A stretch of DNA of 64,000 bases from the NCBI RefSeq assembly GCF_001194135.2, contig NC_068994.1, positions 3,388,540-3,452,539 of the forward strand. The letters are read 5' to 3'. Below are positions 1 to 64,000 of the stretch, piece after piece; within the stretch, counting starts at the first letter, position 1, and every line of letters starts with the position of its first letter. Source of the DNA: Octopus bimaculoides. Taxonomy: Eukaryota. Below the pieces are notes generated by a model. The model was not told the DNA's origin and made no database searches. It saw nothing but the letters and a program-made list of their open reading frames with translations. The translations under genes were made by a program, and so were the position numbers.

Positions 1-47
<47 letters not shown>

Positions 48-135
48 GTATATATACACATACATATATATATATGCATATGTGCATATAAATATGTTTG
101 TGTCTTTATACACATGTACATAAATGTATTTATAA

Positions 136-167
<32 letters not shown>

Positions 168-458
168 ATTAATCAAAGTATACAGTAATATTAATCCATT
201 ACAGCCAATCTTATCAACCAGTTTCACACTGGCTGTTACATAACCAGGCAGTTATCTGAAACAAGTGCTCTTCAGAGATGGAGCCGTTCCCGAAGAGCAT
301 GTTTTTAGATAAGCACCCAGTGATATAACCAAATGGTAAACATCAGCTGTAATGCATCTATAGTATTGTGTACTTCAATTAATATACTCACTCTTTAGAT
401 AAATACATGAGTACCTATTTGTCCTCACTTATGGATTCTTAAACAACTATATATACAT

Positions 459-492
<34 letters not shown>

Positions 493-493
<1 letters not shown>

Positions 494-657
494 CACTCTC
501 TGAGTGGTTGGCGTTAGGAAGGGCATCCAGCTGTAGAAACTCTGCCAAATTTAGATTGGAGCCTGGTGTTGCCATCCGGTTTCACCAGTCCTCAGTCAAG
601 TCGTCCAACCCATGCTAGCATGGAAAGCGGACGTTAAACGATGATGATGATGATGAT
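493..657 (+). repeat. Dispersed repeat 3' module ending in (GAT)n (SINE/RTE-type tail)
   Basis: gagtggttggcgttaggaagggcatccagctgtagaaac..ccaacccatgc..ggacgttaaacgatgatgat recurs several times in the window. Confidence 0.75.
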
Positions 658-675
658 ACACACACACACACATGC

Positions 676-780
<105 letters not shown>

Positions 781-1017
781 TGTATCCATACATACACACA
801 CACACACTGATACATAAATCTATATAAAGTGCCTGTTGCCCTGAAGAAGCGTATTCACAACCTAAGTAAAGAACTCAATACTGCCAGTAGTAGTGTTTAT
901 TTTTCTGTTTCTGAATTGGAATGCTTACAGACATTTTTCAGTCATTTTCGGTGGACTTAAAAATGATTGAAACACATTTGCAAGCTACCATATATACATG
1001 CATACAGACATGAGTAT

Positions 1018-1075
<58 letters not shown>

Positions 1076-1150
1076 GTATATATATACACATACATACATT
1101 ATATAAATACATATATATTCACATACTTATATATATAATGTGTGTATGTA

Positions 1151-1200
<50 letters not shown>

Positions 1201-1204
<4 letters not shown>

Positions 1205-1579
1205 TTAGCTGAGTTAGACGTTAAAATAACCGTCTAAGGGATAGAATTATCCATTATACTACGGGTATATTGCCTATGTTTAACCATGGGTATACATATG
1301 AAAGCATATTATGCTCATAAATTATAGGTAAAGATAAGGATAAACATGAGTTTATCAAGAATCAAAATTTGAAGAAAACAGAAAATGGAGAAATATTGCT
1401 GAACAGCAATTGACTTACATTAATTATTATTCATTAATTCAATACAATTTATTAATTCAATGCAAATAGACTGCAGTCTATTTGTATTGAATTAATAAAT
1501 AATTGTATTGAATTAATAAATAATAATTGATGTAAGTCAATTGTTGTTCGTCAATACTTCTCCATTTTTTTTTGTTATT

Positions 1580-1580
<1 letters not shown>
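1201..1580. mobile_element. (TA)n-flanked element containing a spacerless about 190-bp palindrome (foldback/MITE-like)
   Basis: Non-microsatellite block between two (TA)n tracts; palindrome 1382-1568 centred on CTGCAG at 1471-1476. Confidence 0.45.
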
Positions 1581-1631
<51 letters not shown>

Positions 1632-2110
1632 CGTGTGTGTGTGTATGTATTGGAAAATTGCCATTTTGAACAAAATAGTATAGCACTAGTATATGCCAGT
1701 GAAACACATGTAATGGTTATGTATTGAACGATGTTATAATAAAAATGTTTAACTGAATCTCCTGTTTTATTCTGTTCTCAGATATAATCATATATATATA
1801 TATATGTATATATATATAAAACTGTGACACACATTTTTATACAAGTGTGTGCACATGTATGTAATAATGTGTGTATGTGTTTTGTATTCAGTGTTAAAAT
1901 CATGAGGTCATGTGGTCTACAGTTTAACAACATATTGTTACTTTTATATAAAACTGTTATTTATATAACACATTTCTTGTTTGTTTCTTCTTTATTCACA
2001 CTAAATTTGTTGTTGTTTGCTAAACAACTAAGTCTGATATATTATTTATGTCATTGGTTTACAATACTGAGATAATTTTTGTTTCCAATTGTGACAAATG
2101 TGCTTTGTTG

Positions 2111-2650
2111 CTGTCCCATCAGCTTATCAATTGTCCCATCAGCTTATCAATTGTCCCATCAGCTTGTCAGTTGTCCCATCAGCTTGTCAGTTGTCCCATC
2201 AGCTTATCAGTTGTCCCATCAGCTTGTCAATTGTCCCATCAGCTCATCAGTTGTCCCATTAACTTATCAGTTAACACAACAGATTGTCAGTTATCCTACT
2301 AACCTGTTCATTGTCCTATTAGCTTGTCAGTGAACCCATCAATTTGTCAAGTAACCCATCAACTTATCTATTAGCCCATCAGCTTGTTAGTTGACCCATG
2401 TATTTATGATTTAATACATCGGCCTGTCAATCATCCTATGAGCCTGTCTTTTGTCCCATCACTTCCATAAGCTTGTCAGTTTCCACAGGTTATCAATTGT
2501 CTCTTTAGTTTCTTGGTTTTCCCATCAATTTTTCAATTGTCCCATCAGCTTATTAGTCATTCCATTAGCTTGTCAGCTTGTTCCACTAGTTTGTTGGTTT
2601 GCTCATCAATCTACCAGTTGTTCCATTAGCTTCTCATTTGTTTAATTAAT
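2111..2650. repeat. 20-bp minisatellite A (TTGTCCCATCAGCTTATCAA)
   Basis: Eight near-perfect units at 2111-2270, then progressively diverged units to about 2650. Confidence 0.9.
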
Positions 2651-2849
2651 TAATCTGTTCTTCAATAACCTTTTGGTTGTTGTTTCTTTAATTATGTCGG
2701 TCATTCCATCAGTTGAGCTGCATCCATTGGTTTGTCTGTTTGCATATTAATTCATCTGATGTTCCTTTTATCAGTTTCGATTAGCTAATTAATATACAGT
2801 GTCACACCTGTACAGATTATGAACATAAGGACCTTTATGTCAGTAGCTG

Positions 2850-3525
2850 ATTTTACTATTAGCTATGATGTTTTACCGTCAATAGCTACATTTTGCTATT
2901 AATAACTACAGTTTTTGTGTCAATAGCTACATTTTACCATCAATAGCAACATTTCACCATCCATAGCTACATTCTACCACTAATAGCTACATTTTATCGT
3001 TAATAGCTACATTTTATTGTCAATAGCTACATTTCACTGCCAATAGCTAGATCTCACAATAAATAGCTAAATTTTATTGTCAACATCTGCATATCACCAT
3101 CAATAGCAACATTTTACCACCCATAGCTACATTTCACCGTCAATAGCTACAGTTTACCGTCAATAGCTACATTTTACTATCAATAGCTACATTTTACTGT
3201 CAATAGCTACATTTCACAATAAATAGCTAAGTTTTATTGTCAATAGCTGCATATCACCATCAATAGCTACATTTTACTGTCAATAGCTACATTTTACCGT
3301 CAATAGCTACATTTTACTATCAATAGCTACATTTTACTGTCAATAGCTACATTTCACAATAAATAGCTAAGTTTTATTGTCAATAGCTGCATATCACCAT
3401 CAATAGCTACATTTTACCATGAATAGCAATATTTTACTGCTAATAGCTACATTTTACTGTCAATAGTTACATTTCACAATCAATAGCTACATTTTACCAT
3501 CAGGTGCTATATTTTACTGTCATTT
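2850..3525. repeat. 20-bp minisatellite B (CAATAGCTACATTTTACTGT) with higher-order structure
   Basis: More than 30 in-register units; 3161-3260 is identical to 3301-3400 (140-bp period). Confidence 0.92.
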
Positions 3526-4278
3526 AATAGTCTGTGGAGTTACTCAGTACACTGGACAATCAATTATCACTTTCTCTGTTGTACTGACAATGGTTGTATT
3601 GTACTGTCAGCAGTTTCCATTTAACTGTCATTTGCCACAATATAACATCATTACATCGTGCAGTCAATTATTACTGTTTTGTCAATAATGATATTAAAAT
3701 CAACAATATAACCAATCAGATAAGGTTTGTCAACAATTACATTTATACTGATACGTGAAAGTAGGTGTATATAAAAGTATAGATATTGCTGTATGTATGT
3801 ATACATACAATATATGAATATGTATGCGTTATATAACTATATATATACATATAGATGTATTTATATGTGTGTATATATATGTGCATATGTATGAATGTGT
3901 ATATACATATATATATATATATATATATGTATATATTATATTATATATTACATATTTTATATATATATATATATATATAGATACACACATACACACACAC
4001 ACACATATATATATATATACATATATAAAAGTGTGTCTTGTTATATATTATTGTTATATTTACACTTGTGCATGTGCGTGCATTGTCTTTCTTTAAAAAC
4101 AAGGAATTTCTGTTTGAACAACCTAAATTAATTATTTCAAAGTTCAAATGCTTAATTTGGCATCATATTGCTTTTGTTATTGTTGTTGTTGTTGCTTGGT
4201 GTGAAGATATAAATTTTTTTTTTTATATATATAACTATTTTCTTCTGTTTCATGATAGTGACATGTCTTGGCAATGCA

Positions 4279-6702
4279 TCACTTCATGCAGTGGTTTTGT
4301 GCATCGATTGCACATTTTTGGGAAGTGTGCATTCCCTGAATGCTGGTCCAAGGACTTTGCCTGCCTTGCTTCATACTTCCGCATGGCAACGGGGCCGGTA
4401 CATTCGGCCAGTAAGAGGTTGTCATGGGCGGCATGGCGAAACTTCGCGACCACAGGTAATTATTTTCCCAGCTTTGTGGCATATCTTGTAGGTAAGGGGA
4501 AGTCATCCACGATGACGTCATTGCAGAAGCTTGTAGACGTGCCGAGGCACTGAGGGCCTGTGGGTCCCTTAGACGGTCTTTTAATATTCCAGTCCCTGAG
4601 CTGATGGACCCATCAATCAGTGATGAATTATGGAGAGGGCCATCAGGATCGGGGCTGCCACCAATACTACTGAGGTCAAGACTTGATTTCAAACCCCCAA
4701 TATTCCTTTGAAAGAGTTTATTGTCCCTGTTTGGATATGGTGATGTTAGTGCGGCTGGTGTCAATGGTGGTGACCCAACTGAAGATTTAATTGGTGTACT
4801 ACTGCCATTATTATTATTGTTATTATTATTATTATCGTTGTTGTTGTTACTTCTATCATTTGGTTTGTTCAGTGCAACTGCAGCAGCTGCTGGGGAGGTT
4901 AACGAGAACTTTGCTGTTAATTCCGCTGCTGTGTGTGTTCTCCGGTGATGATTGAGGTTTCCCCTCTGGGAAAATGCCTTTCCGCATACGTTGCATGAAA
5001 AAGGCTTCTCACCCGTATGTTTGCGCATGTGCGTCTTGAGATTTCCCTGTTGACTAAATGCCTTCTGGCACACTGTGCAGATGAATGGTTTCTCTCCGGT
5101 GTGCACCCGTTCGTGGTTCTTCAAACTGATCTGTAAAGTGAATGCTTTTGAGCACATTGTGCATTTGAACAGCTCTCCCGTGTGAGTTCGTCGATGGTTG
5201 TCAAGGTTGATTTTTTGGCAAAATGCCTTCCCACAGTCCATACAACTGTAAGGTTTCTCTCCAGTGTGGGTTCTCAAATGAATTTTCAGATTGCCCTGTT
5301 GACTAAATGCTTTTCCGCAAACTGCACAAACAAATGGTTTTTCTCCTGTATGCACTCGTTCGTGGTTTTTCCATTCTGTCTGTTGGCAGAAAGTGCGGTC
5401 ACAATATGCACAGTGGTACGGCTTTTGGCCTGTGTGAATGCGTTCATGGTTACGTAGATTTATTTGCTGGTAGAAAGCTTTTGAGCAAAACGAACACTTA
5501 AACAGATCTCCAGTGTGAATACGACGGTGATTATCTAAATTTATTTTTTGACAAAACGACTTACCACAAGTGTCGCAGTGATAGGGTTTTTCCCCGGTAT
5601 GAGTTCTTAAATGAGTTCTCAGATTTCCTTGTTGGCTAAACATTTTCGGACAGTAAGTACATTTAAAGGGCTTCTCGCCAGTGTGGACCCGTTCATGGTT
5701 GCGGAGATTAATTTGCAGAGAAAACGCTTTCGAGCAGAAGCGACAGTTGAACAAGTCTCCAGAATGGACACGCCGATGGTTGTCGAGGTTAGTTCTCTGG
5801 CTAAAAGATTTACCACAGGTTTCACAGTTGAAAGGTTTCTCTCCGGAATGTGTTCGTGCATGTATCTTCAAGTTCCCTTGTTGGCTAAAAGATTTTCCAC
5901 ACTCCAAACAAGTAAAAGGCCTTTCACCCGTATGGATCCGTCGGTGGTTTGCCAGATTGGTCCGCTGTGCAAATGCCTTTCCACAAATATCACAATTGAA
6001 TAATTTATCAGCTGACGTCAACCCTACTGAAGCTGCTCCTGCCGTATTGTCACAATGTGAACGACTAAGGTCTATGTCCTTTGTATCTTTTGGGATGCCT
6101 TGGCTGTGAAGATGAGAATGAGAAGAATAAAACGGAAATGCGGAACGACTGGAGAACATGGAGTTTGGATTGTTATTGTGGTCAGCCTCATTGTCAAAGT
6201 TACTGGTGAGGCCAAAAGAACGATCCATTGTTACTTGATCAAAGTTCTTGAAGTCAGAAGAATGTTGAAGTGGAAAAGCTCGACTGAAGAATGAAGTACT
6301 GAATGTCTTCTCTAAGTGTGTCATCTCATGAGCTTCCAGTTGGCTCCTTTGGGCGAAAAACTTTTTACAGAAGCCGCAGTAATACTGCTTGTCTTCTGTA
6401 GAGAGTCGTTCACCCCGGCTGTTGCATTGATGAAGATTGTTGCTGTTATTATTGTTGTTGTTACTACTGTTGTTGTTGTTGCTATTGTTATTGCTGTTGT
6501 CTTGGTGATGGAGGTGACTACTGCTGTTGTTCGATGTGACACGGCTTGAGAGGTTTTTTGTAAAGAAATCATAGCTGAACGGTTTCTCCATAGGAAGAGA
6601 CTTGTCATGGTATTTCACATGGCTGTTGGGGTAATAGGACTGACCATGCACCTCGAAATTGAACTGGTTCCCTGGAGTGTACATCGGCTGCACTGGATAC
6701 AT
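4279..6702 (-). CDS. C2H2 zinc-finger protein ZNF-A (807 aa; 1 isolated + 13 tandem fingers, two poly-Asn tracts, C-terminal Trp motif)
   Basis: Uninterrupted ORF with 14 CxxC-x12-HxxxH fingers and TGEKP-type linkers. Pyrimidine-rich acceptor (ttttgtAG, 6713-6712) 9 nt upstream of gcaccATG. The frame is open through the acceptor, so an upstream coding exon cannot be excluded. Confidence 0.93.
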
Positions 6703-7065
6703 GGTGCACGGCTACAAAATACAGGAAACAAAAACCAATTTAAAACACAGCAAGCAAATTTAAAATACAAGAAAATGTCACAATTCCATATATAGGAAAC
6801 ATGGATAAAATTGAAATACAAAAAAATGTGAAGCAGAAATGTATCAAGAGAAAATTATATTGAAATTTCATGACATAGATTTAGTCTTCATGATTGAGCA
6901 ATCATAGCATCAAAGGTGTTCTAGCCATGACCATCCCCTTATAATGTATCTCGAACTACATTATCTAGTGAGTCCTTGTGTGTTATTTCTAGCAGGTTGA
7001 GTGACTATGTAGAGGCCCCTTCCTTTTCTCACGAAATGGGAGGGGGGTTGTTTATGTGAGTATAT

Positions 7066-7402
7066 GCAATCTTTATATGCAACTAAACATGGGTGTATTG
7101 TTAGGACACCAAATATTGCAGCATTTGCCTTGAGAGTTCCTCTCATATAGACGTAAAGTACTAAGAGCACACATGTATATTGTAGTAGATGAGAACTGCC
7201 TGATATCGGTACCGCAACAGCTGGATCACATGATTTCTGTGTACTGTGTTTCTTCAGTGGCAGGCGCCCAGTCCCCGCATACCAGCGAAATCTGACTGCC
7301 AACAATTTACCGTTTGTCTACGTGAGAGGCTCTCTCAAGGCGAATACGGCAGTATTTGGTATTCTAATAATATATCCACGTTTAGTACGATATAAAGATT
7401 GC
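7066..7402. repeat. Inverted repeat, 87-bp arms, 163-bp spacer
   Basis: 7066-7152 is the reverse complement of 7316-7402 with 17 mismatches and no gaps by manual alignment. Confidence 0.85.
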
Positions 7403-7751
7403 CATTCGGTATTAATACTGCTTCCGTCGCTAACACACACGCACGCACGCACACATACACACACACACACATACACACACATACACACACACACGCACGC
7501 ACACACACACACACACATGACGCATTTCCATATAGTTTCCATCTACAAAATATTTTCACTATTGATCAGCCCAAGCTTATAGAAAACACTCCCCCAAAGA
7601 TACCTTTTCTGTTGCTAACACTTTTAGTCACTTATAACATGCAAGAACATGGTGTTTCTTTTCATAGACCACAATACACACAATGGCACACATACGTACA
7701 TATATAATTACAAACACACATATTAATCTCGTTCGTTCATATACTAAGACA

Positions 7752-8345
7752 CGGTGCAAAAAGTGGGCTCCAGAGAGAGGTAAGACGTGGTATGAGCACA
7801 AAGCGTATAGAGTGGCGGAGTCTGGGACCTGCAAAATCCTGTGGATTTCCCAATCCAAACAGATCAGATTCTAGAGCATAACAGACCGAACATGGTGGTA
7901 GTGGATAACATGCACCACATGTGCTATATATTTGCACCACATGTGCTCTATATTTGATGTTGCATGCCCCTTTGATCCACAAATATTGAAGAAGGAAGGC
8001 GAAAATAGATATATATACAATCCTCTTCAGTACGAAATAGCTCGGTTATGGAAAATAAAGGAGAGGAAGAAAATGTCAATTGTTGCTGTCCTTGGGGCAA
8101 CATCAGAAAGTATCAAGAGGAATATCAAGGGAATTGGAATAGAGTGCCCAGCGGAACTGTTACAAAAGGTTTGCCTCCTTGGTACGGCGAGAATAACCAG
8201 GACAGTATTTGATAGTCGAAAAGAACAGACGGCGTGGTAGCGTAGGCTGCAGGCAGCAAACCCGCTACTCATGCAAGACTTCAGGAGTTCCAACAAAACC
8301 TGAGATAAAAATAATAATAATAATAATAGTAATAGTGATGATAGA
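7752..8345 (+). mobile_element. 5'-truncated R4/Dong-like non-LTR retrotransposon (restriction-like endonuclease end + 3' UTR + (TAA)n tail)
   Basis: Frameshifted translation CKKW..WYEHK..KILW(D)FPIQTDQILEHNRPNMVVVD..CYIF/DVACPFD...EIARLW...LQKVCLLGTARITR matches the REL C-terminus of R4-clade elements; ends in aataataataataataatag. A 22-bp tandem duplication (about 7912-7956) breaks the frame. Confidence 0.8.
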
Positions 8346-8346
8346 C

Positions 8347-8600
8347 TCTCCCGTCGAAGACGACGTATGAGCGTTCAGCTTTTTTGCCGAGTGACCTGCA
8401 CAAATGATTCGTTTATAGTGATCAAATGCTTATGCTGTACATTAGTTCACTCCCTCCATCAAATCAACGTTGCCTGAACAGGTGCACAAGTGTACCACAT
8501 ATCATATCAGGTGTCAAATAGATCGCAGAGCAACGTGAGAAGAAGGGTCTTGTTCAAGAACACAACGCACCACCTGGTCTAGGAATTGAAACCCTTAGAT
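8347..8600 (-). mobile_element. SINE-like dispersed repeat fragment
   Basis: gcaacgtgagaagaagggtcttgttcaagaacacaacgca..ggaattgaaaccc resembles a reverse tRNA-head B-box segment; related fragments near 45580-45680. Confidence 0.45.
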
Positions 8601-9199
8601 ATGGTGTCTCGCTAAAAACACTGGTGATTGCGACACCTCACCAACACAGTTGTAATACCAAATAGAAATCATCAAAAACTGCGTTTATGAGACCCGAACC
8701 CAGGGTGAAGGTCTCTCGCACGGCAAGTGTTCCACTGCGCAACAGGGTGAACCTGATCGTTATCCAAATACTGCAACAAAGATTAGGAGGAAATGGACTC
8801 AAAACGATAACAGAACTGGAATGGAATGCAGAAGCGCGTCTACCGAAATTGGATACCGAAAAAGAATGCATAAAATTTGAACAAAGAAAGACATGCTCCC
8901 TATCACGGAAGAAAGACTTTTAGATCCCCAAAATTTAATCGTCAGAAGGCAGTGACTATCCCAGTTGCAACAGGAAGAGATCTCTACAATACTGAACGGT
9001 TGTGAAAGTGACAATTCTGCACATGAAGAACAAAAAACAAAAAACAAACAAAACAAAACTAGAATAAGAACAGGGCTTAGTAGAGAGACCAGTAAATTCA
9101 CACAAAAGAAACAGCTGCTCGAATGAAGGTGAATTTTACTTTGTGGAAAGGAAGACTGTTACAGAGGAAGAAAGAACCTTACTATTGGATCATGCCAGA

Positions 9200-11345
9200 A
9201 ATAATGCGGTTTTTGTTTTCAATTGCATGAACTAGAAGTCGGAGGGGGACGGGATAAACAACCTCTATCAACTTGCTATAAAAGCAGGTAGTACTTTCTG
9301 AAGCAAGTTCTTCCCAGTGCCTTATATTGATTTGCAGTTCCTTCAGGTTGCCTTTTATGCAGTCTTTGTACCTTTTTTGTAGTTTGTGCTGAGGATACTT
9401 CCAAAGTACAACTCACCGTAAACAACTGCTTCTGAATCTTATTATCCTTTAAAGCATCCGAGTAGATATGATAAGTGATGGGATGCTGACGCACCCTGCC
9501 TTTACAAGAACTTCTGTGTTCAGGTGTGTAATTTTGCCACTTGAACTTGAATATGTGTTTCAAACACATTTTGTGAAAGTGTTTAAGCAGCTTGAGATGG
9601 CTTGAGTGTACTGCCATGTTTCAGAAGACTGCAGTAGAGCTATTCGTATGCAAGTCTTGTAAACATCGAGCTTGGTCTTGCTGGAGATGCTGCAATTTGC
9701 CCAGACTCTCTTTTCAAGCTTCCCAAATGCTACAGATGCTTTCTGAATGTGTAAATGTGTTTCTGCATCTAGGGAATTTCCTCTTGATAACATGCTGCCC
9801 AGGTAAACAAAAGTGTCAACTACATCCAATTTTGTACCATACACTATATCTGGTTCAACATACAGTTTGCTTGTTGCAGGTGTAAATATTCCCCTGTTTT
9901 TCCAGATTTATTCTAAGCCCAAAGATTTTACATGAAGCAGGAAAACGATCCATACTGTGTTGTTTGTCTTCTGCAGTGTGAGCCAGGAAATCAACAAAAT
10001 CTTCATAAAGGAGTGCCCTGATCAAATTTTCAAGCGTTTCCCACTTGATGTTGAACCATCTCAAGTTGAAAACTCTTCCAAAAAATTGCAAGAGGACCCA
10101 CCATCCCCACCAAAAAAGAATTTCTTCCTAGGCCTTGCCTTATGCCTATCGTAGAAAGAATTATTGTGTAAATGATTGTTTGTGATAAAGTTAGGACGTT
10201 GACGTCCAGTACAATTCACCTGACGTGTTCCCATATAGTTTCTCCTTCTCAGGGAAAGTGGCTGAATATCCCACAAACGATTGTATCCTTAATGTGATCC
10301 CTACATAAAATCACAATCACGCCACATCGTGTATAATATGACTGCTTCTCAATTTCAAAGACAGCTTAGTTGACGGCCTTTCCCACAGTTTCCGTCGAAC
10401 CAATTTCATTCACCAAACTTGAGAAGTTTTCAAACTAATAAACCCTCTTGTTATGATTTGTAAACAACAGAGATATCTTCATTTCTGTTAAAATTCTAGA
10501 TGTCTATTCTATGAAACTAGTCTGAAGATCAAATGAACAGCAGGAGTTTCGTTGTGTTTTTAAACAGTTTACCTAATTCTTATTCAGTTCAATTATTTGT
10601 CAAGTATAGGGACCAGTTCTTTGGACAGCGGTGTGGCCTATCATATACAGACATCCTCTGGACTGAAAGATTTATTTCTCAACTACTTATTAACTATAAA
10701 GCCAGTGCCGACCGTTTAGTGACCCTGTGGGGTTCTTTTAGACCTGCTAAGACGTATTTTAGCCTCCACGTCCCCAACAAAAATCAACACTGATGTTTAC
10801 TCAACGCATAACACATTCTCCCGTCGATTTCGACGTCTGAGGAGTCCAACATCCAACTATTAGACAACCCTCACAGCACAGATGACTTGTTTATAGTGGC
10901 AAAGGCTTGTATAGGACCAGCAACATATTTGGAAATGCTGTTGGCAGGAGTTTGGTGCAAATGTTTACTAAAACCTCAACGATCAACAAACCCCAGGTTT
11001 TTCTATCAGAGTTCTCCATATCCTGGGGTAGTTGCCTTCGCCACCACTTAGAGTCTACCCCCGCTCCCTTGTAGGCTAAATGTGCACATGGATATCTTGT
11101 ACCTGGATGGCCGTTGGCTTTTCTGAGTTCATCTACCTTGGACGGGGTTTTTTTTTTATCTCGCAGGGTGTCTGAAAGCCAGTCCACTCTCCAAGCAAGC
11201 TCGGTGGGGTCGTCGGTTCAGTTGCCGACGGCCGGACCACGTGACAGGTTGTACTGGATCACATGTTACCAGTAGAGCTCGCGAGTGAGCTGACCGTAGC
11301 TCAAAATACAAGGTGACGCGAATATCGGTGTTGGGCAATACTGAC
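9200..11345 (-). mobile_element. Decayed, internally deleted RTE (BovB-like) LINE
   Basis: RT C-terminal motifs across broken frames: FNLRWF..LIRALLYED..FGLRINLEK; LDVVDTFVYLGSMLS..IQKASVAFGKL..TKLDVYK..SSETW; KRYKDCIKGNLK..WEELA. Weaker endonuclease-like remnants at about 10140-10520 and an RTE-like 5' segment (ggcgaaggcaac..ggagaactctgat) at about 10950-11050. RT part is secure, 5' extent is tentative. Confidence 0.7.
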
Positions 11346-11389
11346 ACAACTTGTGAGCTAAACAACCTGCCCCTTCACTACCACTGCAC

Positions 11390-11402
11390 CATAGTAGTAG
11401 TG

Positions 11403-11442
<40 letters not shown>

Positions 11443-11560
11443 CAGTAGCAGTAGTAGAAGTAGTAGTAGTAGGAGGAGGGGGAACAACGAAGTCTTGTGA
11501 CACCACAACCACCACCACTCCCTTACCACCACCACCACCACCACCACCACCACTGCTATT
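11390..11560. repeat. Trinucleotide microsatellites (GTA)n and (CCA)n
   Basis: Directly visible; (CA)n, (TA)n, (TG)n and (GA)n tracts are also pervasive throughout the window and are not listed individually. Confidence 0.9.
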
Positions 11561-13485
11561 CCGGATTCTCTCACCAGCCCCACCCACCACCCCTAATCCT
11601 AAGTGGTCGCTAGACCTGCTAGAAATAACGAATACATTTCACTCAAATCATATCCATTTCTGTCTTTTAAAAAACAAAAGGAAACAGATCTTAAGTATAG
11701 AGCGTTTCTATAACATAAACGAGATGGTCACGGTTGGGATGTCTTTGATGATAGGTCTTCTGGATCAGAGCTGGCTTGGTGTTAAATAACATCATCATCA
11801 TCACCACCACCACCGCCATCATTGTCGTCCCAACATCCCCCTTCCACCACCACTTTCACACCTCTTCACCATGAGGCTCCAGTCAGAGAGTTTCCATATG
11901 AACCTAGCTGAACGTGCCGCCTTTGATCATGATCTTTGATCATAGATCTGCTCGATCAGAGCTGACCTTGGGTTAAACAATCCCCCCCACTTCTAGAAAT
12001 ACCAATCACTACCACCACCATCGCCCATATCCACCAGATCTACCACACCCACTCACACCACCACCACCACCACCATCAACAACAACAACACGCTCAAGAC
12101 TAACCTCCGCCACCACAACCACCACCACCATTAAACAAAATCCTCCTCTCACTCGACAAATCAGCTATCATGCACTGATCACACTCAACTAATTAAAGGT
12201 GTGATTAAAAGACTCTGTGACGTCACTGGCGCCTGAATTGGTTTATCTCCCTTCGACGATTTTTTATATACAAGATTGAACGCGAATCATTTAGAGTTAT
12301 GTCCCCTAACCTTTTTTTTATCATTATAATTAATAGAGCGCAATTTTTTTTATGCATGTGTTCATATACACATATATATATACTTGCACACATACCTTGT
12401 TATAGGTATGTGTCACNNNNNNNNNNNNNNNNNNNNNNNNNNNNNNNNNNNNNNNNNNNNNNNNNNNNNNNNNNNNNNNNNNNNNNNNNNNNNNNNNNNN
12501 NNNNNNNNNNTATATATATATATATGTAATACATTGATTTATTAGAAAGGTTCTATGGAGCATACGGCAGAACAGATGGTGAATGGACCAAACTTTGATG
12601 CTGGGCCTTAAGATCAAAACTACAGTCAACGAAGATTTTGAGCTTTGATAATTAGGAGGAAAAGGGTTTAAGTTATTTGTCTTCGATTTCTTACTGTAGG
12701 ACAGGACAGACCTGTAGCCATCAAGACAAGGTTTAAGAAAATATGACGTTGTAGCATATTTTGTTTTATGATGATGCAACGAAACTCTTAACTCACAACA
12801 ACCTTTCTTGTACAACGTTTTAAAACAGTTGTGTGTTTCTTTTGTAAGTCTATTTCAGGAAACCCACATAAAGATCATTGCTAAATATTGATCTATATTC
12901 AATACATTTGACCTTGAGTAACAGGTCAGTATTTAAGACAGAATTGACATTTCTCTGGATAGTCACTTTTTTTTTCATTTCACAACGTTTCACTCTTCAC
13001 GGTGGCTAAATACGTCTATTGATTGTGAAGATTAAGATTTCAACCAACTAACTTTCTACTCAAACAGAAGTCTTGAAAAGAATGTAGATTAACCTTTGAT
13101 GAACTGAAAATTGACGAAACAGTTTGCATATTTAAAGAAGAAACACACCAAAGATGTATTGAGTCGTTAATTCTTCACTCGTTATTCACTTATTCTTTAA
13201 AATACGAATGAATATTCTACCAAAAGTTAAAGCTACATCCGTAGAGCTTGGCTCAATAAGATTCTTTCTGTATAAAAGCATTAAGACTTCTGTTTCACCC
13301 ATTACTACTTAGCTATTTCTGTACAATTTGTACGAAACCTTTGAGTTATGAGGTCATCATAAATTAAAAATTAAAGTATAAAACAACATCGCTGATTATT
13401 TTTATTTCCTAATTTCATTTGATATTTTCTGAAGTTTCGTTCAACTCATGACAAACAACAGATGTTCAAGTCAACACACACACGC

Positions 13486-13563
<78 letters not shown>

Positions 13564-15028
13564 CACGTGTAGAAACAACAGAATTCAGAACGGAATCTCT
13601 TGTACTGTTGAAACTGGTTTCTATTCTTAGTTGTATTTTTTCTGAAATAGAAACCAAAACCGAAAAGAGAAATATTCTTTTGGGTTCTAACAGAAAGAAA
13701 AAAGTTTCTACTCTCTTTCACAAAATATAAATTGAACAACCAGTTATAGAAAATAAAGTCGAGTTGTTGTTAGTTTTCATTCTTTGTTTTATAGAATCTA
13801 TCCCTAAATCATGGCACCATTTATTAACCATAAAAATGAAAAGGTTTCAGACTTTAAGTAATAAAATAAAGAAACAACAATATTATTTAAACAGTTTGTT
13901 TCCACGAAATCTTTGGTTGGATAGACCCATGTAAACATAGAATCTACCCTAGATACTCCAGACAGTCTTTTATCCACCCGAGGCAGTCTTTAAAATCTGA
14001 CACAAAATGGTCCATAAGTGAGATGATAAAACTATTACATTGACGTATACACCCAGCTGAAACAGACAAGGAGAACTTTTTTTTTTTTTTAAACTATTAT
14101 CTTTATATTTTCTTAAGATGTTTCAGATAAATTTTCCTAACAAAACACAAAGCAAATTGGTTTTTTTTTTAAATAACAAATCTAAAATAGAAAAGCAAGA
14201 GAAATATGTTTAAAGTCAAAAACGAAATAACTACAGAAATTTGGGGTGTATTGTGAAATATATAGTGTTACATTAATCCACCCGGAATTAAATTGCATTA
14301 GCTGAGACACTTAGAGACTTTCCATCAAATACATAGACTTTCTGGCAACAGCTTTTTCAAATCTTATGAAGTTTTTTCTTTTAGTCATTTGTTGTAAACT
14401 TTCATGTAATTCTGAGAGAGAGCGTTCACAGGCAAAACTGTCCTCCTCCTCTCAAAACTGTATCAGTTATTTTTTATGAGACTAAATCATTTCTCTAGCT
14501 TGGTTTTAGTAGTAGGAAATGTTACATGGCTGACAAATGGGATGTAAATTGTTTAAATACTTTCAAATCAGACGTTTTTAGAATAAAGCATAAACAGACT
14601 GTATGTTTATAAATAAAAATACTAATTAGATATAAGTGTTGTATATTCGAATTCAGAACCATGGCATCAGGTAGAATTTGTTGGATTATAACAAATTTGA
14701 ACACATATATTTATGTAACATTATACCCAAGTTAACCAGTTATTTGTATAAAAATATAAAGATTTTTAAGGACAGTTAAAACAGAAATCAAAATGAGAAA
14801 AGATTTAACAATTTCTGAGGAGAGATATACTTCTATCAGTTTTAATTTGAATTCATATCAATGTTTTAGTTATAAATTTTGAAAATTAAAAAGCAACATC
14901 AACTAATTGCTATTTGTTTATTCGATTGATTTTCCGTAAAATTCTGAATGGTGTTTCAGGTTTTATGTGCAATAATGTACGTGTGTGTGTGTGTGTGTGT
15001 ATATATATATGTGTGTATGTAATTTATG

Positions 15029-15068
<40 letters not shown>

Positions 15069-17193
15069 TCTCGTTATACATTTTAGACCCTTCTAGTATT
15101 TATTAGTCATTCTATGAAGGCTGAATCCCATATTTAACACACACATGCACACGCACGCACGCACACACATGCACACGCACGCACGCACACACATCTTTAT
15201 ATATTTTTATACGTTAGCCTGTCTAGTTCTGTCGTTCTGTGTTAACGAATATTAAGGTGTGTCAATAAGAAACATGTAAAGTTTAATTACAGGTGATAAC
15301 TAAAATGTTTAATTACAGGAGAAATCTGATATATCGTAGTTTAGATTCTACCTGTAAATAATCACCTCTATATTAAATTGAAAGGAAATACAGTTATTGT
15401 TAAATGGAAAAGGAAATATCGGTGAATTAATTAAGGCAACAAAAATATAAATGAAATGACATTAGACCAGAGTCCCAATACATTATACTTTAGAGTATGG
15501 TTGTAAGAAAAATGTCAGATTTCAAGAGGAAGATTTACTTTAAGAAATACGAGGAGACATCTTTAAAATTGGAAAATTAACAAGTTATATAAATTAGGAA
15601 CTTTTTTTAAATACCAAAACATTCAAATTAATTAAGAGTTTATTCAAATGTTGTTGTGTTCTAGTAAATAGAACTGGATAAATCGAACTGCAGTAAATGG
15701 GGCTAATCGAAACGAGCAATTATTTGATTTTTTTGTTATATTTGATGAAGAATATGGGGCAAATACACAGTAGTTGAGAAGTAATGATGTATGTCAATAT
15801 TGTAATGTATGTCATGAAAAGAACATACGTAAGTTTGAGTCCCCTTTTAGTTTATTAATTAATTTATTAATTAGTTATTAATTTTTTTCTTCTCTAGAAT
15901 CATAAACGGGTCTGGCAAAATCACCGACTGAGAGACTCTAGTTTTATTGTGTGAACGATTAAGGTAGTAACTTTTTGTAAAGACATGAAAATAGAAAAGG
16001 GAAAGCCAGGTAAGTTGGTAGAGACGTAGCTATATAAATGAAGGTGTTGTTAGATGAACATAGAATTCCTTTTCGTTATTAGATTCATCCTGATTCTTTT
16101 AGGCTGCCCGCCTTTTCACACATGATCAATTGGGTGTCTATATTATTCATTAATTAGCAAATTACTCGATTAACAAAACAATCTTAGTGACATTTAAAGC
16201 TGAACTTTATACCGTATCACTAGAATAAATATTAACTGGAACCTATGAAATGTAGCGTAGTGAAGGACATAGATATACAACAGTCTCTCGCCGCCAAGCC
16301 ACTACACCTATTAACCAATACGTTTAGAGTTACAATCACATATTTTTGTGTTGGAGAATTTTAGCTTTCCAGGTTATTCCTCAACTAGTAAGTTCATTTA
16401 CTGCCATAATTTTCGAGAGAGAAACTATTTGATATGACTATAAGCCAAAGTCTACAGTTCTACTACCAGCATTAGTGAATAAATTAACTTTAGTTTTTTT
16501 TCCTATCTCTTCAAAGGGAGAGACATTGAAAGCAGATCTAGTTTAGATATGGTAGGAAAATAACCAAAATCAATGTAATTTCTTTCAGATGAATTCCAGC
16601 AACACAGACAAAAAGAAACAATGAATTCTTGTGAGAGCGTTCAGTGTTTTTTCTTGCCGTTGTTTTCTGTAACATTTCTATGTAGTGGGTAGTAATATTG
16701 ACCAATTATGGTTTGTCTAGATTATGAGATTATCAAGCAGTTAGCCTCCACATTCCCACTTCTAAATACAAACTGAAAAGTGAAAAATAACTCCAGATAG
16801 AAGAAAGGGAACATTGCTATCGATGCTGCAGAAGAGAATCTGATGAAAATTACGTAAATATCTATGTGTCTAGCAGATTGGTTTCTCATCTGGGTCGAAA
16901 GCTTTTGAGTGAATCAAGGTCTGTCACGAAAGGTGCCGTCCTAACTTTCCGTAAGGCTTTCAAAGGGAGGACTTTTCTCTCTCTCTACACTTATTGCAAC
17001 CTGTCAGTCCTGATTGTAAGGATTATTAAACTTAATCAAATTGAACCCTTTTTTTTTTAATAATTTACATTTAGAGAATATTTTAGACATACTTATATAT
17101 GTGCATGTATGATCATGTATGTATGTATACATATATATATGTGTACGTCTGTATATGTATTTCTATACACACACACATTCATTTATGCATGTG

Positions 17194-17319
<126 letters not shown>

Positions 17320-17439
17320 CGCGTGTGTGTGCGTATGTTTTTTCTCTATAAAATTTAGGAATTTGGGAATTACAGGAACAATTAAGCAATATTGAAAGGT
17401 GGGATATTTTTTTTTCCAATTGGTTTAGAGAAGAGAATT

Positions 17440-17900
17440 GCTGTGTGTTATTTAGTGGAGTTTCTCTGGTTGTAGCCAGAGCACGGGAGGAGGAGGAGGT
17501 CTACAAACCTGGACAGCTGCGCCAGTTATCCGTCACTCGCTGGTTCACCATATATATACACACTTTTGCAGCTACATCAGTGTAGATTTACGCGGCCACC
17601 TGAGTAAGAAAGCAAAATACATACACACACTTCACTCACGAAATAATACGACGCACAGACAGACCAGAATTAGTTTTATTTGCGGAATTTTTTTTACCAA
17701 CAAGCGTCAACATAATGAGTCGGCAACCAAGGAAGAGGGTAGAAGCCAAGGGGAGATAAATCCAACTGTTCACAGGGGAAGGGTAGTGCTCGGCCATGCT
17801 TCAGGTCGATTTAGGAGAGAGAGAGAGATGACCGGCTTCTGGTTGGAATATCTTGCGTTATAAAAGCAGACTAAGGTTTAATATACTGTAAGAAAATAGT
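17440..17900. promoter_or_regulatory. Locally CpG-richer unique segment; possible promoter/first exon of ZNF-A
   Basis: Visibly more CG dinucleotides than flanks, non-repetitive, minus-strand GTGAGT donor-like site at 17639-17634. Inference only. Confidence 0.2.
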
Positions 17901-18237
17901 AAATAGTTTAGGGAACAGTGTTCTGTTGTTGATGGGTTAAATGATGATGTAGATCGCGATTTAGTTGAGCTTGACGAGACGTTCTTAATGGCACAGAACT
18001 GTAAACACAAAAGTGTTTTCTAGTTTATATATATAACAGTAACTCATAAAAATATTTATTGTGTTTATTAAATATATATAAGTTTAGTAAAATATATATT
18101 TTATTTTGTAATTTTCCTGTTTTGTTTTATTTTGTAAAAAATAAGTGGCAAGCACGAAAATCTCAGTTCTTGACTCATGCCACTTTGTAACTTCTGCTGA
18201 TCAGTACATACACACACACACACATACATACACACAC

Positions 18238-18289
<52 letters not shown>

Positions 18290-18370
18290 ACATACATGTG
18301 TGTGTATTCTGTGTATATCCTCTCTATATTTATATTTCCTCGCATGCATGCATACATACACACACACGAT

Positions 18371-18404
<34 letters not shown>

Positions 18405-18427
18405 ACACACACATATATATATATATA

Positions 18428-19304
18428 NNNNNNNNNNNNNNNNNNNNNNNNNNNNNNNNNNNNNNNNNNNNNNNNNNNNNNNNNNNNNNNNNNNNNNNNN
18501 NNNNNNNNNNNNNNNNNNNNNNNNNNNNNNNNNNNNNNNNNNNNNNNNNNNNNNNNNNNNNNNNNNNNNNNNNNNNNNNNNNNNNNNNNNNNNNNNNNNN
18601 NNNNNNNNNNNNNNNNNNNNNNNNNNNNNNNNNNNNNNNNNNNNNNNNNNNNNNNNNNNNNNNNNNNNNNNNNNNNNNNNNNNNNNNNNNNNNNNNNNNN
18701 NNNNNNNNNNNNNNNNNNNNNNNNNNNNNNNNNNNNNNNNNNNNNNNNNNNNNNNNNNNNNNNNNNNNNNNNNNNNNNNNNNNNNNNNNNNNNNNNNNNN
18801 NNNNNNNNNNNNNNNNNNNNNNNNNNNNNNNNNNNNNNNNNNNNNNNNNNNNNNNNNNNNNNNNNNNNNNNNNNNNNNNNNNNNNNNNNNNNNNNNNNNN
18901 NNNNNNNNNNNNNNNNNNNNNNNNNNNNNNNNNNNNNNNNNNNNNNNNNNNNNNNNNNNNNNNNNNNNNNNNNNNNNNNNNNNNNNNNNNNNNNNNNNNN
19001 NNNNNNNNNNNNNNNNNNNNNNNNNNNNNNNNNNNNNNNNNNNNNNNNNNNNNNNNNNNNNNNNNNNNNNNNNNNNNNNNNNNNNNNNNNNNNNNNNNNN
19101 NNNNNNNNNNNNNNNNNNNNNNNNNNNNNNNNNNNNNNNNNNNNNNNNNNNNNNNNNNNNNNNNNNNNNNNNNNNNNNNNNNNNNNNNNNNNNNNNNNNN
19201 NNNNNNNNNNNNNNNNNNNNNNNNNNNNNNNNNNNNNNNNNNNNNNNNNNNNNNNNNNNNNNNNNNNNNNNNNNNNNNNNNNNNNNNNNNNNNNNNNNNN
19301 NNNN
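18428..19304. other. Assembly gap (877 N); other gaps at 12417-12510, 24153-24306, 34561-34570 and 49468-49590
   Basis: Runs of N, mostly abutting microsatellites. Confidence 0.99.
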
Positions 19305-21429
19305 TTTATTTCACTATAAATTTCGATATAATCGTAATCTACTCACTCGGAAAGATGTTTGTAGAGAATTTCTTTGAAAAAAGAAAAAAGAAAAGCATTT
19401 TCCCGAAAGTTCTGACGAAACAAAGCCGACTCGTGTGAATTTTCCGAAACTCCTCTCCCGTATCCACGCAAAATTTATTTCACTATAAATTTCGATATAA
19501 TCGGAATCTACACCACCTGAAGCATATATATATATGTGTGTGCGTGCGTGCTTTCCGTTGCTCAGGAGCTCGTTTTTTTTTTGCGTCAGAGTAAAACTTT
19601 TCAGAAATCGTTAGATACTTGGAGCTTACAAACAGTTTCTTCCCTCGTTTCTCGAAGCTGAAGACGTCGTTGAAAAATTTAGTTTTGCATGAGATAGTGA
19701 AGATAGAAGCTCTCACTTTTTTTTTTAAGGATTGTATAAGACCTCGAAATATACAGCTTCAGATAACGTTTTTCACCGTACCGCCCCAAGAGTAATCTAT
19801 AATCACCTTTGCAATCTGATACGCTTGATATAATTCATTCATATCAATATCTTAAAAGTGAAGGCCTTGACAATATCACAAACTTCTGGTTAAGTTCCGA
19901 CAATTGTTATAAATACGCTATGTCTCTTTCATAGAAAAGAAATGAAATCTGCTTTAAACGTTTTCGATACATCAAGGGTCAGCTGGCATAGTTTGGTGCT
20001 AACTGCCACGAAGGCACTGTTTCTCTTTGACATATTTTCAAAAAATACGTTCCATCCCGTCTGACAAAATGTGTTTTCATATACAAAATAGCATTATTCA
20101 CTTTTAATTGTCTGCTATATTTATCACCAGTGGTGATCCTTTATGTATCTTCCTCTTACACGTTGCTTAAATCTCAACTAGAACTTAAGGACTATTTTCA
20201 CGCTGAGCACGTACTTTTTAGACATCAAGAGAAAAGAAACACTACTTTGGATGCTTTCCTATTCTTTGTTGACATCTGGGAATGAGCTCATTTCAAAGTA
20301 TCGTCACCAAAACTATTTCTTTCTACAGAACTTTATTCTACTTACTGCTTGGATTTAGAACTGTCTTGAAGTACTCTAAATATCCTTCCAACCTTTATAT
20401 TTTTCTTTTCTAACCAGCATTTTTGTGTCAAAATCTCTCTATAAACTAAATGTTAAAAGCATTTCATACACACAGAGGCAAGGCCATCATTTTCCTTCAT
20501 CTTTATTTTGTTGTCATTTCGTCTCTTTTTCTTTCTTCAACCCTCTCGTACATATATATGAGTTTATTCCTGTCTCGTAAACTTTAATAGTCAATTCTTC
20601 GTCTTCTTCATATGTCTGTTTCTTTCTCTCCATTCGGTCATTCACCTTATTTATTTTTAACATCCTCTTTCCTAAATATGTTCTCTACATTACCTTGTAT
20701 TTACTCTGTCTTAAGGAAACCTTTATCATGTTTCCATCTTTTAATTTTTCTATATTTCTTTATCATTCCCCCATCCCCGCTTCTGTCTTTCTCTTTTCCT
20801 CTCTGTCCCACAGTTATCTTAAATTATAAATATTACAATATAAATGCTTAAATCTTAGAATTTCTGTATTTGTAAGCCAAATTCTCCAAATTCTCCAAAT
20901 ATATATATATCACCCATACAAGCTTATAGTATGTAACATTATAATACCTGGGGCTAATGCAATTTCGAACCTCTCCTTGAAAAAAGCATTTTTTTAAAAA
21001 AATATTTTCAGATCCCTACGTTTTAGATGTCGGAGATTACGAATATGCTCCCCCACCCCAAATTTACCTTCCCATTTAAAATTTTGAACTTTTTCGAAAT
21101 TTTTTCTTACTTATGTTTTAGATGACGGAGATAGATTCCGAATATGGAAGAAACCATGTTTTCAAAATTTTAAATTCAAGAAGCATATATATAGATATGT
21201 GTATAAAGAGATAGATCCTTGTGAGTGGATTTTGTAGACGGAAACTAAAAGAAGCCTGTCGTATCTTAATTTACTCTACTGGACCACCCCTCCAGGTTTA
21301 AATATTTTGCTTGTTGTAGATGTATGACCAATTTATTGCCTATAAACAAAATCTTGTCTGGCCCCACCAAAATCTTATAGGGAGCCTAGTCGAGAACTAG
21401 TGCTTTAAGCACACAATAGCCAGAGACAA

Positions 21430-21760
21430 ACACACACATGGCTGTGTGGTTAAGAGTCTGCTTTAGAAAACCTTAGTTCCTGGTTCAGTCGCTTGTCATG
21501 GCACCTTGGTTAAGTGCTTTCTCACTTCAAACTGGCCAAAATCTAGTAAGAGGGTTTAATAGACAGAATCTCCAGGAAGCTCATCATAAATATGTGTGTT
21601 TGGATGTTGACATTGCTGAGTGACATTACAACCAGTTGCTGTTTTCAAAGACCTGTGAAATTTACGAGTCTCTTACTTGAAAAACAGTTAAGGGATGCTG
21701 ACAGGAAGAGTATTTGGCTGTAAAACCCTGCCTCAACTCCTTAGATATAAAGCAAACTAT
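21430..21760 (+). mobile_element. Degenerate copy of the same SINE family
   Basis: catggctgtgtggttaagag..ggttcagtc..ggcaccttgg..aagtg head and acaggaagag..ggctgtaaaa tail. Confidence 0.55.
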
Positions 21761-22149
21761 ATATGTATATATATTTAATTTTGTTTTCCATGTGCCATTC
21801 TTACACGGTTTCTGTAAGAACGGCTTTTACATTATTTGTATGAATATCTCTAGCTGGCCAAGGCAGGCTGTTTTCATGGTGGACGAGTGTGGGGCACTGA
21901 AGAGTCGAAATGACCATCAGATATGAATATCTCTCACTCTCTTTCACTTCCTGTGTAATTTTGTTTTGCCTAGCTTTGAAGTATGCTGTGCTTTTAAATA
22001 ATACATCTTTAATGGGGTCTACTCTCAACAAAGTACCACCGTTTCACAGCTTTTAAGCACACACATAAAGTGTTTACATTATATAAATTGCTTCAAACAC
22101 AAATTCTAGTATATATTCATCATCGTTTAACGTCCATTTTACACACACA

Positions 22150-22310
22150 CACAAAATATGACAGGCTTCAATACGATTTCTGTCTACCAACGTCACTCAC
22201 AAGGCAGTGGTGAGATCAAGGTTATATAGAAGACACTTGCCTGTAGTACCACACAGTGGGACTGAACCCAAACTATGTGGTTCCAATGTGAACTTCTTAA
22301 CCACACAACA
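22150..22310 (-). mobile_element. SINE head, reverse orientation
   Basis: gaagacacttgcc..cacagtgggactgaaccc..cttcttaaccacaca is the reverse complement of the 26413 head. Confidence 0.6.
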
Positions 22311-23263
22311 ACCAACAAAACAAACAAACAAACAAATAAATGAATAAAGTCAAAATTCTCATAAATTCCTGATATTCTCTTTTTTTTTTCTTTTTTTCTT
22401 GAAGCTTTGAAAATTTAATTTCAAACTGCAAAAAAAAAACATTCATACAGAGATAATGAGAAATAAATAAAACGGGAGGGGGGAGAGGGGAAAGAGAAAA
22501 ATAAAAACGAACCCACAAATAAATTCATTTTTGACCATGTAATTAAGGGAAGAAAAGTAAGGAAAAAGTATCAGATGGGACGACATCAGATATGATATAC
22601 TGAGTGGTAGCCCTGCTTAAACAACACAACCTGGCCCTTAGCTGCCCTTTGATGGGATCAACTCTGTTGAATGTAGTCAGGCCTGCTCTACAATCTAAGA
22701 TAACTTCCTCCCTTGTTCCTATTTGTCTCAGACACCCTAAAAAGGGTCAGAGATGGCTTGGTTCCCCTTTTAGCTGAGCCAATAAAAAGATACAACCACA
22801 TCCTTCAGGATCTGGCTGACTGTAGGGCTCCACTCAGAATGGGGTTTTAAGAATTATTTTCGAGGGGAATATTTCTGTTGGTGACAATGTGTTTGATGAA
22901 GACTAAGAAAGATTTATTAAGTAAATGTCATTATTTGCCACATTTGGGTAGAGTTTTTACATACGTAAGCAGTGTGTGAAGCCTGGTATATATGTATATG
23001 TTTGTCATATTTACAGTATATAACATTACTTTACATATAAACGGAGGCTTCATTCAAAAGTTCATATCATGATACCCATCAGAAATTTTCTGTGGATAAT
23101 GCTAAAAATATTTTCAGTTTTTCAAAATATTTTCTTGTCTCACAAACAACAATCGCAGATTTCTAAATCCCATATTGTCTGGATAATGATTCAAGATGTA
23201 ATGGAAAGATTTGATATAAAAGCAAAATAATAATAAGAATAACAATAACAATAATAATAATAA

Positions 23264-23458
23264 TGGTTTCAAATTTTGGCACAAGGCCAGGAATTTCGAG
23301 GGAAGGATTAAGTCGATTACATCGACCCCAATATTCAACTGGTACTTATTTTTATCAAGCCAGTAAGGATGAAAGGCAAAGTCGACCTCAGCGGAATTTG
23401 AACTCAGAATATAAAGACAGACAAAATGCTTGGCAGCATTTTGCTCGGTGTGCTGACC
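23264..23458 (-). mobile_element. Second SINE family, reverse copy with (TAA)n-like tail, adjacent to a long (AAT)n tract
   Basis: ttcaaattttggcacaaggcc..ggatgaaaggcaaagtcgac..gaatttgaactcagaa is the reverse complement of the 33737 copy; (AAT)n at about 23464-23556. Confidence 0.7.
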
Positions 23459-23462
23459 GTAA

Positions 23463-23517
<55 letters not shown>

Positions 23518-23525
23518 TAATAATG

Positions 23526-23557
<32 letters not shown>

Positions 23558-23705
23558 TGGCTTTTTGGTCGATTGTACAGAATTTGAGGATGTGTATAGT
23601 TTGACAGAGGTCAGATGAACAAAACTTTGGTTTGGATATGTAACCGTTTACATATGACACACACACACACACATATAAAGGTATGAATACACACAGACAT
23701 ATATA

Positions 23706-23741
<36 letters not shown>

Positions 23742-23921
23742 TGTGTGTGAATATATATGTATATAAACATACATACCCGTGTATGTGTCTGTGTATGAAC
23801 TGTATAAGTTTAGGATGTATTTCTGTATGGTTAATGTCGAGGTTTCGATTAGTTTGGTGTTTGTGAAAAATGAAGGATGAAATGAAGACCAAAACAAGCA
23901 GGGGCAGCGATGGAAGTCTGA

Positions 23922-24370
23922 CTATTTGCTCTGTCTCAAAGTACATGGGAAGACACTGGGGGAATTAGTCCAACCTGTGCCCCAGGTAGGGGACATGGCA
24001 GGGAAACCTCTGGCCCAGGAATAACTATTTTCCCAGTTCTGAAGGGTCTGGTGACTGCATGTCGATGGGATACTCAATGGCTGCAGGATCAAGGTGGGAG
24101 GGTTTGGCTGCTGAATACCAACACCACCACCACCGCCACCACCACCACCGCCNNNNNNNNNNNNNNNNNNNNNNNNNNNNNNNNNNNNNNNNNNNNNNNN
24201 NNNNNNNNNNNNNNNNNNNNNNNNNNNNNNNNNNNNNNNNNNNNNNNNNNNNNNNNNNNNNNNNNNNNNNNNNNNNNNNNNNNNNNNNNNNNNNNNNNNN
24301 NNNNNNCTGTGAAGCATGTGGGGTGGAAGATGGTGCAGGGGTTGGGTGTTGCTGTTGTTGCTGTTGTTGT

Positions 24371-24436
<66 letters not shown>

Positions 24437-25857
24437 TGCTGTTGTTGTTGCTGTGTTGGTGGCGGCGGTGCTAGGGGTGGTGGTTGTTGCTGGGCTGCTG
24501 CCGCAGGGGGTGTCTCTACCGGCTGAGATGAAGAATGCTCACAATGGCTGGTGTTCTTTGTGGAACCTGCTCGAGGAGTGTAGGTCTTCCTGTTGGTCTC
24601 CTGGTTGGCTGCGAATGGCTTCTCTCCAGATTCCTGTGACTCAGCGTGATGGTGGTGGTGATGGTAATGGTGATGGTGGTGGTGGTGGTTACAGAAGTTT
24701 TGATGTCGGTTTTGAATCTTTGGTTCATTGTTTCGTTTGGGGGTGACTTTGTGTGCAGAGCAGCAGGTTGGAACAATTGGCGAGGTGGCTTTGCAGCTAT
24801 GGACTAAACAGGTTGTAGCTGGAGCCGGCTGACAACATGGTGATGGAATCTTCTCACCTGTATGGGTTCGTTCATGAGTGTTCAGGTGAGCTCTTTGGCT
24901 AAATGATTTGTGACAATACACACAAGTGAATGGCTTCTCTCCGGTATGAGTTCTTTGGTGATTGTTCAAATGGTCGCGCTGACTAAATGCTTTCTTACAC
25001 ACATGACATTTGAATGGTTTTTCGCCGGTGTGAATGCGTTCATGAGTGTTGAGGTGGGCTTTCTGGCTAAACGACTTAAAGCACACGTCACAGTTGAATG
25101 GTTTCTCCCCTGTGTGAATCCGCTCATGGTTACGCAGGTAAGTTCTCTGACTAAAAGTTTTGTTACAGATGTAACAGCTGAATGCTTTCTCCCCTGTGTG
25201 GACCCTTTCATGATTCCTTAGATGTGCACGCTGACTGAAAGCTTTCAAACAGAACGTGCAGCTGAAGGGTTTCTCTCCCGTGTGGACACGTTGATGGTTA
25301 CTCAAGTGGTCCCTTTGAGCAAACGCTTTACAACACATGTGACATCGATAGGGTTTTTCTCCAGAGTGGACCCTCTCGTGGACTTTCAGGTGAATCTTTT
25401 GGCTGAAAGATTTTGGACAAGACTCACACTGGAATGGTTTCTCTCCTGTATGGATGCGTTCATGGCTCTTCAAGTGGGCTCGTTGACAAAATGCTTTGCA
25501 GCAGTACGCACAACTAAAGTGTTTGCCACCAGCAAATGCTACTTCATGATTGTTCAGATCTGCTCGTCTTGAGAAAGCCTTGCGACAAGTGTTGCACTTG
25601 TATGGCTTCTCCCCGTGTTTGTGATTATAATAAACCGGCTGCTCCATCACCACGGACTTACGATTATTTAAGCTCGAACCTTCCCTCGTTTCACTTGTGT
25701 CATCGCTGCTACCAGGAATGTTGCTGTTATTGTTATTACTGTTATTGTTGTTGTTGTTGTTGTTGCTGTTGTCATTGTTGTCTTGCAGATGTAGACCACA
25801 AGTATGATAGTTTGGTGGTGGCACCATTGTAGGATATATGGGTTGGTCGGAATACAT
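23922..25857 (-). CDS. C2H2 zinc-finger protein ZNF-B (1 degenerate + 8 intact fingers, poly-Asn, poly-His, Q35, poly-Gly); interrupted by N gap 24153-24306
   Basis: ORF from gcaccATG at 25857 with 8 canonical fingers. The gap is 154 N (not a multiple of 3). The paralog-conserved motif WENSYSWARGF...VFPC lies in the frame ending at TAG 23922-23924, not in the frame ending at 24025. Confidence 0.88.
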
Positions 25858-26412
25858 GGTGCTTACCTTATTTGACAGGAAAACCTTCCAAAAATCCTTT
25901 TGACTTCAATTCCACTACAAATATATCTCAATAAACTTTACAATTCTCATTAAATATTTTTTCTAAAAAAAATCTTTTTCTTTCTTTAAATTAATTTTCT
26001 GTTCTCTCTCTCTCTCTCTCTAATCAATTTATTGATCACAAAGCTCACAGTTTACAAGATTTGGTAGATTCTCGTCAGAGGTGTTGTAGTTCTGGTGGTG
26101 GAGATGATGATGGAACGTGCTCTTTCGTGTAACTTTATATCGATATAAACAGTTGGCAGGACAGCAGTAGAAGACAGCCATTTAGATGGAGATCTGAAAC
26201 AGAGAAGGTGGCCATTAATATTTCTAATAAAACACCAGCACATGTTGTTCACCCCTGACCCATCACAAACAGCAAAGCATGAAACTGAAACACTTCAATC
26301 TGTATTAGTTGACATGAAACCAATGCTAACTTTCTAACCAGTTCTATGCCAAGAGCAAGGATATACTATATGACTAGATGAAACATATATAGATATATAT
26401 ATGTAATAAGTA

Positions 26413-26830
26413 CAGGCGTAGCTGTGTGGTAAGAAGCTTGCTTCCTAGCTTCATGGTTTCAGGTTCAGTCCCACTGTGCAGCACCTTGGGCGAGTGTCTT
26501 CTACTCGCCTCAGGTCGGCCGAAGCCTTGTGAGTGGATCTGATAGACAAAACCTGAAAGGAGATCATCATATACTATATATATGTGTGTGTGTGTGTGTG
26601 CATATGTCTGTGTGTGTGTATGTGTCTTTGTGCCAGTGTTTGTCCCCCACCACCGCCACTCAACAACCGACGTTGGTGTGCTTACATCCCTATAACTTAG
26701 CAGTTTCATAAAAGTACTATTCTTTAAAAAAAATCAAGTACTGGGGTGGTTCAACCAACTTAAAATTCTTCAAGGTGATGTCCCAGCATGGCCACAGTCT
26801 AATCACATACAAGAAAAAAGACAAAAGATA
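26413..26830 (+). mobile_element. tRNA-derived SINE, near full length
   Basis: Head ggcgtagctgtgtggtaagaagcttgcttcc..ggttcagtcccactgt; internal (TA)(TG) microsatellite; tail ..ccagcatggccacagtc..A-rich. Same head as the copies at 21430, 22150 (minus) and 44455. Confidence 0.75.
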
Positions 26831-27188
26831 TTATATATATATATATATACATACACACAATACATTGAATATTGTGTGGACGGAAATCCCAGGTATAATT
26901 GACTTAATTTAAGTCTGCTAATTTAGATAGTCAAAGGTTGTGATGTCACCTTGATGTAATGGTTAACAGCTTCACAGCTTCCAGCAGAGGTGACACTGAA
27001 ATCTCAGAGGCAGTGCTACAGCCTCTTCCAATCTTTTTCTATATTAGATGTGTGTGAGGTGTGGATAGATGGCTAAATAGACAGACAAACAGATATAGAT
27101 ATAGTTGTCAGTAGAGATCAGGGAGAAAGAGGAGAAAAGGGAGGAGAGAGAGAAAGAAAGAAAGAAAGATACAAACAAAACATTTGAG

Positions 27189-27599
27189 GATGTTCTGTGA
27201 TTTGTACCTTTTTCACAGGTGGCTGATGACATTTCAAGATGTCAATTTTGTCTTTTAAAGAAAGGGAGAAAGAGAGAAAGACAAGAAAAGAAAAACAAGA
27301 AAGACAGGGAGAAAAGGGCTTCTTTTCAAGTGCATTGCATCAATGTGGTCAGCCTGTTGAAGTTTTAATTAGAATTCAAGATGTCAGCATTGATTCAGTC
27401 AGTTTTTGAAAGCATCTCTGAGTTCGTGTGTGTATATGTTATATACACATATGCAATGTGTGTATAATATATATATTATGAGAATGTGGTAGATAGATGT
27501 GTATGTATGTGAATATTTACAAACATTGAGAGAGAGAGATTCTTTGGGTGTATAGTGTGTATGTATGTATGTATATATGTTAATATGTATATAATGAGA

Positions 27600-27637
<38 letters not shown>

Positions 27638-27872
27638 TGCTTTCAAAAACAATGACTAAATCAATGCTGACATCTTGAATTGTAATTAAAACTTCAGCAG
27701 GCTGACCATATTGATTCAATACAATTGAAAAGAAGCCCTTCTCTCTCTCTCTCTTTCTGTCCTTTTGTTCTTTTTTATCTGTCTTCTTTTTCTTTAAAGG
27801 ACAAAATTTGACATCTTGAATTGTCATTATCATCAGCTGCCTCTATGGAAAAGCTATAAATCACAGATCATC
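27189..27872. repeat. Inverted repeat, about 230-240-bp arms, about 213-bp spacer
   Basis: 27189-27419 aligns to the reverse complement of 27633-27872, e.g. gtcagcctgttgaagttttaatt..caagatgtcagcattgatt against aatcaatgctgacatcttg..aattaaaacttcagcaggctgac. Confidence 0.85.
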
Positions 27873-28344
27873 TCCAAACATCCTTTCTTTCTTTTCTCTT
27901 CTCTCTCCTTCCTCACCTCCCTTCCTTCCTCTCTCTAGAAACTCACATATAGACAACAAAAATCCTCTTTTAGATTTGTATAAAAAGGGCAAGAGATTTT
28001 CTGTAAAACTTATATCTGAGGAGTCTCCATGAATGAGATGAAAGTGCTAATAAAGAATTATCCAAAATTCTGACTGCCTCCTTTTCCTGTATATATAAAA
28101 TCTGTACATCACTTCAAACAATCTACACACACACACACACACATAGTTGAATCAAATTTGACTAAATTTGGGTGCAATGAAGTGTGGAAACGATTGCAGA
28201 GATTTGAAATAAAGAATGTTGTTTAATCCACTTTCTATCATTCTCTCGAAGAACGCAAGACTTGGTATCGCTGGTGGAGAGCATCTTGAAATGCAGGGCT
28301 GCTGTCCAGCCATCAGACCCATGGTCTTTCCAGACCAACCATAT

Positions 28345-28407
<63 letters not shown>

Positions 28408-29099
28408 TTGCAAGTATATGTATGCCTAAATGTTGTTTTCAGATGCCTTCATTCAGACCATTTCAACAAAAACAATTTTGTTTTAAATTCTCCAGTAAAC
28501 CCCCACATCCACCCCATAGTTTGAGAGACTGCATCAGTTTCAATGTGTGAGGACCAGTGGAATGAAAATACCTTACTTAAAAAAAACAGTTAAATGTTGA
28601 TGACAGGAAGAGCATCCAGTCATAGACTATCTACCTCAACAAGTTTCACCCAATGCATGCCAATACAGAAAAACAGACACAAAACTCATGTTGAGAATGA
28701 TGATAGCTACACCTGAAGATTGTAGCAGGTAGAGTGCTGTGAAGCACCTATGCCCAGGTAAGCTCAGTTCCTCTGCATGTTTACAATTGTATTATATGCA
28801 CTACAAGGTGTATATATGTGTCCTCCATTCACTCTTGCAACTTCAACCCACCCACACTCCTAATTCGTCTGTCTCCTATTTACTCTTGTACCTCGAGGGT
28901 CCACCCAGAAACTTCAATCACTTCCACCCTCTCTTCTCAAATCTGAGCAGTCATTTATCTCCTCACAAGTAAGAAAACCGTTTCTGCTCTGGCTCCTCGT
29001 CTCAAACCTTAATTCCACATCTCCTAGCCTAAAGCTGTTTCTCTCAAGGTTTTTGTAGTCTTGCAAGCTCCATGACAACCTCACTAATGCTGATGCCAT

Positions 29100-29265
29100 G
29101 TAAAAAGCACATAGCACACTCTGTTAAGGGGTTGGCATTAGGAAGGGCATCCAGCTGTAGAAATCGGCCAAAAGCAGACACTGCATGAAGCAGTCATTGA
29201 ACACATTGGAGCCTGCCAAACTGTCCAACCCATGCCAGCCTCGAAGATGGACGTTTAATGATGAT
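29100..29265 (+). repeat. Copy of the (GAT)n-tailed dispersed module
   Basis: ggttggcattaggaagggcatccagctgtagaaa..ccaacccatgccagc..ggacgtttaatgatgat. Confidence 0.7.
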
Positions 29266-29358
29266 CACACATGCACACACACACGTGCAAAAATGACCCT
29301 TACAAATACGTGTGTGTGCGTATGTATACATACATACTGTTTTTGTTATTTCATTTAT

Positions 29359-29394
<36 letters not shown>

Positions 29395-29819
29395 CTTTTC
29401 CTTTTTGTCTTTGTTTCATGGAATGTGTGTCTATGCTGATGTAAGAGTCTAACTTTATCAACTAATCAGTTGTGTCTTTTCTGTGTGAATCTATCTTTGG
29501 TCTGTCTGTGTGTCTCTGAGATCCAGAAGAAAAAAACCCCACGAGAATGAAGACTGAGTAGATGGTGAAATAACATCAATGATGGTGGAGGAGGAAGGTG
29601 CTGATGGTGGTGGGGGTCTTGGTTTTTGGTTGTGGAGATGATAATAGTAAAATAGCAACGATAATGGGGATGATGTTGATGATGATGATGATGATGGCAT
29701 TGGTAGTGATGGTGATGATGATGATGATGATGGAACCGACCAAAGAAGAAAAGAATGCTGCTATTCGTTCTGGTGATTATTTCTCCCATTTTTTTTTTTA
29801 GATTCTAGTAAATGATTTC

Positions 29820-30623
29820 ATGTGGAAAGATAGAAAGAATGAAAGAAAAAATATACATATAAGAAGAAATCAATGAAAGAAAGGAGAGAAAAAAAGAATT
29901 ATAAGGGAACAGAATAAACGGAAATATAAAAAAAAATAATGGTGGTGGAAATGAGAGAGAGAGAGAGAGAGATAAGGGACAAGAAAATGTGAAAGAAAAA
30001 AATTGAAAAGAAAGGAAATGAAAAGATATAAAGGGACAAAAAGAAAAGGAAGAAAAAGAGAAAGAAAATTATATAAAAGAAATATACGAAGGAGGAGGAG
30101 GAGGAAGTAAAAGAAAAGGGAGGAGAAGACGAGATTAAGAAAAGAAAAGAAAATGGAGGTACGAGTAAGTAATAAGGAGAGAGAGGGGAGAGAAGAGAAG
30201 AGAAACAGGGAAAATGGGCAAAGGATAAGATAGGAAATAGAGAGAGAGGGGGAGAAGGAAAGAGAGATAATACAGAGTGAGGCAAGATAGAGGAAAGATA
30301 ATGTATTAGAAGAGGAAAGAGAAAGTAAGAAAATGGATAATGTAATAGAGAGAGGGGGAGGAAAAGTAAGAGAGATACTCTACTAAGGAAGAAGAAAGAT
30401 AAGGTAATGTATTAAAGAGGGAAGAGATAAAACTAGATAATGTAATAGAGGGAGAGATTGTAGATAATGTATAACGAATATATATGTATTAGAGGGAGGG
30501 AGGGAGAGAGAGAGAGGATAATGTATGCCAGAAGGTAGAGAGAAAAGATGTGTAATGGAGGGGGGAGTAGATAATGCATTGGAGAGAGGGAGATATTGTA
30601 TTAGAGAAGGAAAGAGGGTAAAA

Positions 30624-30694
<71 letters not shown>

Positions 30695-30740
30695 GAGAGA
30701 GGGATAATGTATTACAGGAGAGGATGAGAGAAAACGAAAG
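29820..30740. repeat. Polypurine/polypyrimidine low-complexity tract with recurrent GATAATGTA
   Basis: About 900 bp strongly A/G-biased on the plus strand, ending in (GA)n; exact GATAATGTA at 30297, 30336, 30436, 30463, 30517 and 30703. Confidence 0.8.
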
Positions 30741-30819
30741 ATTAGCGGGAGATTTATAGAAAAGGTAATTGATGTAGTGTATGATGACGATGGTGGAGAT
30801 GAATATTTTGGTAATCTAT

Positions 30820-33480
30820 AGTATGATGATGTTTACACCGAGGTCAGCCGGAGCGAGTAGAGACCTATAATCAGAGCTATTCCAGCGGTGACCATCCCAT
30901 CTTCTTCCAACGTGCAAGGAGTTAGCTGAGGACTACATGGAATGCTGCCTTTATTTCTATTTTTATTTGTCTAAGACGGTGATTTGAGGATGGTGAACGC
31001 TTCCTTCCTCCCACAACCCTGATGATGAGGAGATGGGGTTATGATGGTGATAGTTGTGAGATAAAGGGAACAGGACGAAGATAAATGAGAAAGGAAATAC
31101 AAAGAGAAAGAGGCGACGTATTTAATAAATAATAGAGAACACCTGCAGCAGACATTGATAGAAAAAGTGGGAGGGACGATGGTGGTGGTGGTGACGGCGG
31201 TGAAGGAGAAATTCAAAGGTTTGTAGAAAAAAAATTAAAGGTGAAATAGGGGTGTTTTATGTCTTGTTCTATAACCTTAGTGGGTACAGGAGATATTTTG
31301 GGGAGCTGAAGAGTGATGTTACAAGCTGATTCGACCCTAGTATATCGATGGTACTGATTTAATTGACCCCAGAGGGATTTTGAACCCCGAACGTAGGGGA
31401 GACAAACCGATTCTGTGTTGTATATACTTCTTTCTCCCAGTCGGGCTACACACACGTTCACAAGGTAGGACCGATGAGATTGTGTGATGTTCATGCCTTC
31501 CTTAAAATCATCAGGTGATGGAGCCTAGCACAAATGGAGGTCAGGAGGGAGGGGGGAGATATGAGTGATAGAATCGATCTAATTATTCTGTTGAGTTTAT
31601 GACCCCGGACCGATGAAAATCGAAAGACAATCTCAATGTGATTCGAACGTAGATTATGGAAGACCCAAACTAAGCCACCAGATCGATTCTCACCACATTT
31701 GCCACACATAAGGGTTGAGCTAACCTGCTAAAAACAGCAGCCAAACTTCCTTCAAACCACATTTACCCGTCTTCAGGAAAGAGGAGGGAAGCAATATATA
31801 TCAGAAAATGGTAGTCATCGATATCTCTGCCAACAGATGGCATGGTCACGGTTGGAATACTCGATCAGGCTTGACCTGGGACTAAACAACGGCCAGTTCT
31901 ATAAAAGGAAGACCACATTCGCTCCAACCGTGATCCCCGACGATACAACTGGTACTTATTTTTACCGAGATCAGGCGGTACAGATGTACTAACTTTACTG
32001 ACACGTTGAGAGGAGTTGGTCCATACATAGTTAATTAGTCTGCTAGAAATAACTGCTAAATTTCCCTCAAATCACACTCTTATGATCTTAGAAAAATGAA
32101 AGACACGCTGGACAATATATATATATACACACATATACACAGATGGGTTGTCGTGGTTGGAACATCTTTGATCGATAGGTCTACTCCTCCAAGACTTACC
32201 TGGTGCGTAGCAACAACTTCTTTTCATTAGACACAAGGCTAATGGAGGAGTGGTGCTAGTTGAATGAACTTCAGTGTATCACTGGTATTCTACACTGTGA
32301 TTATATACATTTTCTCAATAGACAAAAAGGCGGATGTATATACACACACACAGTGAGGGAGAGAGAGAGAGAGAATGAGAGGTAGATAGAGAGAGATAAG
32401 ATTTTACATCTTTTAATCTTTTCACCAGAGAAGTTTCGTATCGAAAAACCGAAAATGAACCAGGATATGCAGGGAAATGTAGTCCCTCATATATATAAAT
32501 AGATGGGATGGTCAAAGCTGGAACGTTTTTCCTCCCCGGGTTGTTTGGCGACGACTGACCTAGGGCTTAAACGTCAGCGAATTGAAACTAAAACGAGTTA
32601 ACAAGGTAGCTCCTATGTGGTCACTCAAGATGCTAGAAATAGCAGCTAAATCTTCCTCTATTAACGCCATACCGTCTTTATTTGACAATGTAATAAACTG
32701 ACATAGAAAAGAACAGGATAGTTACGGATGGGGCGTTTTTGATGGAAGATTTGCTCAATAGAATAAAGTACCAGTGAAAAACCGTGGTCGATTTAATATT
32801 TCTATAAGTATTCGAGAGGTGGATGGAATTATATAAGGGTAAGACTGAGCTGGGGTTCAACAACAACAACAACAACAACAATTGAAAATAAAAATTTTAA
32901 AAACAGGATATTGCAATGTTGGGATACAAAAAATAATGAAATTATTTAACTATCATTCGACCCTGTTTATCGTCAAACCAGGCAACTGGTCTTTTTCCTC
33001 GACATAGAAATCCTCTTCACACATCCACTTGCATCCCGCCTACAATAAGAGAAAAAAAATATCTTCCTCGAGACAGGCCGCTACATCTTTCGCGTGTGTC
33101 TTCGAGCGGGATTTGAAGAAGTCTGTGAATTGATGCGTTAAGAGAAGCATGTAACAGACTTTATTTTCGTTAACTTTGTTGCCAATCATTTTTATGGAAC
33201 CGTAATAGTTGTCTACAGGAATAGACATCATCCCCAAACCCGACCCACGTCAACTGTCCTTGTTTGAAGGACGGCGGAGGCGCTCCTCGATGTGATCGCT
33301 CGACATCTCTAAAAGTAGCAACCAAATCACCCTCTACTGTCCTTTACAAAAAATGTAGGACAATGCATAATGTAGTCTTAGAGACACTGGTTTATAAAAT
33401 ACGGGATGGTCATGGCTGGAACACCTTTGATCAGAGGTCTGCTCGATCATCCCTGATGTAGTTAGATAGCAATATCAACA
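30820..33480. repeat. Dense field of old, decayed SINE-like fragments
   Basis: Repeated degenerate motifs gatggtcacggttggaat..ctttgatc..tctgctcgatc..ctaaacaac and tgctagaaatagcagc.aaat..cctcaaa at about 30820-30900 (minus), 31840, 32040-32210, 32500-32660 and 33405-33470; also seen at 11720-11985, 38575-38640 and 61640-61810. Confidence 0.55.
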
Positions 33481-33736
33481 AACTTGCTTTATAGGACTGA
33501 ACGGGCGGAAGGGGAAATGGTGTCTACATCGTCTGGTTAATTACATTTTATAAAATTAACAGTATTTCAGGTGTAATGTCAATGCTTTAACAGAAAAATA
33601 TTTCGAAACTGCCATTTTTGTGGAATTAAATATGTAAATTATTCCCGTGAAATTGCTGAGGTTGATATAATCGTCTCGGCCCACCCACAAACTGTGTGAC
33701 CCCGTGACGAAATCAAAAACCACTTTTATTAATATT

Positions 33737-33950
33737 AAGGCGGCGAGCTGGCAGAATTGTAAGCGCGACGGAAGAAATACCTAGCGGTATTTCTTCCGGC
33801 TCTACGTTCTGAGATCAAATCCCGCCGAAATAGACTTTGCCTTTCATCCTTTCGGGATCGATTAAATAAAATACTTGAGAGCTAGAGTCGGTGTTATCGA
33901 CTTACCCATTCCCACGAAAATTGCAGGCCTTGTGCCAAATTTTGAAGGAA
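33737..33950 (+). mobile_element. Second tRNA-derived SINE family, complete copy
   Basis: ggcggcgagctggcagaa (A-box-like)..gagatcaaatccc (B-box-like)..gactttgcctttcatcctttcggg..ggccttgtgccaaattttgaa; a decayed sister copy follows at about 34000-34165. Confidence 0.7.
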
Positions 33951-34527
33951 TTATGAAATCTTTCTGCTTTTTGCATTTCATGATTGTACAACGCTTCGCG
34001 GTGTTTAGTTTCATGCACTCACGTTCAAATCCCGCCAGGGCCAACTTTTCTATTCACCCAGCCGGAGCAGATAAAATAGGTGCCCAATTACGTGTACTGG
34101 GGTAAGATTCAAGCAATTACACCCTCACCTGAAATGTCCGGCTTTCTGTCTGTGTATGAAATCACGAATACTAGAAGCAGTAGCTGATAGAATAAGGACA
34201 GTTGAGGGCAAAATATTTTGGGGTTTTCCGTTATTTCTTCGTCCCCAGTTCAATTTCAACCATGGACAAAATAGGGTGACACCTACACAACCTCTTGAAA
34301 TTTGCAGCTTTCTCTATTGCATCTAATCCTCATCACTAACATTATAATCGTTATCTTTTCAGACATTGGCATAGACTCACATTGATTAACTTATTATCAT
34401 TATTATCCGATAAAATTAAAAAAGGAAAACAAACAGAAATACGAGAAAGAAAGCAGGATCAAATATTAAAGGTTAAAAAATGTATAACTTTAAGAAAGAA
34501 TAGCAAAAACACACACACACATATACG

Positions 34528-34560
<33 letters not shown>

Positions 34561-34570
34561 NNNNNNNNNN

Positions 34571-34610
<40 letters not shown>

Positions 34611-34791
34611 TATCTATATATATATATATTGATCAATATTAACTCTTTAGCAAAGTTTAGACTGTCTACTTACCAAGTTGCGCTTGTACAGGAAAATGTT
34701 GACAGAACTTAGCGATGTGTATATATGTGTGTGTGTGTGATGCCTCTTTAAACGATGCACTTCATATGGTTTATGTGTGTCCAGTTACTAC

Positions 34792-34834
<43 letters not shown>

Positions 34835-35489
34835 GAGCACTATACAATATAGAAATACTAATGAATGAATAAGATCTTATAAAGCAGTTTTTATCGTTGT
34901 TTTGTTCTGACGATGGCAAGAGAGCGTGAGATGTAAAACAAACAGACGGTGTGATCCAGAAATGTTGTCCTGCGCCCGGTGGAGGAGCAGGACTCAGACA
35001 GGCATTAATCAAGTGCCCACACCTTCTTCTTCTTCTTCTAGTGTTGTTGTTGTCATTGTGGCTCCATTTGGCTAGGAAAGTACAGGAAGTAGCAGTAGCA
35101 GCAGTGGCGACAGTAGCAGCGACTAGCGGTGGCGGCTGAGAAACAAGAGGAGATAACCGCTAAGAAAAAGAGAGAGAGAGAGAGAGTCTTAGTCTTTATA
35201 ATTCTGTTGACGTCTATTTCTTTTTTTAATTATTTGTCCAGGAAACCCAGTCAGGTTTAGTACTTAAATATTCGCCGAATTACGACACAGTTTCCGTCTA
35301 CCAAATTTCAGGCTCACGGTATTTAGTCCACCCGAAGCAAATTTCTAAACCACTCGCCCAACTTCCCAACTTGAGTCTAATTTTAGAGGCACAATGACAA
35401 AATCTTTGATATTTGAAATATTCTTCAAGGTGATGGTCATCATGTGTATAACCAAAGTTTCGCTGGTCTGAAATAACCACAACAATATA

Positions 35490-35670
35490 AAGCATCATCA
35501 ACATCATCATTTAACGTCCGTTTTCCGTGCTGACATGGGTTGGATGATTTGACAAGAGCAGGCAAGGCAGAAGACTGCACCAGGTTCCTGTTGTCTGTTT
35601 TGGCATGGTTTCTATGGCTGGATGCCCTTTCTAACACCAACCACTTTACAGAGTGTACTGGGTGCTTTTT
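35490..35670 (-). repeat. Reverse copy of the (GAT)n-tailed dispersed module
   Basis: catcatcatttaacgtccg..catgggttggatg..ggctggatgcccttt. Confidence 0.7.
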
Positions 35671-35799
35671 CACAAGGGATTTTCTATGGGTAGGAGAGAT
35701 TCTTGATGATATTAAGGCTCAGCAATTCGAGTGATTCTGGAGCCCTGCTCATATTTAAAGCAGAGTAACATGGTATGGTGTAGTGTAGCAGTGTTCTTT

Positions 35800-36600
35800 T
35801 TTTTCTTTCTTTCTGTTAAAAGAGAAAGGTTGATAAGGCCCCACTGAAATATTCCCTCAAGGTTTCTATTTATTGGATCAATGCAGTTTTGGTGTCCTGT
35901 GTCTGGGCTGTGTGTGAATGATGCATGGTCAGAGGAAGTTAGGGATGAATGAAAGATTGTATCATCTGTGTGGATGTTGTTGGATGTAGCAGCAAATAGT
36001 TTATTAAATCTTAGAAAGAAGAGACGTGGCAACAAAAGCAAACCTCAGGGAACACCAGAGTTGGCTGCGAGAAAGACTTCCATCAATGCATGCTGCAATG
36101 GTGTGATCTGATAGGGAACTACTGACCCAAGAGGTGAAAGATGGATGGAGCTTGTGGGGGGGGGGAGAAGTTTTGCTAAGAGATTCATATGCCAGACTTG
36201 GTCAAAGATTTCGTTGATGTCTAGGGAAACAACAATGCTTTCACTGAACCTCTCAAAAGTGAGAGCTCACTGGTGAGTGACACAAGTGAGTAAGTTTCCA
36301 GTAGACCTTGCTTTGTGGAAGCCATACTGGTGGTTACTGATAGAGAGGGAGAGAGAGAGAGAGAGAACATTATCATTGCCAGTCTCCATTACCTTGGAGA
36401 TGTTGGAAGTGAGAATGGGGTTGGTGGCCTTTCTGCGAAATGGGACATACTGAAGTATGTTTCCAAATGTCAGGGTATATCTCCATAGAGATTAAGAGTT
36501 TAAAGATTTTGGTGAATATAGGAGCAGGTTCTGGAGTGGCATTGCTTAAGTGTAACTCCAGTTATGAGCTGACTCAGACAGTGAAAACATGTCCAAATCA
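35800..36600 (-). mobile_element. CR1/Jockey-group LINE reverse-transcriptase fragment
   Basis: Broken minus-strand translation PEPAPIFTKIF..PDIWKHTSVCPISQKG / HQYGFHKARSTGNLL..VVSLDINEIFDQVWH..NSGVP*G / PRLFFLRFNKL..TSNNIHTDD..QWGLINL follows RT domain order with a degenerate YADD. Confidence 0.78.
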
Positions 36601-37840
36601 GACCAGCAGGAAAAGCTCATAAGAAAAGGGATATTTTTTTTATTATTTATAAGCCAAATTTTTGATTTGGGTTACTTTCCAACACAATTCAGATGTTTTC
36701 TGTGCCTTTCTGAAATACATGTAAAAGTCCTGCCCTGAATATGAGGGGCTTAATAAACTAATAACATTCTTAATGTATTGAGTTCTGTTTATCCTGTTTG
36801 TTCTACCAAATATAAATATATGTGTTGTGTTTGTGTGTATAGATATATTCATTTATATCTTCAGACAATCAAACATTTTAATATCTTGCATTCAAGTCTA
36901 CATCAAACAATTGATGACAACACATTTGATGTCTTCTTTAGTGCAGAGCCAAGATTATCTCCCTTGACTTAAGAAACAGACAGAGAGGGAGAAAGCGTAA
37001 GAGACATAGGGAAACTGAAGGAGAAAGAGAGATTATAGAGAAAGAGGGGTACGAGGCTGAGTTATATAAACTCAGGGAAAGAGGGAAGGAGAGAAATAGG
37101 AACATAGAGAGAGAGTAGCAGTTGGCGTGTATCTCCTCCCCCTCCACCTTCAAAGCTGCGACCTAACACAAACACATATGTGCAGAAATAAGCAAACCTT
37201 TGATAGCACCACTTCTAGCTCCGACAAACCCAATTATTCTTCATACATACCTTGTTATTTTGGTGAAGGCACACACCAAGGTAAGTATTCTTCCCTGCAT
37301 CTTTTTCTAATCGTCTTCCTATTATAATACCCACACCGATTCATTCTGCAACCACAGGACTCGGGGAAAGGTTCTTCGTCTACCATTGTTTCTAGAAATG
37401 AGATAATCCGCTTGTTTAAGCCTCTTTTCTTAAATCCTCTCTTTCCTCCGACAGAAACCCACGACAGGGCTTTGTGTTTGCTGTAAAGAAGAAGGAGAAA
37501 TAGATTATTCTTAAATGAGGGATCAATGTGTAATAATGATAACCATGTAAATCGGTCACTGTTTTATGGCCATTCATGTACCTTCTTGACAAATGAGAAT
37601 CAAACAAGTTTCTTTAGGTAAAAGCTTCCTATTATTCTTATTTTTCTTCCTCTTCCTATTCTCCTTATTCTTTTTCTTCCTAATCTTCTTTAACCCCAAA
37701 CATATTTCGTCTTTTTGTGTATTTATGGGGGTTTCTTCACCATTAATTCAAGACCCTCGAATGATTATTCAAGTTTATTGTTTGTTTAATTCATTTCTGT
37801 GTCTGACGAGTCACAAAGACATTTCTAGCATGATGTATGC

Positions 37841-37905
<65 letters not shown>

Positions 37906-39534
37906 TAATTTATGTGTGTGTGTAAACAACCTGAAAGAGACTAATGAAACACGTATAGACACATTTACCAGGAAAACATTTATATAAACAGAAACTTTGT
38001 GTATGTATCTATGTTGTTTATATAATACGATGTACACATTTATGAGGATACATAAAATATATAAGCAGTATATAGACACACACACACATATATATATATA
38101 CATATACACATATTCGTATACACACACACCGTAAAATTAGCGTCTGTGTCGTTCACTGTGTGTGTATGTATGCATTCATACATACACATTACTAATTAAT
38201 TATCATTTTGCTTTAATTTTATTTACACATACTCTTGGTGTACACACACACACACACATACACACGTGTGTATAGGTGGGGGAGATGAACTGATCATAAG
38301 GTGACTAATAACATTTTACATGCATACATACATACATACATACATACATACATACATAGTTGTGTGCTGAGCTAAGGGTATTTTTTTTATCCGCTTAAAG
38401 TCTAAAAGCTCACATTAACTGACCACTTTGTGTGTGCTGCATCTTCTCTTCGTCTGTTAATATAACATCGTGTAAACAATGTATTATTGACCTGAAAATC
38501 CCCCAACAAACCCAAGAGAAAACACCACCATCACCACCGCCAGTACTACTACTATTACTACTGTATGTGCTTGTTGTTTAGTCCCAGATCTGCCTCAGAC
38601 CGAGCAGACCTATGCTCAAGGCGTCCCATCCGTGGCGCTTCCGTCTTTTTTCTAGGCTCAGTTCACCTTGGACAACATTAACCAGTATGATCCTTTCTAT
38701 TTTTAAAGGCGCTGGATGGGCGATTTGAGGTAGATTTGGCTGCGGGTGTGATGTGTGGTTTGTGTGTTCAGACTGTGTTCTGTTGCTCCGTATCCTTTAC
38801 CACTGAACTACAACATAAACCACAATGATTGTTGAATAATGATGTTGTTTATACCATGACAAAGTCACTACAATTTGTGCAATCATCTTTCAACCATTAA
38901 ACCATTAGATCAGTAATAATAATAGTTTCAAATTCTGCCACAAGGGCAGCAATTTTGTGGGGGAAGGGATGAGTCGATTATATACACTCATATATATACA
39001 TATACTGTTACTCAGAGTTTCACGTTCCCGTGTATATACACACATATATATATGTATGTTTATACATATGTATATATATGCATGTTTATACATATATATG
39101 TATGTATATACACTATTCAGGCATAGTATATCTAGGACTACATTATCTAATGTTAGTAATAGTGATGGTGGTGTTATTTCAGTGTCAAGTTATTTGTGTA
39201 CCTTGGACTGCATTATTCAATGTGTCCTTTGTCGTTTTTGTTCAGCCCGAGGTGAATCAAAGGCATTCCAACCATGGCCAACCATATTTAGGATTATATT
39301 ATCTGATGTGTTCTGCTATTTTTTAAGATTGGAGGGTGTGATTTTATAGTGATGTGGCTGCTATTTCTAGCCAATTGACTGGCTACTTAGAAGCCTCTTC
39401 ATTGACAAAGTTGTTTGGTAATGAGTGCAATGTAATTAGATATTTGTTAACCCTCTTAATATAGTTTATGTTGTATACTCAATTAAAGTTTAAATATTTT
39501 TGATAATGCTCTTGTTTCTCTTTGTTTTTTCCAG

Positions 39535-39569
39535 ATATTAAAACTTGGAGTACTGAACTGACTGTACTT
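39535..39569 (+). other. Candidate 35-nt 5'-UTR exon of ZNF-C
   Basis: Long polypyrimidine tract ctcttgtttctctttgttttttccAG (39533-39534) and donor GTGAGT at 39570; no ATG inside. Confidence 0.45.
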
Positions 39570-40157
39570 GTGAGTACATTGGAAAGATTTCCTTGAATAA
39601 CCTCCGTTAGAGATTAATGACTCTTCATAAGAAACATTTCAAAACTGTCCTTCAATGACAAACAGGCTTTTGGTTTTCATTTCAAGTCTGCTACCTCTTC
39701 CCAACAAAAGCCTCTGCTCTCCACTTTGCTGATATTTATATCTATTTATCGCTCTCTCTACATACGTGTGTGTGTGCACATACTTTATTACAACTGGAGG
39801 ATGGCATAAGAACTCTCTGAAGAAACAAAAAAACCCAGACAAAAGTGTATTCTTTAAGCTTATCAATTGTTTGAAATGGGAAATATTTGGAGAGAGTATC
39901 AACAAATTACTCGCGTCATTTCAAATATTGTTGAGGACAAAGTCAGAAACTAAATCTATTGGTGAGAAAGTCCAGTAAGAAAGCAAAGAAGCCTGGATAA
40001 TTATTATTATTATTTGTTTACGACTTTATATAAATCTTTGTTTGAATTCAGAAACACGGGAATATATTGAAATAAGACCACGTGGATTACAGTGGATTAA
40101 ATAAGACTACTGCCATTCTCTTCCTGCTCATCCAGTTTGGATTATGTGTAAAGAGCC

Positions 40158-41726
40158 ATGTATTCTGTACAGTCTATGGCGTTTCCACAAGCTTTTCCTC
40201 AAAATGACTTGCATCACCACCATCATCATCATCACCACCAGCCACAACAGTTGAAAGTGAACTTGAAACAACCTGTCCCACAACAACAACAGCAACCACC
40301 ACCACAACCACAACAACCACCACCACCACCACCACCACAGCAACCACAACCAACACTACCACTTCAAACATCAACTATCATAGCTCAAGGAATTTCCAGC
40401 TCTGTCCCCGCTGTGTCTTCAGCCAACCATCAACATGTAAACAACAGCAGCAACAGTGCCACAAGTAAGAAACCATTCAAGTGTGACATCTGCCGGAAAG
40501 CCTTTTCTCGCAGAGCAAACTTGGACCATCATGAAAATGCCCCTGCGACAGAAAAGCATTTCAGTTGTGGCTATTGTTTCAAGGCGTTTTCACAGAGAGA
40601 CAAGTTGAAGAGTCACCAAGCTATTCACACGGGAGAGAGAAACTTCCACTGCGACATTTGCCAGAAGTCGTTCACGCAGAAAGATCACCTCAACAACCAC
40701 TCGCGGACACACAGTGGTCATCGGCCTTTTAAATGTCAGGTTTGCTCGAAGGCTTTTTCACAGCGGGCTCATTTGAAAAACCATCATCGCATACACACTG
40801 GCGAGAAGCCATTTCACTGCACCTTCTGTGGCAAAGGGTTTAGCCAAAGTGCACATCTTGCTAAGCACGAACGAGTGCATACTGGTCTCAGGCCATTCAG
40901 CTGTGCCTACTGTGGCAAATCATTTGCACAGCGCAGCAACTTGGACAACCACGAGCGCATCCACACTGGCTTGAAACCCTATCACTGTGGTGTGTGTTCC
41001 AAGTCTTTTGCTCAGCGAGATCATCTAAACAACCATGAACGTATTCACAGTGGTGAGAGACCATACAGGTGCACCACTTGCTCCAAGTCGTTTGCACAGC
41101 GTGCACATCTCAACAACCACAAGCGCATCCACAGCGGCGAGAAACCCTACACATGCTTGATCTGTCAGAAGTCATTCTCGCAGCGAGCTAATCTGAAAAA
41201 GCACGAACGCACACACACTTCGGAAGACATTCAGAAAGCATCATCATCACAGTCAACTGCAGAAAACACCACAGCCTCAGTTGTTGACATGAATTCAACA
41301 CCAGCACCAGCACCAGCTTCCACTACGCCTTCATCACAACAACAAACAGTTCACACTCTTAATGTGTCTCCTGCCTCTTCAGCTTCGTTAATGATGAGTG
41401 CATCACCTTGTTGTGCCTCATCGTTTTCCACACACCCTCAGGATCCCCATCTGCATCCCCATCAAGTGATGGTGCCAGACAGACTGTCAAACAGCTACTG
41501 TTGGTCTCGTGGCTTTCCTGTCACTGCCTGGAGTGATAGCCCTGCCGTGCCAACAGTCCCCGCCGGCAGTGTGTTTCCTTGCAATGGCGGCATTGTTGGA
41601 GTGCACAGTAGCGGTGTGGGGGTGGTGTGTAGTGCTGGAACTGGCTGCAACAGCCAACACCCAAATAAACATGGAATACAACTGGATCTCAATAAACCCA
41701 ATTCTCATCATAAAGGAAAGCATTAG
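40158..41726 (+). CDS. C2H2 zinc-finger protein ZNF-C (522 aa; 1 degenerate + 8 intact fingers, His/Gln/Pro-rich N-terminus, C-terminal Trp motif)
   Basis: Intact ORF starting gagccATG; finger block 40476-41216; candidate acceptor (ctcttcctgctcatccAG, 40134-40135) 22 nt upstream; AATAAA at 41861-41866. Confidence 0.93.
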   Translation: MYSVQSMAFPQAFPQNDLHHHHHHHHHQPQQLKVNLKQPVPQQQQQPPPQPQQPPPPPPPQQPQPTLPLQTSTIIAQGISSSVPAVSSANHQHVNNSSNSATSKKPFKCDICRKAFSRRANLDHHENAPATEKHFSCGYCFKAFSQRDKLKSHQAIHTGERNFHCDICQKSFTQKDHLNNHSRTHSGHRPFKCQVCSKAFSQRAHLKNHHRIHTGEKPFHCTFCGKGFSQSAHLAKHERVHTGLRPFSCAYCGKSFAQRSNLDNHERIHTGLKPYHCGVCSKSFAQRDHLNNHERIHSGERPYRCTTCSKSFAQRAHLNNHKRIHSGEKPYTCLICQKSFSQRANLKKHERTHTSEDIQKASSSQSTAENTTASVVDMNSTPAPAPASTTPSSQQQTVHTLNVSPASSASLMMSASPCCASSFSTHPQDPHLHPHQVMVPDRLSNSYCWSRGFPVTAWSDSPAVPTVPAGSVFPCNGGIVGVHSSGVGVVCSAGTGCNSQHPNKHGIQLDLNKPNSHHKGKH

Positions 41727-42409
41727 AAAAATGTTAGTACAAAGGATAAACTGTACAACTCCTTGTCACAGTGTAACAGTAACACGGAATTTTATAAAAA
41801 AAGACCCACTCTATGTGACGTAAGACTGCAATGTGTCATATCAGTATTATGACTTCACACAATAAATTTAGTTACACTGTGACAGGCATAAAACTGTTGT
41901 TACATTGTGACAGAAAATCACCACAACTATGTATAACAGTGTACCATGGTAGACAAAAAGCATTGTACCAAGGTGCTGGTTGGAATAACAGTCAGGATAT
42001 AATTATAGAATGAATCCATGTAAATCTGATTTTATGTCAGCTGACATAACTGTGTAACAGTGTATCATCACTGAACAGGCCAGTGTATTACGTTACAGCA
42101 AGGCATTGTAACTGTGTGTATGTCACCACAGCAGAGTATTCGTATCAGAGACAGTGTATGGATATATATATGAATTATATATGACAGGAGAGTGTAGCAC
42201 AGGTGACAAGATGAAGGCCACAACACTGGATATGTGACAGCACCAAGGTGCCTGCATTCACATCCAGACATCCTGTGATAGATATCTTTCTCCCCCTCTT
42301 GCACACAGCACTCCAGATACATCAGAACATCTATAGCATTCTTGAATCTGGATCAGACAAAACCAACTGTATGTGAGTAGTCTCTGATCACGTGTGGCAT
42401 TGCATAGGC

Positions 42410-42755
42410 AGTTGAGATATGTCACAGCATACAACTGTGACTGGTAGAGGGTTAGAACATGTCGTAAGGTAAAACTGACTGGTAGAGGGTTGAGACATGT
42501 TGCAGTGTACACCTATGACAGGTGGACAGATGGGAGGGAGGTTAAGACATGTCATAGTGTACAGCTGTGACTGGTAGAGGGTTGAGACGTGTCACTACAT
42601 CTGTGACTGGTGGTGAGTGAGGTGTGATAATGTGAAATTGGCTGGGAGAGAGTTGAGACATGTCACAGTAAACAACTGGCTGATAGAAAGTTAAGACCTG
42701 TCATGTAAAACTAACTGGCAGAGGATTGAGACTTGTCACAGTGACTGGTACAGGG
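42410..42755. repeat. Degenerate about 40-bp minisatellite downstream of ZNF-C
   Basis: About 8 units resembling ACAACTGTGACTGGTAGAGGGTTGAGACATGTCACAGT, starting near 42435, 42474, 42565, 42601 and further. Confidence 0.75.
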
Positions 42756-44299
42756 CTCAAATTAAAACTGGAAGAAGGGATTCTATTTTTGTTGTTTCAT
42801 TTAGTTACTGTTTATTTCTTACCATCCAACAGAAGTTCAATGCCCTAATTTGAGTCATCAGAATGGTTTTCAATTGAATTGATTTTGGATTTGATCACAA
42901 GGACTGTGCTTTGGCCAGGTTTGGGAGAGCAATCTGCATTCCATTCAGAATATTGTTCCATGTTCAAATTACTATTCATTGTAACCTCATACCATCCACC
43001 ATTATCTGATCTCACACCAATCACACCATCTATTATTTTCTGATCTCACATCTGTCATAACCATCCATCATTCTGTGACAACTTCCAATTCGCTGTCAGT
43101 GGCAGAGTTTGACATCCAGAGTTGTCGACCCTTAGTCATATCCTACAAAAACCTGGTCATCCTGGCACTTTGCATCCTCCTCTTTCACAAAGGGCCGGCT
43201 GCTCTTTTTGACCATTTATGGTAATCTGTTGGTTTCCACTTCACTTTTACCAGGTTTCCCATCTCAACTATAACCCTGTCACTTTTTCACCCACCTCATC
43301 AGTCATCATTCCAATGTGGTCATGTGATCCAGTCACTCACCTCACCACACAGGAAACCATTTTGGTGTTTTTGAAAGAAATCCTCTTTTCTTTCTCTTTC
43401 TAGCCCATGATCGTGCTTTCTTCCTCTTGTCATTTCTATTTGAACCTGAAACCACAGACATGGAGCAGGGATCCCTTATCTCCCTCATTCATCTTATTGT
43501 TCTTGAGATTGAGTTACAAAACTGTGTTGAGTGGGGACATCAACTCAACTTCCATTTTCAGTGGAATTATCAACTTTAATCTCCAGTCTCAAGTGGAATC
43601 CTAGTTTAACTCCAGATTTCAGTGACACAATGAGCTCAACTCCAAGCATAGCTGAGACATCAGTTTAACTCCGGACTATGTTAAATGGAATCTTCCAGCT
43701 TGACTCTAAATTAACACTTCGCTTGTCAGTCCCTTTTTTTTTTTCAAACACCCCTCTATGCCACATACTAAATAAAGAAAATGAAGACATTTATTTTTGC
43801 TGTTGACTCTTCATTTTGTTTTTGTTGTTGTGTATATAGATCTTATCACTGACCACTCATTTGTGAAGTAGGAGTGGACCCATTTTGTCAGCCAGGTAGT
43901 CTGAAGCCAGCAGATTATAGCCATAATAGTAACGTTTGAATTTTTCCCTATCAAAGTCTATCAGTAGTTCAGCCTCTTAACTCATTTGTTTCTGTATCTC
44001 TGTCAGAATACATTGACTTTAATTCAATGAATTTTGAAGAAAAATCTAGCAAAATAACTGTCTTTATTAAGCTGAATATTGTAACATAAATTAACGTGAA
44101 ATTCTGATGGAAAGTTTAAATTTAAATCACTTCAAGACAAGAAGTTTGTATCATAGAACCAGGAATGGGCTCAGGTAGATTGGTACAAAAAGGATAAAAT
44201 AACTTCTACTTTAACATTTAGATTACTCTGTCAAATGTAATGTTTATTTATTCACATTGGTTTATATTTAATTATGCAGCATGTAATTAATTAATTAAT

Positions 44300-44430
44300 G
44301 TAATTTAATTATGGTAGCATGTAAAAAGCACCATCCAATCGTGATCGATGCCAGCCCCTCTGGCATGTAAAAAGCAGCCACTGCACTCTCGGAGTGGTTG
44401 GCATTAGGAAGGGCATCCAGCTGTAGAATA
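44300..44430 (+). repeat. Partial copy of the (GAT)n-tailed dispersed module
   Basis: gcatgtaaaaagcacc..ggagtggttggcattaggaagggcatccagctgtagaa followed by (TA)n. Confidence 0.65.
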
Positions 44431-44454
44431 TATATATATATATATATGCGCACA

Positions 44455-45045
44455 TGTGTGGCTATGTGGTAAGAAGCTTGCTTTCCAACTATGTGGTTTG
44501 GGGTTCAATCCCACTGCATGGCATCTTGGGCAAGTGTCTTCTACAATAGCCCCTGGTTGACCAAAGACTTGAGTGAATTTTGTGGACAAAAGCTGAAAGA
44601 AGCTTGTTGTGTGTACATACATATGTACTTGCATGTGTGTGTGTATTTTTTTCTGTGTCCCTGCCTTGACTTTATGTGATAGTAGTAAATGAGTGTCACC
44701 ATTTTTCCAGTTGTCTTTCATCACCAGTCTTGTGTGGAAGCACGTCTGGCTGGATTAACCACTAAGCAAAATAAGCACATGCTCTATTTTATGGTTTGCT
44801 ATTGTTTATATTTTGAATTACATAATCTTTTATGGGGGCACCAAAATCTTTTAAGTGCTTAGGGCCTCGATGGGTCTTAATCCAGCCCTGACGTCTGGTC
44901 ATGAGGATATATTACCTTACTTGTAAAGGGCTGAGGGTTGGTAACAGGAAGAGCATCCAGCTGTAGAAAAAAACCTACCTGAACAAATTCTGTCCAACCC
45001 ATACAAGTATGGAAATGTAGATATTAAAACAATGATGATTATGCC
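44455..45045 (+). mobile_element. tRNA-derived SINE with internal (TG)n and (GAT)n-type tail, split by the MITE
   Basis: Head gctatgtggtaagaagcttgc..ggttcaatcccactgc (A/B-box-like); tail aggaagagcatccagctgtaga..ccaacccat..atgatgat shared with other copies. Confidence 0.7.
44750..44890. mobile_element. 141-bp MITE (hAT-like) nested in a SINE
   Basis: Flanked by 8-bp direct repeat ACGTCTGG (44742-44749 and 44891-44898); ends CTGGATTAA...TTAATCCAG(CCCTG) plus an inner CTAAGCA/TGCTTAG pair; removing it restores a continuous SINE tail. Confidence 0.65.
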
Positions 45046-46199
45046 ATGGTAGTCTAACATCACTACTTCAACCTATACTATGCTGTTCAATACACTATAC
45101 ACTCTGATCCATACCACTACCACCAATAAACACCTTCCTCTAAGCCATGAGGGTAGACTAAGGGCCAGCAACTTTCCCCCATTTACCAGTTATAAGATTA
45201 ACAGAGCCCACAGGGAAATTTGGTAAGTGCTGATGCATGAAACTCTCAGCCCTGGAATCATTTTGTTGCTTCTACTAAACATGAATAAAAAATATATATT
45301 TACTTATGTTTTGAGTTCTGTCTTCCTTGCTTACATTGCCAAACCTGTCCTTAGAAACCAATGAACACACTGGATGTAGCCAAACCATTGGACTGTACGT
45401 TTGAAAATGGCTAAAAAGAATTAGATGAAAACAAAAAATGGGTCACCTGTCACTTGTGAGTATGACCACACCTTTCCCTAATTGCTTTTAGGGGTCTATG
45501 TAGTTGTGAGATGTAGACAAACTCTCAGGCCTTCCATCCTTGCCCCTGTGGGACATTAAAGATGTGACAGCTGGAGGGAGAGAGATTTTGTCAAAAGATG
45601 TGCCTTACTCAAGGACACAATTTACTACCGGGTCTTAGAACTGAACCCATGACTTTATGATTTTAAACCACACACCTTCTCACAAACATGACTTACCACA
45701 GCTCCATAGATATATATTCGATAGGCTTCAACACAATTTCCATCAAGCAAATATCACTCAAGGCATTAGTCAACATAAGGCTACAATAGAAGATACTTGC
45801 TCAGTGATTGAGCTGGCGGAGTGAACTTAATAACGTTCTCCCTAAAAAAAAAAAAAAAGTCGGACATCAGATGAGTGGAATAATAGTCGTCAGTGTTGTA
45901 TTTATTGGAATTGTTTCTCTTGATGGTTTATCTTTCAGAAGTAAATAAGTCTCCAAAACCTATTGTGCTGTTTTTGTAAAGCAGCTGACTTGTTTCATTG
46001 AATAAAAACTCAGTATTGTTTAAAATTTTACGATAGCAGATAGGTTTTCATCTTAGAAGATATATTAGTCGAAAATGTTCACAGAAATAAAATAATGCTG
46101 TCTTACACCTACACAGTTTGAGTTGGATGAAACAAAAACAACAAATATGAGAAGATAAAGAGAAAACATCTGTCAGTAGTAAGTTTTTAACAATCAACT

Positions 46200-46520
46200 G
46201 AATGTTTGTAAACCATACAGCCATGACGTGTCTCGACAGCGTTGTTATCAGGTCACACGAACGCTGGAGCTTTGTGTTTTTTATGTCTTTTTAAATCGAT
46301 TGACAATGTCGTTGGCAGACGGGAGGGAGACTGCTGCACAACGGAGAAGTGAAAACTGAAGAGAAGAAAAGAATTAGTGCATTTTCCCTCCATTCATGTG
46401 TGTGTGTGTGTGTGTTTTTTTTAATGTGAAATAACTCACAAATCTCTAATTTAAAGGTTCTTTTTTCGTAGCTTTTTTGTTAATTAACTTTTGTTTTACG
46501 AGGCAGCCATTTTGTAAATC
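46200..46520. promoter_or_regulatory. Possible promoter region of the orphan ORF
   Basis: CpG-containing unique sequence with TGACGTG and a YY1-like GCAGCCATTTTG (46503-46514), 450-750 bp upstream of the ATG. Such motifs also occur by chance. Confidence 0.22.
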
Positions 46521-46722
46521 ATTTTGAAAAATGTCTCTAAATGAACTTCACTTTTTCAATCGTAAATTACCGTTATTTTTGTGAAGACCCCCACCCTACA
46601 AAAAAAAAACTTTTGTGCAGATAATCTATTTCAGCTTGAGACTCGACTTTTAAGATATCATTCAATGGAAAATTTCTCAATATAAGTAGACAATTCGAAA
46701 CAGATCCTACATAGATTTTCAG

Positions 46723-46761
<39 letters not shown>

Positions 46762-46962
46762 GAATTTCGAAGTGTTGCCAAAATCACCAGATCGGGAAAA
46801 TAAAAGAAATTACCTCTTTTAAAATGAAGGCAACAGTTTGTTTTAATTGTTATATCGTAGCATTACGGAAGAAAAAAGTTGGAATATAGACGTATAAGCA
46901 GAACCACGATTAAAATAAATATGAAGTGAGTACATTTTCATGTTACATTAGCCTAAGAAATC

Positions 46963-48000
46963 ATGAATTATATAAAGAATGTGACAGGAAACCGCTCTTT
47001 TTTAGGCTCCATGTCCACTTTGAACATTTTTCAGTCTAAAAAGAAAACATCATTTCAGGGCACAAGTCAACGATTTGTTGTGCCGAATCAGCCGATTGTA
47101 ACAAGACCGTATTCAAAATTACAACTGAAATCATTGGATTCTTTTCAGTGGGACGGTAACATTTACCAAATGAATCGAACTATTAAAAATAAAGCGAACA
47201 ATAGTTTATTGTCCTTAACTAGCATATTATGTTTCACTGAACACATGGAGAATACACCGTTGGATAACATGAGCATGTTGTTTCAATCAAACCAGCATTG
47301 TGCAAACAACAGACGAAACACACAGCCAGACGAAGACAATATTCTGTCGGGAATTTTCAATGAAGATGTTTCAAAGGCAACACAAATGGAGAAAAAAGAA
47401 AGAAAACCATTAAGATATTCGTCAGTCATTGCTTGTGAAAGGCTTCTATTAAAATATCCAGACAATTTGATGTATCTATTATTGCAAATGGTACTGACGC
47501 CAGAAATACATTGTCAGCCATTTCAAAACGAAAAGCACAGGAAATCATTATCTGAAGAGAACTTATTGGCAAAATTAGTTAAATGTAATCTGAATGAGTA
47601 TGTCGGTCGTGTTGTGATGTTTTCTCTGACTATAAAACATGAGAACGGTTTTTTTGATAAAAGTAACAATTGCAGAGACCTGGCAGGTGAGAAGCAACAC
47701 AAGAGAAATAATTCGCCATCTGGTGAAGCCAGATTGAAAGACACGGGTGACGACATTCAGAAAAGCCAGCCGCCAAACATTTTCACAAAGGAACAACGTG
47801 CAATGCTGATATATTACGTATTTTTCCAGTGTTTGACGTTTTCCCTGTATTATGTCCATCAAGTATTAGATCAGCTTGACACAGACACTGTAGCAATGAT
47901 GAAACCATTTTCATTGTACATCGTACAATTTTGTTTATTGTTGTTGTTTATCTACATTAAATGGTTATTTAAGTCTCCATCCTCTCTTAAGGACAGCTAA
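46963..48000 (+). CDS. Orphan 345-aa protein with two C-terminal hydrophobic (putative transmembrane) segments
   Basis: 1038-nt stop-free, non-repetitive ORF in AT-rich DNA; aaatcATG context; AG 11 nt upstream (46950-46951); hydrophobic runs AMLIYYVFFQCLTFSLYYV and FSLYIVQFCLLLLFIYIKWLF; AATAAA at 48036-48041. No family recognised. Confidence 0.65.
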   Translation: MNYIKNVTGNRSFLGSMSTLNIFQSKKKTSFQGTSQRFVVPNQPIVTRPYSKLQLKSLDSFQWDGNIYQMNRTIKNKANNSLLSLTSILCFTEHMENTPLDNMSMLFQSNQHCANNRRNTQPDEDNILSGIFNEDVSKATQMEKKERKPLRYSSVIACERLLLKYPDNLMYLLLQMVLTPEIHCQPFQNEKHRKSLSEENLLAKLVKCNLNEYVGRVVMFSLTIKHENGFFDKSNNCRDLAGEKQHKRNNSPSGEARLKDTGDDIQKSQPPNIFTKEQRAMLIYYVFFQCLTFSLYYVHQVLDQLDTDTVAMMKPFSLYIVQFCLLLLFIYIKWLFKSPSSLKDS

Positions 48001-48809
48001 CAAATTACATGTTTTTTTTTTTAAACGAGAGAAGGAATAAATGTATTTTTATACACTATATATTTATATATATATTACTATGACTTCTTTTCTATATATT
48101 GTCTTTAGAGAAATATTTTCACACAAGAGAAAATATTTTATAAATCTGTATTTAGTTTATAAAGATGAATTTAGCCATGATCCGGTTGACATCTTATCAG
48201 AAACGTTCCAGCAGTGACTATTCTATCACACTTGTTCACTCCACTTGCTGGAAATAGCAGCCAAATTTCATCACACCACGCTGTCTTAAAGGACAAGATG
48301 GGGGTAGTCACTGCTTTTGGACAACTTACACCCTACATAATAAACCAATGCACTTCAGTGTACAGTGTGATCTTCATTTCCGGCAGGGATACAATATATC
48401 CAGAATACTGGATCCACAGATCGCATCTTATAGTCATTCACTATTTGTTCTAGTATCATTCTTAAAGGACTGGCCCCTTCTTCACTTGTATTTCATTCAT
48501 AAAATATCCCACATCCTAAAATCATCTCTGACCCCTCACTCTTTTACTTTCTTTCTTGAGAGTTATAAATCCCTCAAGACTAGCTTCAAAATGATGTCGT
48601 AAACCCATTAACACTGTTCCATTTAGATTTTGCTGGGCTGCCATTTTAAACCACTTCATCTCTGCTTCATTCAAATTAGTATTATCAGCCAGTTGATATC
48701 AATTTTATCAAATACACGGAGGTAAAGTGGCTGAGTTCAGAGACAATGAATGAGACCTTTAACATTATGTCATACTTGAGAAGAAGACCTATGAAGCCAA
48801 ACAAAATCA

Positions 48810-48980
48810 GTCATGGCACATAAAAGCACCCATCACACTCTCAGAATGGTTGGCATAAGGAAGGGCATCCAGCCATAGAAAACCCTGCCAAATCAGACTG
48901 GAGTCTGGTGCAGCTTACCAGCCATGGTCAAATCGTCCAACCCGTGCCAGCATGGACAATGGATGTTAAATGATGATGAA
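48810..48980 (+). repeat. Copy of the (GAT)n-tailed dispersed module
   Basis: ggttggcataaggaagggcatccagccatagaaa..ccaacccgtgccagcatgg..gttaaatgatgatga. Confidence 0.7.
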
Positions 48981-49422
48981 GACAACCTTAACATACATAC
49001 TTATGTACTGTATCTCGGGAGGGTCATTATGCCAATAATAAATATATGCACTGGTCCTATTTCACTTCTTTTATTATTTAGTCAATTACTTAACCAATCA
49101 ACTGACTGACTGTCTTATTAAGTGTTTGGTCAATCAATCAATCAGCTAGGTCAATCATTTCCTTGCTACCTGCAACTTCATTAATGATAAGGCTTCTCTA
49201 TTGCAGATTTACTTGACTATCCTGAGATATAAAAAAATATATTTTAACACACGAGTTCAGATCAAAAACATTGCAAATGAAATAGAAAAACAATTATATG
49301 CAAATATATATATATTCCCATGCAAAACAGAAACAAGTACCAAGAGTTCCATGTGGCATGCTTGAATAATTGTGAAGATCACTTCACATGAAACTACTGG
49401 TTGCTTTGTTGATCCACAAACA

Positions 49423-49467
<45 letters not shown>

Positions 49468-51633
49468 NNNNNNNNNNNNNNNNNNNNNNNNNNNNNNNNN
49501 NNNNNNNNNNNNNNNNNNNNNNNNNNNNNNNNNNNNNNNNNNNNNNNNNNNNNNNNNNNNNNNNNNNNNNNNNNNNNNNNNNNNNNNNNNTTCTTAGTTT
49601 TTTTTAATGATGGTTAGATACATAGACAGATAGAGAGTGAGAGTTGGGCAGGTGTTGTAACCCTCTTGAAATGAAGCAAACAACAGTGATTATGAGCTGG
49701 GAGAAGAGGGGGAAAAATATCATATATATATATATATATAAATCAGGGACATACCACCAAGGTTGGCAGTGCCTACCTTGAATAAAATAGAACGATAGCA
49801 ACATTTTCCTTTTATGGCAAAATATGCACCTAATTCAATAAAATTATGAAGGTTACTCTGATTACTCTGCATAAAATGCAAAATATTTTATTTTTTTGTA
49901 GATTAGGTAGGCATAATTCGCCCTTGCTTTTCAATCTCGGTATTTAAGCTACGCATAGTACTGCTGTAGTACACACGCTGCATACACTCCTACAACACCG
50001 TTTTCTTTGCATGCTATAAAGGCAGAATTAAATTTGCCTTCAACTCAGACACATGTCTGTTTCTCTTATTTTTTGTGTTTTACTACATAAAGGTCACCAA
50101 CTGCCTACCCTGAGTAATTACTGATGGCACGTGCCTGATATATATGAGACACTCCACACAACATAATAAATAAATTAAAAAAAAACATAATATGTAAGAT
50201 AGACATGGACCCTTACAATGTTTAAGGGCAAGGGAACGTTTTGGTGAAGTTGTGGAGAGCATTGGTGGTAATTAGTTTCAGTGCAGATTGAAACCATGAT
50301 TGCGAGTTCACACAAAACCCAAACAGTGCCAAATTCTTGTAGATTGTAATTTTGTTCAATAAATGAAAAAGTTGGGGTGAGAGTGATGGTTAATGACACA
50401 TTATTATAAATTTCCAGTGAAGACATGTTGATCCATAAACAAGGACATATTGACTGAAACTGGACACAAACATTGATCACTCCTTACACAGGGAACATCA
50501 TTTCCAGGGATATATTCAAATGAAAGAGGAGAGGGGGAAAAAACCCGTAAGTTGCCAGTTTTTTTCTCTTTAGTTTTACAATTGAAATGTACCTTTTTTT
50601 GTTTTTCATTGATACAGGCACCAATGTCAGAGATGTGAAAATCTCTTTTCCTTGTCCGAAACAATGTCACATACAAGTATATCCATTTTGTTTTCTTTTT
50701 GTCTTCCTTCTGCAGCAGTATCATATAGAAATGAACCCTGCTTCTCACATGTACAACTATTATAAACAGTTGTACTTCCTTTACACACACACATATCTAT
50801 CTATACATACATCATTTAATATACACAAAATTTTAAAAGAGCTACTAACAGTTTCATGCTGTTGAGCTACAATAATTTCCCAGATTATTGTATCTGTACG
50901 GTACGAAACTATTGGTATCTCTTTTTAAAATTCTGTCTATGTTAAATGATATTCATTTCTCACTGGATGGAATCCTTCTTTTGTTGATCCTACCTGTAAT
51001 GGAACAGTAAACTATATTTACATATATGTATGTATGTGTGTATAAATATATAAAAGAATGTAGACTTTCTTATGTGTTAAGTGACCTTTCTGGTTTTAAA
51101 AATATCAATGTCGTTCTGATGTAGCTTGGCAAGCACAGCTACCAATATCACACACACACACACACACACGGTCACCACTTAATGTTCACTCTGCTTGCTC
51201 CTTTCTCTGCATAGCAACCGTTGTGGTATCCCAAACACATCTTGCTTTACACAAATTCCATTGTTTCCAGATGTATCTCATAGAAAGATGTCATTAAAAG
51301 ACATTATTATTATTATTATTATTATCAGTCCTAGCAATGAAACGAATGTACTTTGAAGAAATACTGTTTATCACATTCCAAGGTACTTATTAACTGCAAA
51401 CATCCATGCACCTTTTTCTGTCAGTTTAGTAATTCTCTCTGTAAACACTGATGAGGTACTGCACGGTACCACACAAGAGTCAATGCTAAAGAACAACTGC
51501 CGTGCCTGTTTCTCTGTCTTAAATGCCCGGTGGAGGCTTCACTATTTAGAGTGGAGAGAGGGAAAGAGAGAGAAAGAGAGAGAACGAGAACATTAGAGAG
51601 TTAAATCACATTCAAGACAAAGAGTTGTCTCCC

Positions 51634-52701
51634 TTATATGTTCATATAGTGCGTCACCCCTTCGTGCTGTGGTATATCCGTGGTATGATGTGCTTGAGAT
51701 ACACTGAGGGTCGCTTGGTAAGTTTCTGAAGTTGCTGCAGCAGTGTTCTGTGGGACACAACTCAGTTTACGGTCGCCAAGTTTATTGGTTCGCTGGTGTC
51801 GCTCCAGATGGTCTTTACGAGAAAAGGCAAAGCCGCAAATGTTACATTTGAAGGGTCTCTCGCCCGTGTGCGTCCGTTTGTGGACAGTGAGGTGGTATTT
51901 CTGGGAGAACGACTTGGTACACATATCACAGCAGAATATCTTCTCGTTGGTGTGGGCCTTTTTGTGTCTCTCTAGATAGCTGTTCTCTGAGAACGCCTTC
52001 CCACAAACGTCACACTTGTAGGGAAGCAAGGCAGCATGAATTCGCTCATGCATATCTGCATCGGACCTTTCTGTGAAGGCTTTCCAGCAGGCTTTACAGT
52101 TGAATGGATTATCGTCTTGGTAGTTAGCAGGCACCTGTGGTTGGGGTTGAGGCGGCGGCGGCGGTGGAGGCGGTGGTGGTGGTGGTGGCGGCTGTGGCTT
52201 CTGATAGGTAGTGCTCTGGTTCTGGAATAGAGATTCTTCGTGTGTCTTAAAATGGCGAGTTAGATCTCCATTTCTTCCGAAAGCACAGCCGCAAATATTA
52301 CATTTATATGGTTTGTCAACAGCAAAAGATCTTGCAGTGTTTGGGTTGGGATTCTCATACTGGGGGGCCATCGAAGGCATGGTCCCCTGCCCATGGGTTT
52401 TCATGTGACGAGTCAGATTACCATTTCTTGAGAAACAGAAACCACAAATGTTGCACTTGAAAGGTTTCTCGCCAGTGTGTATGGTCTGGTGCTGTTTCAG
52501 GTGTGATTTATGAGAGAACGATTTTCCGCAAACATCACAACCAAATGGTTTGACAGCCTGATGGGTGAGTTTATGCCTCTCCAGGTTGTCAAACCGTGAG
52601 AAACCTTTACCACAGATATCGCAGCTATGACTTGTCTCGATGGCATGAATCACTTCAGTTAGTTCGTAACCTGGAATGTTGGAGGTGATGATGTGATTCA
52701 T
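51634..52701 (-). CDS. C2H2 zinc-finger protein ZNF-D (355 aa from first ATG; 7 intact fingers + 1 lacking the second His; poly-Pro spacer)
   Basis: The ORF track starts at a non-ATG codon at 52743 inside the polypyrimidine tract. Strong acceptor (ttttttgtttgtcttttgtAG, 52728-52727) then acaccATG at 52701. The frame is open across the acceptor, so an upstream coding exon is possible. Confidence 0.9.
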   Translation of the reverse strand: MNHIITSNIPGYELTEVIHAIETSHSCDICGKGFSRFDNLERHKLTHQAVKPFGCDVCGKSFSHKSHLKQHQTIHTGEKPFKCNICGFCFSRNGNLTRHMKTHGQGTMPSMAPQYENPNPNTARSFAVDKPYKCNICGCAFGRNGDLTRHFKTHEESLFQNQSTTYQKPQPPPPPPPPPPPPPPQPQPQVPANYQDDNPFNCKACWKAFTERSDADMHERIHAALLPYKCDVCGKAFSENSYLERHKKAHTNEKIFCCDMCTKSFSQKYHLTVHKRTHTGERPFKCNICGFAFSRKDHLERHQRTNKLGDRKLSCVPQNTAAATSETYQATLSVSQAHHTTDIPQHEGVTHYMNI

Positions 52702-53649
52702 GGTGTCGTCTCTTCTGGCACCAATGCTACAAAAGACAAACAAAAAAAAAAAACAAGCAGTTAGGATTTTGAAAAAACATCCAGTGTATATGTGTGTGAA
52801 TGTGATGTGGTAGGGTTAATTTGTTGACCTGTGGAAGATTGTTGCATATCCTAGATAAAGCAGTTGAGATCATGTGTGACCACAGACATCATGAATATGA
52901 TTAGGACATCAGGGTGAAAGACCAAGATTAGATCTCAACAGACTGGACATCACAGATGAAATAACAGATCAACACATGTATTGATATGCTGATTCTATGC
53001 GGAATACCTAGTCAACCCACATCATTTCTGAAAAACACAGAGTAGACTAAAAGTGAGAACTTCGTTAAGGGTACACGTATCTGTGGAGTGTTCAGCCACT
53101 TGCACGTTAACAGGAAAGACTGATTTAGTAGAAACAGGTGATGGATATGAAAGATGACTGCTCTATCTAACAGGATGAATAACCATGCAAACATTCTCTC
53201 AATAGTTCCTATCTGAGGAATTAAGATAGGAATTATGATTTTAAGCAGTTTCCTCTATGATTCCTGATTATATCTTATACTGGTCAACAGGAATTGCAAC
53301 TGGATACATATGTCTTGGTCACGGATACAGTACAGTAAACTGTATCATACTGTGGTATCTACTTACGGCTAAGTAAACTGAGCTATAGACAGAAACATGT
53401 CCTTGTCATGGCCACAGGGAAATGAACTCAACACTGTTGGCAATACAGATGTTTTGGATAATGAACTCAGTGTTTCAAATCCACCTCAAATAAAGTGAAA
53501 GTGTCAATGTATGAAAGGGCTGCAGGTTTGTCACAGTTGGAATCTGATCCTCATCTTCAATTTCATGTTGAGAACCAGATTATCACCTGGATAAGGCACA
53601 AGTCTATCACACATTACTTTCCTTAGCTAAACTTCAGACAATAAGATGA

Positions 53650-53990
53650 ATGCAGAATAATAGAATTCTATCTAGAAACACAATGGAGACAATGAGAGAG
53701 AAGTCTCTACCTGGTCAAAACACTAGTTGATCAGAGATAACACTCTCTGGTTATCTGGTACATATTTCTGATAGTAAGGTGCACTGAGAGGTAATGGAGA
53801 ATATAGTGTTCTGTCAAGAAACACAACAGAGAGAATGAGAGATAAATTTTCACCTGAATATGACACCAGTCTATCACAGGTAATATTCCTGATAGCTAGG
53901 TGAATTGAGGCAATGGAAAATATGGTGTTCTGACTAGAAACAACAGAAATGAGAGATAACCTTCCACTGAGATAGGGAGATTTGGCTGTT
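53650..53990. repeat. Degenerate about 120-bp tandem repeat (2-3 copies)
   Basis: atatttctgatagtaaggtg..aatggagaatatagtgttctgtcaagaaacac..aatgagagataa (from 53762) against atattcctgatagctaggtg..aatggaaaatatggtgttctgactagaaac..aatgagagataa (from 53883). Confidence 0.65.
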
Positions 53991-56399
53991 ATATCTAACA
54001 CATAAGTATGTGTGAGCTTGTATGATTTGACTTCTATTTCTACCAGCTTTAGCAACCATGTAAAGATTCTCCCAAAAGAATTGGTCTTGTAGCATTTGGT
54101 CATTGTCCTTCAGTGCTTTTAATGGGAACTCCTATCTCTCATTATGTCAAGGGGTTAGTAAAACAACCTTAATAAGTATTTGCTATGCTCCAAGGACTTT
54201 ATGGGTCAATGTGTTAACTGAAGTTTCATAGAAATGAATGAGAGATAAATCAGTGTCTAGGGGACAACAGGACACAAGTCTACCATAGACAACATTCTTC
54301 ATTTAGTAATTATTTCTCCATGACAGCTAAATGAAGTGGAAAACAGTGTTTAGTGTAGAAACAGCACACTAGCTACAGATTTGATTTCATGAACTATGAG
54401 CAACCAGTCCATTCCATTATCCACTTAGCTGTCTCACCTCTACCAGTAAAATATGAGGGTAAATTTAATGGATGTATCTTATGAGTTTGTGGTTTGATGC
54501 TAACGACAGGTTTCAATATATGCACTCACTAAAACAGGTAAATACATACACACATGCAAAAGGAATTTTTAAATGAGAGCATAATGAATAAGAAGAAAGA
54601 AAAATAAATAAATTGACTGTCACCTTGAATTCTGTTTATGTTAAAAATACTGCTTCTCAGGGAGAAGCCATAGATATGAAAATGGTTCAGATTGGAGATT
54701 GTGCAAGAGCAGACAACACAATTTCTGGACAAGGAATATCGAAATGGCCACTTTAGGACACCACAACAACCTATAAATAAAATTGAAAAGAAAAATATTG
54801 GAACAAATATGTTTACAATGTTCTTCCATTTCATTAAACAAAAGATGCCACAGATGGCAGCTTATGAAGAGGTTCACAAAAAAAAACTGACCCCGAAAAC
54901 CAGCCCATGTTTATAAATACAAACAAGGTTCAAGAAAGGGTCTGTGGAAATTAAGGTGGATGGTGGGGGTGTCTTGCAAGTTGTCAAATATTTCTATGGT
55001 TGGATGTGCATTTATGTGGCACCTCATGGTTGCCTTTTATGTAACACTGCACAGGCAGTTTTATGTGCTTTTTATGGGACACTGGCAGAGGACTCTTACA
55101 GGTCAATCCTCTTCCCCAGAGGGACTGGACTCAACACTTCTGCCGTGGGGCACAAGACTTCTTGAGTACAGCAAGGCACCAGGTATCCCAGCCCATTGTC
55201 ATCTTGCCTGAAAGGTTCAGTGTCCTGAGGAGGCCATTCTTCACTCCTTTGTCCAGTTGTTGGTGACGATGACCAAGAACCCCATATGGGAGAAGATGGG
55301 ACTGAGCATGTCCAGCTACAGTCAATCAGGCCAATGAGTGCTGAGAAGGCTGTCGCAGGTCAGGCACTGGTGCTCTGGACTTGCACAGTTCGTGTTGTCT
55401 TTGTGCCCTGCAATCCTGTTCTGTTCGTAGGAGGAGGTGGCACCTCTGTTGGGGTAACTTTGCACAGTTGATAGGCCAGCCACTGGACTATTTGTCCTGA
55501 GAAGAACATATCTTATGGACTTGATATGCTTATGCTGAAAACGCAAGAGATATCAGAGAGAGAGAATATTCATCAGCAGCAGCAACCAGCCATATACTCC
55601 AATGAGAATTTGTCATCTCTGATATAGGAAATAAATGAACCAAACCTTCACTGATGTTGCAAATGACCAATCTGACTGACTGAAATTTTGGTGTGCACAG
55701 TTGGTGTTTATTGCCCCTGTGCATCTGCCACACACAAAAACTTTCTTCTCAGTTAACCTTCTTTTGATATCGCTGCACCTCTTGTGTCCTAGCCTACACC
55801 AGGTACATCTTATGGAGTTTCTACCTATGCCTTTTCTACAGATTGAGCAGGGCCATCTACTTGAAGGGATTTGTGATTTGTCTGCCTTCCTATATCCATC
55901 TATCTAAAAATTAATTTGCAAAGGGGTCATTAATTCTATTATTATCCAATGTAACTATTCTAAGAATGATAATAACAGAGTCAATGACACAGGCGACAGC
56001 AGGCCAAAAATAGCATTAAATAGCCGAGGGATTAAAATTAATCAAAGGACATACTAAGTATGTTTACCTGCTTGAAATAACAGTCAAAACTCAGTTTTAA
56101 ATTGCCAAAAATATTTTTGGCGATTTAATAATGAGTTTATCTATCTATCTATATATATATGTATAAAAGGCATAAATAGGTGGGAACTGACAGGTCCAAG
56201 AACAGATCTAACATTTCCTTTGCTTTGTGTATCATTAAAGGTGACTACAGACACTAAATAATGTTGATGTATGTGGTTATATATATATATGACAGATATG
56301 TAGATAGGTGTATATATGACAGACATATATATACACTCACCAGGTCTCGGTACTCAGTCTGCTCCTATTCATGATAATACTCCAAGTTGCAGAGGAATT

Positions 56400-56845
56400 T
56401 AAAAGATCTATATGTTGCTGACCTAGCTGACATAGCAAAATCTGTAGCAGAATTGGAAAAGAAAATCCAGGTTTGGAAGTAAAACTTAGAATCAAAGGGA
56501 CTCAAAGTTTAACTTAACAAAGACTTAAGTTGTAGTAAGCAAGAAAATAGACACAGACATCTTCCTCCGTGTAAATGGGTCTGCTAAATATGTAGAAAGG
56601 AATTCCATCCAGTGTGCAAGCTATGGACATACAAGAAATGCATTGGAATCACAGGAAAGTTAACCGAGACAGTAAAGTTTGTATGTGAACGATGTGCAAG
56701 GGCAATATTCCCTAAGGACCCACAATAGATTTCCTCAAATACCCTGGAAGCCCCATAGAAGTAGTGGATAGTTTCTGTTACTTGAGTGGTTTAATTAGCA
56801 GCAGAGAGGGCTGTTCCGAAAGTACAGGCGTTAGAATATGAATGT
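56400..56845 (+). mobile_element. RTE-type LINE fragment (RT C-terminal part with inserted Cys/His-rich finger)
   Basis: LYVADLA..ELEKKIQVWK*NLESKGLKV/NLTKT, then NSIQC/CKLWTYKKCIGITGKL..FVCERC, then IEVVDSFCYLSGLISSREGCSES; stops and frameshifts present. Confidence 0.75.
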
Positions 56846-59302
56846 CTTGGAATGCCAAAGCTGACATTGGGATCTAACGCAGGTCTGTGGATCTTAAGGT
56901 CATGTCAAACCGTGTAACCCATGGCAGCATTGAAAACGGACGTGTGATGGTAATGTACATAGAAACACGTGTTCTGATGCATAAATATGAAGACACGTGA
57001 ATGTATCTCCAGTCACAGCCCGTTTCGTTCCACACACACACACACATACATAATGTACAGGCATCCATATACGCACACACACAACACATACATACATCCA
57101 CATAACCTAAACACACACACACGCATTCATAAATAACGCGCACGCACACACTCAAAACACATTCACATGCAAGCAACAAACAATACACACATTTCATAAG
57201 GAAGGAACGCACACACACACACATTTCATAAAGGGACGCACACAGTAAATCCAATGAAATTCCCTTACACAGCAGACTTTGAAGGATCAGCTCTTACATA
57301 GTGAGATACAACGTGATGTAGTGACGCTCATACCTTTCCAGAAGAACATTAGTAAAGCAAGCGAGGCAGGTCCGGTCATATATGAATTCTAAAAGAGGTA
57401 AGAATTTAAGAATGTAGCAGTTTAAACACAACAAAACTGGGTCTAATAACGCCTCTGGTTTCTTTCGAGGCCCTATGTGAGCATTCTTTCGGTATGCCGT
57501 CTATGTGATTTGAACCTGATGTCTGGGCGTTACTTACGAGGAATCGCATGAATATTTAACGTCTCTAACCTGAAGTCTTGGAGTTTTCTATTTTTTAAGT
57601 AGTTACATAGATGTTATCCAGTAATGCTACTAAGATAGCAGCTGGATTCGAAACAGAATCCCGCTAATTGCCGATCAGGCGGGTTTACCGTCGACCTAGT
57701 CAGTCAAACTTCCGCTATCAGCTAACAACAATAACAAGAGTGTCAAAGGCGGGCCAAACTATAAGATAAGTAGGTAAATCACAGCTTTTAGCCAGCTCAA
57801 CCATGTATATAATTAGTAATAATGATACGTAATGACTTGTAAATTAAGTACACAACCTCTTTTAGCACCCATTGCATAAATGGTACTTCAATGATATCGA
57901 CCCCGGAAGAAATATAAAGTACATAGTGCAGTTTTCTGTCATATTTCCATTTATATTTCGAGAGCATCAGAAGAATGTAAATTCCCGCCCCCACCTCTCG
58001 GACTTGAACGATATTTTATCGCTCACGGAAGGATGAAAGGTAAAACCGACTTTGATGGGATTCGAACTAGGATTGCTAAAGATAAACTAAGAAATAAAAT
58101 TACTTGGAAGAAACTTCTAGAAAAATTATATATATATATGAGACACTTCGATCACGATAAACTATAAATTGATATATAATAAGAAAGGTGAGAACCAAAG
58201 TAAGATAAGGTATAGAATTCGTGTGAGTGTAAAGGGAGTTATATCGGCAGTTGGGGGACAATAAGTAATCAATAAAATTGGTGAGGACCCAATGTAATGA
58301 TCGAAACGTCAGCAAATGCAGGGGAAATACGGGAGAAGTCAGAGGTTTGGGAAACGGAAAGAAATAGTTTTTAATCTGTGGAAATATTTGAATAAGAGTT
58401 TAGTGTGTCTGTATCCTGGTTTGGATTAAATGAAACGATCGTTAATGGGTAATTAATATATCTGCAAATATTCATAATATAATAATAGCTACTGAACACA
58501 TAAACCCATATATATATAACTCTATCAATGTATATCTCTCTCTATATATATGTGTGTGTGTGCGTGTGTAATTTTATATTTATAGAGACGTATTTCTAAT
58601 AGCAGACACAATAATAGAGATACTTTTTTTTAAAAAAAACATTTATTTCAAACTTTACAATTGGGCAGCCAAAGAAAGAGACATGCGCTAATTGTGACGA
58701 ATTATTAATTAGATCATACCCTCTCCCCCCGCCCCATTATTCCAGATAGCAAGTTCGAAACTTATGAAAGGGTTTAAAAAGGGATAACAAAGTGAAGGTA
58801 GGGGAAAACCGATGTCAGTTCCCTTTGATGCTGGGTGAAGCATATTTTTGGCGGATAGTTTTAACGGTAAAAACCAGGGGGGAAGGGGACTAGCTTAACA
58901 TAACTCAATATATAAAAGATACACACATATATATATATACATATATATATGAGTTTACACGAATATGCATGTATTTCCAAGCTGTGTAATATATATAAAC
59001 TAAAAATATGTATATGTGTGTGTGTGTATAGCTGATGTTAGGATATTTTTGTGAAGTGGAGCGAGTCGGTTGTTTCTAAGTGTTGGCGGTGTAATGGGTT
59101 TGAAATAAGAGGAGGGAAATAGCTATTATTTAATGAACATCTGCGAAGTGGTTGGCACGGACACTGAATTAAACAGAAACAGCAGCACTTTTTGTGTTAT
59201 CTTCGGTTGATTAATATAGAAAGGGAGAAGAAAGAGAAGAGATCGGAGAAAGACAGAAACATGCATTGGCAACTAACAACAAATAAGAAATAGACATTTA
59301 TC

Positions 59303-59312
59303 ACTTACCTTG
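59303..59312 (-). other. Candidate splice donor for an upstream 5' exon of ZNF-D
   Basis: Consensus AAG|GTAAGT on the minus strand (exon would end at 59309); no transcript evidence. Confidence 0.25.
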
Positions 59313-59332
59313 TCCTTGTTAGAACTACAGCG

Positions 59333-59397
<65 letters not shown>

Positions 59398-59502
59398 GCA
59401 GTTTCTTGAGTGTTTTTCCTCTAAATGGTTGGCATGAAGACTGGTGTTTTTAGTACAAAATGTGTTTAGAATGAGTATAGTTTGATTGTTCTCTAGTCGT
59501 TG

Positions 59503-59536
<34 letters not shown>

Positions 59537-60521
59537 GTATATATAGAGTGAGGTAGGTGGAAGGAAGGTACCGAGTGTGTAGATAAGTGGAAGTGTGTTG
59601 AGAGTTTGATGGCGAAGCTGGAGGTCGGGGGGAGGAGAGGGAAGAGGAAGTCACACGTTGAGTGGATGTAAACACTACAAGGGAGATAATCGCAGACGTT
59701 GGACTTGTAATGGAAGGGAGGGAGGAGGCGGTGGAGGGGAGGGCAGTGTTGTTTGCAAAACGTAGAATGGAGACATAGAACCAGGTTGAACGAACGGAAA
59801 AAGGATTGACACAAAAAGAACAACGACTAAAAGGGATTGAGTTATTAAATAAAATAATATAAAAAAGGAAGGACTGATTGAAAAATGCAGTCCCTAAAAT
59901 GCCACGATTAGAATGCTTTTTTTTTTTTTTTTGTCAAGAGACTGTTCGATTACGTGTGACCTACTAGAAGTCAATTCATACCTACTATAGTTGGAAAAAA
60001 AGGTGGAATTGTCTCTTGCAACAAATAAAAATTTTGTGACACATTTTGTAAGGGAATTATCAATGTAATTTTGATCCGATTTTATTGACTATTAAATGTT
60101 CTACTTTTTTTTTATAGTCGAATACGACTTATATGTTTATGTAAAATAAAAATTCGCTGACGATATATTTTTTTGCAATTGGCTCATTTTAATCCAGCTT
60201 TGAAACATCTAATCAATTTATAACCTGGATTAGTTAAAAGACATTATAGATTGCTAGACTTCAGATGAAATTAAATGGGTTTCTTTACACTAGGTAATAA
60301 TATTGTTGTGGAAATACACGAAAGTCACGACTTGCTATCATACATATACATGTACACACACACACACACACACATATGTATATACATACATACACATCTG
60401 TACATTATAACACAAAAACAAGACACATAAAACAGAAGTGACCCTGAGAGAAAAAAACTAGAAAACTGAAATGTCCTGAATTAATAATTACTAGATTATA
60501 AGATAAACGGAGCTCATAGCA

Positions 60522-60594
60522 GCCCGGCTAGCTCAGTCGGTAGAGCACGAGACTCTTAATCTCGGGGTCGTGGGTTCGAGCCCCACGTTGGGCG
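60522..60594 (+). tRNA. trnK-CUU: tRNA-Lys (anticodon CTT), intact
   Basis: 73 nt GCCCGGCTAGCTCAGTCGGTAGAGC...GGTTCGAGCCCCACGTTGGGCG; anticodon arm CGAGA-CT-CTT-AA-TCTCG fully paired; A and B boxes; poly-T Pol III terminator from about 60599. Confidence 0.96.
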
Positions 60595-60993
60595 CATATT
60601 TTTTTTTTTTAATTTAATGATGATTTTGTAATAGTAATAATTTAATGCGTTATCATACTGAAGAGAAATTTCAACTTTTTCATAATCGATCCAGAAATGT
60701 ATTATTCATTTTTTCTTCAGACTTAGTGTCAGAAAGGTAAAAACTAGTGATAGCAAATGACAGTAACAGTCCCAATAAGCATCTAACCTTCTGTCAGTTA
60801 AGCCAGACTATTGCTCTGGGTGTGGTTTCATTAATCATAAGGAACTGTACATTATTCACGAGTTACTGCTGTCATTTCGTCATCGACATGCATGGCTTCA
60901 ATGATCCATCGTCGTCACAATAATTGTCAAAGTCACAAAAGCAAAAGGCCAATAACAGCTAAAATAGAGACACAAGATTGCAAGTTGGCAGGA

Positions 60994-61065
60994 GCCCGGC
61001 TAGCTCAGTCGGTAGAGCACGAGACTCTTAATCTGGGGTCGTGGGTTCGAGCCCCACGTTGGACG
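60994..61065 (+). pseudogene. trnK-CUU: tRNA-Lys(CTT) variant / probable pseudogene
   Basis: 72 nt; identical to the first copy except a 1-nt deletion in the 3' anticodon stem (TCTCG to TCTG) and G71A giving a C2-A71 acceptor-stem mismatch; A/B boxes and T5 terminator (61073-61077) retained. Confidence 0.75.
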
Positions 61066-64000
61066 CAATATATTTTTGATAGCCTTTATGAAAGTTTAGC
61101 TAGAATTTGCAGGTTTACGAAACCGTTAAGAAATATTTGGAACGATTTCTATGACGATTCTGTAGTTCCGTGGGAGAAAAGTTCGGGTACTTCTTTTTTT
61201 TAATGTAAGTATAAGTATAAGTATTAAAGACTTTATATTTTTGTGGAACACTTTTGAGAAATTTCAGCGATGTGAGACGAACTGAGATTTGAAATAATAT
61301 CTCGAGCAGTTTTACCTCTTGCTATGTTATCATTATCAACATCATTACTATTTTAACCCCTCCTCATTCACTGTCTCCGCCTCTGTGCCAGAATGGGTTC
61401 AGTGAACTTACTTCAGATATATTAACAAAAGTCTACATTCTTTCCTAGCTCGTCTCTAGCTCCATTATTCTCAGTTGTGCCTTCATTATTTCCGCCATCA
61501 CCAACACCACGTAGTCTGCAGTAAGCCCCCTGACGCATTCCCTGGGACTACACACCAGCGAGTGAGTGGGAGGGAAAGAGAGGAGAGGAGAGGAAAGAGA
61601 GACAGACAGACAAGAAAATGAGGAAGAGAGAGTTTTAACATGCCTGTCCGAGTTGCTAGAAATAGCAGCGAAATTTCCTTCAAATCACACCTGTTTTAAT
61701 TATGAAAAGATGCATTACATAACGTAATCGTACTAAAAGGATTTGACTGTCATGGCAGGAATGCCTTTGATAGTAAATCTGCATCATATTAGGATTAACC
61801 TGAGATTAAACAAAAATACAATACTTTGTGGTCTTCTATTCCCTTTTGCCGTCTGGAAACAATACAAAGAATTGTTATTACCTCCCTTTATATTATGAAC
61901 CAAACCCGGGTTGGAAACTGGCCGAGGTTTGAGCAGAGGATGAAATGCATCTCGTAATCTGAGTTCAAGTCCCAACAAACAATCATGTTAATGATAATTA
62001 CATTTTCACTATACATATAACTACATTTTGACGTATATTTAATAAAAAATATCTTTAATTTGATCTAAATTTAATGAATTCTTCCAATATAAAAGGGGTC
62101 GTCTCCCTACATAATGCTCTTCTTCGGGGTGCTATGAGATCACAAAGGGAGTAGCAAACTTGAAGCTGGCAGTATGGAGAAGGGTAAGCATTGCGTGGTT
62201 AGAGGGGCCGGGAATTTTCTGAAAAATTTAAAATATTTAAAGCCAGGTATACTGGTTAGACAGTACTGTTTATGTTTTAAGCATGTTATCAAACATAACT
62301 TGTGTTTTAAACATTAAAAAAAAATCTTTGTCGTGATTCAAGAAAATATGGTGGCGATGGTGGTGTTGGGGGGACATTATTTTTTCTCTCAGAAGCGTGA
62401 TTGATGTATCAGTGTATCAGTTCTATTCTTCTTTGGTTATAGCCACAAACAGTTAACATCGGCGCGGCTCTCGTCGGGACAAATATCTAAAGATTGGCCC
62501 ATACTGGATATGATTCTTTATGAATATCGTCGTCGTCGTCGTCACCGTCGTCGTCGTCGTCGTCACCGTCGTCACCGTCGTCGTCACCGTCGTCGTCATC
62601 GTTTAGCAGCTTGTCTGCCATGCTGGCCTGGTTTGGAAGATTTGATCGGACCTAACAAGCTGCAAGACTGAGTAAAGCTCCAGTGTCCGCTTTGACTTAG
62701 ATATCTACAGCTGGGTGTGTTTCCTAATATCAACCAGTTGACAGTGTAGGTGCTTTCCCCCCCCCCCTCACTTTGCACCACAAGCATTTGTGAGGTTGCT
62801 ACCAAGAAATTTGCAAGACAAGAAAAATAAAGCTCCTTTGACTGAGCAGGAGAGAGGGAGGTGGCTTTAAGGTAGAGACCAGATGGAGAACAATTGACCA
62901 TAGATCAGCAGGATGAAAGTAAAGCCTGGCTCAAAATAACCAGAACTTTGTCTTGAGTTTATCATTCTTGCAATGACCAGTACAAAATATAAACAATCAG
63001 TTGTTTGATAATTTGAATACTTTGGAGATGGTCATCGAGGTGAGATCAAAGATTGAAATTAACCAAAAGAGGAATGAGTCCATTGTATCAACTGACCAGA
63101 AGACACTTTGTAGAGTATCGACAATTATTGACACTCTACAAAGCATAGGAGAGACCCACAATGAAACGCTTCTCTCATATCAGGGGTGGTGGGTGGTGGT
63201 GCTGCTAGACCATAACCAGAGGAAGACAGTTCATCTGATGGGTATAAAGTTATATTCAGAGACACACACCCAGCTTTTGGCCCACAGATGTGCTGTCTCC
63301 TCCTCTCTCTCTGCCTTTTCTATCATTATTATAATGGACTTTGCTGCTCACAGCTGGCTAGTTTTGAACCACTCCCACTCAGACACTCTCTATTCATCTA
63401 TCTCTCTCCCTCTCACACCCACAAATCCAGTACTAGCCATTACATCCAGTCCTTTCTCCCCACTACATCACGCCCATGGAACCCTCACCATGCACATCTT
63501 TCCTGCAGATGTCAATTTCCAAGTTTAAGCAGAAATATTGATGCCCTAAATGTCATTGGTCTTGGAGAACCTGCAAAGACTATGGACACAGTCTCCCCAG
63601 TCAAACCCACTTTGGTAGTATTAGTAGTAGTAGTAGTAGTAGTAATTTGATAGAGCTTGGTGATCTGACCATTGATCTTCTAGGATCCACCCCCCTCCCG
63701 CTCAGCATCAATGTAAGAAACACTGTTGGCACAGTTAAATTCTTCCACTACCTCTTCACAATTTGCCATACTGCAGTCTCATGACTTCACCGTTTCCCTA
63801 GCAGAGTGGCTGAATGAGTGCTATGCCTTGCCAAAGTGACAACCGTACCCTACATAGCAAGGCCCCATTGTCTCTCTGTGAGGCATTTTGAAAATGCTTG
63901 CATGGCAATATTCATCTATAAACATCAACAAATACTTGCAATTTCCAACAGGTGAATACTAATGGCTGTATTTCCTTATTCATTCATTCCATTTTACATC

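Follow-up and report, generated by a model that had tools for sequence, protein, structure and literature searches.

A Trp-rich block near the C-terminus is shared by three neighbouring and clearly paralogous C2H2 zinc-finger genes (ZNF-A, ZNF-B and ZNF-C) on Octopus bimaculoides chromosome CM046614.1, all within the stretch of 64,000 nucleotides analysed here (the window). This confirms what an earlier note on this DNA had reported. On balance, we think that the tail in which the block lies is probably a disordered region in which several short docking motifs are gathered, the mark of a small subfamily of coleoid poly-C2H2 proteins that was present before octopus and cuttlefish split.

The three genes are organized as follows.

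4279–6702, minus strand: ZNF-A coding ORF, a single exon of 807 aa with 14 C2H2 fingers (Pfam)
23922–25857, minus strand: ZNF-B coding region, with a count of at least 8 fingers and a polyQ/polyH linker
40158–41726, plus strand: ZNF-C coding ORF, 522 aa with 9 Pfam zf-C2H2 fingers (8 by the strict pattern)

Their membership of the C2H2 family, judged by tandem C-x2-C-x12-H-x3-4-H fingers with TGEKP-type linkers, was clear, with matches to Pfam zf-C2H2 and zf-H2C2_2 at E values of 1e-41 to 1e-94. ZNF-A is identical to P0120 and falls in a 90% cluster with O. sinensis XP_029645462.2 and O. vulgaris CAI9733406.1 ("zinc finger protein 271-like"). Because a 154-N assembly gap (24153–24306) splits the tail of ZNF-B from its finger ORF, and a common reading frame requires that the gap be removed or have a length of 0 mod 3, we infer the continuity of tail and fingers in this gene.

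The positions first reported for the three copies of the block proved exact.

4381–4470, minus strand: ZNF-A motif block, Trp-rich, near the C-terminus
23943–24035, minus strand: ZNF-B motif block, WENSYSWARGFPAMSPTWGTGWTNSPSVFPC; TLRQSK and the stop codon come next
41484–41582, plus strand: ZNF-C motif block, LSNSYCWSRGFPVTAWSDSPAVPTVPAGSVFPC, the most divergent copy

The consensus of these blocks is [WL]-[ES]-N-x-Y-x-W-x-R-x-[FY]...W...P-C, with Leu in place of the first Trp in ZNF-C and an 8-residue insertion ahead of its SVFPC end. Six-frame translation of the window gave three occurrences of the strict pattern N[SN]Y.W[SA]R[GS]F, against none in 200 shuffles, and three of the loose pattern Y.W.R.F, for which the shuffle mean was 0.24. 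When an HMM of the tail from 10 lineages was compared with every ORF of the window, the ORFs of ZNF-A, ZNF-B and ZNF-C were the only matches; ZNF-D (51634–52743, minus strand), which had been described as lacking the block, gave none. Across the lineages the N, Y, W and R of the block are invariant (10 of 10), as is the aromatic nature of the residue two positions after the Arg (+2), while the second Trp is found in nine and P-C in most. The P-C pair, originally called terminal, does end the block but not the protein, the distance from the invariant Arg to the stop codon being 28–71 residues.

Conservation extends beyond the block itself, over a C-terminal region of about 65–75 residues that exceeds it by some 30 residues upstream and 20 downstream, and this tail is enriched in Trp, Tyr, Met and Pro relative to the adjacent linker. 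A second conserved element of the subfamily, absent from the earlier note, is the start motif MYPxQPxY..GNQxNF.

4333–4557, minus strand: ZNF-A extended conserved tail (aa 716–790), predicted disordered
6655–6702, minus strand: ZNF-A N-terminal family motif
25810–25857, minus strand: ZNF-B N-terminal family motif, MYSDQPIYPTMVPPPN
40158–40205, plus strand: ZNF-C degenerate N-terminal motif, MYSVQSMAFPQAFPQN, with MYSxQS alone kept

The ZNF-C version gave no match to our local N-terminal profile. The proteins had been considered unalignable outside the fingers; this does not quite hold, since the start MY[PS]xQ[PS] is common to all three and the tails are conserved past the block. An apparent match to the N-terminal motif at 57001–57102 was discarded as a translated CA microsatellite.

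In one search, a tail profile of 43 positions was run against 1.84 billion proteins, a library of representatives at 50% identity. There were 11 matches at E<=1e-3, seven of them real and all of these from cephalopods (Octopus bimaculoides, O. sinensis, O. vulgaris, Acanthosepion pharaonis and Logan assemblies), distributed over approximately five to seven paralogue lineages and including cuttlefish orthologues and also a fourth paralogue in octopus, at a distance of 1.6 Mb. In genomic DNA, the tail ends one long ORF that starts with the N-terminal motif and carries 9–19 fingers (L002, L005, L008 twice, L009 and L010); in L007 it lies one frame off an 11-finger ORF. Across octopus and cuttlefish, A pairs with A, E with E and B with L008a/L007, and the duplications are therefore older than the split between the two. 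With this age and so few carriers, the block is not an accessory module that serves the large expansion of C2H2 genes in octopus. Its proposed lineage specificity fared better: within the detection limits of this one profile search, the tail was found in coleoid cephalopods only, and it is kept in cuttlefish. Divergent copies can escape a profile (L008b was missed by the representative-library search, and ZNF-C scored just 57 bits against a local HMM built including ZNF-C), so that homologues in Nautilus or other molluscs may have been overlooked. Word-indexed homologue searches with two tail alignments (A1, 4 candidates; A3, 960 candidates) gave no scored match; the query is short and of low complexity, and as the same kind of profile scored 36–92 bits in the exhaustive search, we take these nulls as a limit of the method and not as a sign of absence. 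When full-length ZNF-C was the query, generic KRAB/SCAN ZNFs of vertebrates crowded the matches, among which P0083 and P0120 also surfaced.

For the isolated tail, AlphaFold2 predicted neither strand nor helix, at a mean pLDDT of 53.7 (46–59), and in the full-length model residues 600–807 and 1–105 had pLDDT values of about 27–34 (tail about 28) against 70–85 for the fingers. The alignments were shallow in both cases (9 and 4 sequences), so that a small fold, or one adopted only with a partner bound, may have been missed. The tail is thus predicted to be intrinsically disordered, which fits the expectation for a docking motif. The tail and the N-terminal motif occur together in every lineage examined, as the sole conserved sequences outside the fingers and both in presumably disordered ends, a pattern that would also be seen if they contacted each other, through auto-inhibition or through homo- or heterodimerisation among paralogues, with no outside cofactor. 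Such a contact seems unlikely to us. Common descent explains the co-occurrence equally well, confidence does not rise at either end of the full-length model, and ZNF-C retains its C-terminal block though its N-terminal motif has largely decayed.

A small domain that folds by itself is, we consider, a quite unlikely reading of the tail. About 65 conserved residues would be long for a single linear motif, and the arrangement P-x-S-W-E ... W-x-x-x-P, with a Trp pair 20 residues apart, resembles in its spacing and its "SWE" the WW domain, the consensus of which contains "GWE". Against this, Pfam returned no family for nine tails at E<=10, WW included, a profile search of PDB sequences with the tails gave no match, and secondary structure was predicted neither for the tail alone nor in its full-length context. 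Pfam searches of full-length ZNF-A, ZNF-C and ZNF-D and of the ZNF-B tail brought only finger-type families and sub-threshold noise, with no KRAB, SCAN, BTB or ZAD, in keeping with the initial impression that no recognised accessory module is present. Two A. pharaonis records are named "KRAB", but their sequences do not bear the name out. The literal motif strings were not found in the literature text searched and the motif goes unmentioned in two cephalopod/metazoan ZNF papers, which, together with the Pfam and PDB-sequence results, indicates that it does not correspond to an already described domain.

Cephalopods are a clade with a known ZNF expansion (PMC12513265, PMC10547256). The tail is similar to KRAB and SCAN of tetrapods, ZAD of insects and FiNZ of cyprinid fish in being a conserved sequence outside the fingers, restricted to a lineage and joined to tandem arrays of C2H2 type. 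However, KRAB, SCAN, ZAD and FiNZ are folded or helical domains at the N-terminus, present in hundreds of genes, whereas the octopus tail is C-terminal, predicted disordered, without a Pfam model, limited to a handful of old paralogues and paired with a short N-terminal motif. Another kind of comparison is with the short linear effector motifs of transcription factors, such as SNAG (Snail/Gfi), eh1 and WRPW (Groucho-binding) and PxDLS (CtBP). These share with the tail an aromatic or Arg-centred composition, a location in disordered termini and conservation far above that of the surroundings, and they act by cofactor docking, the functional model that we favour for the tail. The resemblance does not reach the motifs themselves: W-x-R-x-F is not W-R-P-[WY], and FxIxxIL, PxDLS and an N-terminal MPRSF are all missing, while the conserved stretch is much longer than any of them. 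The Groucho/TLE-binding WRPW motif (W-R-P-[WY]), usually found at the extreme C-terminus, was rejected as a candidate because the tail reads W-[SAPG]-R-[GSAP]-[FY] and its Arg is well removed from the stop codon. By eye, none of the LIR/AIM, WIN, PY-NLS, CaaX and W-acidic kinesin motifs suits the invariant positions. The class I SH3 ligand [RK]-x-x-P-x-x-P, a pattern common in Pro-rich sequence, fits six of the 10 lineages (R-G-F-P-V-P-P and variants) and does not fit ZNF-A (R-S-F-A-M-P-P), ZNF-B, ZNF-C or L007.

The substitution pattern provides another line of evidence. Between octopus and cuttlefish ZNF-A, synonymous sites are saturated, with pS of 0.8–1.0, and pN reaches 0.44 in the linker, against 0.068 for the fingers and 0.149 for the tail; inside the tail it amounts to 0.031 just upstream of the motif (aa 721–747) and 0.139 in the motif block (aa 748–786). 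For the paralogues of the window, the 12-codon core gave pN of 0.19–0.30 and pS of 0.71–1.28. With synonymous sites saturated and tail pN low compared to the linker, the constraint is on the protein, and by this measure the tail is under protein-level purifying selection. The earlier note had named many carrier C2H2 genes with low dN/dS as what would support its reading; the selection is there, but the carriers are few. A different picture could be drawn from O. bimaculoides and O. sinensis, whose ZNF-A tails differ by one synonymous change over 75 codons (pS 0.02, versus 0.15–0.20 elsewhere) and whose ZNF-E tails differ by none over 93 codons (versus 0.075–0.12 elsewhere), as if a nucleotide-level element were being conserved (e.g. 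a regulatory element close to the 3' end, an overlapping feature of the opposite strand or an RNA structure such as a substrate for A-to-I editing). We judge this origin of the conservation very improbable, given that amino acids are kept between octopus and cuttlefish tails (pS 0.8–1.05), and among paralogue cores (pS 0.7–1.3, pN 0.2–0.3), in spite of such synonymous divergence. Besides, mismatch-free stretches of 180–270 nt are found in the finger arrays of ZNF-A and ZNF-E too, and the low pS within Octopus is therefore not tail-specific. The near-zero synonymous change between these species leaves room for an added nucleotide-level constraint.

The earlier note had also drawn an analogy with the Hox hexapeptide [YF]PWM[KR], by which the tail would be a docking motif for PBC/TALE proteins (Pbx/Exd). 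The Y-x-W-x-R spacing is indeed equal, with a Trp and then a basic residue (R) at +2 in all 10 lineages, and it agrees with a PBC-interaction motif when this is loosely defined, as an invariant Trp in hydrophobic surroundings with a basic residue at +2 to +5 (PMC4539518), although this definition is very permissive and also fits many unrelated Trp-Arg peptides. The analogy goes no further than spacing. In place of the core [YF]-P-W-M, the 10 lineages have L, S, C, G or N at position 2, never Pro, and S, A, P or G at position 4, never Met, and Pfam detected no homeodomain in any member. By definition, the hexapeptide precedes a homeodomain by no more than about 30 residues (PMC4539518). The motif, in contrast, follows the finger array at a distance of over 100 residues (120–150 from the last finger in ZNF-A) and belongs to a conserved region far longer than a hexapeptide. 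PBC docking is, in our opinion, a very remote prospect. Lastly, although the three genes are adjacent and clearly paralogous, it is hardly credible that the block is a functionless neutral relic of recent tandem duplication, a reading already contradicted by the substitution pattern, as the paralogues are old, with orthologue pairs in cuttlefish, and N, Y, W and R stay invariant in 10 lineages while linkers are unalignable and synonymous sites saturated.

If the tail is a cluster of docking motifs, as we prefer to think, the block would be the core of a conserved region that, along with the N-terminal motif, would define a coleoid-only subfamily, already duplicated (A, E, B-like and others) before octopus and cuttlefish diverged. 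Its invariant aromatic and Arg side chains would contact a conserved nuclear partner protein, and through this contact the finger array, once on DNA, would be linked to a regulatory output. Partner binding by the tail, the nature of the partner as a transcriptional cofactor and the direction of the effect, activation or repression, are putative. More tentatively, the tail (perhaps with the N-terminal MYPxQPxY motif) may be a coleoid-specific effector module, i.e. a disordered Trp/Arg docking domain that recruits a dedicated co-regulator and gives an old ZNF subfamily a shared regulatory output, a possibility that we find rather doubtful.

The genomes of coleoid cephalopods have more than 1,400 genes of the C2H2 type, an expansion that has been tied to the evolution of the nervous system (PMC12513265). 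The motif is not the KRAB equivalent of a large expansion, and hence its reach is a handful of genes and not the whole family. We know of no module in the C2H2 genes of coleoids that has been described as an effector or as recruiting cofactors, and an effector role of the tail, if true, would make it the first functional module outside the fingers to be described for C2H2 genes of cephalopods. The conserved motif offers a concrete handle on these genes, as a pull-down peptide or as a point-mutable reporter element, for at least one subfamily that predates the split of octopus and cuttlefish.

The window is AT-rich (37.6% G+C, with five N gaps) and contains four C2H2 zinc-finger reading frames; no other finger-bearing frames were found in it. 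Three of the four encode, near the C-terminus, a block of the form [WL]-[ES]-N-x-Y-x-W-x-R-x-[FY]...W...P-C, and they also share a common start that the earlier note missed, M-[YF]-[PSQ]-x-Q-[PSF]-[MVI]-[YF]-x-x-G-[NK]-Q-x-[NS]-[FY].

Zinc-finger genes of the window and their conserved termini
ZNF-A, 4279-6702, minus strand: C2H2 ORF, 807 aa; block 4381-4470, N-terminal motif 6655-6702
ZNF-B, 23922-25857, minus strand: C2H2 ORF with an N gap inside; block 23943-24035, N-terminal motif 25810-25857
ZNF-C, 40158-41726, plus strand: C2H2 ORF, 522 aa; block 41484-41582, N-terminal motif 40158-40205
ZNF-D, 51634-52743, minus strand: C2H2 ORF, 369 aa

The peptides of the block lie exactly where the earlier note had placed them, and pattern search and family HMM bear out its statement that ZNF-D lacks the block. 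In a six-frame translation of the window the strict pattern N[SN]Y.W[SA]R[GS]F matched three times (0 in 200 shuffles) and the loose Y.W.R.F also three times (shuffle mean 0.24). A mechanical ORF call on ZNF-B ends in a false frame (...SELGK*), owing to a 154-N assembly gap (24153-24306) between its polyQ linker and its tail, the longer conserved region around the block. Tail and finger ORF share a frame if the gap is deleted or its length is 0 mod 3; because this depends on gap length, their union in one coding region is likely, short of proof.

The non-finger parts contain long homopolymer runs (polyAsn in ZNF-A, 6430-6500, minus strand; about 40 Gln plus polyHis in ZNF-B, 24310-24480, minus strand; polyHis/Gln/Pro in ZNF-C, 40180-40360, plus strand); in cuttlefish ZNF-A these runs are not conserved. 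On either side of ZNF-A lie dense repeats, both tandem and dispersed (1-4030 and 7430-7520 of the window; 12700-18700 of L005, one of the DNA loci, numbered with L, around family proteins), giving hundreds of blastn matches between octopus species. About one in every three or four inter-finger linkers lacks a residue (TG[DE]L[FY]x for TGEKP[FY]x) in the lineages of ZNF-A (array at 4990-6000, minus strand), of ZNF-E (L006), a paralogue outside the window, and of L009, so that these arrays have periodic 3-4-finger units; in ZNF-B and ZNF-C all such linkers are canonical.

Across an alignment of ten lineages, Tyr, the central Trp and Arg are invariant, as is, by eye, the first Asn once the second L008 ORF (W-S-N-H-Y) is put in register. 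Nine lineages have the first Trp (Leu in ZNF-C) and eight have Glu; all ten carry an aromatic residue at position +2 from Arg (F in eight, Y in two), and Pro follows it in 8/10. A second Trp stands 14-20 residues further in 9/10, followed by x-N-x-P and usually [PS]-C; from the invariant Arg to the stop codon there are 28-71 residues. The flanks are conserved too: upstream as R-L-Q ... S-x-W-M-[ST]-S-x-x-L-[HQ]-[DE]-M-x-Q-S, downstream as C-x-x-[KR]-[QP]-x-K, to which the A and E lineages add W-x-x-[IL]-Q-x-[MI]-H. The conserved unit therefore spans about 65-75 residues rather than the roughly 30 of the block.

ZNF-A exactly matches an Octopus bimaculoides protein on chromosome CM046614.1 (GCA_001194135.2, ~3.39 Mb), and its cluster at >=90% identity includes O. 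sinensis XP_029645462.2 and O. vulgaris CAI9733406.1, each named 'zinc finger protein 271-like'. A 43-position HMMER profile built from four tails and run against 1.84 billion representative proteins returned 11 at E<=1e-3, seven of them cephalopod; the other four were set aside as repeat or bacterial chance matches.

Profile matches
P0083 (Logan assemblies) and P0128 (Acanthosepion pharaonis CAE1165441.1): cuttlefish ZNF-A orthologue
P0130/P0138 (O. bimaculoides XP_014769006.1): ZNF-E, fourth Octopus paralogue
P0131/P0139: cuttlefish counterpart of ZNF-E
P0129, P0132: two more A. pharaonis proteins
P0134: a single Logan fragment

ZNF-E lies on the same chromosome, 1.6 Mb from the window; in O. 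sinensis the distance between ZNF-A and ZNF-E is 2.3 Mb. No non-cephalopod carrier was found among these representatives, molluscan proteomes included (Solemya and Babylonia proteins were present), and within reach of the profile the motif is apparently confined to coleoid cephalopods. Octopus- or squid-specific ZNF expansions comprise hundreds of genes (PMC12513265), whereas the carriers are a handful of paralogue lineages.

In genomic DNA around the matches, the tail ends a single long uninterrupted ORF with 9-19 fingers, L007 apart.

ORFs behind the tails
L009: 868-aa ORF, tail at end
L008: two family ORFs, 710 and 688 aa, 30 kb apart, the second with the variant WSNHYGWPRGFPVTPRW
L010: 801-aa ORF, tail at end
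L007: 11-finger ORF, tail one frame off

The short or finger-less models P0129, P0132 and P0128 are therefore annotation artefacts. Deposited A. pharaonis models (GCA_903632075.3) at L008 10001-37994, L009 10001-10750 and L010 10001-12325 are truncated or mis-spliced where the DNA has uninterrupted ORFs of 710-868 aa: CAE1244983.1 has its entire finger array spliced out, CAE1144206.1 starts within the array and CAE1165441.1 skips fingers. No KRAB domain is evident in the two of these models that are named 'KRAB'. The two cuttlefish members at L008 (9980-12109 and 40738-42801, same strand) echo the clustering of ZNF-A, ZNF-B and ZNF-C; this arrangement may be an old feature of the subfamily. 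The N-terminal motif recurs in L002, L005, L007, L008 (two ORFs), L009 and L010, is degenerate in ZNF-C (MYSVQSM), and is absent from ZNF-D.

With Pfam, the full-length proteins gave finger families only, and nine tails gave nothing at E<=10; among PDB chains the tail profile found no match, its best E being 0.37 across 13 residues. Nor were the strings NNYLW, YLWSRGF or WSRGFP found in the papers searched, or any accessory motif in the closest studies of cephalopod and metazoan ZNF evolution. AlphaFold2 gave the ZNF-A tail alone (nine-sequence alignment) a mean pLDDT of 53.7 and, in the full-length protein, the fingers 70-85 and residues 1-105 and 600-807 only 27-34, in both runs without secondary structure outside the fingers; since both alignments are shallow, this supports disorder of the tail without proving it. 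The N-terminal motif likewise sits in a predicted disordered region.

The most economical reading, which we moderately favour, is that the disordered C-terminal tail carries several short linear docking motifs close together. A surface made up of the invariant Tyr, Trp and Arg, the aromatic residue, the second Trp and the Pro-Cys would contact a conserved nuclear partner, which would couple the DNA-bound array to regulatory output. Self-association, between the two conserved termini or between tails, is a rather unlikely alternative, and a small fold overlooked by AlphaFold is improbable. Docking on PBC proteins in the manner of the Hox hexapeptide, the analogy drawn in the earlier note, has in its favour a real Y-x-W-x-R spacing, which satisfies the loosest published definition (Trp, with a basic residue 2 to 5 positions after it; PMC4539518). 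However, no lineage has the Pro or the Met of [YF]PWM, the carriers have no homeodomain, and the motif, instead of standing <=~30 residues upstream of the DNA-binding domain, is found far to its C-terminal side; we reject it as a hexapeptide and consider PBC docking very unlikely. A class I SH3-type R-x-x-P-x-x-P lies within the motif in 6/10 lineages, though not in ZNF-A, ZNF-B or ZNF-C, and is no more than a weak lead. By inspection, the tails lack WRPW, eh1, SNAG and PxDLS patterns.

Between octopus and cuttlefish ZNF-A, synonymous sites are saturated (pS 0.8-1.05), and the non-synonymous proportion (pN) is lowest across the 27 codons immediately upstream of the block (0.031) and in the fingers (0.068), reaches 0.139 in the block and 0.149 over the whole tail, and is highest in the N-terminal part (0.25-0.32) and the post-finger linker (0.44). 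For the 12-codon core of the ZNF-A, ZNF-B and ZNF-C paralogues, pN is 0.19-0.30 and pS 0.71-1.28. These values place the constraint on amino-acid sequence, not DNA, and make it older than the Octopodiformes-Decapodiformes split; a nucleotide-level element is accordingly given very little credence. Between O. bimaculoides and O. sinensis, tails show one synonymous difference in 75 codons for ZNF-A (4333-4557, minus strand, against L005) and none in 93 for ZNF-E (L006 2786-3064 against L002), with pS 0.08-0.20 elsewhere in these genes. RNA-level constraint, e.g. on editing substrates, may be the cause; we do not count the pattern as evidence, because finger arrays of these species have comparable mismatch-free stretches (180-270 nt). 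That the block is a neutral relic is least credible of all. In a tail distance tree, the cross-species pairings A-A, E-E and B with L007 and the first L008 ORF indicate at least three duplications before that split.

The block is thus a real, undescribed, deeply conserved non-finger signature of a small and old subfamily, apparently restricted to coleoids, with an additional N-terminal signature. Of the lineage-specific effector or cofactor-docking motif proposed earlier, the block and its lineage restriction stand, and the effector or docking function is what we infer; the block does not serve the cephalopod ZNF expansion at large as an effector module. For experiments it is a useful handle, and it adds a newly named motif; its kind is unsurprising and its reach narrow.

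What the first reader, a model, noticed from the sequence alone, without database searches (positions are those of the whole stretch)
46963..48000. Orphan intronless 345-aa membrane-anchored ORF embedded in the zinc-finger cluster
Seen: a 345-codon ORF with no repeats and no transposon motif I recognise, an A at -3, a nearby upstream AG, a downstream AATAAA, and a predicted soluble N-terminal region followed by two hydrophobic segments (about 47800-47856 and 47908-47970) joined by an acidic loop and ending in a short polar tail. A rough estimate assuming about 35% GC (stop probability about 0.07 per codon) makes such an ORF very unlikely by chance. Inference: a taxon-restricted gene for a hairpin-anchored ER/organelle membrane protein, lying between ZNF-C and the convergent ZNF-D.
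Basis: partly seen in the sequence, partly recalled or inferred. Interest (0 to 1): 0.72.

Follow-up and report, generated by a model that had tools for sequence, protein, structure and literature searches.

The report
Octopus-only orphan gene, predicted membrane-anchored protein
The 345-codon reading frame is a real single-copy gene found so far only in Octopus species: it has no recognisable relatives, it probably encodes a protein held in a membrane by its tail end, and it is already predicted but uncharacterised in two sister species, so it is a modest rather than surprising find.

Summary
ORF 46963-48000 (+) has 345 codons, A at -3, a conserved AATAAA at 48036-48041, no internal repeats, and two C-terminal hydrophobic segments at the stated coordinates. 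It lies between two Pfam-confirmed C2H2 zinc-finger genes.

It is an orphan. There was no hit in Pfam, PDB or IMG/VR, and an exhaustive HMMER profile search of 1.84 billion representatives found only its own cluster.

Intact syntenic orthologues exist in O. sinensis (XP_036365256.1, "uncharacterized protein LOC118766096", 345 aa) and O. vulgaris (CAI9733402.1). A third, unidentified octopod also has one (four Logan assemblies).

The frame is maintained:
- There are no stops over about 116 substitutions (P about 0.006).
- The ORF has only in-frame indels (6 and 21 nt), whereas equally conserved flanks carry 9-16 indels.
- O. vulgaris and O. sinensis differ by 6 synonymous and 0 non-synonymous changes.

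Amino-acid constraint is weak overall (omega 0.4-1.1). In the window's own lineage it cannot be told from neutral (4 syn : 17 non). The gene appears unannotated in the window's genome.

AlphaFold failed (pLDDT 32), so the tail- or hairpin-anchored topology rests on hydropathy alone. Expression could not be tested.

Verdict: a real, ordinary taxon-restricted gene of low-to-moderate interest.

The parts
46963..48000 (+). Coding sequence of the orphan gene (345 codons plus TAA), in one uninterrupted exon
   Evidence: Intact orthologous ORFs of 343-345 and 338 codons in O. vulgaris, O. sinensis and species X. The O. sinensis RefSeq model is one contiguous CDS.
47011..47013 (+). Alternative start codon (Met17), used by the O. 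vulgaris gene model (327 aa)
   Evidence: P0001 starts at MSTLN although the upstream ATG is intact in O. vulgaris. Its Kozak context is weaker (T at -3) than that of Met1 (A at -3), read.
46926..47005 (+). Candidate 80-nt 5' intron: donor AA|GTGAGT (46926-46931), acceptor CTCTTTTTTAG|G (AG at 47004-47005). It would remove Met1. Inferred only.
   Evidence: Sequence read. The stretch is almost invariant in four species and is consistent with the O. vulgaris Met17 model. There is no transcript evidence, and the species-X contigs retain it.
47800..47856 (+). Hydrophobic segment 1 (aa 280-298, AMLIYYVFFQCLTFSLYYV), aromatic-rich. Marginal transmembrane or interfacial helix.
   Evidence: Kyte-Doolittle 1.51 in the window and 1.17-1.27 in orthologues.
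47857..47907 (+). Acidic connecting loop (aa 299-315, HQVLDQLDTDTVAMMKP)
   Evidence: Acidic character is kept in all species (D/E swaps only).
47908..47970 (+). Hydrophobic segment 2 (aa 316-336, FSLYIVQFCLLLLFIYIKWLF), a strong transmembrane helix ending 9 residues before the C-terminus
   Evidence: Kyte-Doolittle 2.13 in the window and 1.93-2.03 in orthologues. Wimley-White sum is -15 to -16.
47971..47997 (+). Short basic/polar C-terminal tail (KSPSSLKDS)
   Evidence: Identical in the window, O. vulgaris and O. sinensis; S to N at the last residue in species X.
48036..48041 (+). AATAAA polyadenylation-signal candidate, 36 nt after the stop
   Evidence: Present in all four species at the same relative place.
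46200..46962 (+). Conserved upstream block (candidate promoter / 5' UTR). Contains an almost invariant stretch at 46290-46390, a CRE-like TGACGTG (46224-46230) and a TATA-like ATATAAG (46680-46686).
   Evidence: Substitution identity is 96% to O. vulgaris and 91% to species X, as high as the ORF, against 90-93% / 82-84% in the outer flanks. It carries many out-of-frame indels, so it is non-coding.

Best explanation
This is a genuine, single-copy protein-coding gene restricted, as far as current data show, to Octopus. It is the orthologue of O. sinensis LOC118766096 and O. vulgaris CAI9733402.1. No model for it from the window's own genome is in the protein collection.

Shown:
- The reading frame has been kept open and in frame in at least four species.
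- It sits in conserved synteny inside a C2H2 zinc-finger cluster.
- It has a conserved upstream block and a conserved AATAAA.
- It has no detectable homologue anywhere else.

Inferred:
- The product is about 40 kDa (345 aa, or 329 aa if Met17 is the start).
- It has no signal peptide and a polar, net-basic N-terminal part of about 279 residues that stays in the cytosol.
- It has a C-terminal membrane anchor made of a strong transmembrane helix (316-336) nine residues from the end. This is preceded by a weaker aromatic-rich helix (280-298) and a 17-residue acidic loop.
- The anchor leaves the ribosome only at termination, so insertion must be post-translational, by a tail-anchor type route (GET/TRC40, EMC or direct insertion into the mitochondrial outer membrane).
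- Positive charges on both outer sides (K276/R279; K333/K337/K343) and the acidic loop favour a hairpin, with both ends cytosolic and the loop on the far side.
- The protein would then act as a membrane-tethered adaptor that displays its N-terminal part on the cytosolic face of an organelle.

It evolves fast. Selection keeps the frame but constrains individual residues only weakly, and unevenly among lineages.
For: Chance is excluded locally: 1.5e-5 such ORFs are expected per window, and 0 of 20000 shuffles stayed open.

Orthologues with the same start and stop are intact in O. vulgaris, O. sinensis and species X. Synteny with the flanking ZNF genes is kept.

Frame maintenance:
- About 116 substitutions on the tree produced no stop, where 5.1 stop-creating changes are expected (P = 0.006).
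- The ORF (1038 nt) has only two indels, of 6 and 21 nt. The equally conserved 763-nt upstream block has 9-16 indels and the 200-nt downstream block has 3-4, mostly not multiples of three.
- O. vulgaris versus O. sinensis shows 6 synonymous and 0 non-synonymous changes (binomial p = 9e-5). Their aligned stretch containing the ORF (L001 7775-15473) shows about 1.7% mismatches overall.
- The O. vulgaris/sinensis lineage in total shows 19 syn: 14 non (p = 3.5e-4).

Orphan status: no hit in Pfam, PDB or IMG/VR, and the exhaustive profile search found only its own cluster.

Single copy: one contig per assembly and no paralogue.

Anchor: hydropathy is conserved in all species, and helices 276-304 and 307-336 appear in the (low-confidence) model.

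Two independent annotation pipelines call the gene.
Against: - Substitutions are spread evenly over the three codon positions (14/17/17 and 34/26/24). ML/YN00 omega is 0.5-1.4.
- For the three deeper pairwise comparisons (window, O. vulgaris, species X) the synonymous fraction does not differ from neutral (p = 0.08-0.75).
- The window's own lineage has 4 syn: 17 non, so constraint in this species is not demonstrated.
- All four polymorphisms among species-X contigs are non-synonymous.
- Base composition at all three codon positions equals the non-coding background.
- The non-coding flanks are as conserved as the ORF at substitution level.
- AlphaFold gives pLDDT 31.9, so there is no confident fold.
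- Segment 1 is below the usual Kyte-Doolittle threshold.
- No expression evidence could be obtained. The Logan contigs cannot be assigned to RNA or DNA.
- No protein from the window's own genome matches the ORF in the collection, although that genome's annotation is in it.
Confidence: 0.65

Rival explanations
1. The stretch is a conserved non-coding or merely transcribed element (long UTR, lncRNA, regulatory block) in which a long ORF happens to be open. Alternatively, it is a gene that has lost its function in the window's lineage and has not yet been hit by a stop.
For: - Substitutions are evenly spread over codon positions, and omega is near 1 on two of three branches.
- The window lineage has 4 syn: 17 non.
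- Non-coding flanks are equally conserved.
- Codon-position composition equals the background.
- About 0.6 such ORFs are expected per genome by chance.
- No confident fold was obtained.
- No model from the window's own genome is in the collection.
Against: - No stop occurs in any of four species (P = 0.006).
- Indels are purged from the ORF and are in-frame only, while the flanks carry many.
- O. vulgaris versus O. sinensis shows 6 syn: 0 non, and that lineage shows 19:14.
- Hydrophobic character of both C-terminal segments is preserved through the substitutions.
- For the window lineage alone the data have no power: about 1 stop and about 1.4 non-microsatellite indels are expected, so recent loss of function there cannot be excluded.
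Confidence: 0.15
2. The ORF is not a stand-alone intronless gene. It is the last exon of a spliced gene: either a non-coding 5' exon joined at the acceptor at 47005, so that the protein starts at Met17, or an undetected upstream coding exon.
For: - A consensus-like donor (46926) and a strong polypyrimidine acceptor (47004-47005) lie in a stretch that is invariant in four species.
- The O. vulgaris model starts at Met17 although Met1 is intact.
- The upstream block 46200-46962 is conserved.
Against: - The O. sinensis RefSeq model uses Met1 and one contiguous CDS.
- Met1 has the better Kozak context.
- Neither annotation has an upstream coding exon.
- Upstream indels are out of frame, so there is no coding exon within 760 nt.
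- The species-X contigs keep the putative intron.
Confidence: 0.2
3. The ORF is a domesticated or decaying gene of a transposon or virus that landed in the transposon-rich zinc-finger cluster.
For: - The coding sequence is intronless and has no cellular homologues.
- SINE-like dispersed repeats flank the region, at 44370-44428 and 48822-48980.
Against: - There is no transposase, integrase, RT, capsid or any other Pfam domain.
- There is no hit in IMG/VR.
- No other copy exists in 1.84 billion representatives, and there is one contig per assembly.
- No terminal inverted or long terminal repeats bound the ORF. The flanking repeats are short dispersed elements that also occur elsewhere in the orthologous O. 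vulgaris locus.
- Position and synteny are fixed in three species.
Confidence: 0.04

Closest known systems
Octopus sinensis LOC118766096 (XP_036365256.1, 'uncharacterized protein', 345 aa) and Octopus vulgaris CAI9733402.1 / A0AA36FDB3 ('hypothetical predicted protein', 327 aa)
   Same: These are orthologues, 90-91% identical over the full length. They share the start, the stop, the C-terminal anchor and the position between the same two zinc-finger genes.
   Different: The window copy comes from another Octopus species. The O. vulgaris comparison shows about 5% nucleotide divergence in the ORF and about 7-10% in the outer flanks; O. sinensis gives a similar ORF figure (51 differences in 1035 nt). 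It carries 17 lineage-specific amino-acid changes against 4 synonymous ones, and no model for it from the window's genome is in the collection. None of the orthologues has any experimental characterisation or literature.
Tail-anchored membrane proteins (a functional class, e.g. Sec61-beta, cytochrome b5, Bcl-2, Fis1; own knowledge)
   Same: There is no signal peptide, the bulk of the protein is N-terminal and polar, and a strong hydrophobic helix ends 9 residues before the C-terminus and is flanked by lysines.
   Different: There is no sequence relationship to any of them. A second hydrophobic helix lies 17 residues upstream, so the anchor may be a two-helix hairpin rather than a single span. 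The insertion pathway and target organelle are unknown.
C-terminal hairpin anchors with both ends cytosolic (e.g. syntaxin 17, atlastin, TMCC proteins, reticulon-type wedges; own knowledge)
   Same: Two hydrophobic helices are joined by a short loop close to the C-terminus. The charge distribution favours cytosolic ends.
   Different: There is no Pfam match to reticulon, TMCC or any other family, even for the C-terminal 87 residues alone at E up to 1. The first helix is only marginally hydrophobic on Kyte-Doolittle.
Lineage-specific ('novel') octopod genes described in octopod genome papers (PMC7656900)
   Same: It is restricted to octopods, lacks Pfam domains and evolves fast. Such genes are reported as numerous in octopod genomes.
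   Different: No expression data were available here, so it cannot be placed among the neural or reproductive novel-gene sets of that paper.

Membership tests
Taxon-restricted (orphan) protein-coding gene | No detectable homologue outside the taxon | tested here: met
   Pfam gave 0 families at E<=10. PDB gave only chance hits. The word-indexed search of 5.8 billion proteins found 2 Octopus clusters. The exhaustive HMMER profile search of 1.84 billion representatives found only its own cluster. IMG/VR gave none. Un-annotated cephalopod genomes could not be searched at DNA level.
Taxon-restricted (orphan) protein-coding gene | Reading frame maintained by selection in related species | tested here: met
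   No stops (P = 0.006), in-frame indels only, and 6 syn: 0 non between O. vulgaris and O. sinensis. However, omega is about 1 on the window and species-X branches.
Taxon-restricted (orphan) protein-coding gene | Transcribed and translated | not testable with these tools
   No RNA-seq or proteome access. The Logan contigs are of unknown library type. The only indirect evidence is the two gene models.
Tail-anchored membrane protein (class) | No N-terminal signal peptide or earlier transmembrane segment | tested here: met
   The maximum Kyte-Doolittle 19-residue mean in residues 1-270 is 1.0, and the N-terminus is polar. A weak hydrophobic patch at 161-187 contains P, D and K.
Tail-anchored membrane protein (class) | A single transmembrane helix within about 30-50 residues of the C-terminus | tested here: inconclusive
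   Helix 316-336 qualifies (KD 2.13, 9-residue tail). A second candidate helix at 280-298 (KD 1.17-1.51, Wimley-White -11 to -13) may also span.
Tail-anchored membrane protein (class) | Post-translational insertion by GET/TRC40, EMC or a mitochondrial route | not testable with these tools
   Inferred only from the position of the anchor.
Reticulon / TMCC / other named hairpin-anchor families | Sequence match to the family profile | tested here: not met
   No Pfam family for the whole protein or for the C-terminal 87 residues. The best hits were YdjM at E = 0.095 and Strabismus at E = 0.39, both far below their cut-offs.
Transposon- or virus-encoded ORF | Recognisable mobile-element or viral domain, multiple copies, terminal repeats | tested here: not met
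   No domain, single copy, no bounding LTR/TIR, no viral contig match.
Processed retrogene | A multi-exon parental paralogue in the same genome | tested here: not met
   No paralogue in the O. sinensis or O. vulgaris proteomes or anywhere else.
C2H2 zinc-finger gene of the surrounding cluster | zf-C2H2 repeats | tested here: not met
   The neighbours score 1e-40 to 2e-44 for PF00096, while the ORF scores nothing.

The most novel reading that the evidence does not exclude
The gene arose de novo from AT-rich intergenic DNA of the zinc-finger cluster in an Octopus ancestor. At 345 codons it is then an unusually long de novo gene caught at an early stage: the frame and the hydrophobic tail are under selection while most residues still drift.

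The following fit this reading:
- Base composition at all three codon positions equals the non-coding background.
- Omega is about 1 on two of three branches, with clear purifying selection only in the O. vulgaris/sinensis lineage.
- No confident fold was obtained.
- There is no homologue in 15 billion proteins.
- Roughly one random open frame of this length is expected per genome.

The alternative, an old gene diverged beyond recognition or simply unannotated in other cephalopods, is not excluded.
Probability: 0.2. Interest if true: 0.55.

Novelty: new member of a known kind. Interest (0 to 1): 0.25.

Why it matters
There are three points of practical value:
- It flags a probable annotation gap. 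The window's genome has annotated proteins in the collection (its 807-aa zinc-finger protein is there), yet no model for this ORF, while two sister species have one.
- It gives a clean, single-copy example of an Octopus-restricted gene. Its frame is selected while its residues are barely constrained, and the selective regime differs between lineages. That makes it a usable case for studying how lineage-specific genes arise and settle in cephalopods.
- If the tail-anchor prediction holds, it would be an Octopus-specific component of an organelle surface.

None of this is surprising to a specialist. Octopod genomes are reported to hold many lineage-specific genes (PMC7656900), and nothing points to a new mechanism.

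Tried and rejected
- **Pfam, whole protein at E<=10**: nothing.
- **Pfam, N-terminal 276 aa and C-terminal 87 aa separately at E<=1**: nothing for the N-terminal part; only sub-threshold chance hits for the C-terminal part.
- **PDB by sequence and by profile**: only chance hits (E 0.2-0.5).
- **Exhaustive HMMER profile search**: only the query's own cluster.
- **IMG/VR scan**: no relative.
- **Rfam on 44000-50000**: no RNA family.
- **AlphaFold2 with the 3-sequence alignment**: mean pLDDT 31.9, pTM 0.23. I did not run fold search, because a model of that quality gives meaningless matches, and I left the second structure job unused for the same reason.
- **Literature**: no paper mentions LOC118766096 or the four SRA runs, so species X and its library type remain unknown.
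- **Expression from the Logan contigs:** they are collinear with the genome over 3.0-3.3 kb and all start at the same base. They end at a dispersed repeat or a poly-C run, which fits either DNA or unspliced RNA, so I drew no conclusion.
- **Editing-like A/G bias among the contigs:** the 14 differences are of mixed types, so I dropped this.
- **FFAT-like GFFDKSN motif:** it is not conserved in species X (GSFDKSN), so I rejected it (read).
- **First simulation script**: it timed out and was replaced.
- **NG86 omega (0.41-0.70)** looked like clear purifying selection. It did not survive methods that correct for transition bias or the direct neutral expectation.
Full report
**1. The observation**

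The window holds an ATG-to-TAA open reading frame of 345 codons at 46963-48000 on the + strand. Reading the sequence confirms the following:
- an A at -3 (46960);
- an AG at 46950-46951;
- an AATAAA at 48036-48041.

TRF finds no tandem repeat inside the ORF, and tblastn finds no second copy in the window.

- Residues 280-298 (47800-47856) have a Kyte-Doolittle mean of 1.51.
- Residues 316-336 (47908-47970) have a mean of 2.13.
- The loop between them is HQVLDQLDTDTVAMMKP, and the tail after them is KSPSSLKDS.

The other five frames of the same stretch carry 14-26 stops. The local stop frequency is 0.056. About 1.5e-5 open stretches of this length are expected in the window, and none of 20000 shuffles stays open.

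The same arithmetic gives about 0.6 such stretches per 2.7-Gb genome. In a genome-wide scan, length alone therefore does not prove a gene.

**2. Surroundings**

The neighbours are C2H2 zinc-finger genes by Pfam:
- 40158-41726 (+) scores 1e-40 for PF00096.
- 51634-52743 (-), probably starting at the ATG at 52704, scores 2e-44.

**3. Relatives**

The word-indexed search of 5.8 billion proteins returned two clusters:
- P0001, from O. vulgaris, 'hypothetical predicted protein', 327 aa, 90% identical.
- P0002, 338 aa, 81% identical, from a Logan assembly.

The cluster listing adds XP_036365256.1, 'uncharacterized protein LOC118766096' of O. sinensis, 345 aa.

The loci show the same synteny:
- In O. 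vulgaris (L001, OX597827.1) a gene product of 520 aa lies upstream and one of 336 aa lies downstream on the opposite strand.
- In O. sinensis (L003, CM016872.1) the corresponding products are 522 and 356 aa.
- In O. sinensis the CDS is one contiguous block of 1038 nt.

The third species ('X') is represented by contigs of 3.0-3.3 kb from four runs, SRR11869384, 385, 390 and 391. I could not identify the species or the library type.

An exhaustive HMMER profile search of 1.84 billion representatives found only the query's own cluster. Pfam, PDB, IMG/VR and Rfam gave nothing. The gene is therefore an orphan, restricted to Octopus as far as annotated proteins go.

**4. Is the frame maintained?**

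The upstream ATG and the first 16 codons are identical in all species. The shorter O. vulgaris model simply starts at Met17. All orthologous frames are free of stops.

About 116 substitutions on the tree should have been accompanied by about 5.1 stop-creating ones, which gives P(none) = 0.006.

The indel pattern is the strongest evidence:
- The ORF has one 6-nt and one 21-nt indel.
- The 763 nt upstream have the same substitution identity but carry 9-16 indels per pair.
- The 200 nt downstream carry 3-4.
- Setting aside the indels in microsatellites and homopolymers, about 4 (O. vulgaris) and 8-9 (species X) remain in the upstream block (my count).
- That predicts about 5 and about 12 in the ORF, against one in-frame indel each.

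The closest pair, O. vulgaris and O. sinensis, differs by six synonymous and no non-synonymous changes (p = 9e-5). The aligned stretch around and including the ORF shows about 1.7% mismatches between these two species.

**5. How strong is the constraint?**

It is weak and uneven.
- NG86 gives omega of 0.41-0.70.
- Methods that allow for transition bias give 0.5-1.4.
- Substitutions are spread evenly over codon positions: 14/17/17 and 34/26/24.
- For the three deeper pairwise comparisons (window, O. vulgaris, species X) the synonymous fraction is not different from the neutral expectation.

Polarising changes with species X as outgroup gives the following counts:

| Branch | Synonymous | Non-synonymous |
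|---|---|---|
| Window lineage | 4 | 17 |
| O. vulgaris/sinensis stem | 13 | 14 |
| O. vulgaris/sinensis including their split | 19 | 14 |
| Species X plus stem | 16 | 44 |

The 19:14 count differs from neutral at p = 3.5e-4. The window lineage differs from the O. vulgaris/sinensis lineage by Fisher's test at p = 0.01.

So the gene is clearly under purifying selection in O. vulgaris/sinensis, and its frame is clearly kept in species X. In the window's own lineage the data cannot distinguish weak selection from neutrality: only about one stop and about 1.4 indels would be expected there.

Two further points:
- Base composition at all three codon positions equals the non-coding background, unlike the zinc-finger genes.
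- The whole block 46200-48200 evolves at about 0.5-0.7 times the rate of the outer flanks in every lineage.

**6. Gene structure**

The coding sequence is uninterrupted. Upstream, AA|GTGAGT (46926-46931) is a consensus-like donor and CTCTTTTTTAG|G (AG at 47004-47005) is a strong acceptor. The 80-nt interval would remove Met1 and leave Met17 (47011) as the start, which is what the O. vulgaris model uses. The stretch is nearly invariant in four species.

Against this, Met1 has the better start context and RefSeq uses it. This remains a lead only.

Other conserved signals:
- The AATAAA is conserved.
- A nearly invariant stretch lies at 46290-46390.
- A CRE-like TGACGTG lies at 46224-46230, and a TATA-like ATATAAG at 46680-46686.
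- These are candidate promoter or 5'-UTR elements.

**7. What the protein is likely to be**

There is no signal peptide. The N-terminal 279 residues are polar and net basic. The only strongly hydrophobic stretches are the two C-terminal ones, and they are conserved as hydrophobic in all species through I/V, F/L and C/G swaps.

AlphaFold2 with the shallow alignment gave pLDDT 31.9. It shows helices 276-304 and 307-336 but nothing that can be trusted, so I did not run a fold search.

From established knowledge of tail-anchored proteins, an anchor that ends nine residues before the stop codon can only be inserted after translation. Lys/Arg residues on the outer sides and an acidic loop favour cytosolic termini. 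I therefore commit to a C-terminally anchored protein facing the cytosol, either hairpin or single span, on the ER or another organelle, acting as a tethered adaptor. The organelle and the partners are unknown.

**8. Comparison with what is known**

The closest known entities are its own uncharacterised orthologues in O. sinensis and O. vulgaris.

By architecture it resembles tail-anchored proteins and C-terminal hairpin anchors, but it is not a sequence member of any named family. The transposon, viral, retrogene and zinc-finger readings each fail a defining test (see the membership table).

The window's 807-aa zinc-finger protein is in the collection with hidden identifiers, on a 60.6-Mb contig. 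So the window's genome annotation is present there, while no protein from it matches this ORF. The gene therefore seems unannotated in the window's species. From my own knowledge that species is probably O. bimaculoides; I did not test this.

**9. Verdict**

This is a real gene and a real orphan, but an ordinary one. Octopod genomes are reported to contain many lineage-specific genes (PMC7656900).

The most novel reading that is not excluded is de novo birth of an unusually long gene from the AT-rich spacer of the zinc-finger cluster. The tools here could not test it.

Noticed in passing
window 46963-48000 compared with L001, L003, L002: The selective regime differs between lineages. The window lineage has 4 synonymous : 17 non-synonymous changes, and the O. 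vulgaris/sinensis lineage has 19 : 14 (Fisher p = 0.01). All four polymorphisms among the species-X contigs are non-synonymous.
   Followed up: partly
window 46200-46962, especially 46224-46230, 46290-46390 and 46680-46686: The upstream non-coding block is as conserved as the ORF. It has an almost invariant 100-nt stretch, a CRE-like TGACGTG and a TATA-like ATATAAG. These are a candidate promoter or 5' UTR of the orphan gene.
   Followed up: partly
window ~48487 versus L001 11477-16683 (also present in L003): About 5.2 kb, partly internally repetitive, is present about 490 nt downstream of the stop in O. vulgaris and O. sinensis but absent from the window. This is either an insertion in that lineage or a deletion or assembly collapse in the window's species.
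   Followed up: no
window 44370-44428, 44936-44968, 48822-48980: These are copies of a short dispersed (SINE-like) repeat that also occurs several times, in both orientations, in the O. vulgaris locus. The longer species-X contigs end about where the 48822 copy begins, by coordinate extrapolation.
   Followed up: partly
window 4279-6702 (-): The 807-aa C2H2 zinc-finger protein of the window is in the protein collection with hidden identifiers (a 60.6-Mb contig; sources include EukProt and MetaClust). Its O. sinensis and O. vulgaris orthologues are named 'zinc finger protein 271-like'. This shows that the window's genome is annotated there, while no model for the orphan ORF is held.
   Followed up: yes
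window 40158-41723 (+) and 51637-52704 (-): The exact single-ORF translations of the two flanking zinc-finger genes are not in the collection. The source annotation may therefore model them differently (other start or splicing) or not at all.
   Followed up: no
window 18.4-19.3 kb, 24.1-24.3 kb, ~49468-49590 and others: Runs of N (assembly gaps) often sit next to (TA)n, (TG)n or CAG-type microsatellites. One gap interrupts the poly-Gln tract of the zinc-finger ORF at 24025-25857.
   Followed up: no
window 46728-46757 and 46397-46415: The (TA)15 and (TG)9 microsatellites upstream of the ORF vary in length among the Octopus species. They account for several of the flank indels.
   Followed up: yes
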